Of a stretch of DNA of 64,000 bases, positions 1 to 64,000 are shown in pieces; within the stretch, counting starts at the first letter, position 1, and each line of letters starts with the position of its first letter. Origin of the DNA: Burkholderiales bacterium (GTDB lineage: Bacteria; Pseudomonadota; Gammaproteobacteria; Burkholderiales; SG8-39); the NCBI GenBank assembly GCA_035273665.1, contig DATEOW010000006.1, forward strand, positions 60,318 to 124,317, read 5' to 3'. The position numbers and the translations under genes were made by a program. The notes below the pieces were generated by a model. The model made no database searches and had not been told where the DNA came from. It saw only the letters and a list, made by a program, of their open reading frames with translations.

Positions 1-595
1 GGCGATCGCCGAATTCCCTCAGTTCATCGTCCCCACTTTGGTCACACGACTCGCGTGGGAAGTGCAAGCTTTCATCGACGAACATCGCGACACGATATTG
101 AAACCTATGGACGGCATGGGCGGCGCGGGAATTTTTCGCGTCACACATAAGGATCCGAATCGCAACGTCATCGTCGAAACGCTTTGCCCCGATGGCAGCC
201 GCACCATCATGGCGCAACGCTACATTCCCGAGATAAGAGATGGTGATAAACGGGTACTGTTGATCGCCGGCAAACCGGTCCCCTATTCACTCGCGCGCAT
301 TCCGAAAGAAGGCGAGTCCCGCGGCAACCTTGCCGCAGGCGGGATTGGCGTCGCACGCCCTCTGACCGCGAGGGATAAAGAAATCGCCGCGGCGCTTGGA
401 CCGGTGCTTGCCGCGCGCGGTCTGTTGCTCGTGGGAATCGACATCATCGGCGACTATTTGACGGAAATTAATGTGACTAGCCCCACTTGCTTCCGCGAGA
501 TTGCGACGCAGACGGGCTTCAACGTGGCCGGTATGTTCATCGATGCGCTGGAAAGTTTCGTCAGCGGTGCCGCTGCTACACTTCGTCCATCATGA
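1..595 (+). CDS. gshB: glutathione synthetase, C-terminal part (5' end lies outside the window)
   Basis: The frame is open from the window edge (codons phased from nt 2). ATP-grasp motifs are present: [23 protein letters not shown] and [13 protein letters not shown]. Stop is TGA at 593-595. Confidence 0.9.
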
Positions 596-1005
596 TCGGC
601 ATTTTGATCGTTAGTCACGGCGCCTTCGGCGAATCGCTCATTCATTGCGCCAGCCATGTGCTGGGCAAACGTCCTTTGCGTGTGCGGCAAGTAGGGGTCA
701 CGGTCCATGACGACCCAGACCTCATCTTTCCGGTTGCTCAAGAGCTCGTACGACAACTCGACGAAGGTCAGGGCGTATTGGTGATAACCGATATGCTCGG
801 CGCGACGCCATCGAATATCGCGTCGCGGCTTTACGTGCCGGGCCGAGTAGAAATCATTGCGGGGGCCAATCTACCCATGCTCGTCCGCGCGCTTACCTAC
901 CGGCATGAAAGCCTACCGGCGGTCATCGCCAAAGCGATCAGCGGCGGCCGCGACGGCGTCACCTATCTGAACGAGGGAAATATGCATGCCGCGACAGGAA
1001 GTTGA
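592..1005 (+). CDS. PTS EIIA component, mannose/fructose class (regulatory PTS)
   Basis: ATG at 592 overlaps the gshB stop (ATGA). The N-terminus [16 protein letters not shown] is typical of EIIA-Man. The longer 487 ORF is an upstream extension that overlaps gshB. Confidence 0.85.
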
Positions 1006-1255
1006 AATCGTCAACAAACTCGGCCTGCATGCGAGAGCTTCTGCAAAACTGACGCAAACCGCAGGCAAATTCGCGGCCGACATCTGGTTGTCGCGCAACG
1101 GTCGTCGAGTGAATGCGAAAAGCATCATGGGTGTCATGATGCTTGCCGCCGGCAAAGGCAGTCGCATTGAGATCGAAACGAGCGGGGAGGATGCCGGCGC
1201 AGCGATGGACGCGGTAGTGGCTCTAATCGGCGATCGTTTCGGAGAAGGTGAATAG
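986..1255 (+). CDS. ptsH: HPr-family phosphocarrier protein
   Basis: 89 aa with the active-site His motif NKLGLHARASAKL near residue 15. It sits between EIIA and EI. Confidence 0.9.
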   Translation: MPRQEVEIVNKLGLHARASAKLTQTAGKFAADIWLSRNGRRVNAKSIMGVMMLAAGKGSRIEIETSGEDAGAAMDAVVALIGDRFGEGE

Positions 1256-3035
1256 CGTGGGTAAACCCGAACTCGACGCGAAAGGCGTTTTGCTCGCCCC
1301 CTGCGGTGCAAGTTTCACCTTACACGGCGCCGGCGTCTCCGACGGCGTTGCGATCGGAACCGCGCATCTCATTACGACAGCACGGCTCGAAGCGCCGCAC
1401 TATGAAATAGACGCAGATCAGATCGAGGCGGAAATAGAACGCTTCGATGCCGCCGTTGCGACGGTGCGCGGGCAGATGGGCGCGCTGCAGGTGAGTATGC
1501 CCGCCAGTGCGCCCGCTGAGATGAGCGCATTTCTCGACCTGCATCTGATGATCCTCAAAGATTCCATGCTTGCGGAGGTCCCGCGCGACCTCATCAGGGT
1601 GCGCCGCTATAACGCCGAATGGGCCTTGGTGCAGCAGATGGAAACCCTCGTCCAGCGCTTCGACGAAATCGAAGACGCCTACTTGCGCGAACGCAAGGCC
1701 GATATCGAGCAAGTGGTCGAACGCGTTTTAAAAGTCTTGATGGGCAGCGCCAATCAACCGGCCGTTCCTTCTCACGAAGAGAACATCATCGTCGTGGCGC
1801 ACGATTTTTCCCCTGCGGACATGATCCTTTTCAAGCAGCATCAGTTCGCCGGCTTCGTCACCGATCTTGGCGGCGTCACGTCTCACACGGCAATTGTCGC
1901 GCGAAGTCTGAATCTGCCTGCGATTGTGGGTCTGCACCACGCGCGTCACATGATTCGCGAAGGCGAATTGCTCATCGTGGACGGCGCAGAAGGCGTTCTG
2001 ATCATCAACCCGGATCCGTTGGTGCTCAACGAGTATCGCTTGCGTCAAAGCGAATACGAGATTGAACGTCAAAAGCTCAAACGGCTTAAGAGCACGCCCG
2101 CTACTACCATCGAAGGCACGCCTATCGAGTTACAGGCCAATATCGAATTGCCGCAAGATGTGGACGAGGTGCTCGAAGCCGGAGCAACGGGAATCGGGCT
2201 TTATCGCAGTGAATTTCTTTTTCTCAATCGAGATACGCTGCCAAGCGAAGACGAGCAGTTCGAGGCCTATCGTTCCGTTGTGGAAGCGATGCAAGGCCGT
2301 CCCGTCACGATTCGCACACTCGATATCGGCGCGGACAAGGCGCTTGAAAGCCAAATCACGCCAGGTCCCAATCCAGCGCTCGGTTTGCGTGCCATTCGTT
2401 TCTGTCTGTCCGAGCCGCAGATGTTCATGACCCAGTTGCGCGCGCTTTACCGCGCTTCTCATTACGGCAAAGTGCGGTTGCTCATTCCGATGATTGCTCA
2501 TCTTCACGAGATCGATCAGACGCTCGGACTCATCCGTCGCGCACAACAAAGCCTGCGTGATAAAGGAATCCCCTTCGACGAAACCGTCCCCGTTGGCGGG
2601 ATGATTGAAGTCCCCGCAGCGGCCTTGGCCCTAGGCCAATTCGTCAAACGCCTGGACTTCCTCTCCATCGGCACGAATGACCTGATTCAGTACACGTTGG
2701 CAATCGATCGCACAGACGACGCCGTCGCGCATCTCTACGACCCGCTCCATCCGGCTGTGCTTTATCTGATCGGCCACACCATCCGTATCGCCAACCGCGC
2801 AGAAATCCCCGTGGCTGTGTGCGGTGAAATGGCGGGCCAGGTCGACCTCGCTCGGCTACTCCTGGGCTTGGGTCTGCGTCAATTCTCGATGCATCCGGCC
2901 CAGTTGCCGGCGGTCAAACAGCAGATTCTGCGATCGAGCATTTCCGAGGCCGAGGTCGTCGCCCAGCGTATTTTGCGTAGCGAAGACCCGGAGCGGGCCC
3001 GCATGCTGCTTGAGAGGCTGAACAATAGCCGTTGA
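1248..3035 (+). CDS. ptsI: phosphoenolpyruvate-protein phosphotransferase (PTS enzyme I)
   Basis: About 590 aa with the phospho-His region GGVTSHTAIVARSL and a PEP-utilising C-terminal TIM barrel (FLSIGTNDLIQYTLA, VCGEMAG). There is no N-terminal GAF domain, so this is EI rather than EI-Ntr. An alternative GTG start at 1257 has a better-spaced GGAGAAGG. Confidence 0.92.
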   Translation: MNSVGKPELDAKGVLLAPCGASFTLHGAGVSDGVAIGTAHLITTARLEAPHYEIDADQIEAEIERFDAAVATVRGQMGALQVSMPASAPAEMSAFLDLHLMILKDSMLAEVPRDLIRVRRYNAEWALVQQMETLVQRFDEIEDAYLRERKADIEQVVERVLKVLMGSANQPAVPSHEENIIVVAHDFSPADMILFKQHQFAGFVTDLGGVTSHTAIVARSLNLPAIVGLHHARHMIREGELLIVDGAEGVLIINPDPLVLNEYRLRQSEYEIERQKLKRLKSTPATTIEGTPIELQANIELPQDVDEVLEAGATGIGLYRSEFLFLNRDTLPSEDEQFEAYRSVVEAMQGRPVTIRTLDIGADKALESQITPGPNPALGLRAIRFCLSEPQMFMTQLRALYRASHYGKVRLLIPMIAHLHEIDQTLGLIRRAQQSLRDKGIPFDETVPVGGMIEVPAAALALGQFVKRLDFLSIGTNDLIQYTLAIDRTDDAVAHLYDPLHPAVLYLIGHTIRIANRAEIPVAVCGEMAGQVDLARLLLGLGLRQFSMHPAQLPAVKQQILRSSISEAEVVAQRILRSEDPERARMLLERLNNSR

Positions 3036-3101
3036 AACAACCGGCCGGGAACCCTTCCCGGCAAGACTTGCTCTCACAGACGTCTTTTCCAGGGACTAGC
3101 C

Positions 3102-3530
3102 ATGTTGCGTGAAATCTTAGGGGTAAGCCAGGACGAACCGCATATCGAGCGCCGCTGGTTTCATGACGAGTACTTCGACCTTTTTGTTCGCCAAGAAAGC
3201 AACGGCAGGCTTTGCTCCTTTGAGCTGTGCTATGGCTCACCGGGTAGCGAGAAGGCGCTCGTCTGGGAGGACGACGCCGGCTACTTCCATGACGGCGTGG
3301 AAGATAAGGATATAGACGGTGGCGGGGTACTGGGCTTTCCGCCAGAGTCGTATGGGGGAACCGACCCGATCGTTTCACGCTTTGATCTGGTCGCCAAATC
3401 CCTCCCAGACACTTTAAGAACCGCCGTGAGCGAGCGCGTGCATGAATATGCCTCGCATGCCGAGCTCACAGCCAGCCGGCGTAGGCAGTTCCGTCGCGCC
3501 GAGTGGCAACAGAAATCGGAAACGCGGTAG
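3102..3530 (+). CDS. hypothetical protein (142 aa, no recognisable domain)
   Basis: ATG is preceded by AGGGA with 6-nt spacing. The composition is plausible and acidic (WFHDEYFDLFV...). The opposite-strand ORF 2914-3378 looks like a shadow ORF. Confidence 0.55.
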   Translation: MLREILGVSQDEPHIERRWFHDEYFDLFVRQESNGRLCSFELCYGSPGSEKALVWEDDAGYFHDGVEDKDIDGGGVLGFPPESYGGTDPIVSRFDLVAKSLPDTLRTAVSERVHEYASHAELTASRRRQFRRAEWQQKSETR

Positions 3531-3591
3531 ACTCCGCGCTGTCACGCCGCTTCGCGAGCGGCGACGGTAGTCGAAGTATTTGAAGTGAAAT

Positions 3592-3641
3592 GCGCCGATT
3601 TGAGATCAGCTTGCGGGCGCTATATAAATACGGCTAAAGCG
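3592..3641 (+). promoter_or_regulatory. SAM-II-like riboswitch aptamer in the metX leader
   Basis: H-type pseudoknot layout. P1 is GCGCC (3592-3596) with GGCGC (3616-3620). The loop carries GAUUU and CAGCUUGC. The 3' tail GCUAAAGCG (3633-3641) can pair AAGC with GCUU. The GAUUU / GCUUG / GCUAAAG elements match my memory of the SAM-II (metA/metX) consensus. It lies directly upstream of metX. Confidence 0.55.
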
Positions 3642-3645
3642 AGGG

Positions 3646-3686
3646 AAACCCGTTTAGCCGCGCAAGCTGCAACGGGTTTTTGTTTT
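3646..3686 (+). terminator. intrinsic terminator in the metX leader (expression platform)
   Basis: Perfect 9-bp stem AAACCCGTT (3646-3654) with AACGGGTTT (3671-3679), followed by TTTTGTTTT. It lies between the aptamer and the GGAG + ATG (3705) of metX. Confidence 0.7.
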
Positions 3687-3704
3687 GGAGCCTTCGCCGC
3701 ATCA

Positions 3705-4844
3705 ATGAATAGCCCTCGTTCTGTCGGTGCAGTGGTCGCGAACCGCGTCCATTTCGACCAACCATTACAACTCAAAAGCGGTGCCAACATCGCGCAATAC
3801 GATCTGGCTTACGAGACCTACGGAAGCCTCAATGCGAACGCCTCCAATGCCGTTCTCGTGTGTCACGCCCTCAATGCCTCTCATCACGTCGCGGGTTTCT
3901 ATGTCGACGCTCCACATAACGTCGGCTGGTGGGACAACCTAATCGGCCCCGGCAAGCCGCTCGATACCGATCGTTTCTTCGTCGTTGGCGTAAACAATTT
4001 GGGCGGCTGTTTCGGGTCCACCGGCCCGGCCAGCATCAACCCCACGACCGGAAAAGCGTATGGCTCTACTTTTCCGGTCGTGACGGTCGAAGACTGGGTA
4101 CAGGCGCAATCGCTACTTGCCGATCGACTCGGCATTCAGCGGTTTGCTGCGGTCATCGGCGGTAGTCTCGGCGGCATGCAGGCTTTGCAATGGACAATCT
4201 CTTTCCCCGACCGCGTCGCGCACTCCTTGGTGATTGCGGCGGCACCGAAGCTATCCGCGCAAAATATCGCGTTTAATGAAGTCGCACGGCAGGCAATCAC
4301 AACCGATCCGGATTTCCATGGCGGCAATTTCTATGAACACGGCAGCTTGCCAAAGCGCGGCCTGAGGATCGCCCGCATGATCGGCCACATTACGTATTTG
4401 TCGGACGATGCGATGATGGAGAAATTCGGCCGCATGTTGCGTGCGGACAAGCTGGGCTTTCACTTCGACGTCGATTTCGAGATCGAGTCTTACCTACGCC
4501 ATCAGGCCGATAAATTCAGCTCCTATTTCGACGCGAACACATATCTGTTGATCACGCGCGCGCTCGACTATTTCGATCCGGCGCAAGGATTCAAGGGAAG
4601 TTTATCGGCGGCCATGGCAGCGGCGCGCGCGCGCTTCCTCGTCGTGTCTTTCTCATCGGATTGGCGTTTTAGTCCTGCACGGTCACGTGAGATCGTCAAA
4701 GCATTACTCGATAACCGGCGCGACGTAAGCTACGCCGAAATCGACGCGCCCCATGGTCATGACGCTTTCCTGATGGACGACCCGCGCTACCACGCGCTGT
4801 TGCGTAACTATTTCGCCCAGATTGCCCAAAAGGTGGGCGCATGA
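3705..4844 (+). CDS. metX: homoserine O-acyltransferase MetX (acetyl- or succinyl-transferase)
   Basis: Alpha/beta-hydrolase MetX motifs: [26 protein letters not shown] and HGHDAFL. Start is taken at ATG 3705, because the 3585 ORF start lies inside the leader RNA. The stop overlaps the metW start. Confidence 0.93.
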
Positions 4845-5443
4845 ACACGGAGAACTTCGCGACACGTGCCGACTATCGGGCGATCGCCGATTGGATCAAA
4901 CCCAACACCGGCGTGCTCGATTTAGGCTGCGGAGATGGAACATTGTTGCGCTATCTGAGCGAGACTCGTTCAGTGCGTGGCTACGGTGTGGAAATCAGCG
5001 ATGCGAACGTGTTGGCTTGCGTAACCAACGGCGTCAGCGTCATTCAAGGCGATTTGGAACGCGGACTCTCCGGCTTCGATGCGGGGTCCTTCGATTACGT
5101 CATTCTGTCGCAAACCCTGCAAGCGATGCGGCATACCGAGAACATCTTGATGGAAATGCTGCGGGTTGGCCGCGAAGCCATCGTCACCTTCCCCAACTTC
5201 GGTTACTGGCGTGCTCGCTGGCAATTGACCTTCGGCGGCCATATGCCGATTTCGCCGGACCTGCCCTACGAGTGGTACAACACGCCCAATGTTCACTTAT
5301 GTACCTTGAAGGATTTCGAGGCTTTCTGTGTGAAGCACGATGTTCGCATTCTGCAACGGTTGGTACTGACCGATCACCGCAAGGTGAAAGTTCTACCGAA
5401 CCTGTTAGGCAGTCTGGCCGTATACCGCTGTACGCGAGCCTAG
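4841..5443 (+). CDS. metW: methionine biosynthesis protein MetW
   Basis: 200 aa with a methyltransferase-like fold motif ([12 protein letters not shown]). It is immediately coupled to metX (ATGA overlap), the classic metXW pair. Confidence 0.9.
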
Positions 5444-6762
5444 ACCTCACCGTTCTTACCGGCAGAGCCGATGGAAAGGTCAGCGAGCCCCGACCGCATC
5501 ATCAGCCAGAAGAGAATCACTCCGGGTAGCGCGACGAGCGTGGTAAGCAGATAGAAGTTTACATAACCAATCGACTCGATCATCGCGCCGACCGTCGTTC
5601 CGGTAATCACCCGACCCGCGATGCTCGCCAAAGCCGAGAGCAAGGCGTACTGACTCGCCGTAAAACGGAGATTGCACAAGGCTGAAAGATAGGCAACTAC
5701 CGTCACGCCCCCAATACCGCTGGCGAAGTTCTCGAAGCCGATCGCTGCCGCCATTCCGAGGTTGCTATGGCCGACCATCGCCAACGCCGCGAAACTGAGA
5801 TTCGACAAAGCCATGAGCACCAAGCTCACGAGCACGGAGCGCTTCATGCCGAACCGGTTGTAAAGAATCCCTCCGACGAAGACACCGATAAGCAAGGCAA
5901 TGAAGCCGATGCCGACGTCGTAAAAAGCCACCTCGTCATTGCTGAAACCAAGATCCTGAAAGAGCAAGCGCAGGGTGAGGTTGGCAAGCGTGTCCCCGAT
6001 TTTATGAATCAGGATGAAGAGCAGCACCACTAGTGCGCCTTGCCTCTTAATAAATTCCATCAAGGGGCTGATGTACTCGATCAGCGCCTCTTTCAAACTG
6101 CGAGCCTTTGCCGGCTCCCGGTGCCGCTTCGGTTCCCCCATGACTACTCCGACCAGCATTGCGGGAACGGCGAATGCGGCGCACGCGATGTACGCGGCAG
6201 TCCACCCAAAACGGTGCGCGAGAACCAAGGCTAAGGCACCGGCTCCCGCAGCGCCGATCCGCCACCCGTATTGCGACATGCCGGAACCCACCCCAAGCTG
6301 ACGCGGCTCAAGCAACTCGATGCGATACGCATCAATAATGATGTCGAATGTGGCGCCGGCAATCCCGACCGTGATCGCCGCAATGGCAACGATGTAAAGC
6401 GCTTCCTGCGGGTCGGCGACGCCGAGAAATGCGACGGCCGCCATCACCATTGCCCCAGCTAGCCATAGCCAACTGCGTCGCTGGCCAAATCGGCCAATGA
6501 GCGGCAGGCGCAGGTTGTCCACCATCGGGGCCCAGAGAAATTTAAAGTTGTAAGCAAGAAAGGTGAGCGCAAACGCGGTGACCGCGCTTTTTGTGACGCC
6601 GTATTGCGCGAGGCGTGTTGTTAAGGTCGCGCCGATCATTGCAAAAGCGAATCCGGAGGAAACGCCTAAGCACAAAGCCGCGACCGGCGCCGATTCGAAA
6701 TACGGGCGCACGCCCTCGGGTAAAGCGTCGCGCCAGCCCCGGCCGTTTTTATTGTTAGTCAT
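5440..6762 (-). CDS. ampG: AmpG-family muropeptide MFS transporter
   Basis: Multi-pass MFS with an AmpG-like N-terminus (ALCLGVSSGFAFAMIGATLTTRL...). Start is taken at ATG 6762 (MTNNKNGRGW). The longer ORF to 6921 runs into xthA. Confidence 0.85.
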   Translation of the reverse strand: MTNNKNGRGWRDALPEGVRPYFESAPVAALCLGVSSGFAFAMIGATLTTRLAQYGVTKSAVTAFALTFLAYNFKFLWAPMVDNLRLPLIGRFGQRRSWLWLAGAMVMAAVAFLGVADPQEALYIVAIAAITVGIAGATFDIIIDAYRIELLEPRQLGVGSGMSQYGWRIGAAGAGALALVLAHRFGWTAAYIACAAFAVPAMLVGVVMGEPKRHREPAKARSLKEALIEYISPLMEFIKRQGALVVLLFILIHKIGDTLANLTLRLLFQDLGFSNDEVAFYDVGIGFIALLIGVFVGGILYNRFGMKRSVLVSLVLMALSNLSFAALAMVGHSNLGMAAAIGFENFASGIGGVTVVAYLSALCNLRFTASQYALLSALASIAGRVITGTTVGAMIESIGYVNFYLLTTLVALPGVILFWLMMRSGLADLSIGSAGKNGEV

Positions 6763-6794
6763 TCGTTGGCATCTGATTCGGGTGGTACCTTCGC

Positions 6795-7577
6795 TCAAAT
6801 CGCATAGTCGTAGTCGATGGTTAAGGGCGCATGATCGGAGAACCATTGATCCTTGTAAACGCTTGCGTGGAGCGCCTTGGCGGCGATGCCGGGCGTCGCG
6901 ATTTGATAGTCGATACGCCATCCTACGTTTTTAGCGCGCGCTTGCCCTCGATTGGACCACCACGTGTAGCAAGCGTCGGTGGCATCCGGATGCAAACGTC
7001 GATAAACGTCGACCCAACCGTGTTCGTCGAAGACGCGCGATAACCAAGCGCGCTCTTCAGGCAAAAAACCGGAGTTTTTCTGGTTCGATTTCCAGTTCCT
7101 CAGATCGATTTCCTTATGCGCAATGTTCCAGTCGCCGCACAAGATGAACTCTCGTCCGCTTCGAACTAACCGTTCCAAATGCGGCAGAAACTCATCGAGG
7201 AAGCGGAACTTGGCCAGCTGCCTTTCTTCCGACGACGAACCCGACGGCAAATACAGGGAAATGATGGATAACTCGCCGTAATCAGCCTGCAGAAAACGGC
7301 CTTCCGGGTCGAACTCCATGCTGCCGTAACCTGAAACCAGGCGGTCCGGTTCTCGTTTGCAGTACAGTCCTACGCCGGCGTAGCCCTTACGCTCGGCACA
7401 ACAAAAGTGACCGATTAATCCAGGCGGTCTCAGAATGGCATCGGACAGATCGCTTTCCTGCGCCCGAACCTCTTGTAAGGCAACGCAATCTGCGTTCTGA
7501 GTACTCAACCATTCCAACACGCCTTTGTTGGCCGCGGAACGAATGCCGTTGAGATTCAAGGTGATGACGCGTAACAT
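6795..7577 (-). CDS. xthA: exodeoxyribonuclease III
   Basis: 260 aa with the EEP nuclease motifs [19 protein letters not shown] and SDHAPL. Confidence 0.92.
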
Positions 7578-7594
7578 TTTCGCTTGCCTGCGCT

Positions 7595-8260
7595 ATGAAA
7601 GGTGCTTGTGTGACTGATTTCCGCCGAGAGTTCATTCGCTTTTGTATCGAATGCGGAGTAATGCGTTTCGGCAGTTTCGTGACCAAATCCGGCAGGACCA
7701 CGCCGTATTTCTTCAACGCCGGATTATTCAATACCGGCGCCAGATTGGATCAGCTTGCGCAATTTTACGCAAAGGCAATCCTCAATTCCGAAGTACGCTT
7801 CGATATGTTATTCGGGCCGGCTTACAAAGGCATCCCCCTGGCAGCCGCTACGGCGGTGGCTTTGGCCAGATCGGATAGGGATGTGCCTTTCGCCTTTAAC
7901 CGTAAGGAAGCGAAGGACCATGGCGAAGGCGGGAACATCATCGGTGCGCCGCTCGAGGGCAGAGTGCTCGTGATTGACGACGTCATGACGGCTGGAACGG
8001 CGGTGCGCGACACGATGAAAATACTCGACGCTCACAATGCGAAGCTTGCCGGCGTGGCAATCTCTTTAGACAGAATGGAGCGCGGTACCGGCGATCAATC
8101 CGCGGTGCAAGAAGTGCGATCGCAATTCGACGTGCCGGTGATCACGATCGCCTCCGTCGACGATCTGCTCAGCTACATAAGGGGCGAGCCGAAGCTTGCT
8201 CATCATTTGAATGATATAGAGGCGTATCGACGTCAATATGGCGTTGAAGATCATGCGTAG
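7595..8260 (+). CDS. pyrE: orotate phosphoribosyltransferase
   Basis: Motifs [19 protein letters not shown] and the PRPP loop [13 protein letters not shown]. An alternative GTG start at 7610 has a better SD (AAAGG). Confidence 0.93.
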
Positions 8261-8945
8261 AGCGACTATTTCTTTGGCGGTTATCGGCCTTCTGTGCGCG
8301 TACGGTCCCGTTCATGCGCAAAGCAAAGGCTCGTCATCGCCAACCACTCAGAAGCTATATAAGTGGGTGGACGATCAGGGGAAAGTACATTACACGGAAC
8401 GACTGCCGCCAGAAGCGACCGGCAAAGCCACCGCCCAAATGAATCGCCAGGGGACGGTGGTCAAAGAGATGGATCGAGCGCTCACTAAAGAAGAGCAACT
8501 CGCGAAGCAGGAAGCCGAACGCAAGCGGGAAGAAGACGCCAAACGCGCGACCGAAGAAAGGCGAATGAACGAGGCGATACTCAGCTCGTACAGCAGCGAG
8601 AAAGATATCGATATGGCGCGCGAGCGCGCCATGCAATCGAATGCTGACGCGATCAAAAGCGCGATGCATAACGTGGAAACCGCGAAGAAATTACAGGCGG
8701 AACTGAAACAGAAGACCGCCCCATTCAAGGACAAGTCGCTACCGCTAAAATTGCAACGGGATATCGAATCGAACGAAGTCGATCTGCGCAACCAGCAGCA
8801 ATTGCTGGATTCAAAAACGCTTGAAGCGGCGAAGATCAACGCCCGCTACGACGAAGACAAACGCCGCTACATTGCGCTAACAAGAGGCGGCCCCGTCTCG
8901 GCTGCTCCACCCACATCAACACCGGCGCCAACCGCCACGCGTTAA
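8238..8945 (+). CDS. DUF4124 domain-containing secreted protein with a charged coiled-coil region
   Basis: A signal peptide ([18 protein letters not shown]) is followed by [18 protein letters not shown], the DUF4124 signature as I recall it. A K/E-rich helix follows. Confidence 0.7.
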
Positions 8946-10390
8946 GAAAGCTTCTTCTTGAGCAGTTCGGTCAGTTGCGCCGGATTCCCTTTGCCTTTCG
9001 TCGCTTTCATCGCTTGACCGACCAGCGCATTGAAGGCCTTCTCCTTGCCGGCACGAAATTCTTCTACCGATTTCTGATTCGCTGCGAGCACTTGCTCGAC
9101 TATCGCTTCGAGCGCTGCGCCGTCGGTAATCTGCTTCAGGCCTTTGCGTTCGATAATCTCGTCAGCATTTTTGCCTTCGCCGGCCCAAAGCGCGTCGAAA
9201 ACTTCTTTGGCAATCTTTCCGGAAATCGTGTTGTCCAGGATGCGGGACAACAGTCCTGCCATCTGGGCGCTGTTGACGGGCGCATCGACAATGTTCAAAT
9301 CATTTCTGTTGAGTGCCGCGCTGAATTCGCCCATCAGCCAATTTGCTGCAAGCTTGGCAGCATCGTTTCCGCCAAGCGCTTGCAGGACATCTTCAAAGTA
9401 GTTGGCCATGTCCAAGGACGCGCCCAGCGTCTGCGCATCATAAGGCGATAGGCCCATATCGGCCTGATATCGCGCTTGCTTCGCCGCCGGTAACTCGGGC
9501 AATGCAGCACGTACACGTTCGATCCACTCTTCGCTTATTGAAAGCGGCAGCAAATCCGGATCAGGAAAATAACGGTAGTCATGCGCGTCTTCCTTCGACC
9601 GCATCATGCGGGTTTCCCCTCGTTCCGGATCGAAGAGAACGGTTGCTTGGTGGATCTTGCCGCCGTCTTCAAGCGTATGAATTTGCCAGGACGCCTCGTA
9701 CTCGATGGCTTGTTGCAAAAAGCGAAAGGAATTGAGGTTCTTGATCTCGCGACGGGTGCCGAATTCTTTGTCGCCTACACGCCGCACAGAAACATTGGCG
9801 TCACAGCGAAACGACCCTTCTTGCATATTCCCGTCGCAAATGCCGATCCACTGTACTAGCGCATGCAAGGCCTTCGCATAGGCGACCGCTTCCTCGGCAG
9901 ATCGCATATCCGGTTCCGAAACGATTTCGAGCAGTGGCGTACCGGCACGATTGAGATCGATGCCGCTTGCATCGATGAAATCCTCGTGCAGCGATTTCCC
10001 CGCATCTTCTTCAAGATGCGCGCGCGTGAGGCGAATCGTTTTCTCGCCTTGAGTGCTGAAAATTTTCATCGAACCGCCCTCGACAATGGGCAGTTCGTAC
10101 TGGCTGATTTGATAACCCTTCGGCAAATCCGGGTAGAAGTAATTCTTGCGCGCGAATATCGATTTACGATTGATTTTTGCGCCGATCGCGAGGCCGAAAC
10201 GAATCGCCCGCTCGACGGCTCCTTTGTTCAATACAGGCAACACGCCGGGTAGCGCGATGTCGACCGCAGAAGCTTGGACGTTCGGCGCCGCGCCGAAATC
10301 CGTGGACGAACCCGAGAATATTTTCGAACGGGTTGAAAGTTGCGCATGTGTTTCCAAGCCAATGACGATCTCCCAGGCAGCCATGCTCAT
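8942..10390 (-). CDS. gatB: Asp-tRNA(Asn)/Glu-tRNA(Gln) amidotransferase subunit B
   Basis: Motifs [13 protein letters not shown] and DANVSVR, plus a C-terminal YqeY-like tail. Start is taken at 10390, which overlaps the gatA stop (ATGA). ATG 10384 is an alternative. Confidence 0.93.
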
Positions 10391-11841
10391 ATTCCTTCGG
10401 GCTGGCGCAGGTGCCAATCGGTCGCGCACTGGAACTGGTGTGCGGCATTGAGCATGCGCGCTTCTGAAAAATAATCGCCGACGATATGAAGCCCCGCGGG
10501 TAAGCCGTTTGCACCAAAACCGGCCGGGATAGACATTGCCGGCAAACCGGCGAGATTGGCCGCAATGGTATAGATATCGTTTAAGTACATCTGCACGGGA
10601 TCTGCCGCTTTCTCGCCAAACTTAAATGCCACTGTCGGTGCAGTCGGACCCATGATCACATCGCACTGCTTGAACGCTTCGGCGAAATCATTGGCAATGA
10701 GCCGCCGGATACGTTGCGCTTTCAGGTAGTACGCATCGTAGTAGCCGTGCGACAACACGTAGGTTCCGACGAGGATGCGGCGCTTCACCTCTGCTCCGAA
10801 GCCCTGCGCGCGCGTCTTGCAATACATATCATTCAAGTCGCCGTACTCCGGCGCCCGGTAGCCATAACGCACGCCATCGAAGCGGGATAGATTGCTGGAC
10901 GCTTCGGCAGGCGCGATAACGTAGTACGCCGGCACCGAGAGCCCGCTGTTCGGCAAACTAATATCGATTGTCGTAGCGCCCAGGTCGCGGTACTGGCGCA
11001 AGGCCGTCTCGACCACCGCACGCACATCGTCGCTCAGTCCTTCCCCAAAATATTCCTTGGGCAAACCGATGCGCAATCCCTGCAACGGCTTTTTCAGCTC
11101 GCGGGTGTAATCCTCCGCCGGCCGTTCGAGGCTGGTGGAATCGCGCGAATCGAAACCCGCCATGACATTGAGCAGCAGCCCGAGATCTTGCGCACTTTTG
11201 GCAAAAGGCCCGCCCTGATCCAGACTTGAGGCGAAGGCGATCATCCCGTAGCGAGAGACGACGCCGTAGGTCGGCTTCAACCCAGATACGTTGCAAAGCG
11301 CTGCGGGCTGGCGGATCGAGCCTCCCGTATCTGTGCCGGTCGACGCGGGTGCCATGCGCGATGCGACCGAAGCGGCGGAACCGCCGGATGAGCCGCCGGG
11401 AACGCAGTCCGTGTTCCACGGATTTCTGACCGGACCGAAATAGGAGGTCTCGTTAGACGAGCCCATGGCGAACTCGTCCATATTGCATTTGCCCAGATTG
11501 ACCGCGCCGGCGGCGTCAAAGCGCTCGATCACGTGAGCATCATAGGGGGCGACGAAGTTCTCCAACATTTTGGAGCCACATGTGGTGCGCCACCCTTTGG
11601 CCAGCCAAATATCTTTATGCGCGACGGGGATGCCGGTGAGCGGCGCAGCCTGTCCGCTCGCGAGGCGTGCATCGGCGGCGCGCGCTTGAGCGATGCTCTT
11701 TTCGACGTCTAGGGTGATGAATGCATTCAGACGACCGTTGAGCGCTTGAATCCGGCCAAGAAAAAGCTGCGTCAGTTCGACACTGCTGATCGTTTTTGCC
11801 TGGAGGGCGGCGGCCATCTCGGCCAAGCTTGCGTTAAGCAT
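10387..11841 (-). CDS. gatA: Asp-tRNA(Asn)/Glu-tRNA(Gln) amidotransferase subunit A
   Basis: 484 aa with the amidase signature [12 protein letters not shown] and [12 protein letters not shown]. Confidence 0.95.
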
Positions 11842-11856
11842 GGAGAAGCCGGCTTA

Positions 11857-13283
<1,427 letters not shown>

Positions 13284-13309
13284 TCGCCTACAGCGAAGCG
13301 AAGTAACGC

Positions 13310-14230
13310 TTGTACAGCACGTCCCGACTGGAGCACCAACCCCCGCAATTTTTCAAACGCGGCCCCTCCGCGCTTGCACGCCTGAGTTTCTTCGGCCTGC
13401 TTTCCATCATGCTGATGGTTCTCGACGCCCATTTCCACTATGCCGACGGCTTCCGCAATACGCTCGCGATGGTGGTCTATCCCATTCAGCAGATCGCGAT
13501 TGCGCCAGTCACCGCCTTCAACCATGTCAGCGAGTTCTTCAGCAGTCAGTCGCAATTGCGCGAACAAAATGCTCAGCTTCGCGGCGAGCATCTCAAGAAC
13601 GCCCAGGCAACCCTGACGCTACAAGCATTGCAGGCGGAAAACGAGCAACTCCGCGAATTGCTCGCGGCCAAAAGCCGAGGGCCCGTCAAAAGCACCTTCG
13701 CGGAAATCATCTATGCCGGACGCGATCCGTTTAGCCGCAAGGTCATTATTGATAAGGGCGAAGACGATGGCATCCAATTAGGCCAGCCCGTCATCGATAC
13801 GATGGGGGTGCTGGGACAGGTCACGCGTGTGTTGCCCCTCCTTGCCGAAGTGACCCTCATCACGGACAAGGATCACGCGATTCCGGTTCAAGTCGTGCGC
13901 AATGGGCTTCGGGGAATCGCCTTCGGGTCCGGAGATGGAAGCACACTTGAACTGCGCTTCATGCCGGCGAACGCGGAAATTCAAACCGGTGACGTGCTGG
14001 TCACTTCCGGACTTGACGATGTCTATCCGCGCGGCCTGCCTGTCGCGCAAGTTCTTAAAGTGGAGCGCGACGCGTCTTATGCTTTTGCCAAAATTTCGCT
14101 CCTGCCGAGCGGCGGCACGAACCGACACCGGCAAGTGCTGGTCTTAACGCGGGGAGAAAGCGCGCCGCCTTATCCCGCAGCGGAAGAAAAGAAGGGCGCC
14201 GCAAAGCCTAAAGGAGCGAAGCCGCGATGA
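13310..14230 (+). CDS. mreC: rod shape-determining protein MreC
   Basis: It follows mreB. The order is an N-terminal TM segment, a coiled coil (LQAENEQLRELL), then beta domains (GLPVAQV). The start codon is uncertain (TTG at 13310). Confidence 0.88.
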   Translation: MYSTSRLEHQPPQFFKRGPSALARLSFFGLLSIMLMVLDAHFHYADGFRNTLAMVVYPIQQIAIAPVTAFNHVSEFFSSQSQLREQNAQLRGEHLKNAQATLTLQALQAENEQLRELLAAKSRGPVKSTFAEIIYAGRDPFSRKVIIDKGEDDGIQLGQPVIDTMGVLGQVTRVLPLLAEVTLITDKDHAIPVQVVRNGLRGIAFGSGDGSTLELRFMPANAEIQTGDVLVTSGLDDVYPRGLPVAQVLKVERDASYAFAKISLLPSGGTNRHRQVLVLTRGESAPPYPAAEEKKGAAKPKGAKPR

Positions 14231-14742
14231 ACACCAATAGCTCTCGGATTCTGCGGCCGGCCAAACTGGGTTTTATTTTCACCACGACGTTGGTCGCGTT
14301 GGCGTTGAATATGCTGCCATGGCCAGACGTGCGCTGGGTGCCCGACTTCCTCGCGGTTGTCATCATATTTTGGTGTACGCATCAGCCGCGCAAAATGGGG
14401 ATGGGCGTTGCCTTTGTCCTCGGACTCGCAATGGATGTAGTGAATGGCACTTTGATCGGACAACATGCCCTGGCCTACACGCTTCTCGCCTTCGGTGCGT
14501 TCGTGATTCATCGTCGGGTTCATTGGTTTACCCAGTGGCAGCAATCCTTGCATGTACTCGCGCTGCTGCTCATCGCGCAGACAGTCATGCTCATCGTTCG
14601 CATGATCGCCGGCGGAACTTTTCCGGGAATGTTGATTTACGTCGGAAGCGTCATTTCGGCGCTGCTGTGGCCTGTAGTGACCTTGATCTTACTCACCCCG
14701 CAACGCATGGCCGAGAATGTGGATGCCAACCGTCCTCTTTGA
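14227..14742 (+). CDS. mreD: rod shape-determining protein MreD
   Basis: 171-aa polytopic membrane protein with an ATGA overlap on mreC. Confidence 0.88.
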   Translation: MNTNSSRILRPAKLGFIFTTTLVALALNMLPWPDVRWVPDFLAVVIIFWCTHQPRKMGMGVAFVLGLAMDVVNGTLIGQHALAYTLLAFGAFVIHRRVHWFTQWQQSLHVLALLLIAQTVMLIVRMIAGGTFPGMLIYVGSVISALLWPVVTLILLTPQRMAENVDANRPL

Positions 14743-14757
14743 GTTCGGCCATCACCG

Positions 14758-16665
14758 ATGAGCATCGCCGAATTTCGCGATCACGACCGCGAAATGCATC
14801 GTTTCCGCTCGCGGATCGCGGCGGCCGGCGTGATCGTGCTCACGGCTTTCGGAATTTTGCTCGGACGCTTCGCGTACCTGCAGTTTTTTAAACACGATTA
14901 TTACCAAACGAAGGCGGAGGACAATCGCATTTCGATCGTCCCCATTCTGCCCAACCGAGGATTGATCCTCGACCGCAACGGCGTCGTTCTCGCCCGCAAT
15001 TACTCAGCCTATACCTTGGAGATCAACCCGAACAAGGTTGCCAACGTCGAGGAGACCATACGCGACCTGAGCAAGATCATGGACATCGAAGCACGGGACC
15101 GCAATCGTTTTCGTAAATTGCGCGCGGAGCTCAAGGGCGCCGAAAGTCTCCCGATTCGAACCCGTCTGAGCGAAAAGGATGTCGCGCAGTTTGCCGCCAA
15201 CGCTTATCGGTTCCCCGGCGTTGAAATCAAGGCGCGGCTTTATCGTCAGTATCCCTATGGCGAACTTGCCTCGCACGCGATGGGCTATCTCGGTCGGATT
15301 AACGATCGCGATCTCGAAAAACTCGAAGAGGACGAGCAGCTCGTCAACTATAAAGGCACGGACCACATCGGTAAGACCGGTCTCGAACAATTTTACGAAT
15401 ACGAATTGCACGGCGTAACCGGCTCGGCGCAAGTGGAAATCGACGCGAACGGCAAAGGGATTCGAACCATTTCGTCGAAAGCGCCGATTCCCGGCAATAA
15501 CCTGACCTTAACCCTGGACGCGAAACTGCAAGAACTCGCCGAACAGGCTTTCGGCAACTATCGCGGTGCGCTAGTCGCCATCGAACCGGCCACCGGCGGC
15601 GTGCTCGCGTTCGTCAGCAAGCCGGGATATGACCCCAATCTTTTTGTCGACGGCATCGATTCAGAATCGTGGAACGAGCTGAATAAGTCGATCGACCGTC
15701 CGCTAAACAATCGCGCAATCAACGGCGCCTATCCGCCCGGATCGACTTTCAAACCCTTCATGGCGTTGATGGCTTTGGAACTGGGTAAGCGAACGCCCGA
15801 GTACACGATTTCGGACCCGGGTTATTTCACTTTGCCTGGGCAAGGTCACCGTTATCGCGACTGGAAGGTGGGTGGCCATGGTGTGGTGAACCTGCACAAA
15901 TCCGTGGTGATCTCTTGCGACACCTACTACTACGGGCTAGCCGTCGATACGGATATCGATCAATTGCACGCCTTCATGTCTCAATTGGGTTTTGGTCGGC
16001 CTACAGGAATCGATATCAAAGGCGAAAGCAGCGGGCTCCTACCTTCGCGCGCTTGGAAGAAAAAGCGTTTTAAAACACCCGGCGAACAAAAATGGTACAC
16101 GGGCGACAGCGTCTCTGTGGGCATCGGCCAGGGTTATAACCTCGCAACGCCGATGCAACTGGCTTATGCAACCGCGGTTCTTGCCAACAATGGTGTCGCC
16201 TTCAAACCACATTTGGTGCGGACAGTCACCGATGTGCGAACCGGCACTCAGCGCGTCATAGAGCCTGAGCCTGTACGCACCGTTCCGCTCAATCAAAAAT
16301 GGGTCAACCTCGTCAAAGCGGCGATGGTGGACGTCACGCGTCCCGGCGGGACTGCCTCCGTAGCAGGCCGGGGAACGCCGTACAGTTTTGCCGGGAAAAC
16401 GGGTACCGCTCAGGTTATCGGCATCAAGCAGGGTGAGAAATACGACGAGCGACGCATTTCCGAGCGGTTTCACGATCATGCGCTGTTCGTCGCTTTTGCG
16501 CCGGCAGATCAACCCAAGATCGCGATAGGCATCATGGTGGAAAACGGCAAGCATGGCAGCAGCACCGCGGCGCCAATCGCGCGCCTAGTGTTCGATTACC
16601 ATTTACTTGGCAAGCTCCCGGCGAAACCGGTAGCGCCCGAAGCTGAAGAAGGAGAGGACGAGTAG
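14758..16665 (+). CDS. mrdA: penicillin-binding protein 2 (elongasome transpeptidase)
   Basis: 635 aa with the SxxK (STFKP), SxN (SCD) and KTG (KTGTAQV) motifs, in mreBCD-mrdA-rodA context. Confidence 0.93.
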   Translation: MSIAEFRDHDREMHRFRSRIAAAGVIVLTAFGILLGRFAYLQFFKHDYYQTKAEDNRISIVPILPNRGLILDRNGVVLARNYSAYTLEINPNKVANVEETIRDLSKIMDIEARDRNRFRKLRAELKGAESLPIRTRLSEKDVAQFAANAYRFPGVEIKARLYRQYPYGELASHAMGYLGRINDRDLEKLEEDEQLVNYKGTDHIGKTGLEQFYEYELHGVTGSAQVEIDANGKGIRTISSKAPIPGNNLTLTLDAKLQELAEQAFGNYRGALVAIEPATGGVLAFVSKPGYDPNLFVDGIDSESWNELNKSIDRPLNNRAINGAYPPGSTFKPFMALMALELGKRTPEYTISDPGYFTLPGQGHRYRDWKVGGHGVVNLHKSVVISCDTYYYGLAVDTDIDQLHAFMSQLGFGRPTGIDIKGESSGLLPSRAWKKKRFKTPGEQKWYTGDSVSVGIGQGYNLATPMQLAYATAVLANNGVAFKPHLVRTVTDVRTGTQRVIEPEPVRTVPLNQKWVNLVKAAMVDVTRPGGTASVAGRGTPYSFAGKTGTAQVIGIKQGEKYDERRISERFHDHALFVAFAPADQPKIAIGIMVENGKHGSSTAAPIARLVFDYHLLGKLPAKPVAPEAEEGEDE

Positions 16666-17757
16666 ATGGGCCGCCTCTGGCATTCGCTGACCAAGAACAT
16701 TGATACCCCACTGATGTTCATCGCCGGGATGATTGTGCTGCTCGGTTTGTTTACGCTTTATAGCGCGGCCAATGAAAACATGGTTCGCGTCAACACTCAG
16801 CTCATGAACATTGGCATTGCGCTATTCGCCATGTGGATCGCGGCGCAGATTCCTCCGCAAACGCTGATGCGCCTCGCGTTGCCAGCGTACCTGATCGGCG
16901 TCGCCTTGCTCATTGCGGTGGCGATGTTCGGTGACATCGTCAATGGTGCGCGGCGCTGGCTTCATGTCGGCGTTACGCGATTCCAACCTTCGGAAATGAT
17001 GAAAATCGCCATGCCCCTGATGCTGGCTTGGTACTTCCACAAGCACGAGGCGGTTCTACGCACCCGGGACTTCATTTTTGCGACCGTGCTGCTTGCCATT
17101 CCGGCTGCTTTAATCATGCGCCAACCCGATCTAGGCACTGCCTTACTCGTGCTCGCCGCCGGCTTTTACATCATCTTCCTGGCCGGACTGCCTTGGCGAA
17201 TCATCGGCGTATTGGCGGGAATCGTCGCGGCCGCGACACCCGTCATGTGGTCCTTCTTGCACGACTATCAGCAACGACGCATTCTCACTTTGATCAACCC
17301 CACAAGTGATCCGCTCGGCGCGGGCTATCACATCATTCAATCAACCATTGCTGTGGGCTCCGGGGGCTTAACCGGTAAGGGCTGGTTACAAGGGACACAA
17401 ACGCACCTTGAATTCATCCCGGAGCGACACACCGATTTTATCTTTGCCGTTTATTCGGAAGAATTCGGTCTGGTCGGCAACTGTATTCTGCTATTGCTGT
17501 ACCTCGCCTTAATCGGCCGCGGCCTTATGATTGCCAGCGGCGCGGCGAGTTTTTTCGGGCGACTCCTCGCCGGCGCGCTGACCCTTAGCTTTTTCACCTA
17601 TGCGTTCGTCAACATGGGTATGGTGAGCGGCATATTGCCGGTGGTCGGCGTGCCTTTACCTTTGATCAGTTACGGCGGAACCGCTCTTGTTACCTTGTTT
17701 CTGGGAATCGGCATCCTCATGAGCATCCACAAACACCGCAAGCTCGTGCAGACATGA
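16666..17757 (+). CDS. rodA: SEDS peptidoglycan glycosyltransferase RodA
   Basis: 363-aa SEDS family protein (PSEMMKI, HTDFIFA, LPLISYGGT), adjacent to mrdA. Confidence 0.93.
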   Translation: MGRLWHSLTKNIDTPLMFIAGMIVLLGLFTLYSAANENMVRVNTQLMNIGIALFAMWIAAQIPPQTLMRLALPAYLIGVALLIAVAMFGDIVNGARRWLHVGVTRFQPSEMMKIAMPLMLAWYFHKHEAVLRTRDFIFATVLLAIPAALIMRQPDLGTALLVLAAGFYIIFLAGLPWRIIGVLAGIVAAATPVMWSFLHDYQQRRILTLINPTSDPLGAGYHIIQSTIAVGSGGLTGKGWLQGTQTHLEFIPERHTDFIFAVYSEEFGLVGNCILLLLYLALIGRGLMIASGAASFFGRLLAGALTLSFFTYAFVNMGMVSGILPVVGVPLPLISYGGTALVTLFLGIGILMSIHKHRKLVQT

Positions 17758-18644
17758 GTCGCCGGCTCGCGCGCGCGATACTTCCGCTCTTCGTTGTTTT
17801 CGCCGGTTGCAGCACGGTTCCGGAACCTTCATCTCAATCTGAGCCGCCAACGCCTCCACGCGAAAGGGCTGGCCCGCCAGCGGAGCCGCGCAGCGGTGGC
17901 GGGTACTATCTTGACGATGGCCCGGGAAACAACCCGCCGCCGAATCTGGATCAGATCGCAGACGCGCAACCCCGCAAAGAAGCGCTGCATCGGTACGCGA
18001 ACAAGCCCTATACCGTGATGGGGCAGAACTTCATTCCAGTGAAGGCGACGGAAGGGTTCCGCGAACGAGGAATAGGAAGCTGGTACGGTAAACGGTTCCA
18101 CGGCCAGAAGACTTCGAGCGGCGAGCTCTACGATATGTACGCCATGACCGCCGCTCACCCGACCTTACCGATTCCCAGCTATGCCCGCGTGACAAATCTG
18201 GAAAACGGACGCTCGGTTGTCGTTCGTATCAACGACCGAGGCCCTTTTCTACACAAACGAATCATTGATCTGTCCTACGCCGCAGCACACCGACTCGACT
18301 ACCTCAAGAAGGGCAGCGCACGGCTTGAGGTAGAGGCGGTGCTCCCGCCCGAGGATAAAGAGATCACCGCGCTCAGCGAAGCGCCCGCGGTACGGCAAAG
18401 CCTCGGCGGCGACGACAAACACTATCTTCAGCTTGGCGCTTTTTCTTCTCGAGCGAATGCGGAACAGTTGCGGACGCGTCTTGTATCGGTCGCCCCCGAC
18501 ATGGAGGAGATGCTCAGCATTGCCGCGACTGAAGGTTTATATCGAGTCTATCTCGGCCCTTATAAAAATCGTGCGGAAGCGACACGCTTTGCCGAGCAGG
18601 TACGTGATCTCGTGGACGTACAGCCTCATCTCGTCCTGCGCTAA
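17754..18644 (+). CDS. rlpA: septal ring lytic transglycosylase RlpA family lipoprotein (DPBB + SPOR)
   Basis: Lipobox FAGCS, a DPBB domain (ASWYG..FHGQKTSSGE, AAHPTLPIPSYARVTN) and a C-terminal SPOR repeat (YLQLGAFSSRANAEQL). Confidence 0.9.
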   Translation: MSRRLARAILPLFVVFAGCSTVPEPSSQSEPPTPPRERAGPPAEPRSGGGYYLDDGPGNNPPPNLDQIADAQPRKEALHRYANKPYTVMGQNFIPVKATEGFRERGIGSWYGKRFHGQKTSSGELYDMYAMTAAHPTLPIPSYARVTNLENGRSVVVRINDRGPFLHKRIIDLSYAAAHRLDYLKKGSARLEVEAVLPPEDKEITALSEAPAVRQSLGGDDKHYLQLGAFSSRANAEQLRTRLVSVAPDMEEMLSIAATEGLYRVYLGPYKNRAEATRFAEQVRDLVDVQPHLVLR

Positions 18645-18685
18645 GCATTTCGACCCTCTTCCCGGTAAAACGGGCCTTTGCGCAC

Positions 18686-18694
18686 TGCTATAAT
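18686..18694 (+). promoter_or_regulatory. candidate extended -10 promoter element (TGCTATAAT) upstream of the carboxypeptidase gene
   Basis: A perfect TATAAT at 18689-18694 is preceded by TGn, about 30 nt upstream of ATG 18725. No good -35 is visible. Confidence 0.35.
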
Positions 18695-18724
18695 CGCGCC
18701 TCTTAATTCATCAACGGCGTTCGC

Positions 18725-19858
18725 ATGTCACGCATCCTGCTTACTCTGCTTTGCCTTGTTTCGGCTTTCGTCCCGCTACAGAGCTCCGCCGAAGCGCCTG
18801 CGCTTCCACCGATTGCGGCGAAGTCATGGATCCTTCTGGAATATCAAAGCGGCCAAGCGATAACGAGCCAAGCGGTCGACGCGCGTTTCGAACCGGCTTC
18901 GCTGACAAAGTTGATGACGGCCTATCTCGTCTTCGATGCGCTGCGGAAAAATCAATTGCGCATGGATCAGACGGTGCCTGTTTCGACAAAGGCATGGAAG
19001 GCCGAGGGCTCGCGTATGTTCATCGAGCCTTTGAAGCCAGTGACCGTCAACGAGTTGATCTACGGCATGATCGTGCAATCGGGCAATGACGCGACAATCG
19101 CGCTTGCAGAAGCAATCGCCGGGTCCGAAGAAATTTTCGCTGGTTTGATGAATCGCGAGGCGCAGCGCCTCGGTATGGTCAATACCAACTTTGTCAACTC
19201 TACCGGTTTGCCAGACCCGAAACATTATTCGAGCGCGCGCGATATGGCTGTTCTTGCCGCCGCACTCATTCGCGACTTCCCCGATAACTACAAAGTCTAT
19301 TCCACCCGCGAATATCGCTATAACAACATCACCCAGCCCAATCGCAACCGGCTCTTGTGGCTCGATCCCCATATCGACGGAGTCAAAACAGGCCATACGG
19401 AAGCCGCCGGTTACTGCCTAGTGGCTTCAGCGAAGCGCGGCGATCGACGCTTGATATCCGTCGTACTGGGCACCTCGTCGGATGCTGCTCGCGCGCAAGA
19501 AAGCCAGAAACTGCTCAACTACGGCTTCCAGTTTTACGACAGCGTGGCGGTTTATCGCAAGGGCGCCACGATCAGCACCTTGAAGGTATGGAAAGGGGCG
19601 GAAGAAAACTTGCATGCGGGAGTGGCACGGGACCTGTTTCTCACTTTGCCTAGCGGCGATGCGGCGCGATTGAAGGCAGAACTAGTGAGTCAACAACCTC
19701 TGATCGCCCCTGTCGCCGCCGGCCAGAAAGTCGGTATCGTCCGCATCCTCCTGGACGGCAAGGCGTTGGGCGAATACGAAGTCGTCGCCAATGAAGAAGT
19801 GCCCGTGGCCGGTTTTTTTGGCCGCATTGTAGATACGGTACGACTCTGGTTTAAATAA
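18725..19858 (+). CDS. D-alanyl-D-alanine carboxypeptidase (PBP5/6 family)
   Basis: A signal peptide, the SxxK motif (ASLTKLMTAY), SGN (QSGNDA) and KTG (KTGHT), plus a C-terminal beta domain. Confidence 0.9.
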   Translation: MSRILLTLLCLVSAFVPLQSSAEAPALPPIAAKSWILLEYQSGQAITSQAVDARFEPASLTKLMTAYLVFDALRKNQLRMDQTVPVSTKAWKAEGSRMFIEPLKPVTVNELIYGMIVQSGNDATIALAEAIAGSEEIFAGLMNREAQRLGMVNTNFVNSTGLPDPKHYSSARDMAVLAAALIRDFPDNYKVYSTREYRYNNITQPNRNRLLWLDPHIDGVKTGHTEAAGYCLVASAKRGDRRLISVVLGTSSDAARAQESQKLLNYGFQFYDSVAVYRKGATISTLKVWKGAEENLHAGVARDLFLTLPSGDAARLKAELVSQQPLIAPVAAGQKVGIVRILLDGKALGEYEVVANEEVPVAGFFGRIVDTVRLWFK

Positions 19859-19891
19859 CCGCGCGGTGCAAATGACCGCCAGGAGATCGCG

Positions 19892-20770
19892 GTGGGCGAA
19901 ACGGTTTATCTGAACGGCCGCTTCATGGCGCCTGAAGAAGCGCATGTTCCTGTGTTGGATCGTGGCTTCATTTTTGGTGATGCGGTCTACGAAGTCATTC
20001 CCGTTTATTCGCGCGTACTCCTGCGCCTTGATGAACATCTCGCCCGACTTCAGTATAGTTTGGACAGTATTCGCCTTCGCAATCCGCACAGCGTCGATGA
20101 ATGGCGCAGCTTGTTGCAGGAAGTCGTCATGCGCAATCCTTGGGACGATCAAGGCGTCTATCTGCAGGTCACGCGGGGCGTGGCGCGACGAGATCAAGCT
20201 TTTCCCGATCCCGCCGTCGTCAAGCCAACGGTATTCGCCATGGCCAACGATATGCGGCCTCCGAGCGCCGAGCAGCGGCGCGATGGTGTTCCCGTCATCA
20301 CGCGCGAAGATTATCGCTGGCTGCGCTGCGACATCAAAGCAACGTCGCTAATCGCCAATTGCCTGCTTAGACAAGAGGCGGTGGACGTCGGTTGCGCGGA
20401 AGTAATCCTGTTGCGCAATGGCAAAGTCACCGAAGGGTCGGCGAGCAACGTATTCCTTGTCAAAGACGGCATCATCACGACCCCGCCGAAAGACAATCTC
20501 ATTCTGCCTGGGATCACTTACGATCTCGTGCTGGAGCTCGCTCGACGGCATGATCTACCCTTCGAAGTGCGGGAACTCACGGTAGGCGAATTGTATGCGG
20601 CGGACGAGGCCTGGCTTTCTTCCTCGCTTAGAGAGGTCTTGCCGATCGCCTCTGTCGATGGCATCGCGATCGGCAACGGCAAGCCTGGACCGGTTTATGA
20701 ACGGATGTATGCGCTATATCAGGCTTATAAGCGCGAGGTGATCGACCATGCAGGAACCGCCCGAACTTGA
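19892..20770 (+). CDS. dat: D-amino acid aminotransferase (fold-type IV PLP enzyme)
   Basis: Class IV aminotransferase motifs: DRGFIFGDAVYE, the catalytic Lys region (CDIKATSL), EGSASNVF and LPGITY. Confidence 0.8.
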   Translation: MGETVYLNGRFMAPEEAHVPVLDRGFIFGDAVYEVIPVYSRVLLRLDEHLARLQYSLDSIRLRNPHSVDEWRSLLQEVVMRNPWDDQGVYLQVTRGVARRDQAFPDPAVVKPTVFAMANDMRPPSAEQRRDGVPVITREDYRWLRCDIKATSLIANCLLRQEAVDVGCAEVILLRNGKVTEGSASNVFLVKDGIITTPPKDNLILPGITYDLVLELARRHDLPFEVRELTVGELYAADEAWLSSSLREVLPIASVDGIAIGNGKPGPVYERMYALYQAYKREVIDHAGTART

Positions 20771-21026
20771 GCAAAGCCTGATTGAATTCCCAACCGACTT
20801 TCCTATTAAGGTAATGGGAAAGACGCAAGTGGGTTTCGCTCAGAGCGTCGTCGCCATCGTGCAGAAACACGCGCCGGATTTCGATCCTGCCACGCTCGAA
20901 ATGCGCAGCAGCCGCGAAGGAAATTATTTGAGTGTCACCGCGACGGTACAAGCCACTTCACGGGAGATGCTCGACGCGCTTTATCAGGATTTATGCGACA
21001 GCCCCTTGGTCACGATGGTGCTATAG
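20748..21026 (+). CDS. ybeD: YbeD-family (DUF493) protein
   Basis: 92 aa with FPTDFPIKVMG, in the conserved position upstream of lipB-lipA. Confidence 0.85.
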   Translation: MQEPPELEQSLIEFPTDFPIKVMGKTQVGFAQSVVAIVQKHAPDFDPATLEMRSSREGNYLSVTATVQATSREMLDALYQDLCDSPLVTMVL

Positions 21027-21029
21027 ATC

Positions 21030-21689
21030 TTGGCAAAGGCGTCATTGCAGGCGGCGCAAATCGGCGCTACGTCGCCGCTGATCGTGCGCCGCTTAGGTCT
21101 GGTCGATTACGCGACAACATATGCCGCGATGCGTCGTTTCACCTCGGAGAGGAAGCCGCATACACCAGACGAATTGTGGCTACTACAACATTCACCGGTA
21201 TACACACTCGGACAGGCAGGCAAACCGGAACACTTGCTCTATCCCACGCACGTTCCCGTCCTCAGCGTCGATCGCGGAGGTCAAATCACTTACCATGCTC
21301 CCGGACAAATCGTTGTCTACACTTTGCTCGATCTGCGCCGACGCGGCTTGCATGTTCGGCAGACGGTCTCTTCGCTTGAACAAGCGATTATCGATTTCCT
21401 TGCTTCCGCGGGACTCGTAGGCGAACGCCGCGTCGGCGCGCCGGGTGTGTACGTGAAGGGAGCGAAAATAGCCGCTTTGGGTCTGCGCGTACGAAACGGT
21501 TGCTGCTATCACGGCCTTGCTCTAAACGTGGATATGGCCCTTGAGCCCTTTGCGGATATCAACCCCTGCGGCTATCCCGGCCTTGCTGTGACTCAGCTCA
21601 AGAACTTGGGGGTGAATATGAATTGCGACGCGGCGGGTGAGCAGTTGGCGGTACAAATCGCCCGGCAATTGCAGACTCGCTTAGAATAG
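21030..21689 (+). CDS. lipB: lipoyl(octanoyl) transferase
   Basis: Motifs RGGQITYHAPGQ, KIAALG and PCG. The start is non-ATG (TTG at 21030) and uncertain. Confidence 0.9.
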   Translation: MAKASLQAAQIGATSPLIVRRLGLVDYATTYAAMRRFTSERKPHTPDELWLLQHSPVYTLGQAGKPEHLLYPTHVPVLSVDRGGQITYHAPGQIVVYTLLDLRRRGLHVRQTVSSLEQAIIDFLASAGLVGERRVGAPGVYVKGAKIAALGLRVRNGCCYHGLALNVDMALEPFADINPCGYPGLAVTQLKNLGVNMNCDAAGEQLAVQIARQLQTRLE

Positions 21690-21692
21690 GGC

Positions 21693-22661
21693 ATGGACAG
21701 CGGCATCAAATACGGCGGCACCAAACACAACGCGATCAAACAAAAGGGCGCACAAAAAACCGCGCGCATCCCTATCAAGATCGTTCCCCAGGAAGCGCTG
21801 CCTAAACCGGACTGGATTCGTGTGCGCGCTGCACACGCCAATTCTCGCTTCAGCGAGATTAAAACGATCCTGCGCGAAAACCGCTTGCACACCGTTTGCG
21901 AGGAAGCGTCCTGCCCCAATATCGGCGAGTGCTTCGGCAAAGGCACAGCGACCTTCATGATCATGGGCGACATTTGCACGCGTCGCTGCCCCTTCTGCGA
22001 TGTTGCCCATGGACGGCCGAATCCGTTGGACGAAGAAGAGCCGGCGCATCTTGCCCGAACGATCGCCGCGCTGCAACTCTCTTACGTTGTCATTACCAGC
22101 GTGGACCGAGACGATCTGCGCGATGGCGGGGCTCAACATTTTGTCGATTGCATTCGCGCTGTCAGAGCGGCATCCCCTCAAACGCGGATCGAAGTTCTCG
22201 TGCCCGATTTTCGTTCACGCCTGGATCGTGCGCTCGACATACTCACGGCGGCACCGCCGGACATCATGAATCACAATCTTGAAACGGTCCCGCGGCTGTA
22301 CAAGGCCTCGCGTCCGGGCTCCGACTATGCGCATTCCTTAAATCTGCTCAAGCGGTTCAAGGCCCTTCATCCGGAAGTGCCGACAAAATCCGGCTTAATG
22401 CTTGGACTGGGCGAGACAGACGAAGAAGTGTTGCAAACCATGCGCGACTTGCGCGAACACAATGTGGACATGTTGACTCTGGGCCAATATCTCCAGCCCT
22501 CGCCGCATCATCTCCCCGTGCGCCGGTATGTTCATCCCGACGTATTCAGCTTGTTCGATCGAGAAGCCCGAAAACTCGGCTTTATGCATGCCGCCGTAGG
22601 TCCGATGGTGCGTTCGAGTTATCACGCCGACCAACAGGCACATCAAGCTGGCGTCGTTTAA
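21693..22661 (+). CDS. lipA: lipoyl synthase (radical SAM)
   Basis: [12 protein letters not shown] auxiliary cluster motif and the CTRRCPFC radical-SAM motif. Confidence 0.95.
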
Positions 22662-22667
22662 AAAAAT

Positions 22668-22691
22668 AAAAGCCCGCGATCGCGGGCTTTT
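22668..22691 (+). terminator. intrinsic terminator after lipA
   Basis: AAAAGCCCGCGATCGCGGGCTTTT is a GC-rich perfect hairpin with an A-tract and a U-tract, 7 nt after the lipA stop. Confidence 0.75.
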
Positions 22692-22873
22692 CGAGCACAT
22701 TCTGCTTCTGTCTAAACGACGTTTTTGTTCTTCTTCCCTGTTGACGGCTAATTTTTTATGACTGCGGAAACGCCTCATGCTAGGTCTGTGCCAGCTCTTG
22801 GCGGCGTGCAAAAAGTGATTGATTTCCCACTTTATATTTTAAGGGCCCGCATTGGCCTTGGAAGCATCGAACC

Positions 22874-24037
22874 ATGAGTGTAAGAGGTATCGACGCTCTC
22901 CACCTTGCAAAACCGCCGCTTGTGCTGCACGTCCTTCATCACCTGCATATGGGCGGTATGGAAAACGGCGTGGTGAACTTGATCAACAATATGCCGCCGG
23001 ACCGTTTCCGACATGCGATTGCATGCATTGAGGACTATTCCGACTTTCGTTTGCGGATTCGCCGGCCGGATATAGAAGTGCTGGCGCTACATCGTTCGCG
23101 CGTTGGCGTGTGGGCGATGCGTAAGCGCTTATATGAACTGTGTCGCGACATGCAGCCCGCCATCGTGCACACGCGGAATCGTTCAGGGCTAGATGCGCTT
23201 CTGCCGGCACGGCTTGCCGGAGCGCGCTTCTGTGTGCACGGGGAGCACGGCCGGGATGTCGATGATCTCGACGGCGAAAACAACAAACTCGTCTTGCTGC
23301 GGCGCTTGCATCGTCCGCTCGTGACTCGCTACATCACCGTTTCCAAGGACCTGCAAAGTTATCTGATTCGCAGAGTCGGTGTGTCGCCATGGCGAATCAC
23401 GCAAATTTATAACGGTGTCGACACAGAACGGTTCAAGCCCGTCACCGAAAAACCAACGGGCGTCCTTCCGCTCCCATTTGTCGCGCAGGACGCACTGGTG
23501 ATCGGTACAGTTGGACGCATGCAAGCAGTGAAAGATCAAGCGACACTCATACGCGCGTTTGCGCTGTTGCTCGCATCGCGCCCGCAAGCGCAGCTTTATC
23601 TTGCGCTGGTTGGCGATGGCCCTTTACGCCCGCAATTATCAGCGCTCGCGACTGAGCTGAAAATCGCTCATCGCGTTCACCTGACCGGTGCGCTAGACGC
23701 GGTACCAGAAGCTTTGAACAATTTGGACATCTTTGTGCTGCCTTCTCTCGGGGAAGGCATTTCAAATACGATTCTCGAAGCGCTCGCGAGCGGTCTGCCC
23801 GTCGTCGCGACGGCGGTCGGCGGCAATGTGGAACTTGTTCAGGCGGGAGAATCCGGCGAGTTCTTCATGCCGGGCGATGCAGAAGGTTTGATGCGCCTCC
23901 TCGCGCGTTACGTTGATGACCCACAACTGCGGCGTGCGCATAGCGCCGCGGCCAGACGCGTTGCCTTGCGCGACTACAGTATGGCCGCCATGGTCGAAAG
24001 TTATTCGCGGGTGTACACGAATTTATTGTCGACCTAG
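22874..24037 (+). CDS. GT4-family glycosyltransferase (resembles the PEP-CTERM/exosortase-associated sugar transferase subgroup)
   Basis: The N-terminus HHLHMGGMENGVVNLINNMPPDRFRH and the C-terminal GT4 EX7E region (PSLGEGISNTILEALASGLPVVAT). The subgroup assignment is from memory of TIGR03088-like N-termini. Confidence 0.75.
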   Translation: MSVRGIDALHLAKPPLVLHVLHHLHMGGMENGVVNLINNMPPDRFRHAIACIEDYSDFRLRIRRPDIEVLALHRSRVGVWAMRKRLYELCRDMQPAIVHTRNRSGLDALLPARLAGARFCVHGEHGRDVDDLDGENNKLVLLRRLHRPLVTRYITVSKDLQSYLIRRVGVSPWRITQIYNGVDTERFKPVTEKPTGVLPLPFVAQDALVIGTVGRMQAVKDQATLIRAFALLLASRPQAQLYLALVGDGPLRPQLSALATELKIAHRVHLTGALDAVPEALNNLDIFVLPSLGEGISNTILEALASGLPVVATAVGGNVELVQAGESGEFFMPGDAEGLMRLLARYVDDPQLRRAHSAAARRVALRDYSMAAMVESYSRVYTNLLST

Positions 24038-26754
24038 TGCGCCTGCTCCCAATTGGGGCCGACGCCAACCTCGACCCCGAGGGGCACTTTCAACTCTGCA
24101 ACGCCGTTCATCAGCGCGGGAAGCTCCGTCTTTAGACGCGACACCTCCTCTTCCGGGACCTCGAGCACCAACTCGTCATGAACTTGCATGATGAGTTTGC
24201 TTTGCATCGCTTCGCGGTCCAACCAGTTTTGCACCGCAAGCATCGCCAGTTTGATTAGATCAGCGGCGGTGCCTTGCATGGGCGCATTGATCGCCGCACG
24301 TTCCGCGCCCGCACGCCTTGCGGCATTGGCACTACGAATCTCCGGGAGCCATAAGCGACGCCCGAACACCGTTTCGACATATCCCTGTTCCCGCGCCGCT
24401 TGGCGCGTTTCCGCCATGTACTTGGCCACGCCAGGATAACGCGCGAAATAACTGTCGATATAAGCTTGCGCGGTTGCGCGTTCGATGCCAAGGTTCTGCG
24501 CCAAGCCGAAGGCGGACATACCGTAGATGAGGCCAAAATTGATCACCTTGGCGTAGCGCCGTTCCTCCGCGCTGACTTCGTCCAATGTACGGCCAAACAC
24601 CTCGGCAGCGGTTGCACGGTGGATATCGCGCCCGTCCGCGAAAGCGCGCACCAAGCTCTCGTCGCCGGAGAAATGCGCCATGATGCGCAATTCGATCTGC
24701 GAATAATCTGCCGATACGATGACCGAGCCGGCCGGTGCGATGAACGCCTCGCGTATGCGGCGGCCTTCCACCGTGCGAACGGGGATGTTCTGCAAGTTCG
24801 GATCGTTCGACGAAAGACGACCGGTAACAGCCGTTGCTTGGCCATAGTTGGTATGCACGCGGCCGGTGCTCGGATTGACCATGCGTCCGAGCTTGTCCGT
24901 ATAAGTGGATTTCAATTTCGCCAAACCGCGAAACTCGAGCAGGGTCTTGGGTAGCGGATAATCGAGCGCCAATTTCTCGAGCACTTCTTCGTCCGTCGAT
25001 GGTCCCCCGCTGGGCGTTTTCTTTATCACCGGCAATTGCAAACGATCGAATAAAATTTCGCAAATCTGCTTCGGTGAGTTGAGGTTAAAGGGTTGCCCCG
25101 CTTCAGCGTAAGCCCGCTCTTCGAGCGCAAACATCTTCTGACCTAATTCATGACCTTGGGCTTCCAACTGTGCCGCATCGACCAGCACGCCATTTCTTTC
25201 CATGCGATACAAAACTTCACGCACCGGCATTTCGATATCGGCGTAGACGAAATGCAAACGCTCATCGATCTGAATCTGTGGATGCATCACTCGATGTAAG
25301 CGCAATGCAAGATCTGAGTCTTCGCAGGAATATTCCGCGGCGCGCTCGACCTCCACCTCTTCGAAGCCGATGCGCTGTGCCCCCTTACCCGTGACGTCGT
25401 CATAACTGATCGTCGATAGATTGAGGTAACGTTGCGCCAGGTAGTCCATGTCATGACGCATATGGCTCTCCAGCACGTAGTGCTGTAACAGCGTGTCTTG
25501 CTGAATACCGCGTACTTGAATGCCGTAGTTCGCGAGCACATGCTGGTCGTATTTCAGGTTCTGACCGATCTTCGGTCTATCGGAATTTTCCAACCATGGA
25601 CGGAGTAAGCGCAGACCGCTCTCGACGCCGATTTGGTCGGGTGCGCCGGGATAACGATGATCTAGCGCGAGGTACGCCGCGTGTCCCACTTCGGTGCAGA
25701 AAGAAACTCCGACTAATTGCGCCCGCATGGGATCGAGCGATGTGGTCTCCGTGTCGAATGCGACCACCTCGGCACTTTCAATACGGCCCAACCAACGCTG
25801 CACATCGGCTTCCGTCAGCAGTAGCTCATAACGCCGAGGGATGTCCGGCGGCGGCGCTACGAGCGCGGTGACCAGAGGCTTGGGCGGTTCCGCATCGCCC
25901 GCCTGTTCGATGTCTTTCAACCAAGTCTTGAATCCGAAATGCCGGTACAGCTTCGCAAGTTCCACGTTGTCGCAAGGCTTCTGCGCCAGCGCTTCAAATT
26001 CGAAAGGTAGCGGCACGTCGCACCTGACTGTAACGAGCTCACGGCCTTTGGGCAGCCACTCCAACGCCCGACGTAAATTTTCGCCGACGACGCCTTTGAT
26101 CGCGGGCGCATTGGCGATCACACCGTCGAGCGAACCGTATTCGGCGATCCACTTCGCAGCGGTTTTGGGGCCGCATTTGTCGACGCCCGGAATATTGTCG
26201 ACTGCATCGCCCACCAGCGTGAGGTAATCAACGATACGGTTTGGCGGGACGCCGAACTTCGTCAGTACGTTCGCTTCGTCGAGCTTTTCATTGCTCATAG
26301 TATTGACCAACGTGACATGCGCGTTCACAAGCTGGGCCAAGTCCTTATCGCCCGTCGAAACGACGGTATGAAACCCACGCGCTGTCGCATGTTGACTGAG
26401 CGTTCCAATCACATCGTCGGCTTCGACACCGTCTATCGTGACGACGGGCCAGCCCATTGCTTGAATCGCTTCACACAAAGGCGCGATTTGCACGCCTAGT
26501 TCCTCAGGCATCGCCGTGCGGTTGGCCTTATATTCGGGAAACAGGTCGTCTCTGAAGGTTTTGCCCCGCGCATCGAACACGCAGGCGAGGAAATCCGCCT
26601 TGTAGTCGGACAGGAGCCGTCGTAGCATGCTTAGCACGCCGTAAATCGCGCCCGTAGGCTCGCCCGAGGGACTCCTCAGATCGGGCAAGGCATGAAAAGC
26701 CCGATAAAGATATGAAGAGCCATCCACCAGCAGCAGGAGTTTTTCGCCAGACAT
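24034..26754 (-). CDS. polA: DNA polymerase I
   Basis: 5'-nuclease (LLLVDGSSYLYRAF), 3'-5' exonuclease (FDTETTSLD) and polymerase motifs (DYSQIELR, RRYAKVINFGLIYG, QVHDELV). Start is taken at ATG 26754 (MSGEKLLL). The ORF track begins at a TTG at 26772. Confidence 0.95.
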   Translation of the reverse strand: MSGEKLLLLVDGSSYLYRAFHALPDLRSPSGEPTGAIYGVLSMLRRLLSDYKADFLACVFDARGKTFRDDLFPEYKANRTAMPEELGVQIAPLCEAIQAMGWPVVTIDGVEADDVIGTLSQHATARGFHTVVSTGDKDLAQLVNAHVTLVNTMSNEKLDEANVLTKFGVPPNRIVDYLTLVGDAVDNIPGVDKCGPKTAAKWIAEYGSLDGVIANAPAIKGVVGENLRRALEWLPKGRELVTVRCDVPLPFEFEALAQKPCDNVELAKLYRHFGFKTWLKDIEQAGDAEPPKPLVTALVAPPPDIPRRYELLLTEADVQRWLGRIESAEVVAFDTETTSLDPMRAQLVGVSFCTEVGHAAYLALDHRYPGAPDQIGVESGLRLLRPWLENSDRPKIGQNLKYDQHVLANYGIQVRGIQQDTLLQHYVLESHMRHDMDYLAQRYLNLSTISYDDVTGKGAQRIGFEEVEVERAAEYSCEDSDLALRLHRVMHPQIQIDERLHFVYADIEMPVREVLYRMERNGVLVDAAQLEAQGHELGQKMFALEERAYAEAGQPFNLNSPKQICEILFDRLQLPVIKKTPSGGPSTDEEVLEKLALDYPLPKTLLEFRGLAKLKSTYTDKLGRMVNPSTGRVHTNYGQATAVTGRLSSNDPNLQNIPVRTVEGRRIREAFIAPAGSVIVSADYSQIELRIMAHFSGDESLVRAFADGRDIHRATAAEVFGRTLDEVSAEERRYAKVINFGLIYGMSAFGLAQNLGIERATAQAYIDSYFARYPGVAKYMAETRQAAREQGYVETVFGRRLWLPEIRSANAARRAGAERAAINAPMQGTAADLIKLAMLAVQNWLDREAMQSKLIMQVHDELVLEVPEEEVSRLKTELPALMNGVAELKVPLGVEVGVGPNWEQAH

Positions 26755-26800
26755 GGACGAGAAGTTAACCAAGAATCGATTGAATAAATTGCCGAAGACG

Positions 26801-27502
26801 ATGGCGGCCGGCGCCGATGTGCGCTCGACCAGCTCGCTTGAAGCCTGGCAGCTGTTTGCGATTATGTCAGAGTTCGTCGAAGCGACAGAACGTCTGCATC
26901 ACGTGCATCCGGCGGTGAGCCTTTTCGGCAGTGCACGCACTCCGGAGAATCATCCCTATTTCAAACTCGCGGAGCAAATCTCGCGACAGTTGTCCGATTC
27001 CGGCTTCACCGTTATCTCCGGCGGCGGTCCCGGCATCATGGAAGCCTCCAACCGCGGCGCCTTTTTCGGCAAATCGCCTGCGGTAGGCCTCAACATCGAG
27101 CTTCCCTTCGAACAGTGCGGCAACAACTATCAGGACATCAGCTTATCTTTTCGCCATTTCTTCGCACGCAAAGTCACTTTCGTGCGCTTTGCTATCGCCT
27201 ATGTCGTGATGCCGGGCGGTTTCGGCACACTCGATGAATTGACGGAAGCGCTAACGCTGGTGCAAACCGGAAAGGCACGCAAAATGCCCATCATTCTGGT
27301 GCATTCCCCGTTTTGGAAAGGCATGCTCGATTGGTTTCAAGATCGTCTGGTGGCAGAGGGCATGATCAGTCCCGAAGATATGAGCCTCATGCAAGTGATC
27401 GATAAACCGGAAGAGGTGGTCGAAGCGATTTTCCGTCACTACGAAAACCGCGGCGGCTTCATGCCCAAACCGGGAGAATACGAGAAGTACCTCAATCTGT
27501 GA
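26801..27502 (+). CDS. LOG-family (TIGR00730) Rossmann-fold nucleotide-binding protein
   Basis: Motifs GGGPGIMEA and PGGFGTLDEL. Start is taken at ATG 26801, because ATG 26753 would overlap the polA start codon (CATG). Confidence 0.8.
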   Translation: MAAGADVRSTSSLEAWQLFAIMSEFVEATERLHHVHPAVSLFGSARTPENHPYFKLAEQISRQLSDSGFTVISGGGPGIMEASNRGAFFGKSPAVGLNIELPFEQCGNNYQDISLSFRHFFARKVTFVRFAIAYVVMPGGFGTLDELTEALTLVQTGKARKMPIILVHSPFWKGMLDWFQDRLVAEGMISPEDMSLMQVIDKPEEVVEAIFRHYENRGGFMPKPGEYEKYLNL

Positions 27503-27542
27503 GCGCGGGAAGGCTTCTGCTAAACTGCATGCCTCTGCGAAA

Positions 27543-27887
27543 GTGATTTCTATGCGACGCTGTCTTCTGGTTTTGCTCACGGCTCTAGCGCTGCCTGCCT
27601 TCGGTCAACAACCGCTGCCGAAGCTTGAACCGATCCCTGAACCACCGCCCGCATCCGCGCCTACCGCGCTCGATGAACAAGCGCTTACCGAGCGCGGCGT
27701 CCAAATTCGTCCGGGAGAGACCGCGGAGGAATACATGGTCAATGGTCAACGGGTCATTCGGGTCCGACAAGCAAGCGGCCGCGTCTATTACCTGATCGAG
27801 CAGCAAGCCGGTTATGCAGGGCCTGCCGGTACCGACCCATCCGATTCGCGCCTGCGCGTACCGCAGTGGGTTGTTCATCAGTGGTAG
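27543..27887 (+). CDS. DUF2782-like small secreted protein
   Basis: A signal peptide (LLVLLTALALPAFGQ) and YMVNGQRVIRVRQASGRVYYLIE. The family name is from memory. Confidence 0.6.
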   Translation: MISMRRCLLVLLTALALPAFGQQPLPKLEPIPEPPPASAPTALDEQALTERGVQIRPGETAEEYMVNGQRVIRVRQASGRVYYLIEQQAGYAGPAGTDPSDSRLRVPQWVVHQW

Positions 27888-27905
27888 CGCTTCTACCGAC
27901 GTGAC

Positions 27906-28856
27906 ATGTCGGTCTACACCAAAGTCACCGAAAGCGAACTAAGCCGCTGGTTAGAGCAGTACGACGTTGGCCCCGTACGCGAACTCAAGGGCATCGCGGC
28001 CGGGATCGAAAATACCAATTACTTCGTTACTACTGCGCAAGGCCGCTATGTACTCACGCTATTCGAGCGCCTTGCGTCCGAGGATCTCCCGTTTTACCTC
28101 GACTTGATGGCGCATCTGGCCGAACGTGGGATTCCCTGCCCCCTACCCGTTGCATCGCGCGAAGGTAGGCGGACTTCGAACTGCAACGGCAAACCGGCCG
28201 TACTCTTCACTCGCCTGGACGGCAGCACCCTGACGGATCCGGATGTGCGGCATTGCGCGGCTGTCGGCGCGGTCCTTGCAGACATGCATCAGGCAGGACG
28301 CGACTATCCGGGCCAGTTGGAAAACCCTCGCGGGCCGAAGTGGTGGCACCGCACGGCACCGCGTGTGATGCCCTTTCTGGATGGCGATAGTCAACGCTTG
28401 TTGACAGCGGAATTGGCTTTTCAAAACACTCATCGGGCCGACGACCTCCCGCGCGGTCCAGTGCATGCCGATTTATTTCGGGACAACGTTCTTTTCCAGG
28501 ACCGCACGCTGACTGGAGTGCTTGATTTCTATTTCGCGGGAATCGATGCCTTGCTTTTCGATGTTGCCGTTACGCTCAATGATTGGTGTGTGCATGCGGA
28601 TGGAAGTATCGACCTTGCGCGCGCTCAAGCGCTTTTACGCGCGTATCACGCCAAGCGCCCGCTCTCCGAAGTCGAGCATACGGCTTGGCCCGCCATGCTG
28701 AGAGCTGCCGCCCTGCGCTTCTGGTTATCTCGTCTTTTCGATTTTCATCTGCCACGCCCCGGTGAACTCGTACACGCACACGATCCGGAGCATTTCCGCC
28801 GCGTCCTTCAGTCGCGCATTCGCGAAACGGCGAACGCGCCTTGGCCGCTGCCTTGA
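27906..28856 (+). CDS. thrB: homoserine kinase (ThrB, aminoglycoside-phosphotransferase-like type)
   Basis: The N-terminus MSVYTKVTESELSRWLEQYDVG...GIENTNYFVTT, and HADLFRDNVLF in the catalytic loop. Confidence 0.88.
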   Translation: MSVYTKVTESELSRWLEQYDVGPVRELKGIAAGIENTNYFVTTAQGRYVLTLFERLASEDLPFYLDLMAHLAERGIPCPLPVASREGRRTSNCNGKPAVLFTRLDGSTLTDPDVRHCAAVGAVLADMHQAGRDYPGQLENPRGPKWWHRTAPRVMPFLDGDSQRLLTAELAFQNTHRADDLPRGPVHADLFRDNVLFQDRTLTGVLDFYFAGIDALLFDVAVTLNDWCVHADGSIDLARAQALLRAYHAKRPLSEVEHTAWPAMLRAAALRFWLSRLFDFHLPRPGELVHAHDPEHFRRVLQSRIRETANAPWPLP

Positions 28857-29611
28857 AGATTGTCCCCGCCACAAACGGTTTGCAGTGGTTGCGTATCGGC
28901 TGGTTGCTATTCATGCGCAATCCCTTGATGTGGATTTTGGCTTTTAGCGCGCAATGGCTCATCGTTGCGGTCCTCGGACAGATTCCGGTCATCGGTCTTG
29001 TGCTCGCGACTTTGATCATGCCTGCGTTCTCGGTCGGGTTTATGACGATGGGTGCGGCGGCAGAGGGGGGACGTCCCCTCGAGCCGGCGCTTTTGTTCGC
29101 CGGTTTCCGCAGCACACCCGGACCCTTGTTCGCGTTGGGGGGCGCCTATTTGATCGCAGGGGCGCTTACCTTGCTCATCGCCAACTTCACCAGCGACATG
29201 ACTGTCTCGACCACGCCGGAAGGTCAAGCGGTCCTGACAGGCATAGAGAGCATGGACTTGCTGATTCCGGGCATCTTCTTTGCGCTTGCCCACATGGCGT
29301 TTTTTTTCGCGCCTGCCTTGACGGCGTGGCATCGCATGACGCCGCCCAAAGCCATGTTCTTTAGTTTTTTCGCGTGTCTGCGTAACTGGCGGGCGTTCCT
29401 GTTGTACGGCCTGGCGCTGGTGCTGATGATTTGCGGCGGTCTTCTACTGTTTTCGCTGTTGATGGCGCTTGTGCTGGGCGGCGAAGCGCCGGGAAACGCC
29501 CTGCAGAATTTCGCCTTCGCATTCATTCTGGGGCTTATGCCCGCGCTCCTTGCCAGTGTATATGCGGGCTACCGCGACATTTTTGGCGGCCCCGCCGCCC
29601 CGCCGGGTTAA
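28841..29611 (+). CDS. polytopic membrane protein of unknown function (BPSS1780-like)
   Basis: 256 aa with about 6 hydrophobic segments. It overlaps the thrB end by 16 nt. The family assignment is tentative. Confidence 0.55.
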   Translation: MAAALKIVPATNGLQWLRIGWLLFMRNPLMWILAFSAQWLIVAVLGQIPVIGLVLATLIMPAFSVGFMTMGAAAEGGRPLEPALLFAGFRSTPGPLFALGGAYLIAGALTLLIANFTSDMTVSTTPEGQAVLTGIESMDLLIPGIFFALAHMAFFFAPALTAWHRMTPPKAMFFSFFACLRNWRAFLLYGLALVLMICGGLLLFSLLMALVLGGEAPGNALQNFAFAFILGLMPALLASVYAGYRDIFGGPAAPPG

Positions 29612-29712
29612 GCCGGCCAGCAAGTGAAAGAATGCACGCCAAGACGTCTACGCCTTGGGCACTTCCTGGTCCTGAGGCCGGATAATCGCAACTCGATATC
29701 AATGAGGCGAGC

Positions 29713-30150
29713 ATGAAAAAAGGGCCGTGCGAGCTCTGCGAAACGGAGGGTGGCGCCGTGTTATGGCGCGATGAGTTTCTGCGCGTAGTCGCTGTGGAAG
29801 ATGCGGATTATCCGGGTTTGTGCAGGGTCATTCTGCAGCGGCATGTGGCAGAAATGAGCGACCTGCCGACGCCACAACGCACGCAAATGATGGAGGCGGT
29901 TTTCGCCGTTGAGCAGGCGCTTCGAGAACTGCTTCAGGCGGACAAGATCAATCTCGCGAGTCTCGGCAACATCACGCCGCACCTTCATTGGCACGTCATT
30001 CCGCGCTTTCGCGACGATGCGCATTTTCCCTCGCCTATTTGGGCGGAGCGTCGCCGAGACGCTGTGCCCCCGAAAGTGGATCCAATACAACTAAGCGCTT
30101 ACGTGACCAAGCACATGGCAATGACCACGGCGGAGAACACTCATGGCTGA
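29713..30150 (+). CDS. HIT-family nucleotide hydrolase/transferase
   Basis: Histidine-triad motif HLHWHVIPR, with an N-terminal CxxC (CELCE). Confidence 0.85.
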   Translation: MKKGPCELCETEGGAVLWRDEFLRVVAVEDADYPGLCRVILQRHVAEMSDLPTPQRTQMMEAVFAVEQALRELLQADKINLASLGNITPHLHWHVIPRFRDDAHFPSPIWAERRRDAVPPKVDPIQLSAYVTKHMAMTTAENTHG

Positions 30151-31705
30151 GCCCGCCGTCATTGATCTGAAGAGCTGTGAAGCTTGGCTAGGCCGCACGC
30201 CTTTGGCCGATGCGCGTCAAGCTTGCTCGGCGCTGACCGCATTGCTCGAATCCTTGCAAGAGTCTCCGCCGCGAGACGGCGCTTATCTTGAAATTCTCGA
30301 GCGTCTGCGCGAACCCATCGTTGTCGCACTTTTCGAGCGTTCCAAAAAATTCAGCTCGCGTCCTCTGCCTTTGATCGAAAGCGAACGCGAAGCCTTCCAT
30401 CAAGTGCTGGATCTTTGGCGGTCACTCGGCAATGCTTATCGCCATCTGTTCATGGCGCTCACTGAAAACTCCGGCGCGCATCCGGAATTGCGGGGCCAGG
30501 GCGCATTGCTTGCCCAGCGCGCGCTCGATTGCGTGGTCGATCTCATGCTAAGTCACTACCGTTGCCGCCGCGAATTGGATCCCGAGCTGTGGCAGGACTT
30601 GCATGCCCTGCATCGCATTGTCGACCAAGCCGGCTTCGCGCAGCAGGAGGTCTCGGTCGGACGCAAATCAAAATCCGTATCGAGCGCCGCAGAAGTCTAT
30701 GCGAGAGCACTTTTACTGGCCCTGGCGAATCCCTATGCGTTGAGCGCGCGTGAACTCACTTGGGCGCGACGCTGGTCGGCGAAATGGGCTTATAAGGTCC
30801 AGTTTTCGAACGACGGCAAGGACTGCTACACCGTCAACCCGCAGGGCAATACACCCCCGGCATGGGCGGCAAAGCCGCCGCCGAATGTTTTTTGCGTCGA
30901 CGCGGCAGAGGTCAGACGCAGTATTCGCTCCCGTTTAAAAAAACTAGATGCCGGCGAAACTGCTGAAAGCCTCGGCCTCGGCAACGATTGCGTCCAACCG
31001 CAATGCAGCGACCTGCTTCAAACACTCGCGCGCGCATGGACCGAGCAACCGACGACGAGACAGTTTCATCGCCGCGCGACCCCAAGCGCCGCGAAGCTGA
31101 GCACGAGCTTCGAAGCGATCCACGTCGCAATCACAGGACGTATTTTCAAAGACACCGCGAAACAGTGGTCATATGCGCGTCGTCACGACACCGAAGACCT
31201 TTATAGCTATCACGGGGCCGCACAGGCGCAGAGCAGCGCCGCCGTCGCGCTGGATGCCGAAAACTGGGAAATCTTGGATGAGAGCGCGACTGGCTTCCGG
31301 GTGCGGCGCCCTGCCGGCCAAGGCCAGCGTCTTTCTCAAGAACAACTGGTCGCATTGCGCCCGGACGACGGCAGCAGCTTTATCCTCTGCGATATCCGAT
31401 GGCTGATGACCGGTATTGATGAATCGCTGAGTGTCGGTTTGTCTGTGTTACCCGGCGTCGCCAAAGGGATTGCGATCCGGCCTCTCGCGGCGCCGGACAA
31501 ACCGGCCGAGGCCTATACTCAAGCGTTCATGCTACCGCGCACACCTGCGGGCGCCGCAACCTTGATCATTCCCATTGGTGTTTTTCAAGGCGGTCGCATG
31601 ATCGAAGCGCGCATCGACGATGAGCTAAAACGCATTCAGCTCTGCGAACATTTGCAGCGGGGTTTTGATTACGATCGGGCCAGTTTCGTGTTCGCCGAAA
31701 ACTAG
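30143..31705 (+). CDS. conserved hypothetical protein, 520 aa, possible divergent C-terminal PilZ-like domain
   Basis: ATG overlaps the HIT stop by 8 nt. The N-terminal half is helical. The C-terminal part carries RQFHRR (aa 306-311) and DESATGFRV (aa 379-387), which resemble the PilZ RxxxR and D/NxSxxG motifs, although the spacing is atypically long. Confidence 0.5.
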   Translation: MAEPAVIDLKSCEAWLGRTPLADARQACSALTALLESLQESPPRDGAYLEILERLREPIVVALFERSKKFSSRPLPLIESEREAFHQVLDLWRSLGNAYRHLFMALTENSGAHPELRGQGALLAQRALDCVVDLMLSHYRCRRELDPELWQDLHALHRIVDQAGFAQQEVSVGRKSKSVSSAAEVYARALLLALANPYALSARELTWARRWSAKWAYKVQFSNDGKDCYTVNPQGNTPPAWAAKPPPNVFCVDAAEVRRSIRSRLKKLDAGETAESLGLGNDCVQPQCSDLLQTLARAWTEQPTTRQFHRRATPSAAKLSTSFEAIHVAITGRIFKDTAKQWSYARRHDTEDLYSYHGAAQAQSSAAVALDAENWEILDESATGFRVRRPAGQGQRLSQEQLVALRPDDGSSFILCDIRWLMTGIDESLSVGLSVLPGVAKGIAIRPLAAPDKPAEAYTQAFMLPRTPAGAATLIIPIGVFQGGRMIEARIDDELKRIQLCEHLQRGFDYDRASFVFAEN

Positions 31706-33021
31706 GACGCAACCCGGTGTTCCTGCTTTAAAACCCGGCTTGCCGGGAAGACAAGCGAGAAAACGCTACCCTGGCCAACCTCACTCTCGACTTCCAGCCG
31801 GGCCTGATGTCGAGTCAACACATGCTTCACGATGGCCAAGCCTAGGCCAGTGCCGCCAGTCTCACGCGATCTGCTCGTGTCGACACGATAGAAACGTTCG
31901 GTCAGCCGGGGAATATGGCGACTCTCGATGCCGATGCCGGTATCCGAGACGCGAAGCCGACATTCACCCTCCATGACATCCCAAGCGAGGGTGATTCGCC
32001 CCCCGTGCGGTGTATAGCGCACTGCATTCGTTACCAAGTTGCCCACGGCGCTGGCAATTTCGCTTTCGTCCCCGTACAGAAATATCGGAGGCCCGTTCTC
32101 CAATACCACCGCATGCCGGCCGGCAGACAGAGCTTTGGCATTTTCGTGCACGCTACGCATGAGTTCGTTCAGATCGATGTCAGTTTCATTCGCGGGCATG
32201 CTGCTTGACTCAAGCGCCGAGAGTTTGAGCAGATATTCAATCAGATGGAGCATGCGATCGGTCTGTGTCCGCATGAGTTGCAGCGCTTGGTGACCCCGCG
32301 GTTCATCCAGCTTTACTGCGCCATCGGCGATGGTTTCGAGAAAACCGCTCACGACGGTAAGTGGCGTCTTGAGTTCGTGCGAGACATTCGCGACAAAATC
32401 GCGCCGCATGATCTCCAATTTTTCCGCTTGCGTGACATCTCGCGACAGCAGCAGCTTTTCCTCGTGGCCATAAGGCACGACACGCATAGACAAAACAAGC
32501 TCTGTGCCGCGGCTCAATCGCAGCGTAAGCGGCTCCTCGTAATGGCGGTTTTTCAGATATGCGGCGAATTCCGGATTACGCACCAAATTGAGAATCGGCT
32601 GGCCGATATCTTTTTTCGCTTCCAACGCGAACCAACGCTCCGCCATGGCATTGCACCAGACGATATGGTCCTCAGCATTCAAAATGATCACGCCGTCCGG
32701 CATAGCCTGGCCGGCACTGCGGAAACGGGCCAATTGCCCCGTCAAGCGATGTTGTTGTTGTTGAGCAATCCTCACTGTGCGGTAGAGCCCGGCAAAGGTT
32801 TGCTCCCATATACCGGTACCGAGCGGAACCGTCTGATGGATGGGATCGCGCAACCAATGGGACAGCGCGCGCAGATTTCGCAGATTGCTAACGAGCGCCC
32901 ACGTAAGGCCGACAATCACGGCGACCAGCGCCCATTCCCCACCCAAAAACGGCCACAGGATCAAGCCGGCGACGCAGGCCAGCAAGGGGATCGACAGAGA
33001 ACTTAACCAGGCGAATTTCAA
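31702..33021 (-). CDS. phoR: phosphate regulon sensor histidine kinase PhoR
   Basis: Two N-terminal TM segments, a PAS domain, the H-box (FVANVSHELKTPLT), the N box (NLVTNAVRYT) and G boxes (DTGIGI, GGTGLGLAIV). It lies downstream of phoB. Confidence 0.9.
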   Translation of the reverse strand: MKFAWLSSLSIPLLACVAGLILWPFLGGEWALVAVIVGLTWALVSNLRNLRALSHWLRDPIHQTVPLGTGIWEQTFAGLYRTVRIAQQQQHRLTGQLARFRSAGQAMPDGVIILNAEDHIVWCNAMAERWFALEAKKDIGQPILNLVRNPEFAAYLKNRHYEEPLTLRLSRGTELVLSMRVVPYGHEEKLLLSRDVTQAEKLEIMRRDFVANVSHELKTPLTVVSGFLETIADGAVKLDEPRGHQALQLMRTQTDRMLHLIEYLLKLSALESSSMPANETDIDLNELMRSVHENAKALSAGRHAVVLENGPPIFLYGDESEIASAVGNLVTNAVRYTPHGGRITLAWDVMEGECRLRVSDTGIGIESRHIPRLTERFYRVDTSRSRETGGTGLGLAIVKHVLTRHQARLEVESEVGQGSVFSLVFPASRVLKQEHRVAS

Positions 33022-33100
33022 AACGTAGGATCGGTGGAGACACGCGCGACGCTGCGCGCGGTGCGAACCTTAGCAGAAAGCGGCGCGAAAACGCCGCCAA

Positions 33101-33787
33101 TCAAGCGGCGGCGACCCGGTAACCGCTGCCGCGCACGGTTTCGATTAGCGCATCGTGCGCGGTCGGCTCGAGCGCCTTGCGCAGACGCCGGATGTGTACG
33201 TCAACCGTGCGCTCTTCAACGAACACATGATCGCCCCACACCTGATCGAGCAATTGCCTTCGGCTATGCACGCGTTCGGGATGTGCCATGAGGAAGTGCA
33301 ACAACCGAAATTCGGTCGGCCCCAAGTCGATATGACGCCCTCCGCCGGATACGCGATGGGTGGCAGGTTCGAGACGCAGCCCCCCAATATCGATCGCCTC
33401 GTCGGTCAATTGCGGTGCGCGTCGGCGCAGAACCGCCTTGATTCTGGCCAGCAACTCGCGCGGGCTGAATGGCTTGGTCATATAGTCGTCGGCGCCCGAT
33501 TCCAGGCCGGCAACCTTGTCTTGTTCCTGTCCACGTGCCGTCAGCATGATGATCGGAATGCGCTTTGTCCGATCGTCCTGCCTTAATGAACGCGCAAAGC
33601 TGAGGCCCGACTGGCCAGGAAGCATCCAATCGAGCAGTACGAGGTCCGGCAAGGCATGGCGCAAAAGTTGGGACGCTTGTTCAGCATCCTTCGCCCGCAT
33701 GACATGATGGCCGGCGTGCTCTAAATTCATGGCGAGCAGCTCCTGAATCGCCGCTTCGTCCTCGACTACCAAAATGTTCGCAGGCAT
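33101..33787 (-). CDS. phoB: phosphate regulon response regulator PhoB (OmpR family)
   Basis: A REC domain (ILVVEDE..DLVLLDWMLPG) and a winged-helix domain (RTVDVHIRRLRKAL). It is paired with phoR. Confidence 0.92.
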   Translation of the reverse strand: MPANILVVEDEAAIQELLAMNLEHAGHHVMRAKDAEQASQLLRHALPDLVLLDWMLPGQSGLSFARSLRQDDRTKRIPIIMLTARGQEQDKVAGLESGADDYMTKPFSPRELLARIKAVLRRRAPQLTDEAIDIGGLRLEPATHRVSGGGRHIDLGPTEFRLLHFLMAHPERVHSRRQLLDQVWGDHVFVEERTVDVHIRRLRKALEPTAHDALIETVRGSGYRVAAA

Positions 33788-33831
33788 GGCATACGCCCTT
33801 CATTGGGATGTAGCCATTTTATGGCAGCCCG

Positions 33832-33849
33832 ATGACCGTTTTGTTACAA
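33832..33849 (-). promoter_or_regulatory. Pho box (PhoB binding site) in the phoB promoter
   Basis: On the minus strand, TTGTAACAAAACGGTCAT matches 14 of 18 positions of CTGTCATAAAACTGTCAT. It consists of two 7-nt repeats with a 4-nt A-rich spacer. It lies exactly 10 nt upstream of a TAAAAT -10 hexamer (33816-33821), and a GAAGGG SD precedes ATG 33787. Confidence 0.6.
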
Positions 33850-33921
33850 AAAACGAGTCAGAAGGCCGCTAGCGAACTATCATTAAGTCCCTCAGTTTGC
33901 GCTATTTCATATCGATCTCTT

Positions 33922-34356
33922 ATGTCCGCCCCGCCCTCCGCGCTGTTGCACGACACCCCCACCCCTACCGATATTCGCCTCCATACCGCATCCCGGAAAA
34001 TGGAACTGGTTTATGCGGATGGCCGTTGCTTCCAATTGAGCTTCGAATTCCTCCGCGTCTATAGCCCCTCCGCTGAAGTACAAGGCCACGGCCCCGGGCA
34101 GGAGAAACTGGAACTCGGGAAAGAGAATGTGAATATCGTTGCTTTGGAACCGGTCGGCACATACGGCGTTCAGCCGCGCTTTTCCGATGGGCACGATACG
34201 GGCATCTATTCGTGGCAATACCTCTATGAATTGGGACTCAACCACGACCGACTATGGGCGGAATACCTCGAAAAAGTACGGGCTGCGGGCGACCCCTTGC
34301 AAAGCCCGCATGGGGGCCCAGGCGGCTGTGGTACCGGCGGCTGTGGCGGTCATTGA
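33922..34356 (+). CDS. DUF971 (gamma-butyrobetaine hydroxylase-like N-terminal domain) protein
   Basis: Motifs [15 protein letters not shown] and [20 protein letters not shown], with a Gly/Cys-rich tail. Start is taken at ATG 33922, because the ORF-track start at 33832 lies inside the Pho box. Confidence 0.75.
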
Positions 34357-34366
34357 TGGGCACTCG

Positions 34367-35098
34367 ATGAAAGAAACTCACTTCGGGTTCGAGAAGGTTC
34401 CGGAGCAGGACAAGGCGCCGAAAGTCGCCGGGGTCTTCCATTCCGTCGCTAACCAATACGATTTGATGAACGATCTGATGTCCGTCGGCATGCATCGCCT
34501 ATGGAAGATGTTCGCCATTTCCCAAAGCGGTGTTCGCGAGGGCAGCCGCATTCTCGATGTTGCAGGCGGCTCGGGCGACCTCACCCGCGCTTTTCTGAAA
34601 CGCGCGGGGCGAACCGGCCAAGTGTGGCTAACCGATATCAACGCATCCATGCTCAAGGTCGGCCGCGATCGGCTTTTGGATTCCGGCGCGTTGATTCCCG
34701 CCGCGCAATGCGATGCGGAGAAGCTGCCCTTTCCGACCGACTATTTCGATTGCGTAAGCGTCGCGTTCGGGCTACGCAACATGACTCACAAAGACACCGC
34801 TTTGGCGGAAATGCAACGGGTGCTCAAACCCGGGGGCCGACTCTTGGTGCTCGAGTTTTCCAAGGTATGGAAGCCGCTTGAAAAAGTCTACGACTGGTAT
34901 TCCTTCAACGTGCTGCCTTGGCTCGGCAAACGGATTGCAAAGGATGAGGCGAGCTATCGATATTTAGCCGAATCGATCCGGATGCATCCTGATCAGGAAA
35001 GTTTGCGCGGCATGATGGAACAAGCCGGTTTGAGCAACGTCGAATACTTCAACCTCAGTGCCGGCGTCGTCGCCTTGCACCGCGGCGTGAAAATCTAA
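34367..35098 (+). CDS. ubiE: ubiquinone/menaquinone biosynthesis C-methyltransferase UbiE
   Basis: [16 protein letters not shown]...[17 protein letters not shown] and the SAM motif LDVAGGSGD. Start is at ATG 34367. Confidence 0.93.
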
Positions 35099-35111
35099 TA
35101 GAGGAACGAAA

Positions 35112-35993
35112 ATGAAGCATTGGCTCATCGTACTGATCGGCGCATGTTTGGGCATGGGCCTCGTGATTGAGGATGTTGAAGCCAGACGGCTGGGGGGCGG
35201 GAAATCCTTGGGCTCACAGCGTCAGATTGCACCGAGACAGCCGGCTGCCACGCCCGCAAAACCAGCCCAACAGAACGATGCCGCCGCTCCTCGACAGGGC
35301 GCCCCCGCGCCCGCAGCGTCGGGTGGGATGAGCCGATGGCTGGCGCCGCTGGCCGGGCTTGCCATCGGACTCGGCTTGGCTTCGCTTTTCGGTGAAGAAA
35401 TGGGCTCACTCATCCTCGTGGCGCTCATTGCCCTAGCCGTGATTCTGGTGTTGCGCATGCTGATGCGAGGCCGTCGCGCTGAACCCGCGCGCCCGCTACA
35501 GACAGCCCAGGGAATGCAATATCAACAATACGGCCGCGAAACAGAGGTGGCGCCCCCTCCGTCACAAGCGACGCCGGTCCATGCAACCCGGCCCGACAGC
35601 CAAGCGCATTTCACCCCGGCCGTTCCCGCTGATTTCGACGTGGACGCCTTTCTGGCGCAGGCCAAGCGTAATTTTCTGGCCTTGCAATCGGCCAACGACC
35701 GCGGCGATCTTCACAGTCTTCGCGAAATGATGAGCGATGAGTTGTACGAAAATATCAAAGACGATATCGACGCGCGCGGCGCGGCTCAGCAAACGGATGT
35801 CGTGACGCTCGAAGCACAATTGCTCGAAGTCATTACCGAAAAAGACATGCACTGGGCGAGCATCCGATTCTCCGGGATGTTGCGGGAAGAGCTCAACGGC
35901 ACCGCGACCCGCTTCGAAGAGGTTTGGAATTTACATAAACCCGTTCAGGGCAACAGCGGTTGGGTGCTTGCCGGTATTCAGCAGGTGGCTTGA
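35112..35993 (+). CDS. Tim44-like domain-containing membrane protein
   Basis: An N-terminal signal/TM segment, a low-complexity A/P/Q linker, a TM segment, and a C-terminal Tim44-like domain (FLAQAKRNFLALQSANDRGDL...). It sits in the conserved slot between ubiE and ubiJ. Confidence 0.75.
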   Translation: MKHWLIVLIGACLGMGLVIEDVEARRLGGGKSLGSQRQIAPRQPAATPAKPAQQNDAAAPRQGAPAPAASGGMSRWLAPLAGLAIGLGLASLFGEEMGSLILVALIALAVILVLRMLMRGRRAEPARPLQTAQGMQYQQYGRETEVAPPPSQATPVHATRPDSQAHFTPAVPADFDVDAFLAQAKRNFLALQSANDRGDLHSLREMMSDELYENIKDDIDARGAAQQTDVVTLEAQLLEVITEKDMHWASIRFSGMLREELNGTATRFEEVWNLHKPVQGNSGWVLAGIQQVA

Positions 35994-35999
35994 GGATCG

Positions 36000-36590
36000 A
36001 TGATTGACCAACCTGTCATCGCGTTTATTAACCATGTGCTCGGCCAGGAGGCCTGGGCGCGAGTCCGACTCCAGGGATTCAGCGGCAAACGCATTCACGT
36101 CCGAGCCGGGTTGATTGATGCTTATTGGTTGATCGACGAACAAGGTTTTTGTAAAGCAGACAAAGCGAGCGGCACGCCGGCTGATCTGAGCCTACAAGTC
36201 CCAGCGACGGCATGGCTAGGATTGATGCAACGAGACCCGGGCGCCTTGAAAGCAGTGCAAATCGGTGGGGACACCGATCTGGCTGAAGCGATTCAATTCA
36301 TTTTCCTCAACATCCGATGGGATGTTGAGGAAGACCTCTCCCGTATTGTGGGCGACATTGCCGCGCATCGGCTCGTGAGCGGCGGTCGCGCCTTCATCGA
36401 TTGGCAACGGGACGCGGCGCAACGCTTTGGAGAAAATTTTGCCGAATATTGGCGCGAAGAGGCGGGCTTGCTTGCCACGCGCGGCGAGATCAATCGTTAC
36501 GTCGCTGAAGTGGAGGAATTGCGCGACGCCGTAGCCCGATTGGAAAAACGCATGGATGGGCTCTATGCAGAGCCACCGACGCCCCCTTAA
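36000..36590 (+). CDS. ubiJ: ubiquinone biosynthesis accessory factor UbiJ (SCP2 domain)
   Basis: 196 aa in the position between ubiE and ubiB, with SCP2-like features and a C-terminal coiled coil (VEELRDAVARLEKR). Confidence 0.75.
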   Translation: MIDQPVIAFINHVLGQEAWARVRLQGFSGKRIHVRAGLIDAYWLIDEQGFCKADKASGTPADLSLQVPATAWLGLMQRDPGALKAVQIGGDTDLAEAIQFIFLNIRWDVEEDLSRIVGDIAAHRLVSGGRAFIDWQRDAAQRFGENFAEYWREEAGLLATRGEINRYVAEVEELRDAVARLEKRMDGLYAEPPTPP

Positions 36591-36665
36591 TTAGCCTCTT
36601 ATCCTCCTTTACCCGCCGAGTGACCTTCGGGTAGATTCCCTTCTTTCTTCCCGAGCTCCCACAGC

Positions 36666-38198
36666 GTGTTCCGTTTCTTCCGCCTGGTCACCATTTTCGC
36701 TGTGGCGTTCCGCTATGGGTTGGAGGAGTTTCCTCTAGCGGTGACACCCAACGGCCGTTTGCGGGGCATCGTTCAACGACTGCTCTTTTTTCGCAAGTTG
36801 GATCACGGCCGCGGGGTTCGACTGCGTCTCGCCCTGGAAACCTTGGGGCCGATTTTTGTCAAGTTCGGACAAGTCCTTTCAACGCGCCGCGACCTGCTGC
36901 CGGCCGATATCGCTAATGAACTCGCGAAGCTCCAGGATCAGGTCCCTCCCTTCGATTCGGCTCTGGCGATCGCGGAGGTAGAACGCGCTTTCGGACTCCC
37001 GATCGCGCAGGTGTTCGCGCGCTTCGATCCGCTCCCCATTGCAAGCGCCTCCATCGCGCAAGTGCATTGGGCGGAATTGCATGATGGAACGCAAGCCGCG
37101 GTAAAAATATTGCGGCCTAATATGTTGCCGGTGATTGCACGCGACTTGGCTTTGATGGATGCGGCGGCCGGCATGGTCGAACGGCTTTGGTCACAAGGCC
37201 CACGACTCAAGCCGCGCGCGGTCGTCGCCGAGTTCGCAAAACATCTTTACGACGAACTCGATTTAATGCGCGAAGCCGCGAACGCGAGCCAATTGCGACG
37301 GAATTTCATCGATTCGCCGCTTATGCTCGTTCCCGAAATCTACTGGGACTATTGCATGCCGACGGTAATGACCATGGAGCGCATGCATGGGATACCCATC
37401 AGCCACGTGGCTCAACTTCAGGCGCAAGGCGTCGACATCAAAAAGCTGTCACGAGCAGGCGTGGAGATTTTTTTCACCCAGGTGTTTCGCGACAGCTTCT
37501 TCCACGCAGACATGCATCCCGGCAATATTTTTGTGACGCCGGAGGGTAAATATGTGGCGCTGGATTTCGGCATCATGGGCACGCTCAACGATGCCGACAA
37601 GAATTATCTCGCTCAGAATTTTCTCGCTTTTTTCAAGCGCGACTATAAACGCGTTGCCCAAGCCCATGTGGATGCGGGCTGGGTGCCGCCGGGTACGCGC
37701 GTTGATGAGTTTGAGGGTGCCATCCGCGCCGTCTGCGAACCGATTTTCGATCGCCCACTGAAAGAGATTTCTTTTGGGCGCGTGCTTTTACGGCTTTTCC
37801 AGACAGCAGCGCGTTTCAATATGGAAGTGCAACCTCAGCTCGTGTTGCTGCAGAAAACCTTGCTGAATATTGAAGGGCTCGGTCGCCAACTCGATCCGGA
37901 TTTGGATTTGTGGACCACGGCGAAACCTTTTCTCGAGCGCTGGATGAGCGAGCAAGTCGGTTGGCGAGGCCTGATCCGTAGTCTACAAAACGAATCGCCG
38001 AATTGGGCGCTGCTACTCCCACAATTGCCCCGCCTTCTTCACGAGGCGCTGCAACGGAAACCTTCGGCGCATCTGATCGCGCTCGAAGCGCTAAGACTCG
38101 AAGAACAACGCAGGAACACATTATTACAACGGATTCTGTATGGCGGCGCCGGTGTGCTGATGGGAATCTTGTTGATGCTCCTGCTCAGGCAATGGTAG
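36666..38198 (+). CDS. ubiB: ubiquinone biosynthesis regulatory protein kinase UbiB
   Basis: ABC1/UbiB kinase-like motifs [27 protein letters not shown] and [10 protein letters not shown], with C-terminal TM segments. Confidence 0.93.
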
Positions 38199-38251
38199 CG
38201 TTGCGGCTGCAAGCCAAAGCCATATAACAAGTTGTCGCAGGGGAGTGTCAA

Positions 38252-39700
38252 ATGCTGCTGACTCTGGTCATCGCCTATCTGCTCGTCACCATTGCCATTG
38301 GGCTGTGGGCTGCGACGCGCGTCAAGAATACCGCTGACTTCGCCATCGCCGGCCGGCACCTGCCGCTTTACATGATCATCACCACGACCTTCGCGACGTG
38401 GTTCGGCTCGGAGGTGGTGCTGGGCATTCCTTCCACCTTCGTCGAAGAGGGACTTAACGGCATCGTCGAAGATCCTTTCGGCGCCGGGACTTGTCTGATT
38501 CTGGTCGGTCTGTTCTTCGCGGCGAAGCTGTACAAGATGACATTGTTGACGATCAACGACTATTACCGCGAACGCTACGGCCGCGTGGTGGAAGCTACCT
38601 GCTCGCTCATCATCATCCTGAGTTATTTGGGCTGGGTGGCGGCGCAAGTCACGGCGCTCGGACTGGTATTCAACGTCCTGTCCGAGGGAGCGATCAGCGA
38701 AGAGGCGGGTATGATCATCGGGACCGTCTCCATCCTCGCCTATACGCTGTTCGGTGGCATGTGGTCGGTGGCAGTCACCGATTTCATCCAAATGATCATC
38801 CTGGTCATCGGCCTCAGCATCATCGCGGTGGTGGCTGGCGACATGGCGGGGGGCGCGGACAAAGTCATCGAGCTTGCGCAAAGCAAGGAGCTGTTCCACT
38901 TCCTGCCCGAAGCATCCTTCCACGACATCGCGTTCTTCATCGCTGCGGGCATCACGATGATGCTCGGCTCCATTCCGCAACAGGACGTGTTTCAGCGCGT
39001 CATGTCGGCCAACAATGTAAAGGCGGCGACACGCGGACCGGTCATCGGCGGCATTGCCTACATTCTCTTTGCCTCCGTCCCGATGTTCATCATGGTCAGC
39101 GCCTTGATCATCATGCCCGAGCGCACGGCGGAGATTCTTGCGGAGGATTCTCAAAAAGTGCTGCCGCTGTTGGTGATGGAGAAAATGCCCTTCGTCATGC
39201 AGGTCATCTTCTTCGGCGCGCTGCTGTCCGCGCTCAAATCCACGGCTTCGGCGACGTTGCTCGCGCCCTCCGTCACTTTCGTCGAAAACATCTGGCGCCA
39301 GTTCTTCCCGCGCCGGAGCGATAAACGCGAGCTTTGGACCATGCGCATCGCCGTGCTCGTTTTCAGCGCCTGCGTCTGCGCCTACGCGATTTACTTTAAG
39401 GACAAACGTATCTACGAACTGGTGTCGGACGCCTATCAGGTCACGCTCGTGGGTGCCTTCGTTCCCTTGGTATTCGGGCTGTACTGGAAACGCGCCACGA
39501 CACAAGGGGCGATTTTCTCCATCGTCCTTGGAATCGTCTCCTGGCTCTTGCTGCTGTATACCCCGGGCGGCGAACACTTCCCGCCGCAGTTGGCGGGCCT
39601 GATCATGGCGCTCGTCGGCATGCTGTTAGGATCGCTCGCTCCCCAGGCACTGCGTAACCGCCACGGCGCGCACCACCACATCGTCGGCATCCACGAATGA
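38252..39700 (+). CDS. sodium:solute symporter (SSS) family transporter
   Basis: 482 aa with about 13 TM segments and an SSS-like N-terminus (FAIAGRHLPLYMIITTTFATWFGSE). The substrate cannot be called. Confidence 0.8.
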   Translation: MLLTLVIAYLLVTIAIGLWAATRVKNTADFAIAGRHLPLYMIITTTFATWFGSEVVLGIPSTFVEEGLNGIVEDPFGAGTCLILVGLFFAAKLYKMTLLTINDYYRERYGRVVEATCSLIIILSYLGWVAAQVTALGLVFNVLSEGAISEEAGMIIGTVSILAYTLFGGMWSVAVTDFIQMIILVIGLSIIAVVAGDMAGGADKVIELAQSKELFHFLPEASFHDIAFFIAAGITMMLGSIPQQDVFQRVMSANNVKAATRGPVIGGIAYILFASVPMFIMVSALIIMPERTAEILAEDSQKVLPLLVMEKMPFVMQVIFFGALLSALKSTASATLLAPSVTFVENIWRQFFPRRSDKRELWTMRIAVLVFSACVCAYAIYFKDKRIYELVSDAYQVTLVGAFVPLVFGLYWKRATTQGAIFSIVLGIVSWLLLLYTPGGEHFPPQLAGLIMALVGMLLGSLAPQALRNRHGAHHHIVGIHE

Positions 39701-39732
39701 ACGGCCTGTAGCGAGCGAGTCCCTGTGCGAGA

Positions 39733-40818
39733 ATGCGCGCGATGGATTCGCGCACCTCGCCGCTCGCCCGCTACCTTCTCGGTGCCTATGCGCTGCTGGT
39801 GGTCTACGCGAGCTTGCATCCGTTTCATGGTTGGCGCGATCAAGGCGTAGGGCCCTTTGATTTTCTTAACGCGCCGCTCATCCCGCGTTATTACACGGGC
39901 TTCGATCTCATCATCAACGCACTGGCATATCTGCCTTTTGGTGCGCTTATCGTTCTTGCCCTGTATCCGCGCGCGCGCGGATTATGGGCATCCTTGCTTG
40001 CTCTGTGCGGCGCAGCCACGCTCAGTTTCATGCTCGAAGCAACGCAAACTTTTTTACCGGCGCGCATTCCTTCGAGCCTCGACTGGTTACTGAATTGCGT
40101 CGGGGCAGCCCTCGGGGCGGGATTCGGAGTGGCGCTTGCACGCACCGTCGTCATGCAAGGCAAGTTGAGACGGTGGCGCGACGACTTGTTTGTTCCCGGC
40201 AAACATACGGATGTGGGCTTGGTCTTGCTGGCAGGGTGGTTACTTTCTCAGCTGAACCCGGAGACTCTTCTTTTCGGTAACGGCGACCTCCGCGAGCTAT
40301 TCGAGTCCACACCGAAATTGCTTTATCCCGCCGCGATGTTTGTGCGCGTCGAAGCGATTGTCACGGCCGCGCAAATCATCGCGCTCGCACTGCTGGTGTC
40401 TCTGTATCTCAATGACCGCGGACCGAGACGACGCATTTTTCTTATTCTGCTTTTAAGCGGCTGCATCGTACGGACGCTGGCATTTGCGTTGTTGTTCAAA
40501 GTTCAGGCGGGATTGGATTGGCTGACGCCCGGTGCCGCCATTGGCCTGATCGTCGGCACCTTGGCCGCAATGGGCGCGCTGGCGCTGTCCCGCCGGGCAA
40601 GTGTGGCGCTTTGCGGCACCCTTTTGATGGCTGCCACGGCCCTTGTGAATCTCGCGCCCGACAATCCATATCTCCTCAGTTCCCTGCAGGAATGGCGGCA
40701 GGGCCATTTTTTGAATTTCAACGGCTTCACCAAACTCGTCTCGGTCGTGTGGCCCTTTGCAGTGATGGGTCATCTGCTTGTCCTACCGCGGTTGGCAAGA
40801 ACCCGGCATACGGATTAA
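39733..40818 (+). CDS. VanZ-like family membrane protein
   Basis: 361-aa polytopic protein. The N-terminal part resembles VanZ-like proteins (LLVVYASLHPFHGWRD, E..Q.FLP.R..S..D...N..GA). Confidence 0.55.
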   Translation: MRAMDSRTSPLARYLLGAYALLVVYASLHPFHGWRDQGVGPFDFLNAPLIPRYYTGFDLIINALAYLPFGALIVLALYPRARGLWASLLALCGAATLSFMLEATQTFLPARIPSSLDWLLNCVGAALGAGFGVALARTVVMQGKLRRWRDDLFVPGKHTDVGLVLLAGWLLSQLNPETLLFGNGDLRELFESTPKLLYPAAMFVRVEAIVTAAQIIALALLVSLYLNDRGPRRRIFLILLLSGCIVRTLAFALLFKVQAGLDWLTPGAAIGLIVGTLAAMGALALSRRASVALCGTLLMAATALVNLAPDNPYLLSSLQEWRQGHFLNFNGFTKLVSVVWPFAVMGHLLVLPRLARTRHTD

Positions 40819-40854
40819 TGCGAAGCCGGCAAGATCTCGCCTTATAATTTCGCG

Positions 40855-41163
40855 GTGAGCTATTTCGATAAACACGTCTTCTTTTGCTGCAATCAGCGCG
40901 ATGCGGGTGAGGCCTGCTGCAACAATCGCGGCGGGAGTGAAATGCGCGCATATGCGAAGGATCGGATCAAGGCGTTGAAGCTCGCCGGCAAGGGCAAAGT
41001 CCGCATTAACCAGGCCGGTTGTCTCGACCGCTGTGATGAAGGTCCGGTGCTGGTCGTCTATCCCGAAGAAGTCTGGTACACCTATGTGGATCGTCATGAC
41101 ATCGACGAGATCATTGAGGAACACCTGCGCCACGGCAAGATCGTAGAACGCCTGAAAATCTAA
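40855..41163 (+). CDS. thioredoxin-like [2Fe-2S] ferredoxin
   Basis: 102 aa with the Cys pattern HVFFCCNQR...CC...GCLDRCDEGPVLVVYPE, typical of this family. The start is GTG. Confidence 0.8.
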   Translation: MSYFDKHVFFCCNQRDAGEACCNNRGGSEMRAYAKDRIKALKLAGKGKVRINQAGCLDRCDEGPVLVVYPEEVWYTYVDRHDIDEIIEEHLRHGKIVERLKI

Positions 41164-41173
41164 GACAGGACTT

Positions 41174-41794
41174 ATGGCGACCGAACGCGTTTTCTTTAAC
41201 GGCGAAGCCGGCCAGATCGAAACCTTCATTGACGAGCCGTCGGAAACGACGCGAGGACTCGCTTTGATTTGTCACCCGCATCCCAAATACGGCGGCACGC
41301 CGGAGAACAAGATCGTGCAAACGCTGGCGAAAACTTTCGTCGAACTGGGTTATATCGCCGCACGACCGGCTTTTCGCGGCATTGGTCAGTCGCATGGTGA
41401 GTACGACAAAGGCGTCGGCGAAACCGAGGATATGGTGGATGTCGTCGCGCAGGCACAGGCCCGCTTCGGTGAAATACCACTCGTGCTGGCGGGTTTCTCC
41501 TTCGGCGGTTATGTTCAGACCAGGGTCGCAAAACAGGTCACCGCCCAACGCCTGGTCCTCGTCGCACCGGCATGCGGTTATATGAACGAAGACCGCGATT
41601 ACGACACTGAGACCGTGCCGGCTGACACCATCGTCATCCACGGCGAGAAAGACGAGACGGTGCCGTTGAAAAATGTGCTCGATTGGGCGAGACCACAAGA
41701 TCTGCCCATCATTGTCGTACCTAACGCGGATCATTTCTTTCATCACCGGCTGCATCTGATCAAAGCCCTAGTGAAGGGCGCATGGCGGCCTTAA
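41174..41794 (+). CDS. alpha/beta hydrolase fold protein
   Basis: 206 aa with HPHPKYGG, the nucleophile-elbow-like GFSFGG, and a C-terminal DH pair (NADHFF). Confidence 0.65.
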
Positions 41795-42684
41795 GCGTTA
41801 GCGAACTGCGTAAGTCTTACGCCGGGCAGGAAGTCGTTGCCGGGTTGACTTTTGAAATTCAACCCGGCGAGTGTTTCGGCTTGCTCGGACCGAACGGCGC
41901 AGGCAAAACGACGACCCTCAAACTTTGTTTGGGATTGACCGCACCGGACAGCGGCCACATTGGCTTGCTCGGGCACGCGGTGCCGGCTCAAGCCCGTCTT
42001 GCGCGAATGCGCGTTGGTGTGGTCCCCCAGCTCGACAATCTGGACCCCGACTTTAGCGTGGAAGAAAATCTACGGGTGTACGGCCGATATTTCGGATTGA
42101 GCAATGGCGAAATCGGTGAGCGTATTCCGCCGCTCCTGGAATTTGCGGGACTAAGCGGACGCGCAAGCGAACGAATCCAAAATCTTTCCGGCGGCATGAA
42201 GCGGCGTTTGACGCTGGTACGCGGGCTTATCAACGACCCTGACATCATTTTTATGGACGAGCCGACCACTGGTCTCGATCCGCAGGCTCGCCATCTCATT
42301 TGGGAAAGGCTACGCAAGCTCCTGGCGCAAGGCAAAACCATTGTGCTCACAACGCACTTCATGGAAGAGGCCGAGCGGCTATGTTCCCGCCTCGCCGTAC
42401 TGGATCAAGGGCGCCTTGTCACAGAAGGCAGTCCACGCGATCTCATCGCTCAACACATCGAGCCGCATGTCGTCGAAGTGCACGGAGAAGGCTTGGATGA
42501 ATGGGCGGCCGGCGCGCAAGCCGAGCGTATCGAACGCAGCGGTGAAACCGTCTTTTGCTATGCGCGCGAAGTTGGCATGCTCCTACGCGATCTCGATCAA
42601 CGCCCTGCCTTGCGTTATCTGCATCGGCCGGCAAATCTCGAAGATGTTTTTCTTAAACTCACGGGGCGGGAGCTACGGGATTGA
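41782..42684 (+). CDS. ABC transporter ATP-binding protein (NodI/ABC-2 exporter type)
   Basis: Walker [10 protein letters not shown], signature LSGGMKRR and Walker [13 protein letters not shown]. Confidence 0.9.
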
Positions 42685-43457
42685 ATTTATACCTGCCCCG
42701 CCTTAGTTTGCGGTTCATCCCGATATGGCGTCGCAACGCCTTGGTATGGCGCAAGCTTGCGATCCCCTCCGTGCTCGGCAATCTCGCCGACCCGATGATC
42801 TATATGCTGGGTTTGGGGTTTGGCCTCGGTGCCTTTTTGCCCGAAGTCAAAGGCGTACCTTATATCGCGTTTCTCGCCGCCGGTACGGTTTGTTTCTCTG
42901 TCGCCAACACGGCCACCTTTGAGGCGCTCTATTCGGCTTTTTCGCGCATGCATGTCCAACGGACGTGGGACGCGATTTTGAACGCGCCCATCTCCTTGGA
43001 GGACGTCGTCATCGGCGAACTGGTCTGGGCGACTACGAAAAGTTTTCTATCGGGCTTTGCCATCATGTTGGTGGTCTGGGCGCTGGGGCTCAGCCACTCT
43101 CTTATGTCCTTATGGATTCTGGCGCTTATTCCACTATTAGGTTTTGTGTTTGCCGCGCTCGCGTTGACGATGACCGCCTTGGCGCCGTCCTACGATTTCT
43201 TCATGTATTACTTCACGCTGTTCATCACACCCATGGCGATGCTTTGCGGGGTTTTCTATCCGATCGACTCCTTGCCGCAGACCGTGCAATGGGCGGTCCA
43301 TCTACTCCCCCTCACACATGCCACGCAGTTGGTGCGGCCCTTGCTCTTTGGCGAAATGCCGCAAAACATTCTGCTTCATCTCGCGGCATTGCTTGTTTAT
43401 GCGGTCGTCGGCGTATACGTCGCGCTCCTGTTGTTCAAGCGCCGCTTGTTGAAATAG
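42681..43457 (+). CDS. ABC-2 type transporter permease (NodJ-like)
   Basis: 258 aa with 6 TM segments. It has a 4-nt overlap with the ATPase gene. Confidence 0.85.
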
Positions 43458-43467
43458 GAGCGCCCAC

Positions 43468-43884
43468 ATGCTTTGGATAAAATCTTTTCACTTGGTGTTC
43501 GTTGTCTCTTGGTTCGCTGGCCTGTTCTATTTGCCGCGGATTTTTGTGAACCTTGCGCAAGAGGAAAATCCGGCCGCGCATACACGCTTGTTGCGTATGG
43601 GTGAAAAGCTTTACCGATTCATGACCCTGATTGCGATCGTCGCATTGATCCTGGGCCTATGGCTCTGGCTTGGTTATGGCGTCGGTCAAGGCGAAGCCTG
43701 GCTCTACACGAAATTGTTTGTTGTACTTTTACTCGCCGGCTATCACCATGCTTGCGGTCGGCTGCTGAAGAAATTTACCCGCAATGAAAATCGCCACAGC
43801 CATAATTGGTACCGCTGGTTCAACGAAGTGCCTGTATTGCTACTCATTGCTGCGACCGTGCTGGCCGTTGTGAAACCTTTTTGA
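43468..43884 (+). CDS. hemJ: protoporphyrinogen oxidase HemJ
   Basis: 138 aa. The motif MLWIKSFHLVFVVSWFAGLFYLPRIFV is characteristic of the HemJ/UPF0093 family. Confidence 0.85.
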   Translation: MLWIKSFHLVFVVSWFAGLFYLPRIFVNLAQEENPAAHTRLLRMGEKLYRFMTLIAIVALILGLWLWLGYGVGQGEAWLYTKLFVVLLLAGYHHACGRLLKKFTRNENRHSHNWYRWFNEVPVLLLIAATVLAVVKPF

Positions 43885-45038
43885 TGAACGCTCATTTTTT
43901 TGCGACTTGCCCGCGCGGTTTAGAGGGTTTGCTTGTGCAGGAGCTGGCAGCTTGCGGCGCTCAAGCGATCGAAGGCACGGGCGGAGGCGCTAAATTCACC
44001 GGCGACTGGACGGCTTGTTATGGCGTCAATCTCCATAGCCGAGTCGCCACGCGGGTCTTATTACGCGTCGCGCATGGCGACTACAAGAACGAGCAAGACG
44101 TCTATACGCTCGCGCGTGGCGTGGATTGGTCTACGCATTTTGCAATCCATAACAGCATCCGCGTGGACATCACCGCGATTCGCTCGCCCTTGCGCAGCTT
44201 GGATTTCGCTACGCTGCGCATCAAGGATGCGGTATGCGACCGGTTCCGCGATGAGTTCGGCTCCCGGCCGGATGTGGATACGCGAGCACCCGATGTACGC
44301 ATTGTCGGTTTCCTCGACGAGCGAAATGTGAGCCTTTATCTCGATACCTCCGGAGAGCCGCTGTATAAGCGGGGCTATCGCCTGGATACCGGGGAGGCAC
44401 CGCTCAAGGAGAATTTAGCCGCGGGGATTGTCATGCTCAGCGGGTGGGCGCCTCAAGAGCCATTTCTCGACCCCATGTGCGGCAGTGGGACCTTGCTAAT
44501 CGAAGCGGCGCAAATCGCCTTAAGAATCGCGCCCGGTTCCCGTAGAAGCTTCGGTTTCGAAAAACTGAAAAGCTTCGTCCCACCGCTTTGGCAAAGGATG
44601 AAGGACGAAGCGACTTCGGCTCAACTCTCAGAAAGTCCGGCGCCCATTTTTGGAGCCGATCTCTATGGCGACGAATTGAAAAGCAGTCTGGCGAATCTAG
44701 AGAAGGCGGGTCTCGCGCATATCGTGCTTCTCAAACAAGCGAACATCTTGGAGTTGCCCGCGCCGGCGCCGAGCGGCGTGATGATCGCAAATCCACCGTA
44801 TGGCAAACGGCTCGATGAGAGCGAAAAGCTGGAAAGCTTTTATCCGAAACTGGGCGACGCGTTGAAAGCGAATTTCGCCGGCTGGCGCTGTTATTTGTTC
44901 AGCGCCGATATGGGGTTGCCCAAACACCTTGGGTTGAAAGCCAGCAAGCGAACGCCGCTTTTCAATGGTGCGCTCGAATGCCGGCTGTTCGAATATAAGA
45001 TCATCTCCGGCTCGATGCGAAAACAAAAAGAGTCTTAG
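43884..45038 (+). CDS. THUMP domain-containing class I SAM-dependent RNA methyltransferase (RlmL N-terminal-half type)
   Basis: FFATCPRGLEGLL, a THUMP region, DPMCGSGTLLIEA and NPPYGKRL. Start is at ATG 43884, which overlaps the hemJ stop. Confidence 0.85.
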   Translation: MNAHFFATCPRGLEGLLVQELAACGAQAIEGTGGGAKFTGDWTACYGVNLHSRVATRVLLRVAHGDYKNEQDVYTLARGVDWSTHFAIHNSIRVDITAIRSPLRSLDFATLRIKDAVCDRFRDEFGSRPDVDTRAPDVRIVGFLDERNVSLYLDTSGEPLYKRGYRLDTGEAPLKENLAAGIVMLSGWAPQEPFLDPMCGSGTLLIEAAQIALRIAPGSRRSFGFEKLKSFVPPLWQRMKDEATSAQLSESPAPIFGADLYGDELKSSLANLEKAGLAHIVLLKQANILELPAPAPSGVMIANPPYGKRLDESEKLESFYPKLGDALKANFAGWRCYLFSADMGLPKHLGLKASKRTPLFNGALECRLFEYKIISGSMRKQKES

Positions 45039-45655
45039 TAGCCGTGGTCGAAAAACTCGACGATGCCGGCGTCAATCGAGTACTCCGCGCCAACCACCAT
45101 GAGACCTTCATTTTGGATAAGCGATTCGAGAATCTCCGAGCCGTGACGCAGATGGTTGACTGAAGCCATCACATTTGCGCGGATGGCGTGATGGACGAGC
45201 GCATCTCGATCATGACGCAGATCGGTGCCCAGCAAAGGCTCTACTGAAGGCCGAATTCGGTCGACAATGGAATGCAAATTCCGCCATTGCTTCTCCGTCG
45301 GCTGATGCAGCTCCTCGAGCGTCGCCTCAATAGCGCCGCATCCGGTATGACCCAGCACGACCACCAGCCGCGTTTCGAAACGCGCTGCGGCGAATTCCAC
45401 GCTGCCCACCTGCGAGGGCGCAACGATATTGCCGGCGACCCGAATCACGAACAAATCTCCGAGCCCTTGATTGAAAACGATCTCCGCTGGGACGCGGGAA
45501 TCCGAACAACCGAGGATGATGGCGAAGGGATGCTGTTCTTTTGGCAGTGCGGTGCGTTTGGAATCGTTTAACAGCGCCTGTCCATTGCGCATACTGGCGG
45601 CGAACTCGAGGTTCCCCTTTTTTAGGCGCTCTAGCGCTTCTTTTGCCGGAATCAT
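45035..45655 (-). CDS. beta-class carbonic anhydrase
   Basis: Zn-ligand motifs CSDSRVP and GHTGCGA. Confidence 0.9.
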   Translation of the reverse strand: MIPAKEALERLKKGNLEFAASMRNGQALLNDSKRTALPKEQHPFAIILGCSDSRVPAEIVFNQGLGDLFVIRVAGNIVAPSQVGSVEFAAARFETRLVVVLGHTGCGAIEATLEELHQPTEKQWRNLHSIVDRIRPSVEPLLGTDLRHDRDALVHHAIRANVMASVNHLRHGSEILESLIQNEGLMVVGAEYSIDAGIVEFFDHGY

Positions 45656-45900
45656 TCTTATCGATATAAAAAAACGTAGTCGTGATTTTAGTGGATTTCG
45701 GCTATCGAGGCTCGAAAACTAAAAGCGGGCAACATTACTCCTCTTTGACTGCGAGTCTCCCAGTTTGCCGGGTACATGGAATGAATGGAACGTGGGGGAT
45801 CGTGAGAGGATCGCGATATAAGCAACCGCTGGAACGCTAACACCACCACGACGCTAGGCATTGTTAGCTACCTTTGCAATATTCCGCCTGCTAACAACGA

Positions 45901-45930
45901 CCACAAACAAAAGCCGGCATAGGCCGGCTT
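45901..45930 (-). terminator. intrinsic terminator downstream of pilU
   Basis: Perfect 8-bp stem AAGCCGGC/GCCGGCTT (45911-45930) with a 4-nt loop. On the minus strand it is followed by TTGTTTGT. It lies 31 nt after the pilU stop. Confidence 0.7.
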
Positions 45931-45960
45931 CTATTCCCCGCGCTCACGGGTTAAAACTGA

Positions 45961-47100
45961 TTACTTGATGATATCGAGATGTTCGATACCCTTGGTGATG
46001 TCCTTGTTCTTCGCTTCCTTCGAATGTAGCTTGATGGCAAGGCGAAGATCGTTGACCGAGTCGGCATTGCGCAGCGCATCTTCGTATGTAATCACGCCGT
46101 TGTCATACAGCTCGAATAAATGTTGGTCGAAGGTTTGCATGCCGAGCTCACGGGACCGTTTCATGATCTCTTTGATCTCGTGCACTTCGCCTTTGAAAAT
46201 AAGATCGGCGATCAGCGGCGAGTTCAACATCACTTCGACGGCAGCCACGCGTCCACGGCCCTCGCGTAAGGGAATCAACCGCTGGGAGACCATGCCGCGC
46301 AAATTGAGCGACAAGTCCATCAGCAATTGCGGACGACGCTCTTCTGGGAAAAAGTTGATGATCCGGTCGATCGCCTGGTTCGAGCTATTGGCGTGCAAGG
46401 TCGCCATACACAAGTGTCCGGTTTCTGCGAAAGCAATGGCGTAGTCCATGGTTTCGCGGTCTCGAATCTCACCCATCAAAATGACGTCGGGCGCCTGGCG
46501 CAGCGTGTTCTTCAGCGCCGCTTCCCAAGACTCGGTGTCAACGCCGATTTCGCGTTGCGTGATAATGCAGTTCCTATGGGGATGCACATATTCCACCGGA
46601 TCTTCGATGGTGATGATGTGGCCATAAGAGTTTTCGTTGCGGAATCCGACCATTGCGGCGAGCGACGTGGATTTACCGGAACCGGTTGCACCGACCATGA
46701 TGACGAGGCCGCGCTTGGTTAGCGCGATGTCCTTCAATACCTGCGGTAGGCCCAACTCTTCGACCGTAGGGATCGTCGAATTGATCGTACGCATCACCAT
46801 GCCGATCTGGCCCTGTTGCACAAACGCGCTGACGCGGAAACGACCGATCCCGCCGGGGCTGATCGCGAACTGACATTCTTTAGTCGCTTCGAATTCAGCG
46901 GCCTGACGATCGTTCATCACCGATCGAACTAACTCGGATGTGTGCTGCGCCGACAGCGGCTGTTGGGAGACCGGCGTCATTTTGCCGTCTAGCTTGATCG
47001 CAGGCGGAAAACCGACGGTGATGAACAGATCCGATGCCTTCTTGCTGACCATGAGGCGTAACAAGTCATAAATAAATTTTGTAGCCTGATCGCGCTCCAT
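45961..47100 (-). CDS. pilU: type IV pilus retraction ATPase paralogue PilU
   Basis: 379-aa PilT/PilU family protein (Walker A GATGSGKST, Asp box, His box TLHANSS), positioned second after pilT. Confidence 0.88.
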   Translation of the reverse strand: MERDQATKFIYDLLRLMVSKKASDLFITVGFPPAIKLDGKMTPVSQQPLSAQHTSELVRSVMNDRQAAEFEATKECQFAISPGGIGRFRVSAFVQQGQIGMVMRTINSTIPTVEELGLPQVLKDIALTKRGLVIMVGATGSGKSTSLAAMVGFRNENSYGHIITIEDPVEYVHPHRNCIITQREIGVDTESWEAALKNTLRQAPDVILMGEIRDRETMDYAIAFAETGHLCMATLHANSSNQAIDRIINFFPEERRPQLLMDLSLNLRGMVSQRLIPLREGRGRVAAVEVMLNSPLIADLIFKGEVHEIKEIMKRSRELGMQTFDQHLFELYDNGVITYEDALRNADSVNDLRLAIKLHSKEAKNKDITKGIEHLDIIK

Positions 47101-47177
47101 GGCGACGCTCCTTTTGCATATGGAAGCTCTGGTTAAGCTATCCGTCGAACCAGGGCTTCACTGGATTCACGGGATCT

Positions 47178-47197
47178 CAAGAGGCAGCCGCCTCTTG
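47178..47197 (-). other. perfect 8-bp stem-loop between pilT and pilU (no U-tract)
   Basis: CAAGAGGC-AGCC-GCCTCTTG lies 19 nt after the pilT stop. No U-run follows on either strand, so it is not a canonical terminator. It may be an attenuator or a stability element. Confidence 0.3.
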
Positions 47198-47215
47198 CTC
47201 TAATAAACCCGGCGC

Positions 47216-48259
47216 TTAGCCGAGGAAGTTGTCTTTGTTCGCGGCCTTGGTGCGCGCCTCTGCCATGCTTACGACGTTGCGTTTGACCAGCTCCTGCAGA
47301 TTCTGGTCAAGCGTTTGCATGCCGTATTGCTGGCCGGTCTGGATCGACGAATACATCTGTGCGATCTTGTTTTCGCGTATCAGGTTACGGATCGCTGGCG
47401 TGCCGATCATGATTTCATGCGCTGCGACGCGGCTATTGCCGTCTTTGGTTTTAAGCAGCGTTTGCGAGATAACCGCGCGCAGCGACTCGGACAACATAGC
47501 GCGCACCATCTCCTTTTCCGCTGCCGGAAAAACGTCCACGATACGATCGATGGTCTTGGCGGCCGAGCTGGTGTGCAGGGTACCGAATACCAGGTGACCG
47601 GTTTCCGCACCGGTCAAGGCGAGGCGAATGGTTTCCAAGTCACGCATCTCGCCGACCAAGATTACATCCGGATCTTCGCGCAAGGCACTGCGCAATGCGT
47701 TAGAGAATGACAGCGTATGCGGCCCGACTTCGCGTTGGTTGATCAGGCACTTCTTCGATTCGTGTACGAATTCGATCGGGTCTTCGATGGTGAGGATGTG
47801 GCCATAGTCGTTGTCGTTGATCTGGTTGACCATCGCCGCCAAGGTGGTGGACTTGCCGGAACCCGTCGGGCCGGTGACCAGAACGATGCCTCGCGGTTGC
47901 TGTGCGATTTCGCCAAAGATCTTAGGCGCGTTGAGTTCTTCGAGCGTCAGTACCTTGCTGGGAATAGTCCGCATGACGGCTGCGGCGCCACGCTGTTGAA
48001 CAAAGGCATTCACGCGAAAACGGGCCAAACCCGGGATGGCAAAGGAAAAGTCGCATTCCAGAATTTCTTCATAAGTCTTGCGCTGCGCGTCGTTCATGAT
48101 GTCATAGATCATGCCGTGGACGTCTTTGTGTTCCAGCGCGGGAAGGTTGATACGGCGTACATCGCCGTTGACGCGAATCATGGGCGGAAGGCCGGACGAC
48201 AGGTGCAAATCGGAGGCCTTGTTTTTGACAACGAAGGCCAGTAGTTCAGATATGTCCAT
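47216..48259 (-). CDS. pilT: type IV pilus twitching motility ATPase PilT
   Basis: MDISELLAFVVKNKASDLHL, Walker A GPTGSGKST, TLHTSSAAKTIDRI and the AIRNLIRE motif. Start is at ATG 48259. Confidence 0.93.
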   Translation of the reverse strand: MDISELLAFVVKNKASDLHLSSGLPPMIRVNGDVRRINLPALEHKDVHGMIYDIMNDAQRKTYEEILECDFSFAIPGLARFRVNAFVQQRGAAAVMRTIPSKVLTLEELNAPKIFGEIAQQPRGIVLVTGPTGSGKSTTLAAMVNQINDNDYGHILTIEDPIEFVHESKKCLINQREVGPHTLSFSNALRSALREDPDVILVGEMRDLETIRLALTGAETGHLVFGTLHTSSAAKTIDRIVDVFPAAEKEMVRAMLSESLRAVISQTLLKTKDGNSRVAAHEIMIGTPAIRNLIRENKIAQMYSSIQTGQQYGMQTLDQNLQELVKRNVVSMAEARTKAANKDNFLG

Positions 48260-48339
48260 ATAATTTGAAATCCTGTTTTTGGGTCCGGCGGAGGCTACGA
48301 TCCAGCCCTTAAAACAAGGCAAATCGCAGCGGAACGATT

Positions 48340-49029
48340 ATGGACACAACAAAAATTCACCTGCAAGCCGTACGCTCTCGTATTGCGGACGCATGCCTCC
48401 TCTCACAGCGAAAGGAACGTGACATAGTTCTCGTCGCAGTGAGCAAGGCGGTGCCGGCGGAAAAAATCCGCTGCGCGCATGCTGCCGGTCAGCGTCATTT
48501 TGGCGAAAGTTATGCACAGGAAGCTTTGGACAAAATGAGTGCGCTGGCAGACCTCGGTGACCTCATTTGGCATTTCATCGGGCCGATACAGAGCAACAAG
48601 ACCCGAGCCATCGCCGAGCATTTCGACTGGGTCCACGCCGTCGACCGCTTGAAAATTGCGGAACGGTTATCCAGTCAGCGGCCCGCTACAAAACCTCCCC
48701 TGGACCTTTGCATTCAAGTGAATATCAGCGGCGAATCGACAAAAAGCGGTGTTGAGCCCGCGGAGGCGGGGATACTCGCCCAGTCCATTCTTCGTTTGCC
48801 GCGACTGAGGCTTCGCGGTCTCATGGCGATCCCTGCGCCCACGTCCGATCGCGCCTTGCGCAAACGCCAACTTGAGTCTTTAACCGACTTGCAGCGCACT
48901 TTGGTGGCCCAGGGCTTGTCGCTCGACACCCTTTCAATGGGAATGTCGGATGATCTTGAAGAAGCAATCTCGGCCGGAAGCACCCTATTGCGGGTCGGGA
49001 CGGCTATATTTGGGCCCCGGCCTCTTTAA
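48340..49029 (+). CDS. yggS: YggS-family pyridoxal phosphate homeostasis protein
   Basis: 229 aa with the motifs LVAVSK and HFIGPIQSNK, divergent from pilT as in Pseudomonas. Confidence 0.88.
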   Translation: MDTTKIHLQAVRSRIADACLLSQRKERDIVLVAVSKAVPAEKIRCAHAAGQRHFGESYAQEALDKMSALADLGDLIWHFIGPIQSNKTRAIAEHFDWVHAVDRLKIAERLSSQRPATKPPLDLCIQVNISGESTKSGVEPAEAGILAQSILRLPRLRLRGLMAIPAPTSDRALRKRQLESLTDLQRTLVAQGLSLDTLSMGMSDDLEEAISAGSTLLRVGTAIFGPRPL

Positions 49030-49043
49030 CCGAGCACCTTGTA

Positions 49044-49856
49044 ATGAACATCAGTTTTATCGGCGGTGGGAACATGGCGGCGGCGCTTATCGGCGGGCTG
49101 ATTTCCAAGGGTTTCGACCCACGCGCAATACGAGTTGTCGAGGTCTTGCCGGAAGCGCGGGAGCGTCTGAATACCTATTACGGCGTCGAGTGTTTCGCCG
49201 AGCCCGCGCTTGCAGCGCCTTTGGGCGATGTGATCGTGCTTGCGGTCAAACCACAACAGATGCGCAGCGTCGCTCGCTCCGTGAGTGCCTATGTCAAGGA
49301 AGCGCTCGTGCTGAGTATCGCGGCCGGTATTCGCTTACCGGATCTGGCGCGCTGGCTGGGCGGGCAGGTGCATTTGGCCCGCTGCATGCCCAACACGCCG
49401 GCACTGATCGGCATGGGGATTAGCGGCTTGTACGCTGCGCCGGCCGTATCGGCGGAGCAGCGTGCGAACGCGCAACGCATTTTGGAAGCGGTGGGCCGTG
49501 TGGTTTGGGTAGAAGAGGAAGAATTGCTGGATCCGGTTACGGCGGTTTCGGGAAGCGGGCCAGCTTATGTTTTTTATTTTATCGAAGCGATGCAGCAAGC
49601 GGCCGTAAAAATGGGGTTGCCCGATAGCATTGCCCGCGATTTGATCATCGATACTTTTCGCGGCGCTACCGAGCTCGCCGCTCGCGCGGACGAACCTGTA
49701 AGCAATTTGCGCGAACGCGTCACCTCCAAAGGTGGCACGACGGAACGCGCGCTCGCCAGCATGGCGCAAGATCAGGTCGCAGAAGCGATCGTTAAGGCGC
49801 TCAAAGCGGCATCCGCGCGCGCAACGAGCTTAGGCGACGAATTGGGACTTGATTAA
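49044..49856 (+). CDS. proC: pyrroline-5-carboxylate reductase
   Basis: ISFIGGGNMAAALIGG (NADP site), MPNTPALIG and SKGGTTE. Confidence 0.93.
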   Translation: MNISFIGGGNMAAALIGGLISKGFDPRAIRVVEVLPEARERLNTYYGVECFAEPALAAPLGDVIVLAVKPQQMRSVARSVSAYVKEALVLSIAAGIRLPDLARWLGGQVHLARCMPNTPALIGMGISGLYAAPAVSAEQRANAQRILEAVGRVVWVEEEELLDPVTAVSGSGPAYVFYFIEAMQQAAVKMGLPDSIARDLIIDTFRGATELAARADEPVSNLRERVTSKGGTTERALASMAQDQVAEAIVKALKAASARATSLGDELGLD

Positions 49857-49865
49857 GGGATAGGC

Positions 49866-50405
49866 ATGAAACTGATCCAAATCGCCGCTTTCTTGATCGA
49901 AACGGTCTTCGGCTTCTTTGTTTTTCTGGTGCTGCTGCGGTTTCTGCTGCAAAGCTTGCGAGCCCCTTTTCACAATCCCATCGGGCAATTCACCATCGCG
50001 CTGACCGACTGGATCGTTCGTCCCTTGCGCCGGATCATCCCGCCTTTTCGGCGCCAGGACCTCGCCAGCCTGGTAGCGGCATGGCTCCTGATTCTGGTCA
50101 AAATTCTCCTGTTGATGTTGCTATTGGGCATGCCGATCCTCATCGGCAACTTGCTGATGCTGTCCGGAATCGATCTGCTCCGCGATATGTTGCGGCTGAT
50201 CATGCTTGTCGTTATCGTGCAGATCGTCGTCAGCTGGATCAATCCGCAGAACCCGCTTAGCTTTGTTTTGAACGCGCTGACCCGGCCCTTCTACCGCTTG
50301 TTCCGTTTTGTGCCGCCGGTGGGCCAGTTCGATTTGTCGCCGCTATTCGTGTTGCTGGCGATCAATATTCTTCTCATTCTGTTGCCTGATTTTCGCGGCT
50401 TGTAA
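49866..50405 (+). CDS. yggT: YggT-family membrane protein
   Basis: 179 aa with duplicated YggT repeats, downstream of proC. Confidence 0.8.
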   Translation: MKLIQIAAFLIETVFGFFVFLVLLRFLLQSLRAPFHNPIGQFTIALTDWIVRPLRRIIPPFRRQDLASLVAAWLLILVKILLLMLLLGMPILIGNLLMLSGIDLLRDMLRLIMLVVIVQIVVSWINPQNPLSFVLNALTRPFYRLFRFVPPVGQFDLSPLFVLLAINILLILLPDFRGL

Positions 50406-50489
50406 CGGCCTTAGAGGGCTGAAGCGAAAGGCACGACGGCGAAAGCCCGGTCCGCTCTTTTGACAGGAGCACTGGCACAGCGAAAAAAT

Positions 50490-51767
50490 TCAGCGCGCTT
50501 CGTGACAGAGTCGTCCGGACACAAAGGTGTAACGCGTAACACCGGGCAGTTCGTAGCCCAGGAACGGCGTGTTCCTACCTTGGCTTTTCAGCGATTCGGC
50601 GCTCAGCTTGAACCACTGTTCCGCCGCGAAAATGCATATATCCGCTTCCGCGCCGACGCCGAGATGGCCCGCATCGATATTCAATACTTTTGCCGGTTCA
50701 CTGGTAATCCGCGCTAAAGCTTGCAGCAACGGAATCTTGAGTTCCTGGGCCCATTTCAAGGTCAGGGGCAGAAGCAATTCCAACCCAGTCGCTCCGGGCT
50801 CCGATTCCGCGAAAGGCATTTGCTTCGCGTCGTCGTCTACCGGAGTGTGGTCGGAGCAAATCGCATCAATTGCACCGTCGCGCGCACCTTGGCGCAAAGC
50901 ATCGCGATCGCGCAAAGAACGCAATGGCGGTACCAAATTGCAATGCGGATCAAAATAACCCAGATCCATTTCGGATAGATGCAAGTGATGCACAGCAACG
51001 TCGCAAGTCACAGGAAGGCCCGCTTGTTTCGCATCTCGCACCATTGCAACCGCCTCAGCGGTCGATAACCTGCAAAGGTGCACGCGCGCGCCGGTGGCGC
51101 GCACCAGTTGCAATATCGCTGCTAAGGCAATGGTTTCGGCAAACGCCGGAATACCCGCTAAGCCAAGGCGCGTCGCAACTTCTCCATCGTGCGCAATACC
51201 CGCTTTGGCGAGGAATGAATCCTGGGGCCTTAACCAAACGGTAAAGCCGAAGGTCTTGGCATATTGCAGCGCGCGCCACAATACTTCGGTATCGAGAATC
51301 TGCCGGTCGGCCTGCGAAAAGGCAACGCATCCCGCATCGCGCAGCTCCGCCATTTCGGTCAACCGCTCACCTTCCAGCTTGGCTGTCAAAGCTCCAAGCG
51401 GATACACATGCGCGAGGTTGAGACTACGCGCCCGATGTTTAAGCATTTCAACCAGACCCGGCTCATCCAAGGGCGGATCAGTGTCCGGTGGACAAGCGAG
51501 GCTCGTCACGCCCCCTGCCACGGCCGCGCGCATTTCAGATTGAAGCGTCGCCTTATATTCGAAACCGGGCTCACGCAGGCGCGCGGAAAGATCAACAAAC
51601 CCCGGCGACACGACGAGTCCGGCAGCATCGATGGTTTTGTTCGGGCTGAAGCCCGGCGGCGTTGCGCCCAACCCAAGAATTTTCCCACCGCCAACGAAAA
51701 GATCTTGCACGGCATCCACGCCGTTCTTCGGATCAATCACGCGGCCGTTCTTGATGTGCGTCTTCAT
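50490..51767 (-). CDS. dihydroorotase-like protein PyrC' (predicted non-catalytic ATCase partner)
   Basis: 425-aa amidohydrolase fold downstream of pyrB. The canonical DxHxH metal motif reads VDLSARLREPG, so both His residues are replaced. Confidence 0.85.
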   Translation of the reverse strand: MKTHIKNGRVIDPKNGVDAVQDLFVGGGKILGLGATPPGFSPNKTIDAAGLVVSPGFVDLSARLREPGFEYKATLQSEMRAAVAGGVTSLACPPDTDPPLDEPGLVEMLKHRARSLNLAHVYPLGALTAKLEGERLTEMAELRDAGCVAFSQADRQILDTEVLWRALQYAKTFGFTVWLRPQDSFLAKAGIAHDGEVATRLGLAGIPAFAETIALAAILQLVRATGARVHLCRLSTAEAVAMVRDAKQAGLPVTCDVAVHHLHLSEMDLGYFDPHCNLVPPLRSLRDRDALRQGARDGAIDAICSDHTPVDDDAKQMPFAESEPGATGLELLLPLTLKWAQELKIPLLQALARITSEPAKVLNIDAGHLGVGAEADICIFAAEQWFKLSAESLKSQGRNTPFLGYELPGVTRYTFVSGRLCHEAR

Positions 51768-51768
51768 G

Positions 51769-52041
51769 AAGGACCTATCTCGCCACTCCGCGTGACCACG
51801 ACCGAAGCGATTTGCTTGTCCTGGCTAGGCGCTGATGACGACATTTGGTTATTCCAAATTAGGAAGAGGCAACGCAACCGGGGCAGCAAATCGCCCGGTC
51901 CCTCCGGGTTGCCGATCGATATCGGCGTCTGCGTTGTTGCGACCCCTTGCAATAGATGACTGTTGCCGCGGGCCCGCCGCCTAGCGTCCATCCGTTTTGA
52001 TCGAGCAACGTGGTTCATGGGGAGTAGCGAGATAGGTCCTT
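51769..52041. repeat. 273-bp structured element bounded by inverted repeats (MITE-like) between pyrB and pyrC'
   Basis: Terminal inverted repeats lie at 51769-51800 and 52009-52041. The first 15 nt are identical and about 29 of 33 positions match. A second-tier pairing links GCTAGGCG (51824-51831) with CGCCTAGC (51978-51985). Internal hairpins lie at 51843-51859, 51877-51899 and 51911-51926. No convincing ORF is present. Confidence 0.6.
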
Positions 52042-52993
52042 AATTGCCTGCCAGGATAGACATAACGGCCATGCGCACGGCGATACCGAAGGTGACCTGC
52101 GGCAAGATCACGGCCTGCGATCCATCCGCGACGGTCGAGTCGATCTCGACGCCTCGATTCATGGGTCCAGGATGCATGACGATCGCGTCTGGTTTAGCAA
52201 GCGCGAGTTTGTCCGGCGTGAGGCCGTAGTATTTAAAGTATTCCTGTGCGGAAGGCAGCAAAGGCCCGCGCATGCGTTCATTCTGCAGACGCAGCATCAC
52301 AATGACATCGACATCGCGAAGGCCTTCAGTCATGTTGTGAAAGACCCGCACACCCAGCTGACTGACGCCCGTCGGCATGAGCGTTTGGGGACCGATTACA
52401 CGCAAGTCGGGCGTGCCAAGCGTTGTCAACGCATGAATCAGGGAGCGCGCCACCCGCGAATGCAACACATCTCCAATGATCGCCACGGATAGTCCGGTAA
52501 ATTCTTTTTTGTAATGACGGATGGTGTAAGCATCCAAAAGTCCTTGCGTCGGGTGCGCGTGGCGACCGTCACCGGCGTTGATCACATGGAGATGTGAAGC
52601 AACATGTTGTGCGATCAAATGAGGCGCACCGCTTTGCGCATGGCGGACAACAAACATGTCCGCATCCATCGCCGTCAGATTGTCGACCGTATCGAGCAAT
52701 GTTTCGCCCTTCGTCGTCGACGAGGTATTGATGTTTAGGTTGATAACATCTGCCGAGAGACGCTTTGCCGCGATTTCGAAAGTTGTCCGCGTGCGCGTCG
52801 AATTTTCGAAGAATAAATTGAACACCGATTTGCCCCGCAGCAGCGGTAGCTTTTTTACTTCTCTATCGCTGATACCGACAAAGGATGAAGCGGTGTCAAG
52901 AATATGGGTAAGTATTGCGCGGGGAAGACCTTCGATGGTGAGCAAGTGTTGCAGCTCGCCTTTTGCATTCAATTGAGGATTACGCATTATCAA
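52040..52993 (-). CDS. pyrB: aspartate carbamoyltransferase catalytic subunit
   Basis: Motifs [12 protein letters not shown] and HPGP(MNRG). Confidence 0.95.
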
Positions 52994-53480
52994 ATCGTAG
53001 CGAAAGCTTTCCTGAAGTGTCGCGATCGAGCACGAGCATCGAATCCTTGGGAACAGTTATCTTGGCCGCCGCGTATTGCGCCGAGATCGGTAATTCGCGC
53101 TCACCTCGATCCACAAGAACGACAAGGCCGATGCTTGCGGGCCGGCCGTAATCGAAGAGCTCGTTCATGGCGCCTCGCACGGTTCGTCCCGTATAAAGCA
53201 CATCATCGACGAGCAGAATGTGCCGCCCGGCGACATCGAAAGGGATATGCGAACGCTTGAGGTTTGCCTTGAGCCCGGATTGGTCAAAATCATCGCGGTA
53301 GAACGAAATATCGATTTGACCGAGCGCATGCTGCAGACCCAAGTCCTTGTGCAAGCGCTCTGCGAGCCACACGCCACCCGTGTAGATGCCCACCATGGCT
53401 GTGTCAGAATGAATACCTCGCCGCAACTGCACGAGCAGTTCCTGGTAAAGTTTTTCGGCCTCAGGAAGCTGGATGCTCAT
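52980..53480 (-). CDS. pyrR: bifunctional pyr operon regulator / uracil phosphoribosyltransferase PyrR
   Basis: 166 aa with the PRPP-binding loop [13 protein letters not shown], upstream of pyrB. Confidence 0.9.
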
Positions 53481-53913
53481 TGAAATAGGCTTGCAAAATC
53501 ACCTGCGCGGCGACGGGATGATTAAGATTCTTATCGCTCTTGCCGCTACGGCCTTGCTCACGCAACATCGCGCTTGCTTCGGCGGAGGACAGCCTTTCGT
53601 CGATAAAGATCACCGGTAAATGGAAGCGACCTTCAAGTTGGCGCCCGAACCGACGCGCACGACGGGTCATTTCTCGTTCTGTTCCGTCGATGGCCAAAGG
53701 CAGCCCCACTACCAGCAGAACGGGGCTCCACTCGCCCACGAGCGCCGCGATAGCGGCAAAACGCTGCTCATTGGCTTCGGCATCGATCGCCTCGAGCGGA
53801 TGTGCGACGCCAAGCATGCTCTCGCCAATGGCAACCCCGACGAACCGTTCGCCGAAATCGAAGGCCATCACGCTCCCGCTCTTTTTTGAATGAGGCCAGG
53901 AAACCGGGGCCAT
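53461..53913 (-). CDS. ruvX: Holliday junction resolvase-like protein RuvX/YqgF
   Basis: SGSVMAFDFGERFVGVAIGE aligns with the YqgF N-terminus. Start is taken at ATG 53913 and ATG 53940 is an alternative. The 196-aa ORF is an upstream extension that overlaps yqgE. Confidence 0.85.
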   Translation of the reverse strand: MAPVSWPHSKKSGSVMAFDFGERFVGVAIGESMLGVAHPLEAIDAEANEQRFAAIAALVGEWSPVLLVVGLPLAIDGTEREMTRRARRFGRQLEGRFHLPVIFIDERLSSAEASAMLREQGRSGKSDKNLNHPVAAQVILQAYFNEHPAS

Positions 53914-53932
53914 GATTTGATGCTTGCGCGCC

Positions 53933-54502
53933 TCAGGCATGCCCTGCCTCATCCGAGAGGGTCGCGTAGGAGATCCCCAACATTTGCATTGCCGCCGCGA
54001 GGCGCGCTTCGGCGGGCATCTCGAACAAGACGTCTTCTCGGGCTTCCACACTTAACCACGCATTCTGTTTGATCTCATGCTCCAACTGACCCGCTGCCCA
54101 CCCCGAGTAACCCAAGGTAACCAGGATCTGCTGAGGGCCGGCGCCCTTGCCGACTGCCTCCAAGATATCGCGCGAAGTGGTGAGTCCAATGTGATCGCGC
54201 ACCGCCAAGGTCGAGGACCACTCCCCTTTGGGGCTATGCAGCACGAAACCCCGGTCGGTCTGCACCGGGCCGCCGAAATAGACAGGCGTGTCGAAAAGCT
54301 GTGACGGCTCCAATTCGAGTTCGAGCCGCTCGAAAAGGCTCTGGAGGCTCATGTCGATGGGCCGATTGACGACGATGCCTAAGGCACCCTGCTCGTTGTG
54401 CTCACAAATATAGGTAAGGGACCGGGCAAAATAAGGATCGGCCATGTTGGGCATGGCGATGAGGAAGTGATTGGTTAAATCAACGCTCGGCACGGTCCGC
54501 AT
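53933..54502 (-). CDS. YqgE/AlgH family protein
   Basis: 189 aa with [28 protein letters not shown] and GGPV motifs. Confidence 0.88.
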
Positions 54503-54652
54503 TCTACCCGCTTGAGCGGTCGACCGCCTGCGGATTCGCCAATTTCCGGCCTTCTCCTACATTTCAAAGGCACACCGCCTTGCCGGAAGCGAATGCCCTC
54601 AGAGAAGCAATGCGTCCCGGCGCGCAGTACCTGCGGCGCCAGGATGGGGGTG

Positions 54653-57600
54653 TCAGACCAAGGTAGGCCGTTTGACGAAGGCGGCGATGTGTTCGAGCAG
54701 TTGGTCTTCCTGATACGGTTTGCCCAGGAAAACGTTCACCCCGATCTGCGCCGCATAGTTGCGGTGCTTCTCGGCGGTGCGGGAAGTGATCATGATGATC
54801 GGGATGTGTTTCAGCGCTTCGTCATGACGGACATTGCGCGTCAAATCGAAACCATCCATACGCGGCATTTCAATGTCGACGAGCATGACGTCGGGTCGCG
54901 CTTCCTGCAATTGTTCCATCGCATCGACACCGTCTTTGGCCGTGAGCACTTGATACCCCTCGCGCGCCAATAACCGGCCGGTAATTTTCCTAACGGTCAA
55001 CGAATCGTCGACGATCATGATTGTGGGCGTAGTGAGCGCCGCCACTGGGGTTGCCATCGGCGTAGCAGCGCGCACGGCGCCCTGATCATGAGAGGCGAGA
55101 ATGACCGGATTGATGATCAATACGATCTCGCCGGTACCCAGCACGGTCGCCCCTGTGATACCGACGATACGGGCGAGCAGCGGCCCCGTGTTCTTCACCA
55201 CGATTTCCTGGTTGCCGATCACCTCGTCGATCTGCACTGCGGCGTGATTGGCGCCGCTACGTGCGAAGAGCACCGGTGTGATGCGCGCCGCTTCGGGTTG
55301 ATGCACGGCATCGCCCAGCAAATAGGGCAGATAGCGGAATGCAAAACTCCGGTCTTGCCAACGCATTTCCCCGCTTTGCTGCGCGCGCTTCAATTCTTCG
55401 GCCTTCACGTGGCGAATCTGTTCGACCATCACCGAAGGCACCGCATAGATGGTACCGCCGGCGCGCACGAGCACAGCCTGTGTCACCGCGAGCGTCAGCG
55501 GCAAGAAAATAGTGAAGCGCGTGCCTTGCCCAGGGACAGAAGTCGTATCGACCCGTCCGCCCAAGGCGGTAATTTCGTTTTTGACAACGTCCATGCCGAC
55601 GCCGCGGCCGGACAATTGCGTCACTTCACTGGCGGTCGAGAAGCCGGGGTGGAAAATAAACTCGGCAATTTCACTTTCGCCCAACTCAGCATCCGCGGCG
55701 ATTAGCCCGAGACTGAGCGCCTTGGCGCGAATGCGGTCGTAGTCCAGGCCGGCGCCGTCATCCGACACGGCCAACATGACTTCATTGCCCTCTTGCCGCA
55801 CTTCAACGGTGATTTCGCCGATTTCATTCTTGCCGCGCGCGCGCCGTACGTCTGCCGCTTCGATACCATGCGCCACGCAATTGCGCAGCATATGTTCAAA
55901 AGGCGCCGTAATGCGCTCGAGCACGGAACGATCCAATTCAGCCTGGCTACCGCGAATATCCAACACGGCCCGTTTACCGGAGTCTTTGGTCGCCTGTCGC
56001 ACAACGCGATAGAGGCGTTCGGTGACGCTCGCGAAGGGCACCATGCGAATACGCATCAGATCGCCTTGCAAGTCGCGTGTCATGCGTGCCTGCGCCATGA
56101 GCGCTGCATCGGCCTCGTCAAGCGCTTTGAGCAAGTTATTGTGAACCGTAGAAACGTCGTTCACGCTTTCGGCCATCATCCGCGTCAATTCCTGGAAGCG
56201 GCTGAAACGGTCCATTTCCAGCGGATCGAACTCGACATGCTTTTCCTGGGCCAAGCTCATTTTCGACTGCATCTGCGATTCGGCTTGAATCTCGATTTCA
56301 CGCAATTGCGTGCGCAGGCGGCTAACGTTCTCGGTCAGATCGTGTACGGAGAACTTGAGCGTGCGCATTTCGCCTTCGATACGGCTACGCGCAATACTGA
56401 CCTCGCCCGCTTCATTAACTAAGCGGTCGATGGTATCGGCGCGCACGCGCAACATCGCTCGCTGTGCTGCAGCGACTTCCAATTCTTCGGGTGTGGCGGG
56501 AGCCGGCGGCTGCATCGGCGTCGGCGCGACCGCGACGGAGCTCACGGTTTCCGCGGGAATTTCTTCCGCAACGCTCGGCTCGAAGACCGGCGCATCTGCT
56601 ACAACCGGCGCTTCAGGTACCAACGCATTCGGATCGAGCAGATGCTCATATAGCGAATTCAGGCGGTCGTACGCCATTTCCAAATCGTCAAACAAACTGC
56701 CCGGTAGATTCTTCAAGGCGAGCGCATTTTCGACGCGGGTTTCCATGGTGTGGGTCAATTCGCCCAACGCCATCGCGCCCGTCATCCGAGCCGAACCCTT
56801 CAATGTGTGCAAACTGCGCTGAAGCGAATGCCCTGCGGCCACATTGCCCGGGTTGTCGCGCCAATCGCGCAACCCTGCGCCGATGGCAGGCATCAGTTCT
56901 TGCGCTTCTTCCAGGAAGATTGGAAGAAGTTGCGGATCCAGGTCATCGTCAACGCGACCGCGACGACGCTCACGCTCAATCCGTTCCTCTTCCTCCGTCA
57001 TGCGCTCAGAGAAAGGTTCAGCGCCCGACGAGGGGAAGCTAAGAACGTTTGCCGGCATTTCGTTCGCGGTGATATGACCGAAAGCGCTCGGCATCACTTC
57101 AGGCGCCGCAGCTTCTTCGGTTGGCAGCACTTCCATCATGCCGGAAAAGTCCAGCTCGACCGGCGCATCGGTTATTGGGGATTCCGACGCGTTCATTTGT
57201 ACGAAATCGGGCAGGCTTTCCGGCGAAAGCACAGGCAATGCGTTCAAACGATCGACCAGCGTTTGAGCGGAAGGTGGCAAGCGGCGCGCTGCCACCTGCT
57301 CCACCATGTCATCCAGTTGCGCAAGCGCATCGGCGATTGCAGCCCGGCTTTCAGCCTCGATATTCTGATTGTCGATGCGATCGAGCAGATGCTCGAAGGC
57401 CTGTCCTACTTGTTCGATTGCATCAATGCGAACCGTACCTGCGATTCCGTTCAGCGTATGTGCGGCGCGCTTGAAGTCGTCGCTCGGCGCGGCCGGAGAA
57501 TGGGTCATGCGCATTTGTGCGATTAACGCACGCGCTTCGTCGACGAAAATTCGGTAAAGGGATGCAGATAATTCCACATCGCCTACGGCCACTGTTTCGG

Positions 57601-60148
57601 ACGATTCGACAGCGTTCGTGTCGCCGGTCGGGCTGAAATCCAAGGATTCGGCAGCCGATTCCTCAGATACGATGGAGGGTGCGCGAACCTCTGAGGTCGA
57701 CTCAGCCGCCGCGACGGGCGGCGAGAGCTCCCCCAATGGTTCACCTGATTTCACTTTCTCGGCCGCTGCGACAACCGCGCTCTCATCGGGACTTGCTCCG
57801 CCCGCTTTTAATGTAATGACCGCTTGGTCGAAGAAACTGCGCGCATACTCGATCAGCGTAAGCAGATCGGGCGTCGCCGAACGTTCTTCTTCCAACCAAC
57901 GATTCAGAACCTGCTCTACCGACCACGCCGCTTCGCCCAGACGTGTCAGACCAACCATGCGGCCACTGCCTTTGAGCGTATGGAAGCCGCGGCGAATAGT
58001 CCGCATCACATCGATGTTCTGCGTGTCGTCACGCGCGATCACCAGATGGTCGGCAATGGTCTGCAATACTTCGCCCGCTTCTTCGAGATAAACCGACAGA
58101 AGCTCAGCATCAACCGTTTCGTCGCTTGCCTTCAGTAACTTGGCAGCTTCCGCAGAATGCGCATGCACCGCTGTAGACGGCGCAATGTTTTGCATCACTT
58201 GCGAAATCTCGGCGTCGAAGGGTTTCACCGTCGACACTTCCATCAGTGCGAGCATTTCGCCAATGCGCTGAGCAAGCGAGGCATGAGAGACGAGGTTAGC
58301 GTCTTTTTGAATTGCAGTAAGGTTCGCGCGCAGGATATCTTTGAGCCGCCCATCTTCAGGCTGTTGACGCCACGCTTCGAACTGGCGCTCCAATTCCCGC
58401 TTCGCCGCGCCGATTTCGGTTTCGACCGTCGAGCCATGCGTCTGCGCTTCGATGGTTTCGCCGCCCATACCTTCTTGGGCGCCGATGGGTTTCATCGTGG
58501 CATCGAAGTCTGCTTTGCCGTGCTGAAGCGCTTCAACGTAGAAACCGAGCCCTGACAGCACACCGGCGACGCGTTCAAAATCTTCTGCGCTCGGTTTGTA
58601 GTCCGATTGACTAAAACGCTGAATTTCGACTGCGGTCTGCGCAAGAGCGGCGGCAGCACGATCTTCGTTCAACATCGTCAAAGCGCCCATCACCTGCCGC
58701 ACGGGTTTGTCCAAGCCGACGAGTTCGCCACGCTGGTTTTCGTCGCGGAAGAAGGCGTCAAGCGCCTGTTCGATCGCGCGTAGCGAAGCTTGAATCTCCG
58801 AGACGACCTGGGACATGAGCAAACGCTCTTGCGCACGGCGCGACATTTCGTCCAGCAACGGGATCGGCACGACACTGGTCAGCGTGGTGCCGCTCATGCA
58901 ACCTTGCAGGCGCTCGTTCATGATGCGCACCTGCTCGGCAAACTGTTCGCTTGGTTTATCCAGCGTGTCGAGCGCGTTCTCGATCAGCAGCAATGCTGTG
59001 GCAACTTCCATTGCCGCGGAATCGTCACAGCGTTCAGGATTTTCGTTGGCCCAATCTGCGACAGCGGATAGTTGTTCTGTCAGCGCGCGCAACTTTTCTT
59101 CGCCCAAGGCGACGGCATAACCGGCGATCTGTTCGGCCTGATCGCGGAAACTGCTGATGCTCGGACGATGGCCGGAGGCGACCTTGTTCCAAGTGGACTT
59201 GGCGGTGTTCACCAACTCGCGCAATGCGCGTTTGGCCGGCGGCGGCGCAGTGGCATCGCCTTTCACGGTCAAGCTGTCGGGAATGGTCGAAGCCAGTTGA
59301 TAGACCTCGTGCACTTGACGCACGTGATCAGTGACCGGTTTTGCGCGAGCGACGGTGAAGAGCGCCTCGCGCATGAGCCGCTCGGCGACAGCCGTCGGCC
59401 CTTCGATAACCCGTTTAAGTTGTTGCTCGATGCGGTTGCAAAGCCGTTGAATCGCCGGCTGTGCAGGCACGGCGCGGCCGGCAAGCGCATCGAAGAAACC
59501 AAGTGCCACCCACCAAAAGGCGCGCTGCGCCGGATTGGTCTGCACCGCTTCGACTGCCGCAACGGCGACGCGCATGCCTTCGACGCCACTCCAGTCATGC
59601 CGTAACCACTTGAGCAAGCCTCGTTGATAACGAGCGCGCTGACGGCGAAGATACAAAGGCATCTGCTCCGGCGCTACAGTGACGGGCGGATGTTCGCGGC
59701 GCGGCGGACGGCGCGTGAGATCGGGATAATAAAGATCGATCGGATCCGGTGCGCGACCGCGCGCGATCACGACATCCGCATACAGGGGATAAAGTTTCAG
59801 CGGTTGATTCGGCCCGCCGGCCAGCAACTCTTCGAGATAGCCGCCAATTGCGGCGTATGCTTCCTGAATCGCTTTTTGGGCGTTGGAAAGCGGCGCTTCC
59901 TCGCTCCCCGCGAAGTCGCTCAGCAAGCCTTCCACTTCTTCGGACAAACGCGTCACGCCGTCGAGACCGACGATCTGCAACGCGCCATGCGCCTGGTGGA
60001 AATGCTTCTGCGCCGTCTTCAGCGAAGCTTTATCGTCGCTGTTGGCGAGATAGGTGCGCAAGGCCTCGCGCGAACGCTCCAAAGCCTGATCGATCTCGCC
60101 TTTCACCCAAGTCAGCGGACCTACATCGAAGTTGCTCGGCTTGCTCAT
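54653..60148 (-). CDS. chpA: hybrid CheA-type histidine kinase ChpA/PilL of the type IV pilus chemosensory system (multi-Hpt, HATPase, CheW-like, C-terminal REC)
   Basis: 1831 aa. Hpt motifs are FHQAHGALQIVG, GFHTLKGSGRMVG, AAHTLNGIAGTV and SLHTLKGSARMTG. There is a kinase core (GRGVGMDVV), a CheW-like domain and a REC domain (IMIVDDS...DVMLVDIEMPRMDG). Confidence 0.92.
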   Translation of the reverse strand: MSKPSNFDVGPLTWVKGEIDQALERSREALRTYLANSDDKASLKTAQKHFHQAHGALQIVGLDGVTRLSEEVEGLLSDFAGSEEAPLSNAQKAIQEAYAAIGGYLEELLAGGPNQPLKLYPLYADVVIARGRAPDPIDLYYPDLTRRPPRREHPPVTVAPEQMPLYLRRQRARYQRGLLKWLRHDWSGVEGMRVAVAAVEAVQTNPAQRAFWWVALGFFDALAGRAVPAQPAIQRLCNRIEQQLKRVIEGPTAVAERLMREALFTVARAKPVTDHVRQVHEVYQLASTIPDSLTVKGDATAPPPAKRALRELVNTAKSTWNKVASGHRPSISSFRDQAEQIAGYAVALGEEKLRALTEQLSAVADWANENPERCDDSAAMEVATALLLIENALDTLDKPSEQFAEQVRIMNERLQGCMSGTTLTSVVPIPLLDEMSRRAQERLLMSQVVSEIQASLRAIEQALDAFFRDENQRGELVGLDKPVRQVMGALTMLNEDRAAAALAQTAVEIQRFSQSDYKPSAEDFERVAGVLSGLGFYVEALQHGKADFDATMKPIGAQEGMGGETIEAQTHGSTVETEIGAAKRELERQFEAWRQQPEDGRLKDILRANLTAIQKDANLVSHASLAQRIGEMLALMEVSTVKPFDAEISQVMQNIAPSTAVHAHSAEAAKLLKASDETVDAELLSVYLEEAGEVLQTIADHLVIARDDTQNIDVMRTIRRGFHTLKGSGRMVGLTRLGEAAWSVEQVLNRWLEEERSATPDLLTLIEYARSFFDQAVITLKAGGASPDESAVVAAAEKVKSGEPLGELSPPVAAAESTSEVRAPSIVSEESAAESLDFSPTGDTNAVESSETVAVGDVELSASLYRIFVDEARALIAQMRMTHSPAAPSDDFKRAAHTLNGIAGTVRIDAIEQVGQAFEHLLDRIDNQNIEAESRAAIADALAQLDDMVEQVAARRLPPSAQTLVDRLNALPVLSPESLPDFVQMNASESPITDAPVELDFSGMMEVLPTEEAAAPEVMPSAFGHITANEMPANVLSFPSSGAEPFSERMTEEEERIERERRRGRVDDDLDPQLLPIFLEEAQELMPAIGAGLRDWRDNPGNVAAGHSLQRSLHTLKGSARMTGAMALGELTHTMETRVENALALKNLPGSLFDDLEMAYDRLNSLYEHLLDPNALVPEAPVVADAPVFEPSVAEEIPAETVSSVAVAPTPMQPPAPATPEELEVAAAQRAMLRVRADTIDRLVNEAGEVSIARSRIEGEMRTLKFSVHDLTENVSRLRTQLREIEIQAESQMQSKMSLAQEKHVEFDPLEMDRFSRFQELTRMMAESVNDVSTVHNNLLKALDEADAALMAQARMTRDLQGDLMRIRMVPFASVTERLYRVVRQATKDSGKRAVLDIRGSQAELDRSVLERITAPFEHMLRNCVAHGIEAADVRRARGKNEIGEITVEVRQEGNEVMLAVSDDGAGLDYDRIRAKALSLGLIAADAELGESEIAEFIFHPGFSTASEVTQLSGRGVGMDVVKNEITALGGRVDTTSVPGQGTRFTIFLPLTLAVTQAVLVRAGGTIYAVPSVMVEQIRHVKAEELKRAQQSGEMRWQDRSFAFRYLPYLLGDAVHQPEAARITPVLFARSGANHAAVQIDEVIGNQEIVVKNTGPLLARIVGITGATVLGTGEIVLIINPVILASHDQGAVRAATPMATPVAALTTPTIMIVDDSLTVRKITGRLLAREGYQVLTAKDGVDAMEQLQEARPDVMLVDIEMPRMDGFDLTRNVRHDEALKHIPIIMITSRTAEKHRNYAAQIGVNVFLGKPYQEDQLLEHIAAFVKRPTLV

Positions 60149-60254
60149 CCCTGCGAACCTTATAAGCGTTTTATTGCGAACGGCTGTTTTCTCTCAACAG
60201 CCCGATCAATTGCGGCCGCCCACCAGCAACAAGGGCGGACCGCGACGATCCTGC

Positions 60255-62432
60255 TTAAATCTTGAAGTTGGCGACCGAACCTTTGAGTTCGGCTGCCAGC
60301 TTGGCGAGCTGACCGACCGATACGGCGGTTTGCTTCGTACCCTCGGTGGTTTGTTTCGTCACCGAAAGAATGTCCTGCATGGTCGTTGCCACCGTACCGG
60401 CCTCTTGCGCCTGGGCCTGCGCCGTCACGGAGATGTCTTCAATCAGTTGTGCAAGGCGGCGCGACACATCGCCGATCTCGCCGAGCGCCTGACCTGCGGC
60501 ATCGGAAAGCTTTGCTCCATCAACCACACCCTGCGTGCTTTTCTCCATAGCGGAGACCGCATCCTGGGTATCGGTCTGAATGGTTTTCACAATCGCGCCG
60601 ATCTGTTTCGTTGCCTCGCCCGAACGTTCCGCGAGGCGCTGCACCTCTTCCGCGACCACCGTAAAGCCACGACCCGCTTCACCCGCGGACGCCGCTTGAA
60701 TCGCAGCATTCAGCGCCAACACGTTCGTCTGTTCCGTAATGTCGGTAATCAGTTCAACGATCTCGCCAATCTCCTGCGAGGATTCGCCCAGACGCTTAAT
60801 CCGTTTCGCGGTCTCTTGAATCTGATCGCGAATGTCGTTCATACCGGCGATAGAGTTTTGCACTGCTTCTTGACCCTTTTGCGCAGCAGTCAAGGATTGG
60901 CGCGCAACGTTCACCGATTGCGAAGCCGACGCGGACACGTCGTTAATCGCGCGGGCCATACCCTGCACCGAGTCACCAGCCGTTTGAATCTCTTTCGACT
61001 GACGTTCTGCGGCTTGCAGCAGTCGAGTGGAGGTTTGCGCCGCGGATTCCGTCGCGCTCGTCACCTGCGCCGCCGCGGAGTTGATGCGGCCCACCAGCAC
61101 GCGGAGCTCTTCAATCGTGTAGTTCACCGAGTCGGCGATCGCACCCGTGATGTCCTCTGTAACGGTCGCTTGCACGGTCAAGTCACCGTCCGCCAAGCTG
61201 CCCATCTCGTTCATCAGCCGCAAAATAGCTTCCTGGTTGGCCTTGTTCTGCGCTTCCGCTTCCTCGCGCAGACGTTCCGATTCTTCGCGCAGCTTCACCT
61301 GCTCGACACGGCGTCGTTCCGTTTCATCGCGATAAGCCTTGCCAAGCAAGATAATGGAAGCAATTACCAACAGGATACTGGCGCCGATCACCACGTTATA
61401 AAGCGTGCCGCCCAATTGCGCTTGATACTGTTCTTCCAGCCGCTTTGCGCTGCCTAATAGAGTGTCCGATTCGCTCACCACGCGACGGCCTGCGCGCTTG
61501 GCGTTCACGAGCGGTTGCAAGTTACCCATGATCGCGTCAACCGCGACGCTATATTCGGCAAAGGCGGCTTCCAAATCCTTTAATGCATCCAAGGCATCAG
61601 GATCGGTGGTTGCCGGCACGCCCATGCTCACGTTGCCGTTTTTCAAGTTGTTCAAAGTATTGCGGAAGGTGTCTTTGTCTTTACGCAGCAAGAACACCAC
61701 TTCGGCACCGATTTCGTCCGATGCGAGCAGCGCGTTGGCGTTTTTCGCCATCCGCTGCGTCAACATCACGAGCTGGCTCGACATCTCCAGCTCAGCGCGC
61801 GCGCTGCCCTTGGCTTCCAATTTGATACCGGCAACGGCTTCGGCCTGATCGAGCAGCGAAGCGTTATTGCTATTGATCTTCCGTACTGCCTCACCCAGCG
61901 CCACCAAGTTGGCTTGCTGGTCCAACACGAGACTGATGTCCTTGTCGGTCTTCAACCAGACTGTTCCCAAGGTATCCAACTCGATACGCGCTTGGCCTCT
62001 GGTTGGAGGCACCTCGGCGCCGCCGATATCGCCGCCGGCGCTCAACGTTTGCTGGATGCCCGAGAATTGTTTACGAGCCTCCCGTAAGCGCTGGAAAGCA
62101 GGTGTCTGGCCTTGGAGTGCCTGCTGCACCTCGTTCGAGATCTGCTGCGATAAGGTACGCAACTGCCCGGCGGCCGAAACGTATGCCGTACCGTTGTTTG
62201 CGTTCTTCACGGATAGGTAACCCGAGAAACCGATCGCAATGACGAGTAGACCGATCAGGCCGGCGAAAATCCGCATTTGTTTGCGGAAGGACATTTCGCC
62301 GAGGATCGGCATCGGCGAGCGGGCAGCCTTGCCGATGACATCGGTGATTGTATGCGTCGGTTCGAGCGAAACGTCGCCACTTTCTCGCGACTTGCCGAAT
62401 CCCAGATTCAACGCTGACCAATTGATTGCCAT
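60255..62432 (-). CDS. pilJ: methyl-accepting chemotaxis protein PilJ
   Basis: 725 aa with an N-terminal TM segment, a large periplasmic domain, HAMP, and the highly conserved MCP signalling hairpin ([38 protein letters not shown]). Confidence 0.9.
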
Positions 62433-62481
62433 ATGCCCCCCAACCTCTCTCTAACTCTCTCTTTGACTGATTGCGCCGGCT

Positions 62482-62994
62482 CTACTGGCCCGATTGCAAA
62501 AATTCAGGGTGATAGACCAAAGCCGCCATGCTTAACTCGCGCCACTCGCGTCCGTCACCGTCGCGATAGCGTGCGCTTTCCCATGCACGTCGTCTTTCCT
62601 TTTCGCTAGCCTGGAATTGCTGCAAATTGCGCAAGCCCAGCATCCGATTTACCAGCAGCGCGGCATTCATGCCGAACCGCTCGCCCACCAGTAAGAGGCG
62701 TGAATCCGGCGTGGCAGGCGTCAACTCGCCGCCTTGAAACGCCGCCAGATCAACCACGCTATATAAGTTGCCGCGAATATTGGCCAAGCCGCGGTACCAG
62801 GACCGCGCGCGCGGCACTCCGGCCACTTTAGGCAACGGAATCACTTCCCCGGCTTCGTCCAGCTTAATCAACCAATGTTCAGTACCCACTTGCACACCCA
62901 AACGCGTCGACGGCACTTCGGAGGCCGCCTGAGCCTCGTTCAGTCGGCGTACCAGTCCCTGCTGGAATTCGCGCAGACTCGTGCGTCGGGCCAT
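62482..62994 (-). CDS. pilI: CheW-like coupling protein PilI
   Basis: 170-aa CheW domain protein between pilH and pilJ. Confidence 0.85.
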   Translation of the reverse strand: MARRTSLREFQQGLVRRLNEAQAASEVPSTRLGVQVGTEHWLIKLDEAGEVIPLPKVAGVPRARSWYRGLANIRGNLYSVVDLAAFQGGELTPATPDSRLLLVGERFGMNAALLVNRMLGLRNLQQFQASEKERRRAWESARYRDGDGREWRELSMAALVYHPEFLQSGQ

Positions 62995-63002
62995 GTTCTG
63001 TC

Positions 63003-63377
63003 TCAGGCAGCGTTGTGCAAGCCGGCGATTTTCGCCAGCAGGGTCGACGAGTCGACGGGTTTAACGAGATAGTCGAGGGCGCCTTGGCGCATGCCCCAAA
63101 TCTTGTCGGTTTCTGCGTTCTTACTCGTGCACATGATCACCGGGATATGTTTCGTCGCATCGTCGCGCGTAATCGTGCGCGTCGCTTGATAACCGTTGAG
63201 GCCGGGCATCACGACATCCATCAGAATAAGATCGGGCATTTCGCTTTTGGCTTTAACGATGGCTTCCTCGCCGCTTTCGGCAGTGACGACTTGATAGCCC
63301 TGCTTCGCCAGCATTTCCAACAGGAACTGACGGTCCGTGGGCGAATCGTCGACAACTAAAATTTTATGTACCGGCAC
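63003..63377 (-). CDS. pilH: single-domain response regulator PilH
   Basis: 124-aa CheY-like protein (ILVVDDS, LILMDVVMPGLNG, K at LVKP). Confidence 0.88.
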   Translation of the reverse strand: MPVHKILVVDDSPTDRQFLLEMLAKQGYQVVTAESGEEAIVKAKSEMPDLILMDVVMPGLNGYQATRTITRDDATKHIPVIMCTSKNAETDKIWGMRQGALDYLVKPVDSSTLLAKIAGLHNAA

Positions 63378-63403
63378 TGTTTTCCCCTGATTCTCAGTAC
63401 GAC

Positions 63404-63799
63404 TTAAACGCGAGCCGGCGCGTGCGTGCCGACTGTCTTCAATAAACTGTCTTTAGTAAAAGGTTTGGTCAGATATTCATCCGAACCCACCATCCTGCCC
63501 CGTGCGCGATCGAACAACCCGTCTTTCGACGAGAGCATGATCACGGGCGTGGCCGAAAAACGCGCATTCTTCTTGATCAGCGCGCAAGTCTGATAACCAT
63601 CGAGCCGCGGCATCATGATGTCGCAGAAAATCAGATCGGGCTGGTGGTCGGTGATTTTCGACAATGCATCGAAACCATCTTCTGCCAGGATCACCTGGCA
63701 ACCCGCCTGAGCAAGAAAGATCTCGGCGCTGCGACGAATCGTATTGCTATCGTCGATCACCATCACTTTTACGCCCGCAAGACTTGCAGATTCGCTCAC
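63404..63799 (-). CDS. pilG: single-domain response regulator PilG
   Basis: CheY-like protein (VMVIDDSNTIRR, LIFCDIMMPRLDG, YLTKP). Start is proposed at GTG 63799, which is preceded by GGAGG with 9-nt spacing. The ORF-track ATG at 63874 would add 25 unconserved residues. Confidence 0.85.
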   Translation of the reverse strand: MSESASLAGVKVMVIDDSNTIRRSAEIFLAQAGCQVILAEDGFDALSKITDHQPDLIFCDIMMPRLDGYQTCALIKKNARFSATPVIMLSSKDGLFDRARGRMVGSDEYLTKPFTKDSLLKTVGTHAPARV

Positions 63800-64000
63800 T
63801 GCTTCATTCCTCCAGCTGTCCGAAAAGGCATAACCGCAATGGGCCCGCCCGACAGTACCGCGCAATCTAAACATGATCTAAATAGCTGGGCTATTCATTA
63901 ATCAACGCTTCGGACAACTATTTAACGCAGTTTCTGAGGTGCGGAATTTGTCCTTTTGACATTTGCGCGAGCGAAAAAGGGCTGCCTGATCGCGTTATTG

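Follow-up and report, generated by a model that had tools for sequence, protein, structure and literature searches.

Gene organization at the pyrB-pyrC' junction

The 64,000-nucleotide stretch of Burkholderiales DNA analysed here (hereafter designated the window) carries on its minus strand the genes pyrB and pyrC', with pyrR immediately upstream in the same locus. The C-terminus of PyrB (...SILAGN*) was found by sequence comparison to be the same as in relatives, and the N-terminus of PyrC', MKTHIKNGRV, is common to the window and an insert-free relative. Because the sequence DLSARLREPG replaces the HxH zinc motif of active enzymes, the protein is taken by us to be of the inactive PyrC' type; in Pseudomonas-type systems, PyrB assembles with an inactive PyrC' into a stoichiometric ATCase complex. 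The pyrB stop codon (TAA, 52042-52040, minus strand) is separated from the pyrC' ATG (51767-51765) by 272 nt, in agreement with the original prediction, whose coordinates and sequences proved exact. Three independent assemblies all carry this insert. The features of the junction are as follows, those other than the two genes being unstranded.

50490..51767, minus strand: pyrC', dihydroorotase-like, 425 aa (translation and Pfam Amidohydro_1/DHOase)
51768..51769: decayed TA, pyrC'-proximal flank (TC in the mRNA sense; TT in the second assembly, L001), from the sequence and the mismatches between the window and L001
51769..51800: terminal inverted repeat (TIR), 5' strand (plus orientation) of the basal helix
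51770..52040: inserted element proper (271 bp, AGGACC...GGTCCT), from the empty site in relatives, the homologues and the covariance model
51801..51892: left arm, a long imperfect hairpin with the tip ATTTGG/CCAAAT (about 51843-51859), from single-sequence folds of all three members of the family
51893..51909: short central hairpin CCCGG-TCCCT-CCGGG of the three-way junction, with hardly any variation among the members
51910..52007: right arm, a long hairpin with the conserved blocks TCTGCRTTGTTGCG and AATAGA (helices 6 and 8)
52009..52041: terminal inverted repeat, 3' strand (plus orientation) of the basal helix
52041..52042: TA, pyrB-proximal flank, candidate target-site duplication and first two bases of the pyrB stop codon, from the sequence
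52040..52987, minus strand: pyrB, aspartate carbamoyltransferase catalytic chain, 315 aa (translation and Pfam OTCace_N/OTCace)

The element is 271 bp long (273 bp with the TA flank) and has a G+C content of 56-60%; MITEs are usually AT-rich. Its ends are indeed imperfect inverted repeats, as had been proposed, with arms of 32-33 nt in which 15 of the 15 terminal bases are identical; taken as arms of 30 nt each (51766-51795 and 52015-52044), they are 87% complementary. In the 64 kb, the 15-mer AAGGACCTATCTCGC occurs with no more than two mismatches only at the two ends of the element, the chance expectation being 0.06. The pyrB TAA stop codon consists of the flanking TA and the first A of the element, and the repeat at 51769..51800 presents, in the mRNA sense, a Shine-Dalgarno-like AGGU 5 nt before the pyrC' AUG. 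Position 51768 is the sole base within roughly 370 nt of the element that differs between the window and L001.

Empty sites in related genomes

That pyrB and pyrC' are normally adjacent or overlapping holds for 59 of 80 Burkholderiales, in which the spacer ranges from -4 to +30 nt. Among these 80 GTDB relatives, a 4-nt overlap was observed in 27, a 1-nt overlap (TGATG) in 2, and a gap of 1-30 nt in 30, and a gap of at least 272 nt occurs in only one. An empty site was sought in related genomes, as had been proposed, and was found in the nearest relatives: in the closest one (PyrC' 91% identical, six contigs), the junction reads GGGAAC TAG A ATG AAG ACG with no insert, and in syntenic relatives at 79-81% identity it is either a 4-nt overlap or a 3-nt gap. 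Moreover, the element is absent from the pyrB-pyrC' junction in all of the relatives examined (90-odd loci). Judged from these sequence comparisons, the spacer element is an insertion at the pyrB-pyrC' junction.

Dispersed homologues of the element

Two diverged homologues (83% and 54% identity) were found at unrelated intergenic sites in other uncultured Burkholderiales assemblies, both having the same length and the same Y-shaped fold as the window element. The family measures ~280 bp, and these two members lie at L029:1001-1277 and L094:939-1215 (999-1279 and 937-1217, respectively, with the TA flanks). The L029 copy, found by blastn/nhmmer, is located between a photolyase gene and a DUF179 gene in a spacer of 470 nt, the longest of 40 loci sharing this gene order; in the 39 relatives, the corresponding spacers measure 15-297 nt. 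The L094 copy, found via a spurious ORF called over it when a translated frame of the element was compared with 1.84 billion protein representatives, is located between a malic-enzyme-like gene and a patatin-like gene. The covariance model scored the members at 304, 317, and 237 bits, the latter two values being those of the L029 and L094 copies. The orientation relative to neighbouring transcription varies among the three copies, and their insertion sites are unlike in sequence except for TA. In two of the three known copies, TA-ATG stands directly at the insertion.

TA adjoins five of the six ends across the three copies, which read GA/AGGACC...GGTCCT/TA in the window, TA/GGGAACC...GGTTCCT/TA in L029, and TA/GAACC...GGTTC/TA in L094 (slashes mark the element boundaries). 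TIRs are also present in L029 (28 nt, 82%) and in L094, and the termini of the family are TAAGGACCTATCTCGC or TAGGGAACCTCTGC. As TA is self-complementary, the flanking TA, one of which is absent in the window, might be a conserved outermost part of the inverted repeat and not a duplication. The sequences are also compatible with a duplication of 4 bp (TTAG in L029; TTAA versus TTCA in the window); with three insertions in all, one of the IS5 type (4 bp, YTAR) suits two copies as well as TA does. Since a 4-bp duplication also fits, both an IS630-like and an IS5-like transposase family stay candidates, either of which would suit the sequences.

In agreement with the original prediction, no second copy was detected within the 64-kb window by blastn and the covariance model, and neither a second copy nor a transposase was found in its +/-10 kb flanks. 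No further members were found when the covariance model (R1) was run over the window and all loci examined (~0.74 Mb), giving one copy in ~84 kb of the window's contig and three members in ~0.74 Mb of Burkholderiales DNA. In one sample, two Logan contigs break off inside the element and overlap there by 30 nt, which hints at a second similar sequence.

Fold and covariation

Comparison of the fold with shuffled controls gave -132.4 kcal/mol for the mRNA-sense strand (z = -7.0) and -139.4 kcal/mol for the other strand (z = -8.4), with none of 200 shuffles as good in either case. The interior of the element alone (51801-52008) gave only z = -2.0 and -2.9, so that the fold signal comes mostly from the terminal helix. 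For all three members and both strands, the values range from -132 to -167 kcal/mol with z = -7 to -11. The fold is Y-shaped on either strand, consisting of the basal helix, two long arms, and the small central hairpin. Of the local pairings in the original prediction, the hairpin ATTTGG/CCAAAT is retained as the tip of the left arm, whereas the other two small hairpins are local alternatives to longer pairings supported by covariation; likewise, the 8-nt pairing of GCTAGGCG with CGCCTAGC, regarded as a second tier of complementarity, exists but lies outside the consensus fold and is lost in the homologues.

In the three-copy alignment, compensatory changes were observed in 32 of 86 pairs, and 92% of the cells are paired. 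The number of pairs changed on both sides was 12.3 +/- 2.7 in shuffled controls, none of 500 reaching 32, and 3-8 in slid controls. Helix 1 (basal) contributes 16 such changes in 31 pairs, and the right arm shows compensatory changes in 9 of 14 pairs of helix 6 and 4 of 17 pairs of helix 8. Covariation is weak in helices 2-4 (left arm) because the alignment, with a 7-nt indel, is poor there; in helix 5 (central hairpin), which lies inside a conserved alignment block, five of the six pairs never vary. The proposal was to be given up if neither extra copies nor covariation existed; two homologues and compensatory changes were found instead. Paired and unpaired positions diverge at an equal rate, and pairing is nonetheless kept. 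A plain deletion-derivative MITE would not be expected to show compensatory change in its internal arms; the changes seen there hint either that the fold is under selection or that one arm has served as the template for correcting the other.

Strand-specific selection on an RNA was suggested by a fold 7-15 kcal/mol better on one strand in each member. This claim was abandoned, because the mirrored consensus revealed no bias between G-U and A-C cells (20 versus 20 in the union of both structures) and the consensus of the other strand was slightly better by RNAalifold (97 pairs, -121.9 kcal/mol, versus 86 pairs, -115.8 kcal/mol).

Database searches

For the window region, Rfam 15 at E <= 10 returned only two chance-level matches (E = 3.4 and 4.9), with the PyrR element not among them, and neither the window element nor the L029 or L094 copy matched any Rfam family, including HEARO, IS605-associated RNAs, group I/II introns, and ribozymes. 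None of the three members had a BLAST match among plasmids, nor did the window copy among phages. A Paraburkholderia phymatum match to TIR 41-mers among the plasmids was rejected as due to chance, having no inverted partner and no covariance-model score. Pattern scans found nothing with the exact TIR 20-mer in 185,579 GTDB species-representative genomes or JGI metagenomes, with a paired 12+12 TIR pattern in JGI metagenomes, or with a degenerate family motif in viral contigs. No autonomous IS with matching TIRs was detected in the window or among the plasmids; because the genome and metagenome scans were restricted to exact patterns, the missing parent IS is weak evidence. No promoter, terminator, IHF site, or outward promoter was detected in the element and no promoter-like site beside it, and the gene tables of the locus contain no recombinase gene nearby.

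Nature and origin of the element

The original prediction allowed for either a MITE or a large structured RNA. The empty site, the dispersed copies, the TA flanks, and the non-coding sequence speak for the former, and a dedicated pyr-operon RNA is not borne out. MITEs are characterized by TIRs and target duplications, contain no transposase, fold very stably as RNA, and are usually under 200 bp but up to about 400 bp long (PMC3184786); their target duplications are lost over time (PMC10969869). The window element is small, non-coding, and TIR-bounded, shows filled and empty sites as well as dispersed copies, and folds very stably. TIRs matching those of an autonomous IS were not found in the sets searched, and TA flanks were seen with no IS630-family partner identified. 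Collectively, the element is probably a non-coding, non-autonomous transposable element of the MITE type, representing a previously undescribed ~280-bp family and inserted at pyrB-pyrC'. The family is found so far only in uncultured Burkholderiales, and the insertion is an unusually tidy case of a familiar type of event rather than a novel regulatory RNA.

Most likely, the insertion would have occurred at the TA within an ancestral TAATG stop/start overlap of pyrB and pyrC', with duplication of TA. Because the element begins with A, this base together with TA would have restored the TAA stop codon of pyrB. The second TA would have come to lie directly before the pyrC' ATG and have since decayed to TC or TT, both proteins being left unaltered by the insertion.

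A lineage-specific cis-regulatory pyr RNA evolved in place, acting as an attenuator, a PyrR-binding element, or a processing element, would be in keeping with the position exactly at the junction, the high stability in the mRNA sense (z = -7.0), the modelled sequestration of the pyrC' ribosome-binding region, and the pyrR gene immediately upstream. We nevertheless regard it as very improbable, as the element is missing at the junction in every relative examined, including the one with a 91% identical PyrC', and its homologues adjoin unrelated genes (photolyase and malic-enzyme genes among them) in other orientations; nor did Rfam yield a PyrR-element or other match above chance level at E <= 10, and there is no terminator. 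For these reasons, the attenuator of the original prediction is not supported. The spacer had also been stated to contain no credible ORF. An ATG-started ORF of 84 aa (52018..51764) does span almost the whole element, and its TGA overlaps the pyrC' ATG, so that a small protein gene coupled to pyrC' via an ATGA overlap might be envisaged. The statement stands, because 5.8 billion protein clusters contain no homologue of this ORF, whose frame is interrupted by stop codons in both L029 and L094. The frame open in L029 is, in turn, closed in the window, and no reading frame is conserved among the three copies. With no Shine-Dalgarno sequence at a usable distance and the ORF left uncalled by the gene callers in the locus, a small protein gene is hardly credible and was rejected for the lack of a homologue and of a conserved frame.

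The evidence from the fold bears on a different reading, in which the element is mobile and its folded single strand (RNA or ssDNA) is the functional entity, for example because the element moves as folded ssDNA or carries an RNA, structural or guide-like, that some recombinase employs in trans. The internal arms, which a DDE transposase does not have to read, stay paired through 46% sequence divergence, with the double changes in helices 6 and 8 and with equal divergence of paired and unpaired positions; the central hairpin and the two sequence blocks of the right arm are conserved, and one strand is 7-15 kcal/mol more stable in each of the three members. This strand preference, however, is gone at the consensus level (RNAalifold, 20 versus 20 cells), HEARO and IS605-type RNAs are among the Rfam families without a match, neither a promoter-like site in or beside the element nor a nearby recombinase gene was found, and the insertion sites share only TA. 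Furthermore, palindromes can be maintained without selection by arm-to-arm template switching, and we consider a functional folded strand unlikely. Rather doubtful, too, is the idea that the element is not an ordinary deletion-derivative MITE, either because the three-way-junction fold is itself required (as an ssDNA substrate or the RNA partner of a recombinase) or because it is an 'operon-safe' element, perhaps favouring start codons. An 'operon-safe' variant could have been selected to restore the stop codon, bring its own ribosome-binding site, and keep coupling via the basal helix. A preference for start codons, whether in insertion or in survival, is conceivable because two of the three copies lie directly on TA-ATG.

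Predicted effect in the operon mRNA

For a MITE inserted at this junction, the original proposal that a helix places the pyrB stop codon beside the pyrC' start and buries the nucleotides 5' of the ATG holds as a prediction. On the best reading of the sequence, the other end of the element would give pyrC' a weak Shine-Dalgarno sequence. In the modelled free mRNA, the unpaired probability of the Shine-Dalgarno-like bases was 0.00, and it was 0.2-0.98 when the stop codon and 9-15 nt downstream were held single-stranded. The basal helix would set the two codons next to each other and bury the element-borne AGGU, and a ribosome terminating at the pyrB stop codon would open the helix at its base and expose the AGGU site. 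Translational coupling of PyrB and PyrC' could survive the insertion through such melting; alternatively, the long helix may be cleaved by RNase III. From this modelling we infer that the element may affect the translation of pyrC'.

The locus shows that a coupled gene pair such as pyrB-pyrC' can absorb a 271-bp insertion with both proteins intact, and its geometry hints at how: the stop codon is rebuilt, a weak Shine-Dalgarno sequence is supplied, and the stop and start codons are set side by side. It thereby lends itself to testing whether coupled translation can operate across a long hairpin, how RNase III acts on operon transcripts that contain a MITE, and why operons tolerate G+C-rich folded repeats, which may offer no Rho loading site. 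With the element comes a family of structured repeats from uncultured Burkholderiales that had not been described; given its 32 covarying pairs in three members, a screen for new structured RNAs would otherwise probably pick it up as a false positive.

Comparison with known elements and other junction spacers

Like the window element, the Correia elements (CREE) of Neisseria (Betaproteobacteria) and the RUP elements of Streptococcus pneumoniae are small, lack coding sequence, and are bounded by TIRs; TA flanks them on either side, as it does five of the six ends in the present family. CREE and RUP are intergenic, are co-transcribed with their neighbours, and form long double-stranded RNA when folded; RNase III can bind and cleave CREE, which can also change the expression of genes next to it (PMC2649163, PMC3184786). 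The window element shows no sequence similarity to them, is about twice as long (271 bp versus ~104-157 bp) and G+C-rich, and forms a Y-shaped fold with two internal arms in contrast to the single long hairpin of CREE and RUP. Also unlike CREE and RUP, no IHF site, outward promoter, or matching autonomous IS was found for it.

The best architectural match is bcr1 of the Bacillus cereus group, a mobile, non-autonomous element with a non-conserved genomic distribution, in which compensatory changes keep a 'cruciform-like' fold of a closing stem and two independent stem-loops (PMC3184786, citing Klevan et al. 2007). In contrast to the window element, bcr1 is a ~155-bp element of Firmicutes with 5-bp direct repeats and demonstrated transcription, and it has no sequence relationship to the window element. 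Another MITE, Chunjie of Geobacter uraniireducens, has a very stable predicted fold of about -98 to -130 kcal/mol, and one copy lies inside an operon whose structure is reportedly undisturbed (PMC3184786; PMC10969869, reference 11). Chunjie is A+T-rich and 178-235 bp long, with 21-bp TIRs, 9-bp direct repeats, and dozens of copies in one genome, whereas the window element has TA flanks and is positioned exactly in a putative stop/start overlap.

Structured sequences also occupy the same junction in other genomes. Spacers longer than 100 nt are present at the pyrB-pyrC' junction in 8 of the 80 relatives, and seven of them are stable at -0.40 to -0.52 kcal/mol per nt, comparable to -0.47 for the window element; the less stable exception is L017 (-0.30 kcal/mol per nt). 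In L065, L080, L069, and L072, the spacers are filled with G+C-rich palindromes, for example GCTGCCCCCCGAGGGGGC. The pyrB-pyrC' junction of Burkholderiales thus repeatedly tolerates structured inserts. Although both the other long spacers and the window element are structured palindromic repeats at one and the same junction, their sequences are unrelated, the covariance model having no match in these spacers, and some of the spacers are REP-like short units in tandem, whereas the window holds a single TIR-bounded element.

An insertion at the pyrB-pyrC' junction

The genes flanking the insert are the following.

pyrB: 52987-52040, minus strand; C-terminus ...SILAGN, stop TAA
pyrC': 50490-51767, minus strand, ATG at 51767-51765; N-terminus MKTHIKNGRV

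The spacer between them is 272 nt in the window, and the original prediction of a junction insert with inverted-repeat ends was reproduced in its coordinates, spacer length and repeats. Active dihydroorotases contain a zinc-binding HxH motif; since PyrC' has DLSARLREPG in its place, the earlier label of the inactive PyrC' type was correct, and for this structural type 1:1 expression with PyrB should matter. The gene order (window 52980-60148) of a FimL/ChpA-like histidine kinase (1831 aa), DUF179, ruvX, pyrR, pyrB and pyrC', then convergent yggT-proC-YggS, is kept in the closest relatives (loci L097 and L105); in more distant Burkholderiales, DUF179 is instead paired with a divergently oriented photolyase gene.

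The insert is not an assembly artefact, because other assemblies show it at the same locus: one from ENA (L001/L095; 13 kb at 99.85% identity) and two Logan contigs (L002 and L096) from run SRR5195146. A PyrC' identical to that of the window is recorded from 'MAG TPA Burkholderiales bacterium'. The sole difference between the window and L001 within about 370 nt of the element is at 51768 (C vs T in mRNA sense), the base directly 5' of the pyrC' ATG; it is the only position at which a continuation of the basal helix to the start codon is interrupted, and it is also the decayed base of a putative TA duplication. The Logan contigs (L096:1133-1337 and L002:1-98) both end inside the element with an overlap of 30 nt (window 51835-51864) and so indicate that the k=31 assembly graph branches here, a sign, perhaps, that the sample contains a second similar sequence or a variant strain.

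Among 80 GTDB Burkholderiales and other Betaproteobacteria surveyed, the spacer was -4 nt (ATGA-type overlap) in 27, -1 nt (TGATG) in 2, 1-30 nt in 30, 31-100 nt in 13 and >100 nt in 8, reaching at least 272 nt in just one. The empty site sought in related genomes was indeed found: the closest relative available (PyrC' 91% identical; six contigs) reads ...GCG GGG AAC TAG A ATG AAG ACG CAT..., and in fully syntenic relatives (79-81% identity) the two genes overlap by 4 nt or lie 3 nt apart. The termini of PyrB and PyrC' are both unaltered in the window. On these sequence comparisons, the 272-nt spacer is an insertion.

Inverted repeats and folding

Inverted repeats of 30 nt (51766-51795 vs 52015-52044; 87%) bound the spacer, and the 15-mer AAGGACCTATCTCGC is confined to the two ends of the element when the whole window is searched with up to 2 mismatches. 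The element region folds at -132.4 kcal/mol (z = -7.0) in mRNA sense and at -139.4 kcal/mol (z = -8.4) on the opposite strand, with every shuffled control folding worse on both strands, as anticipated for a structured element. The terminal helix accounts for most of this excess; on its own, the interior gives z = -2.0 and -2.9. An Rfam search of the region matched no family.

A dispersed family

With the element as query, a sensitive blastn/nhmmer search of all fetched loci matched L029:~1100-1260, which belongs to a MAG from Denmark with the label 'uncultured beta proteobacterium'. A third member was found by searching a translated element frame against 1.84 billion protein representatives, where it matched P0121, a spurious 77-aa ORF (72% identity) called on an ENA contig whose accession number is near the one given to the window's twin in ENA. 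The two homologues are as follows.

L029: 999-1279; full homologue ending in 28-nt inverted repeats, between a photolyase gene and a DUF179 gene
L094: 937-1217; flanked by malic-enzyme-like and patatin-like genes

Both fold stably, at -166.9 (z = -11.0) and -152.1 kcal/mol (z = -8.75) for L029 and at -144.8 (z = -9.3) and -137.8 kcal/mol (z = -8.2) for L094. The photolyase-DUF179 spacer of L029 is 470 nt, compared with 15-297 nt in 39 relatives having the same divergent pair. Window and L094 copies are 83% identical, and L029 shares 54-56% with either; a covariance model built on the window and L029 copies scored L094 at 237 bits and revealed no further member in the window, its ±10 kb flanks and the fetched loci (about 0.74 Mb in total). 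Related elements lie at unrelated intergenic sites in other assemblies, and the window itself contains a single copy.

With respect to pyrC' in the window and to the photolyase gene in L029, the gene-sense strand is the same strand of the element; in L094 it is the opposite strand. In two of the three members, one element end lies 2 nt from a gene ATG (photolyase, L029:996-1001; pyrC', window 51765-51770), parted from it by the flanking TA or TA remnant alone (...GGTTCCC TA ATG CCT... in photolyase sense), and an element-borne Shine-Dalgarno-like AGG or GAGG stands 5-6 nt upstream of both start codons. This placement could reflect a TA-ATG target preference or a survivorship effect.

A shared Y-shaped fold with compensatory changes

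All three members have the same predicted Y fold, in which the terminal inverted repeats make a basal helix of about 31-37 bp. Its parts in the window are the following.

Basal helix: 51769-51800 with 52009-52041
Left arm: 51801-51892
Central hairpin (small), CCCGG...CCGGG: 51893-51909
Right arm: 51910-52007

In the three-sequence alignment, 92% of the cells are pairing and 32 of 86 pairs are changed on both sides. Column shuffles gave 12.3 ± 2.7 such pairs (0/500 attaining 32), and structures slid by 1-3 columns gave 3-8. Compensatory changes affect 16/31 pairs of the basal helix and, in the right arm, 9/14 (helix 6) and 4/17 (helix 8); a 7-nt indel makes the alignment of the left arm poor. 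Divergence is equally fast at paired and at unpaired positions. An 8-nt 'second tier' helix proposed earlier can pair in the window and is not kept by the homologues, and two of three small hairpins proposed with it are local alternatives to longer covariation-supported pairings.

Element ends and insertion history

The element ends, in common orientation with boundaries marked by a slash, are as follows.

Window: left CAT GA/AGGACCTATCTCGC; right GCGAGATAGGTCCT/TA ATTG
L001: left like the window, AA replacing GA; right like the window
L094: left CTTA TA/GAACCTATCTCAC; right GTGAGATAGGTTC/TA GTG
L029: left CAT TA/GGGAACCTCTGC; right GCAGAGGTTCCT/TA GAC

TA flanks five of the six ends, the sixth being the polymorphic position beside the pyrC' ATG. 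In the simplest history, the element would have entered the TA of an ancestral AAT-TAATG-AAG with duplication of the TA, its first A restoring the TAA stop of pyrB, and the second TA, directly 5' of the pyrC' ATG, would have decayed later. A 1-nt stop/start overlap of the ancestral kind (TGATG) is found in 2 relatives, and direct repeats of MITEs (miniature mobile repeats bounded by terminal inverted repeats) decay over time (reviews; PMC10969869). The self-complementary TA may instead be the tip of the inverted repeat, and two copies are also compatible with duplication of 4 bp (L029, TTAG/TTAG; window, TTAA/TT[C or T]A), so that the transposase family may be either IS630-like or IS5-like. 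Neither the window nor TIR searches of plasmids yielded an autonomous element with matching TIRs.

Nature of the element

The original prediction offered a MITE or a large structured RNA. The MITE half is supported, the element agreeing with the MITE definition (PMC3184786) in five respects: its size, its TIRs, the absence of coding capacity, the stability of its fold, and a site that is filled here and empty in relatives. It is a new family of this known kind, and its interest lies mainly in the exact stop/start insertion geometry and the strongly covarying fold. A dedicated pyr regulator is contradicted by the absence of the element from every related junction examined and by homologues at unrelated locations. 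A small protein is excluded as well: an 84-aa ORF (52018..51764, minus strand), considered as a coupled small gene since it spans the element from an ATG to a TGA overlapping the pyrC' ATG (ATGA), has zero homologues among 5.8 billion protein clusters, and no reading frame is conserved among the three members.

The serious rival to the plain MITE is a mobile element that functions through its folded single strand. Compensatory changes in the internal arms suggest it, and in each member the same strand is the more stable one, by 7-15 kcal/mol. However, in a mirrored consensus analysis the other strand reaches 97 pairs and -121.9 kcal/mol vs 86 pairs and -115.8 kcal/mol, and G-U and A-C cells number 20 vs 20 in the union of both structures. 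On this evidence, the fold is a symmetric property of the duplex, which fits a DNA-level palindromic architecture, possibly upheld by arm-to-arm template correction; selection on folding of either strand could still be at work.

Among known systems, Bacillus bcr1 is the best match in architecture: compensatory changes maintain the cruciform-like fold of this mobile repeat (PMC3184786). Correia/CREE and RUP are the best parallels for the TA flanks and RNA-level effects, and Chunjie is the best precedent for insertion within an operon (PMC3184786, PMC10969869). None of these shares the element's sequence, length, G+C content or Y shape.

Possible effect on the operon mRNA

No promoter- or terminator-like site was found inside the element, and read-through transcription would therefore be expected. 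Read as mRNA, the inverted repeat on the 3' side terminates in ...GAGAUAGGUCCUUC-AUG, with a 4-nt Shine-Dalgarno match (AGGU) 5 nt ahead of the pyrC' AUG; the L029 copy has GAGGU 6 nt ahead of the photolyase AUG. A partition-function model of the junction mRNA gave the Shine-Dalgarno-like bases an unpaired probability of 0.00, which climbed to 0.2-0.98 when the pyrB stop and the next 9-15 nt were kept single-stranded to mimic a terminating ribosome. Presumably, a ribosome completing pyrB would thereby expose the pyrC' ribosome-binding site, and the coupling from the ancestral overlap, for two subunits of one complex, would be preserved. The perfect-to-near-perfect RNA helix of about 31 bp would also be a plausible substrate of RNase III, which acts on Neisseria Correia elements (PMC2649163).

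Other structured inserts at the same junction

The spacers of 125-313 nt in 8 of the 80 relatives (L065:3951-4265, L050:3951-4172, L080:1334-1531, L069, L072, L022, L063 and L017) are about as stable per nt as the element, except for the less stable L017. Structured repeats seem to land at this junction recurrently and to be tolerated there, because other Burkholderiales repeatedly carry unrelated G+C-rich palindromic inserts between the two genes, as in L065, L080, L069 and L072; the L065 spacer contains three GCTGCCCCCCGAGGGGGC units.
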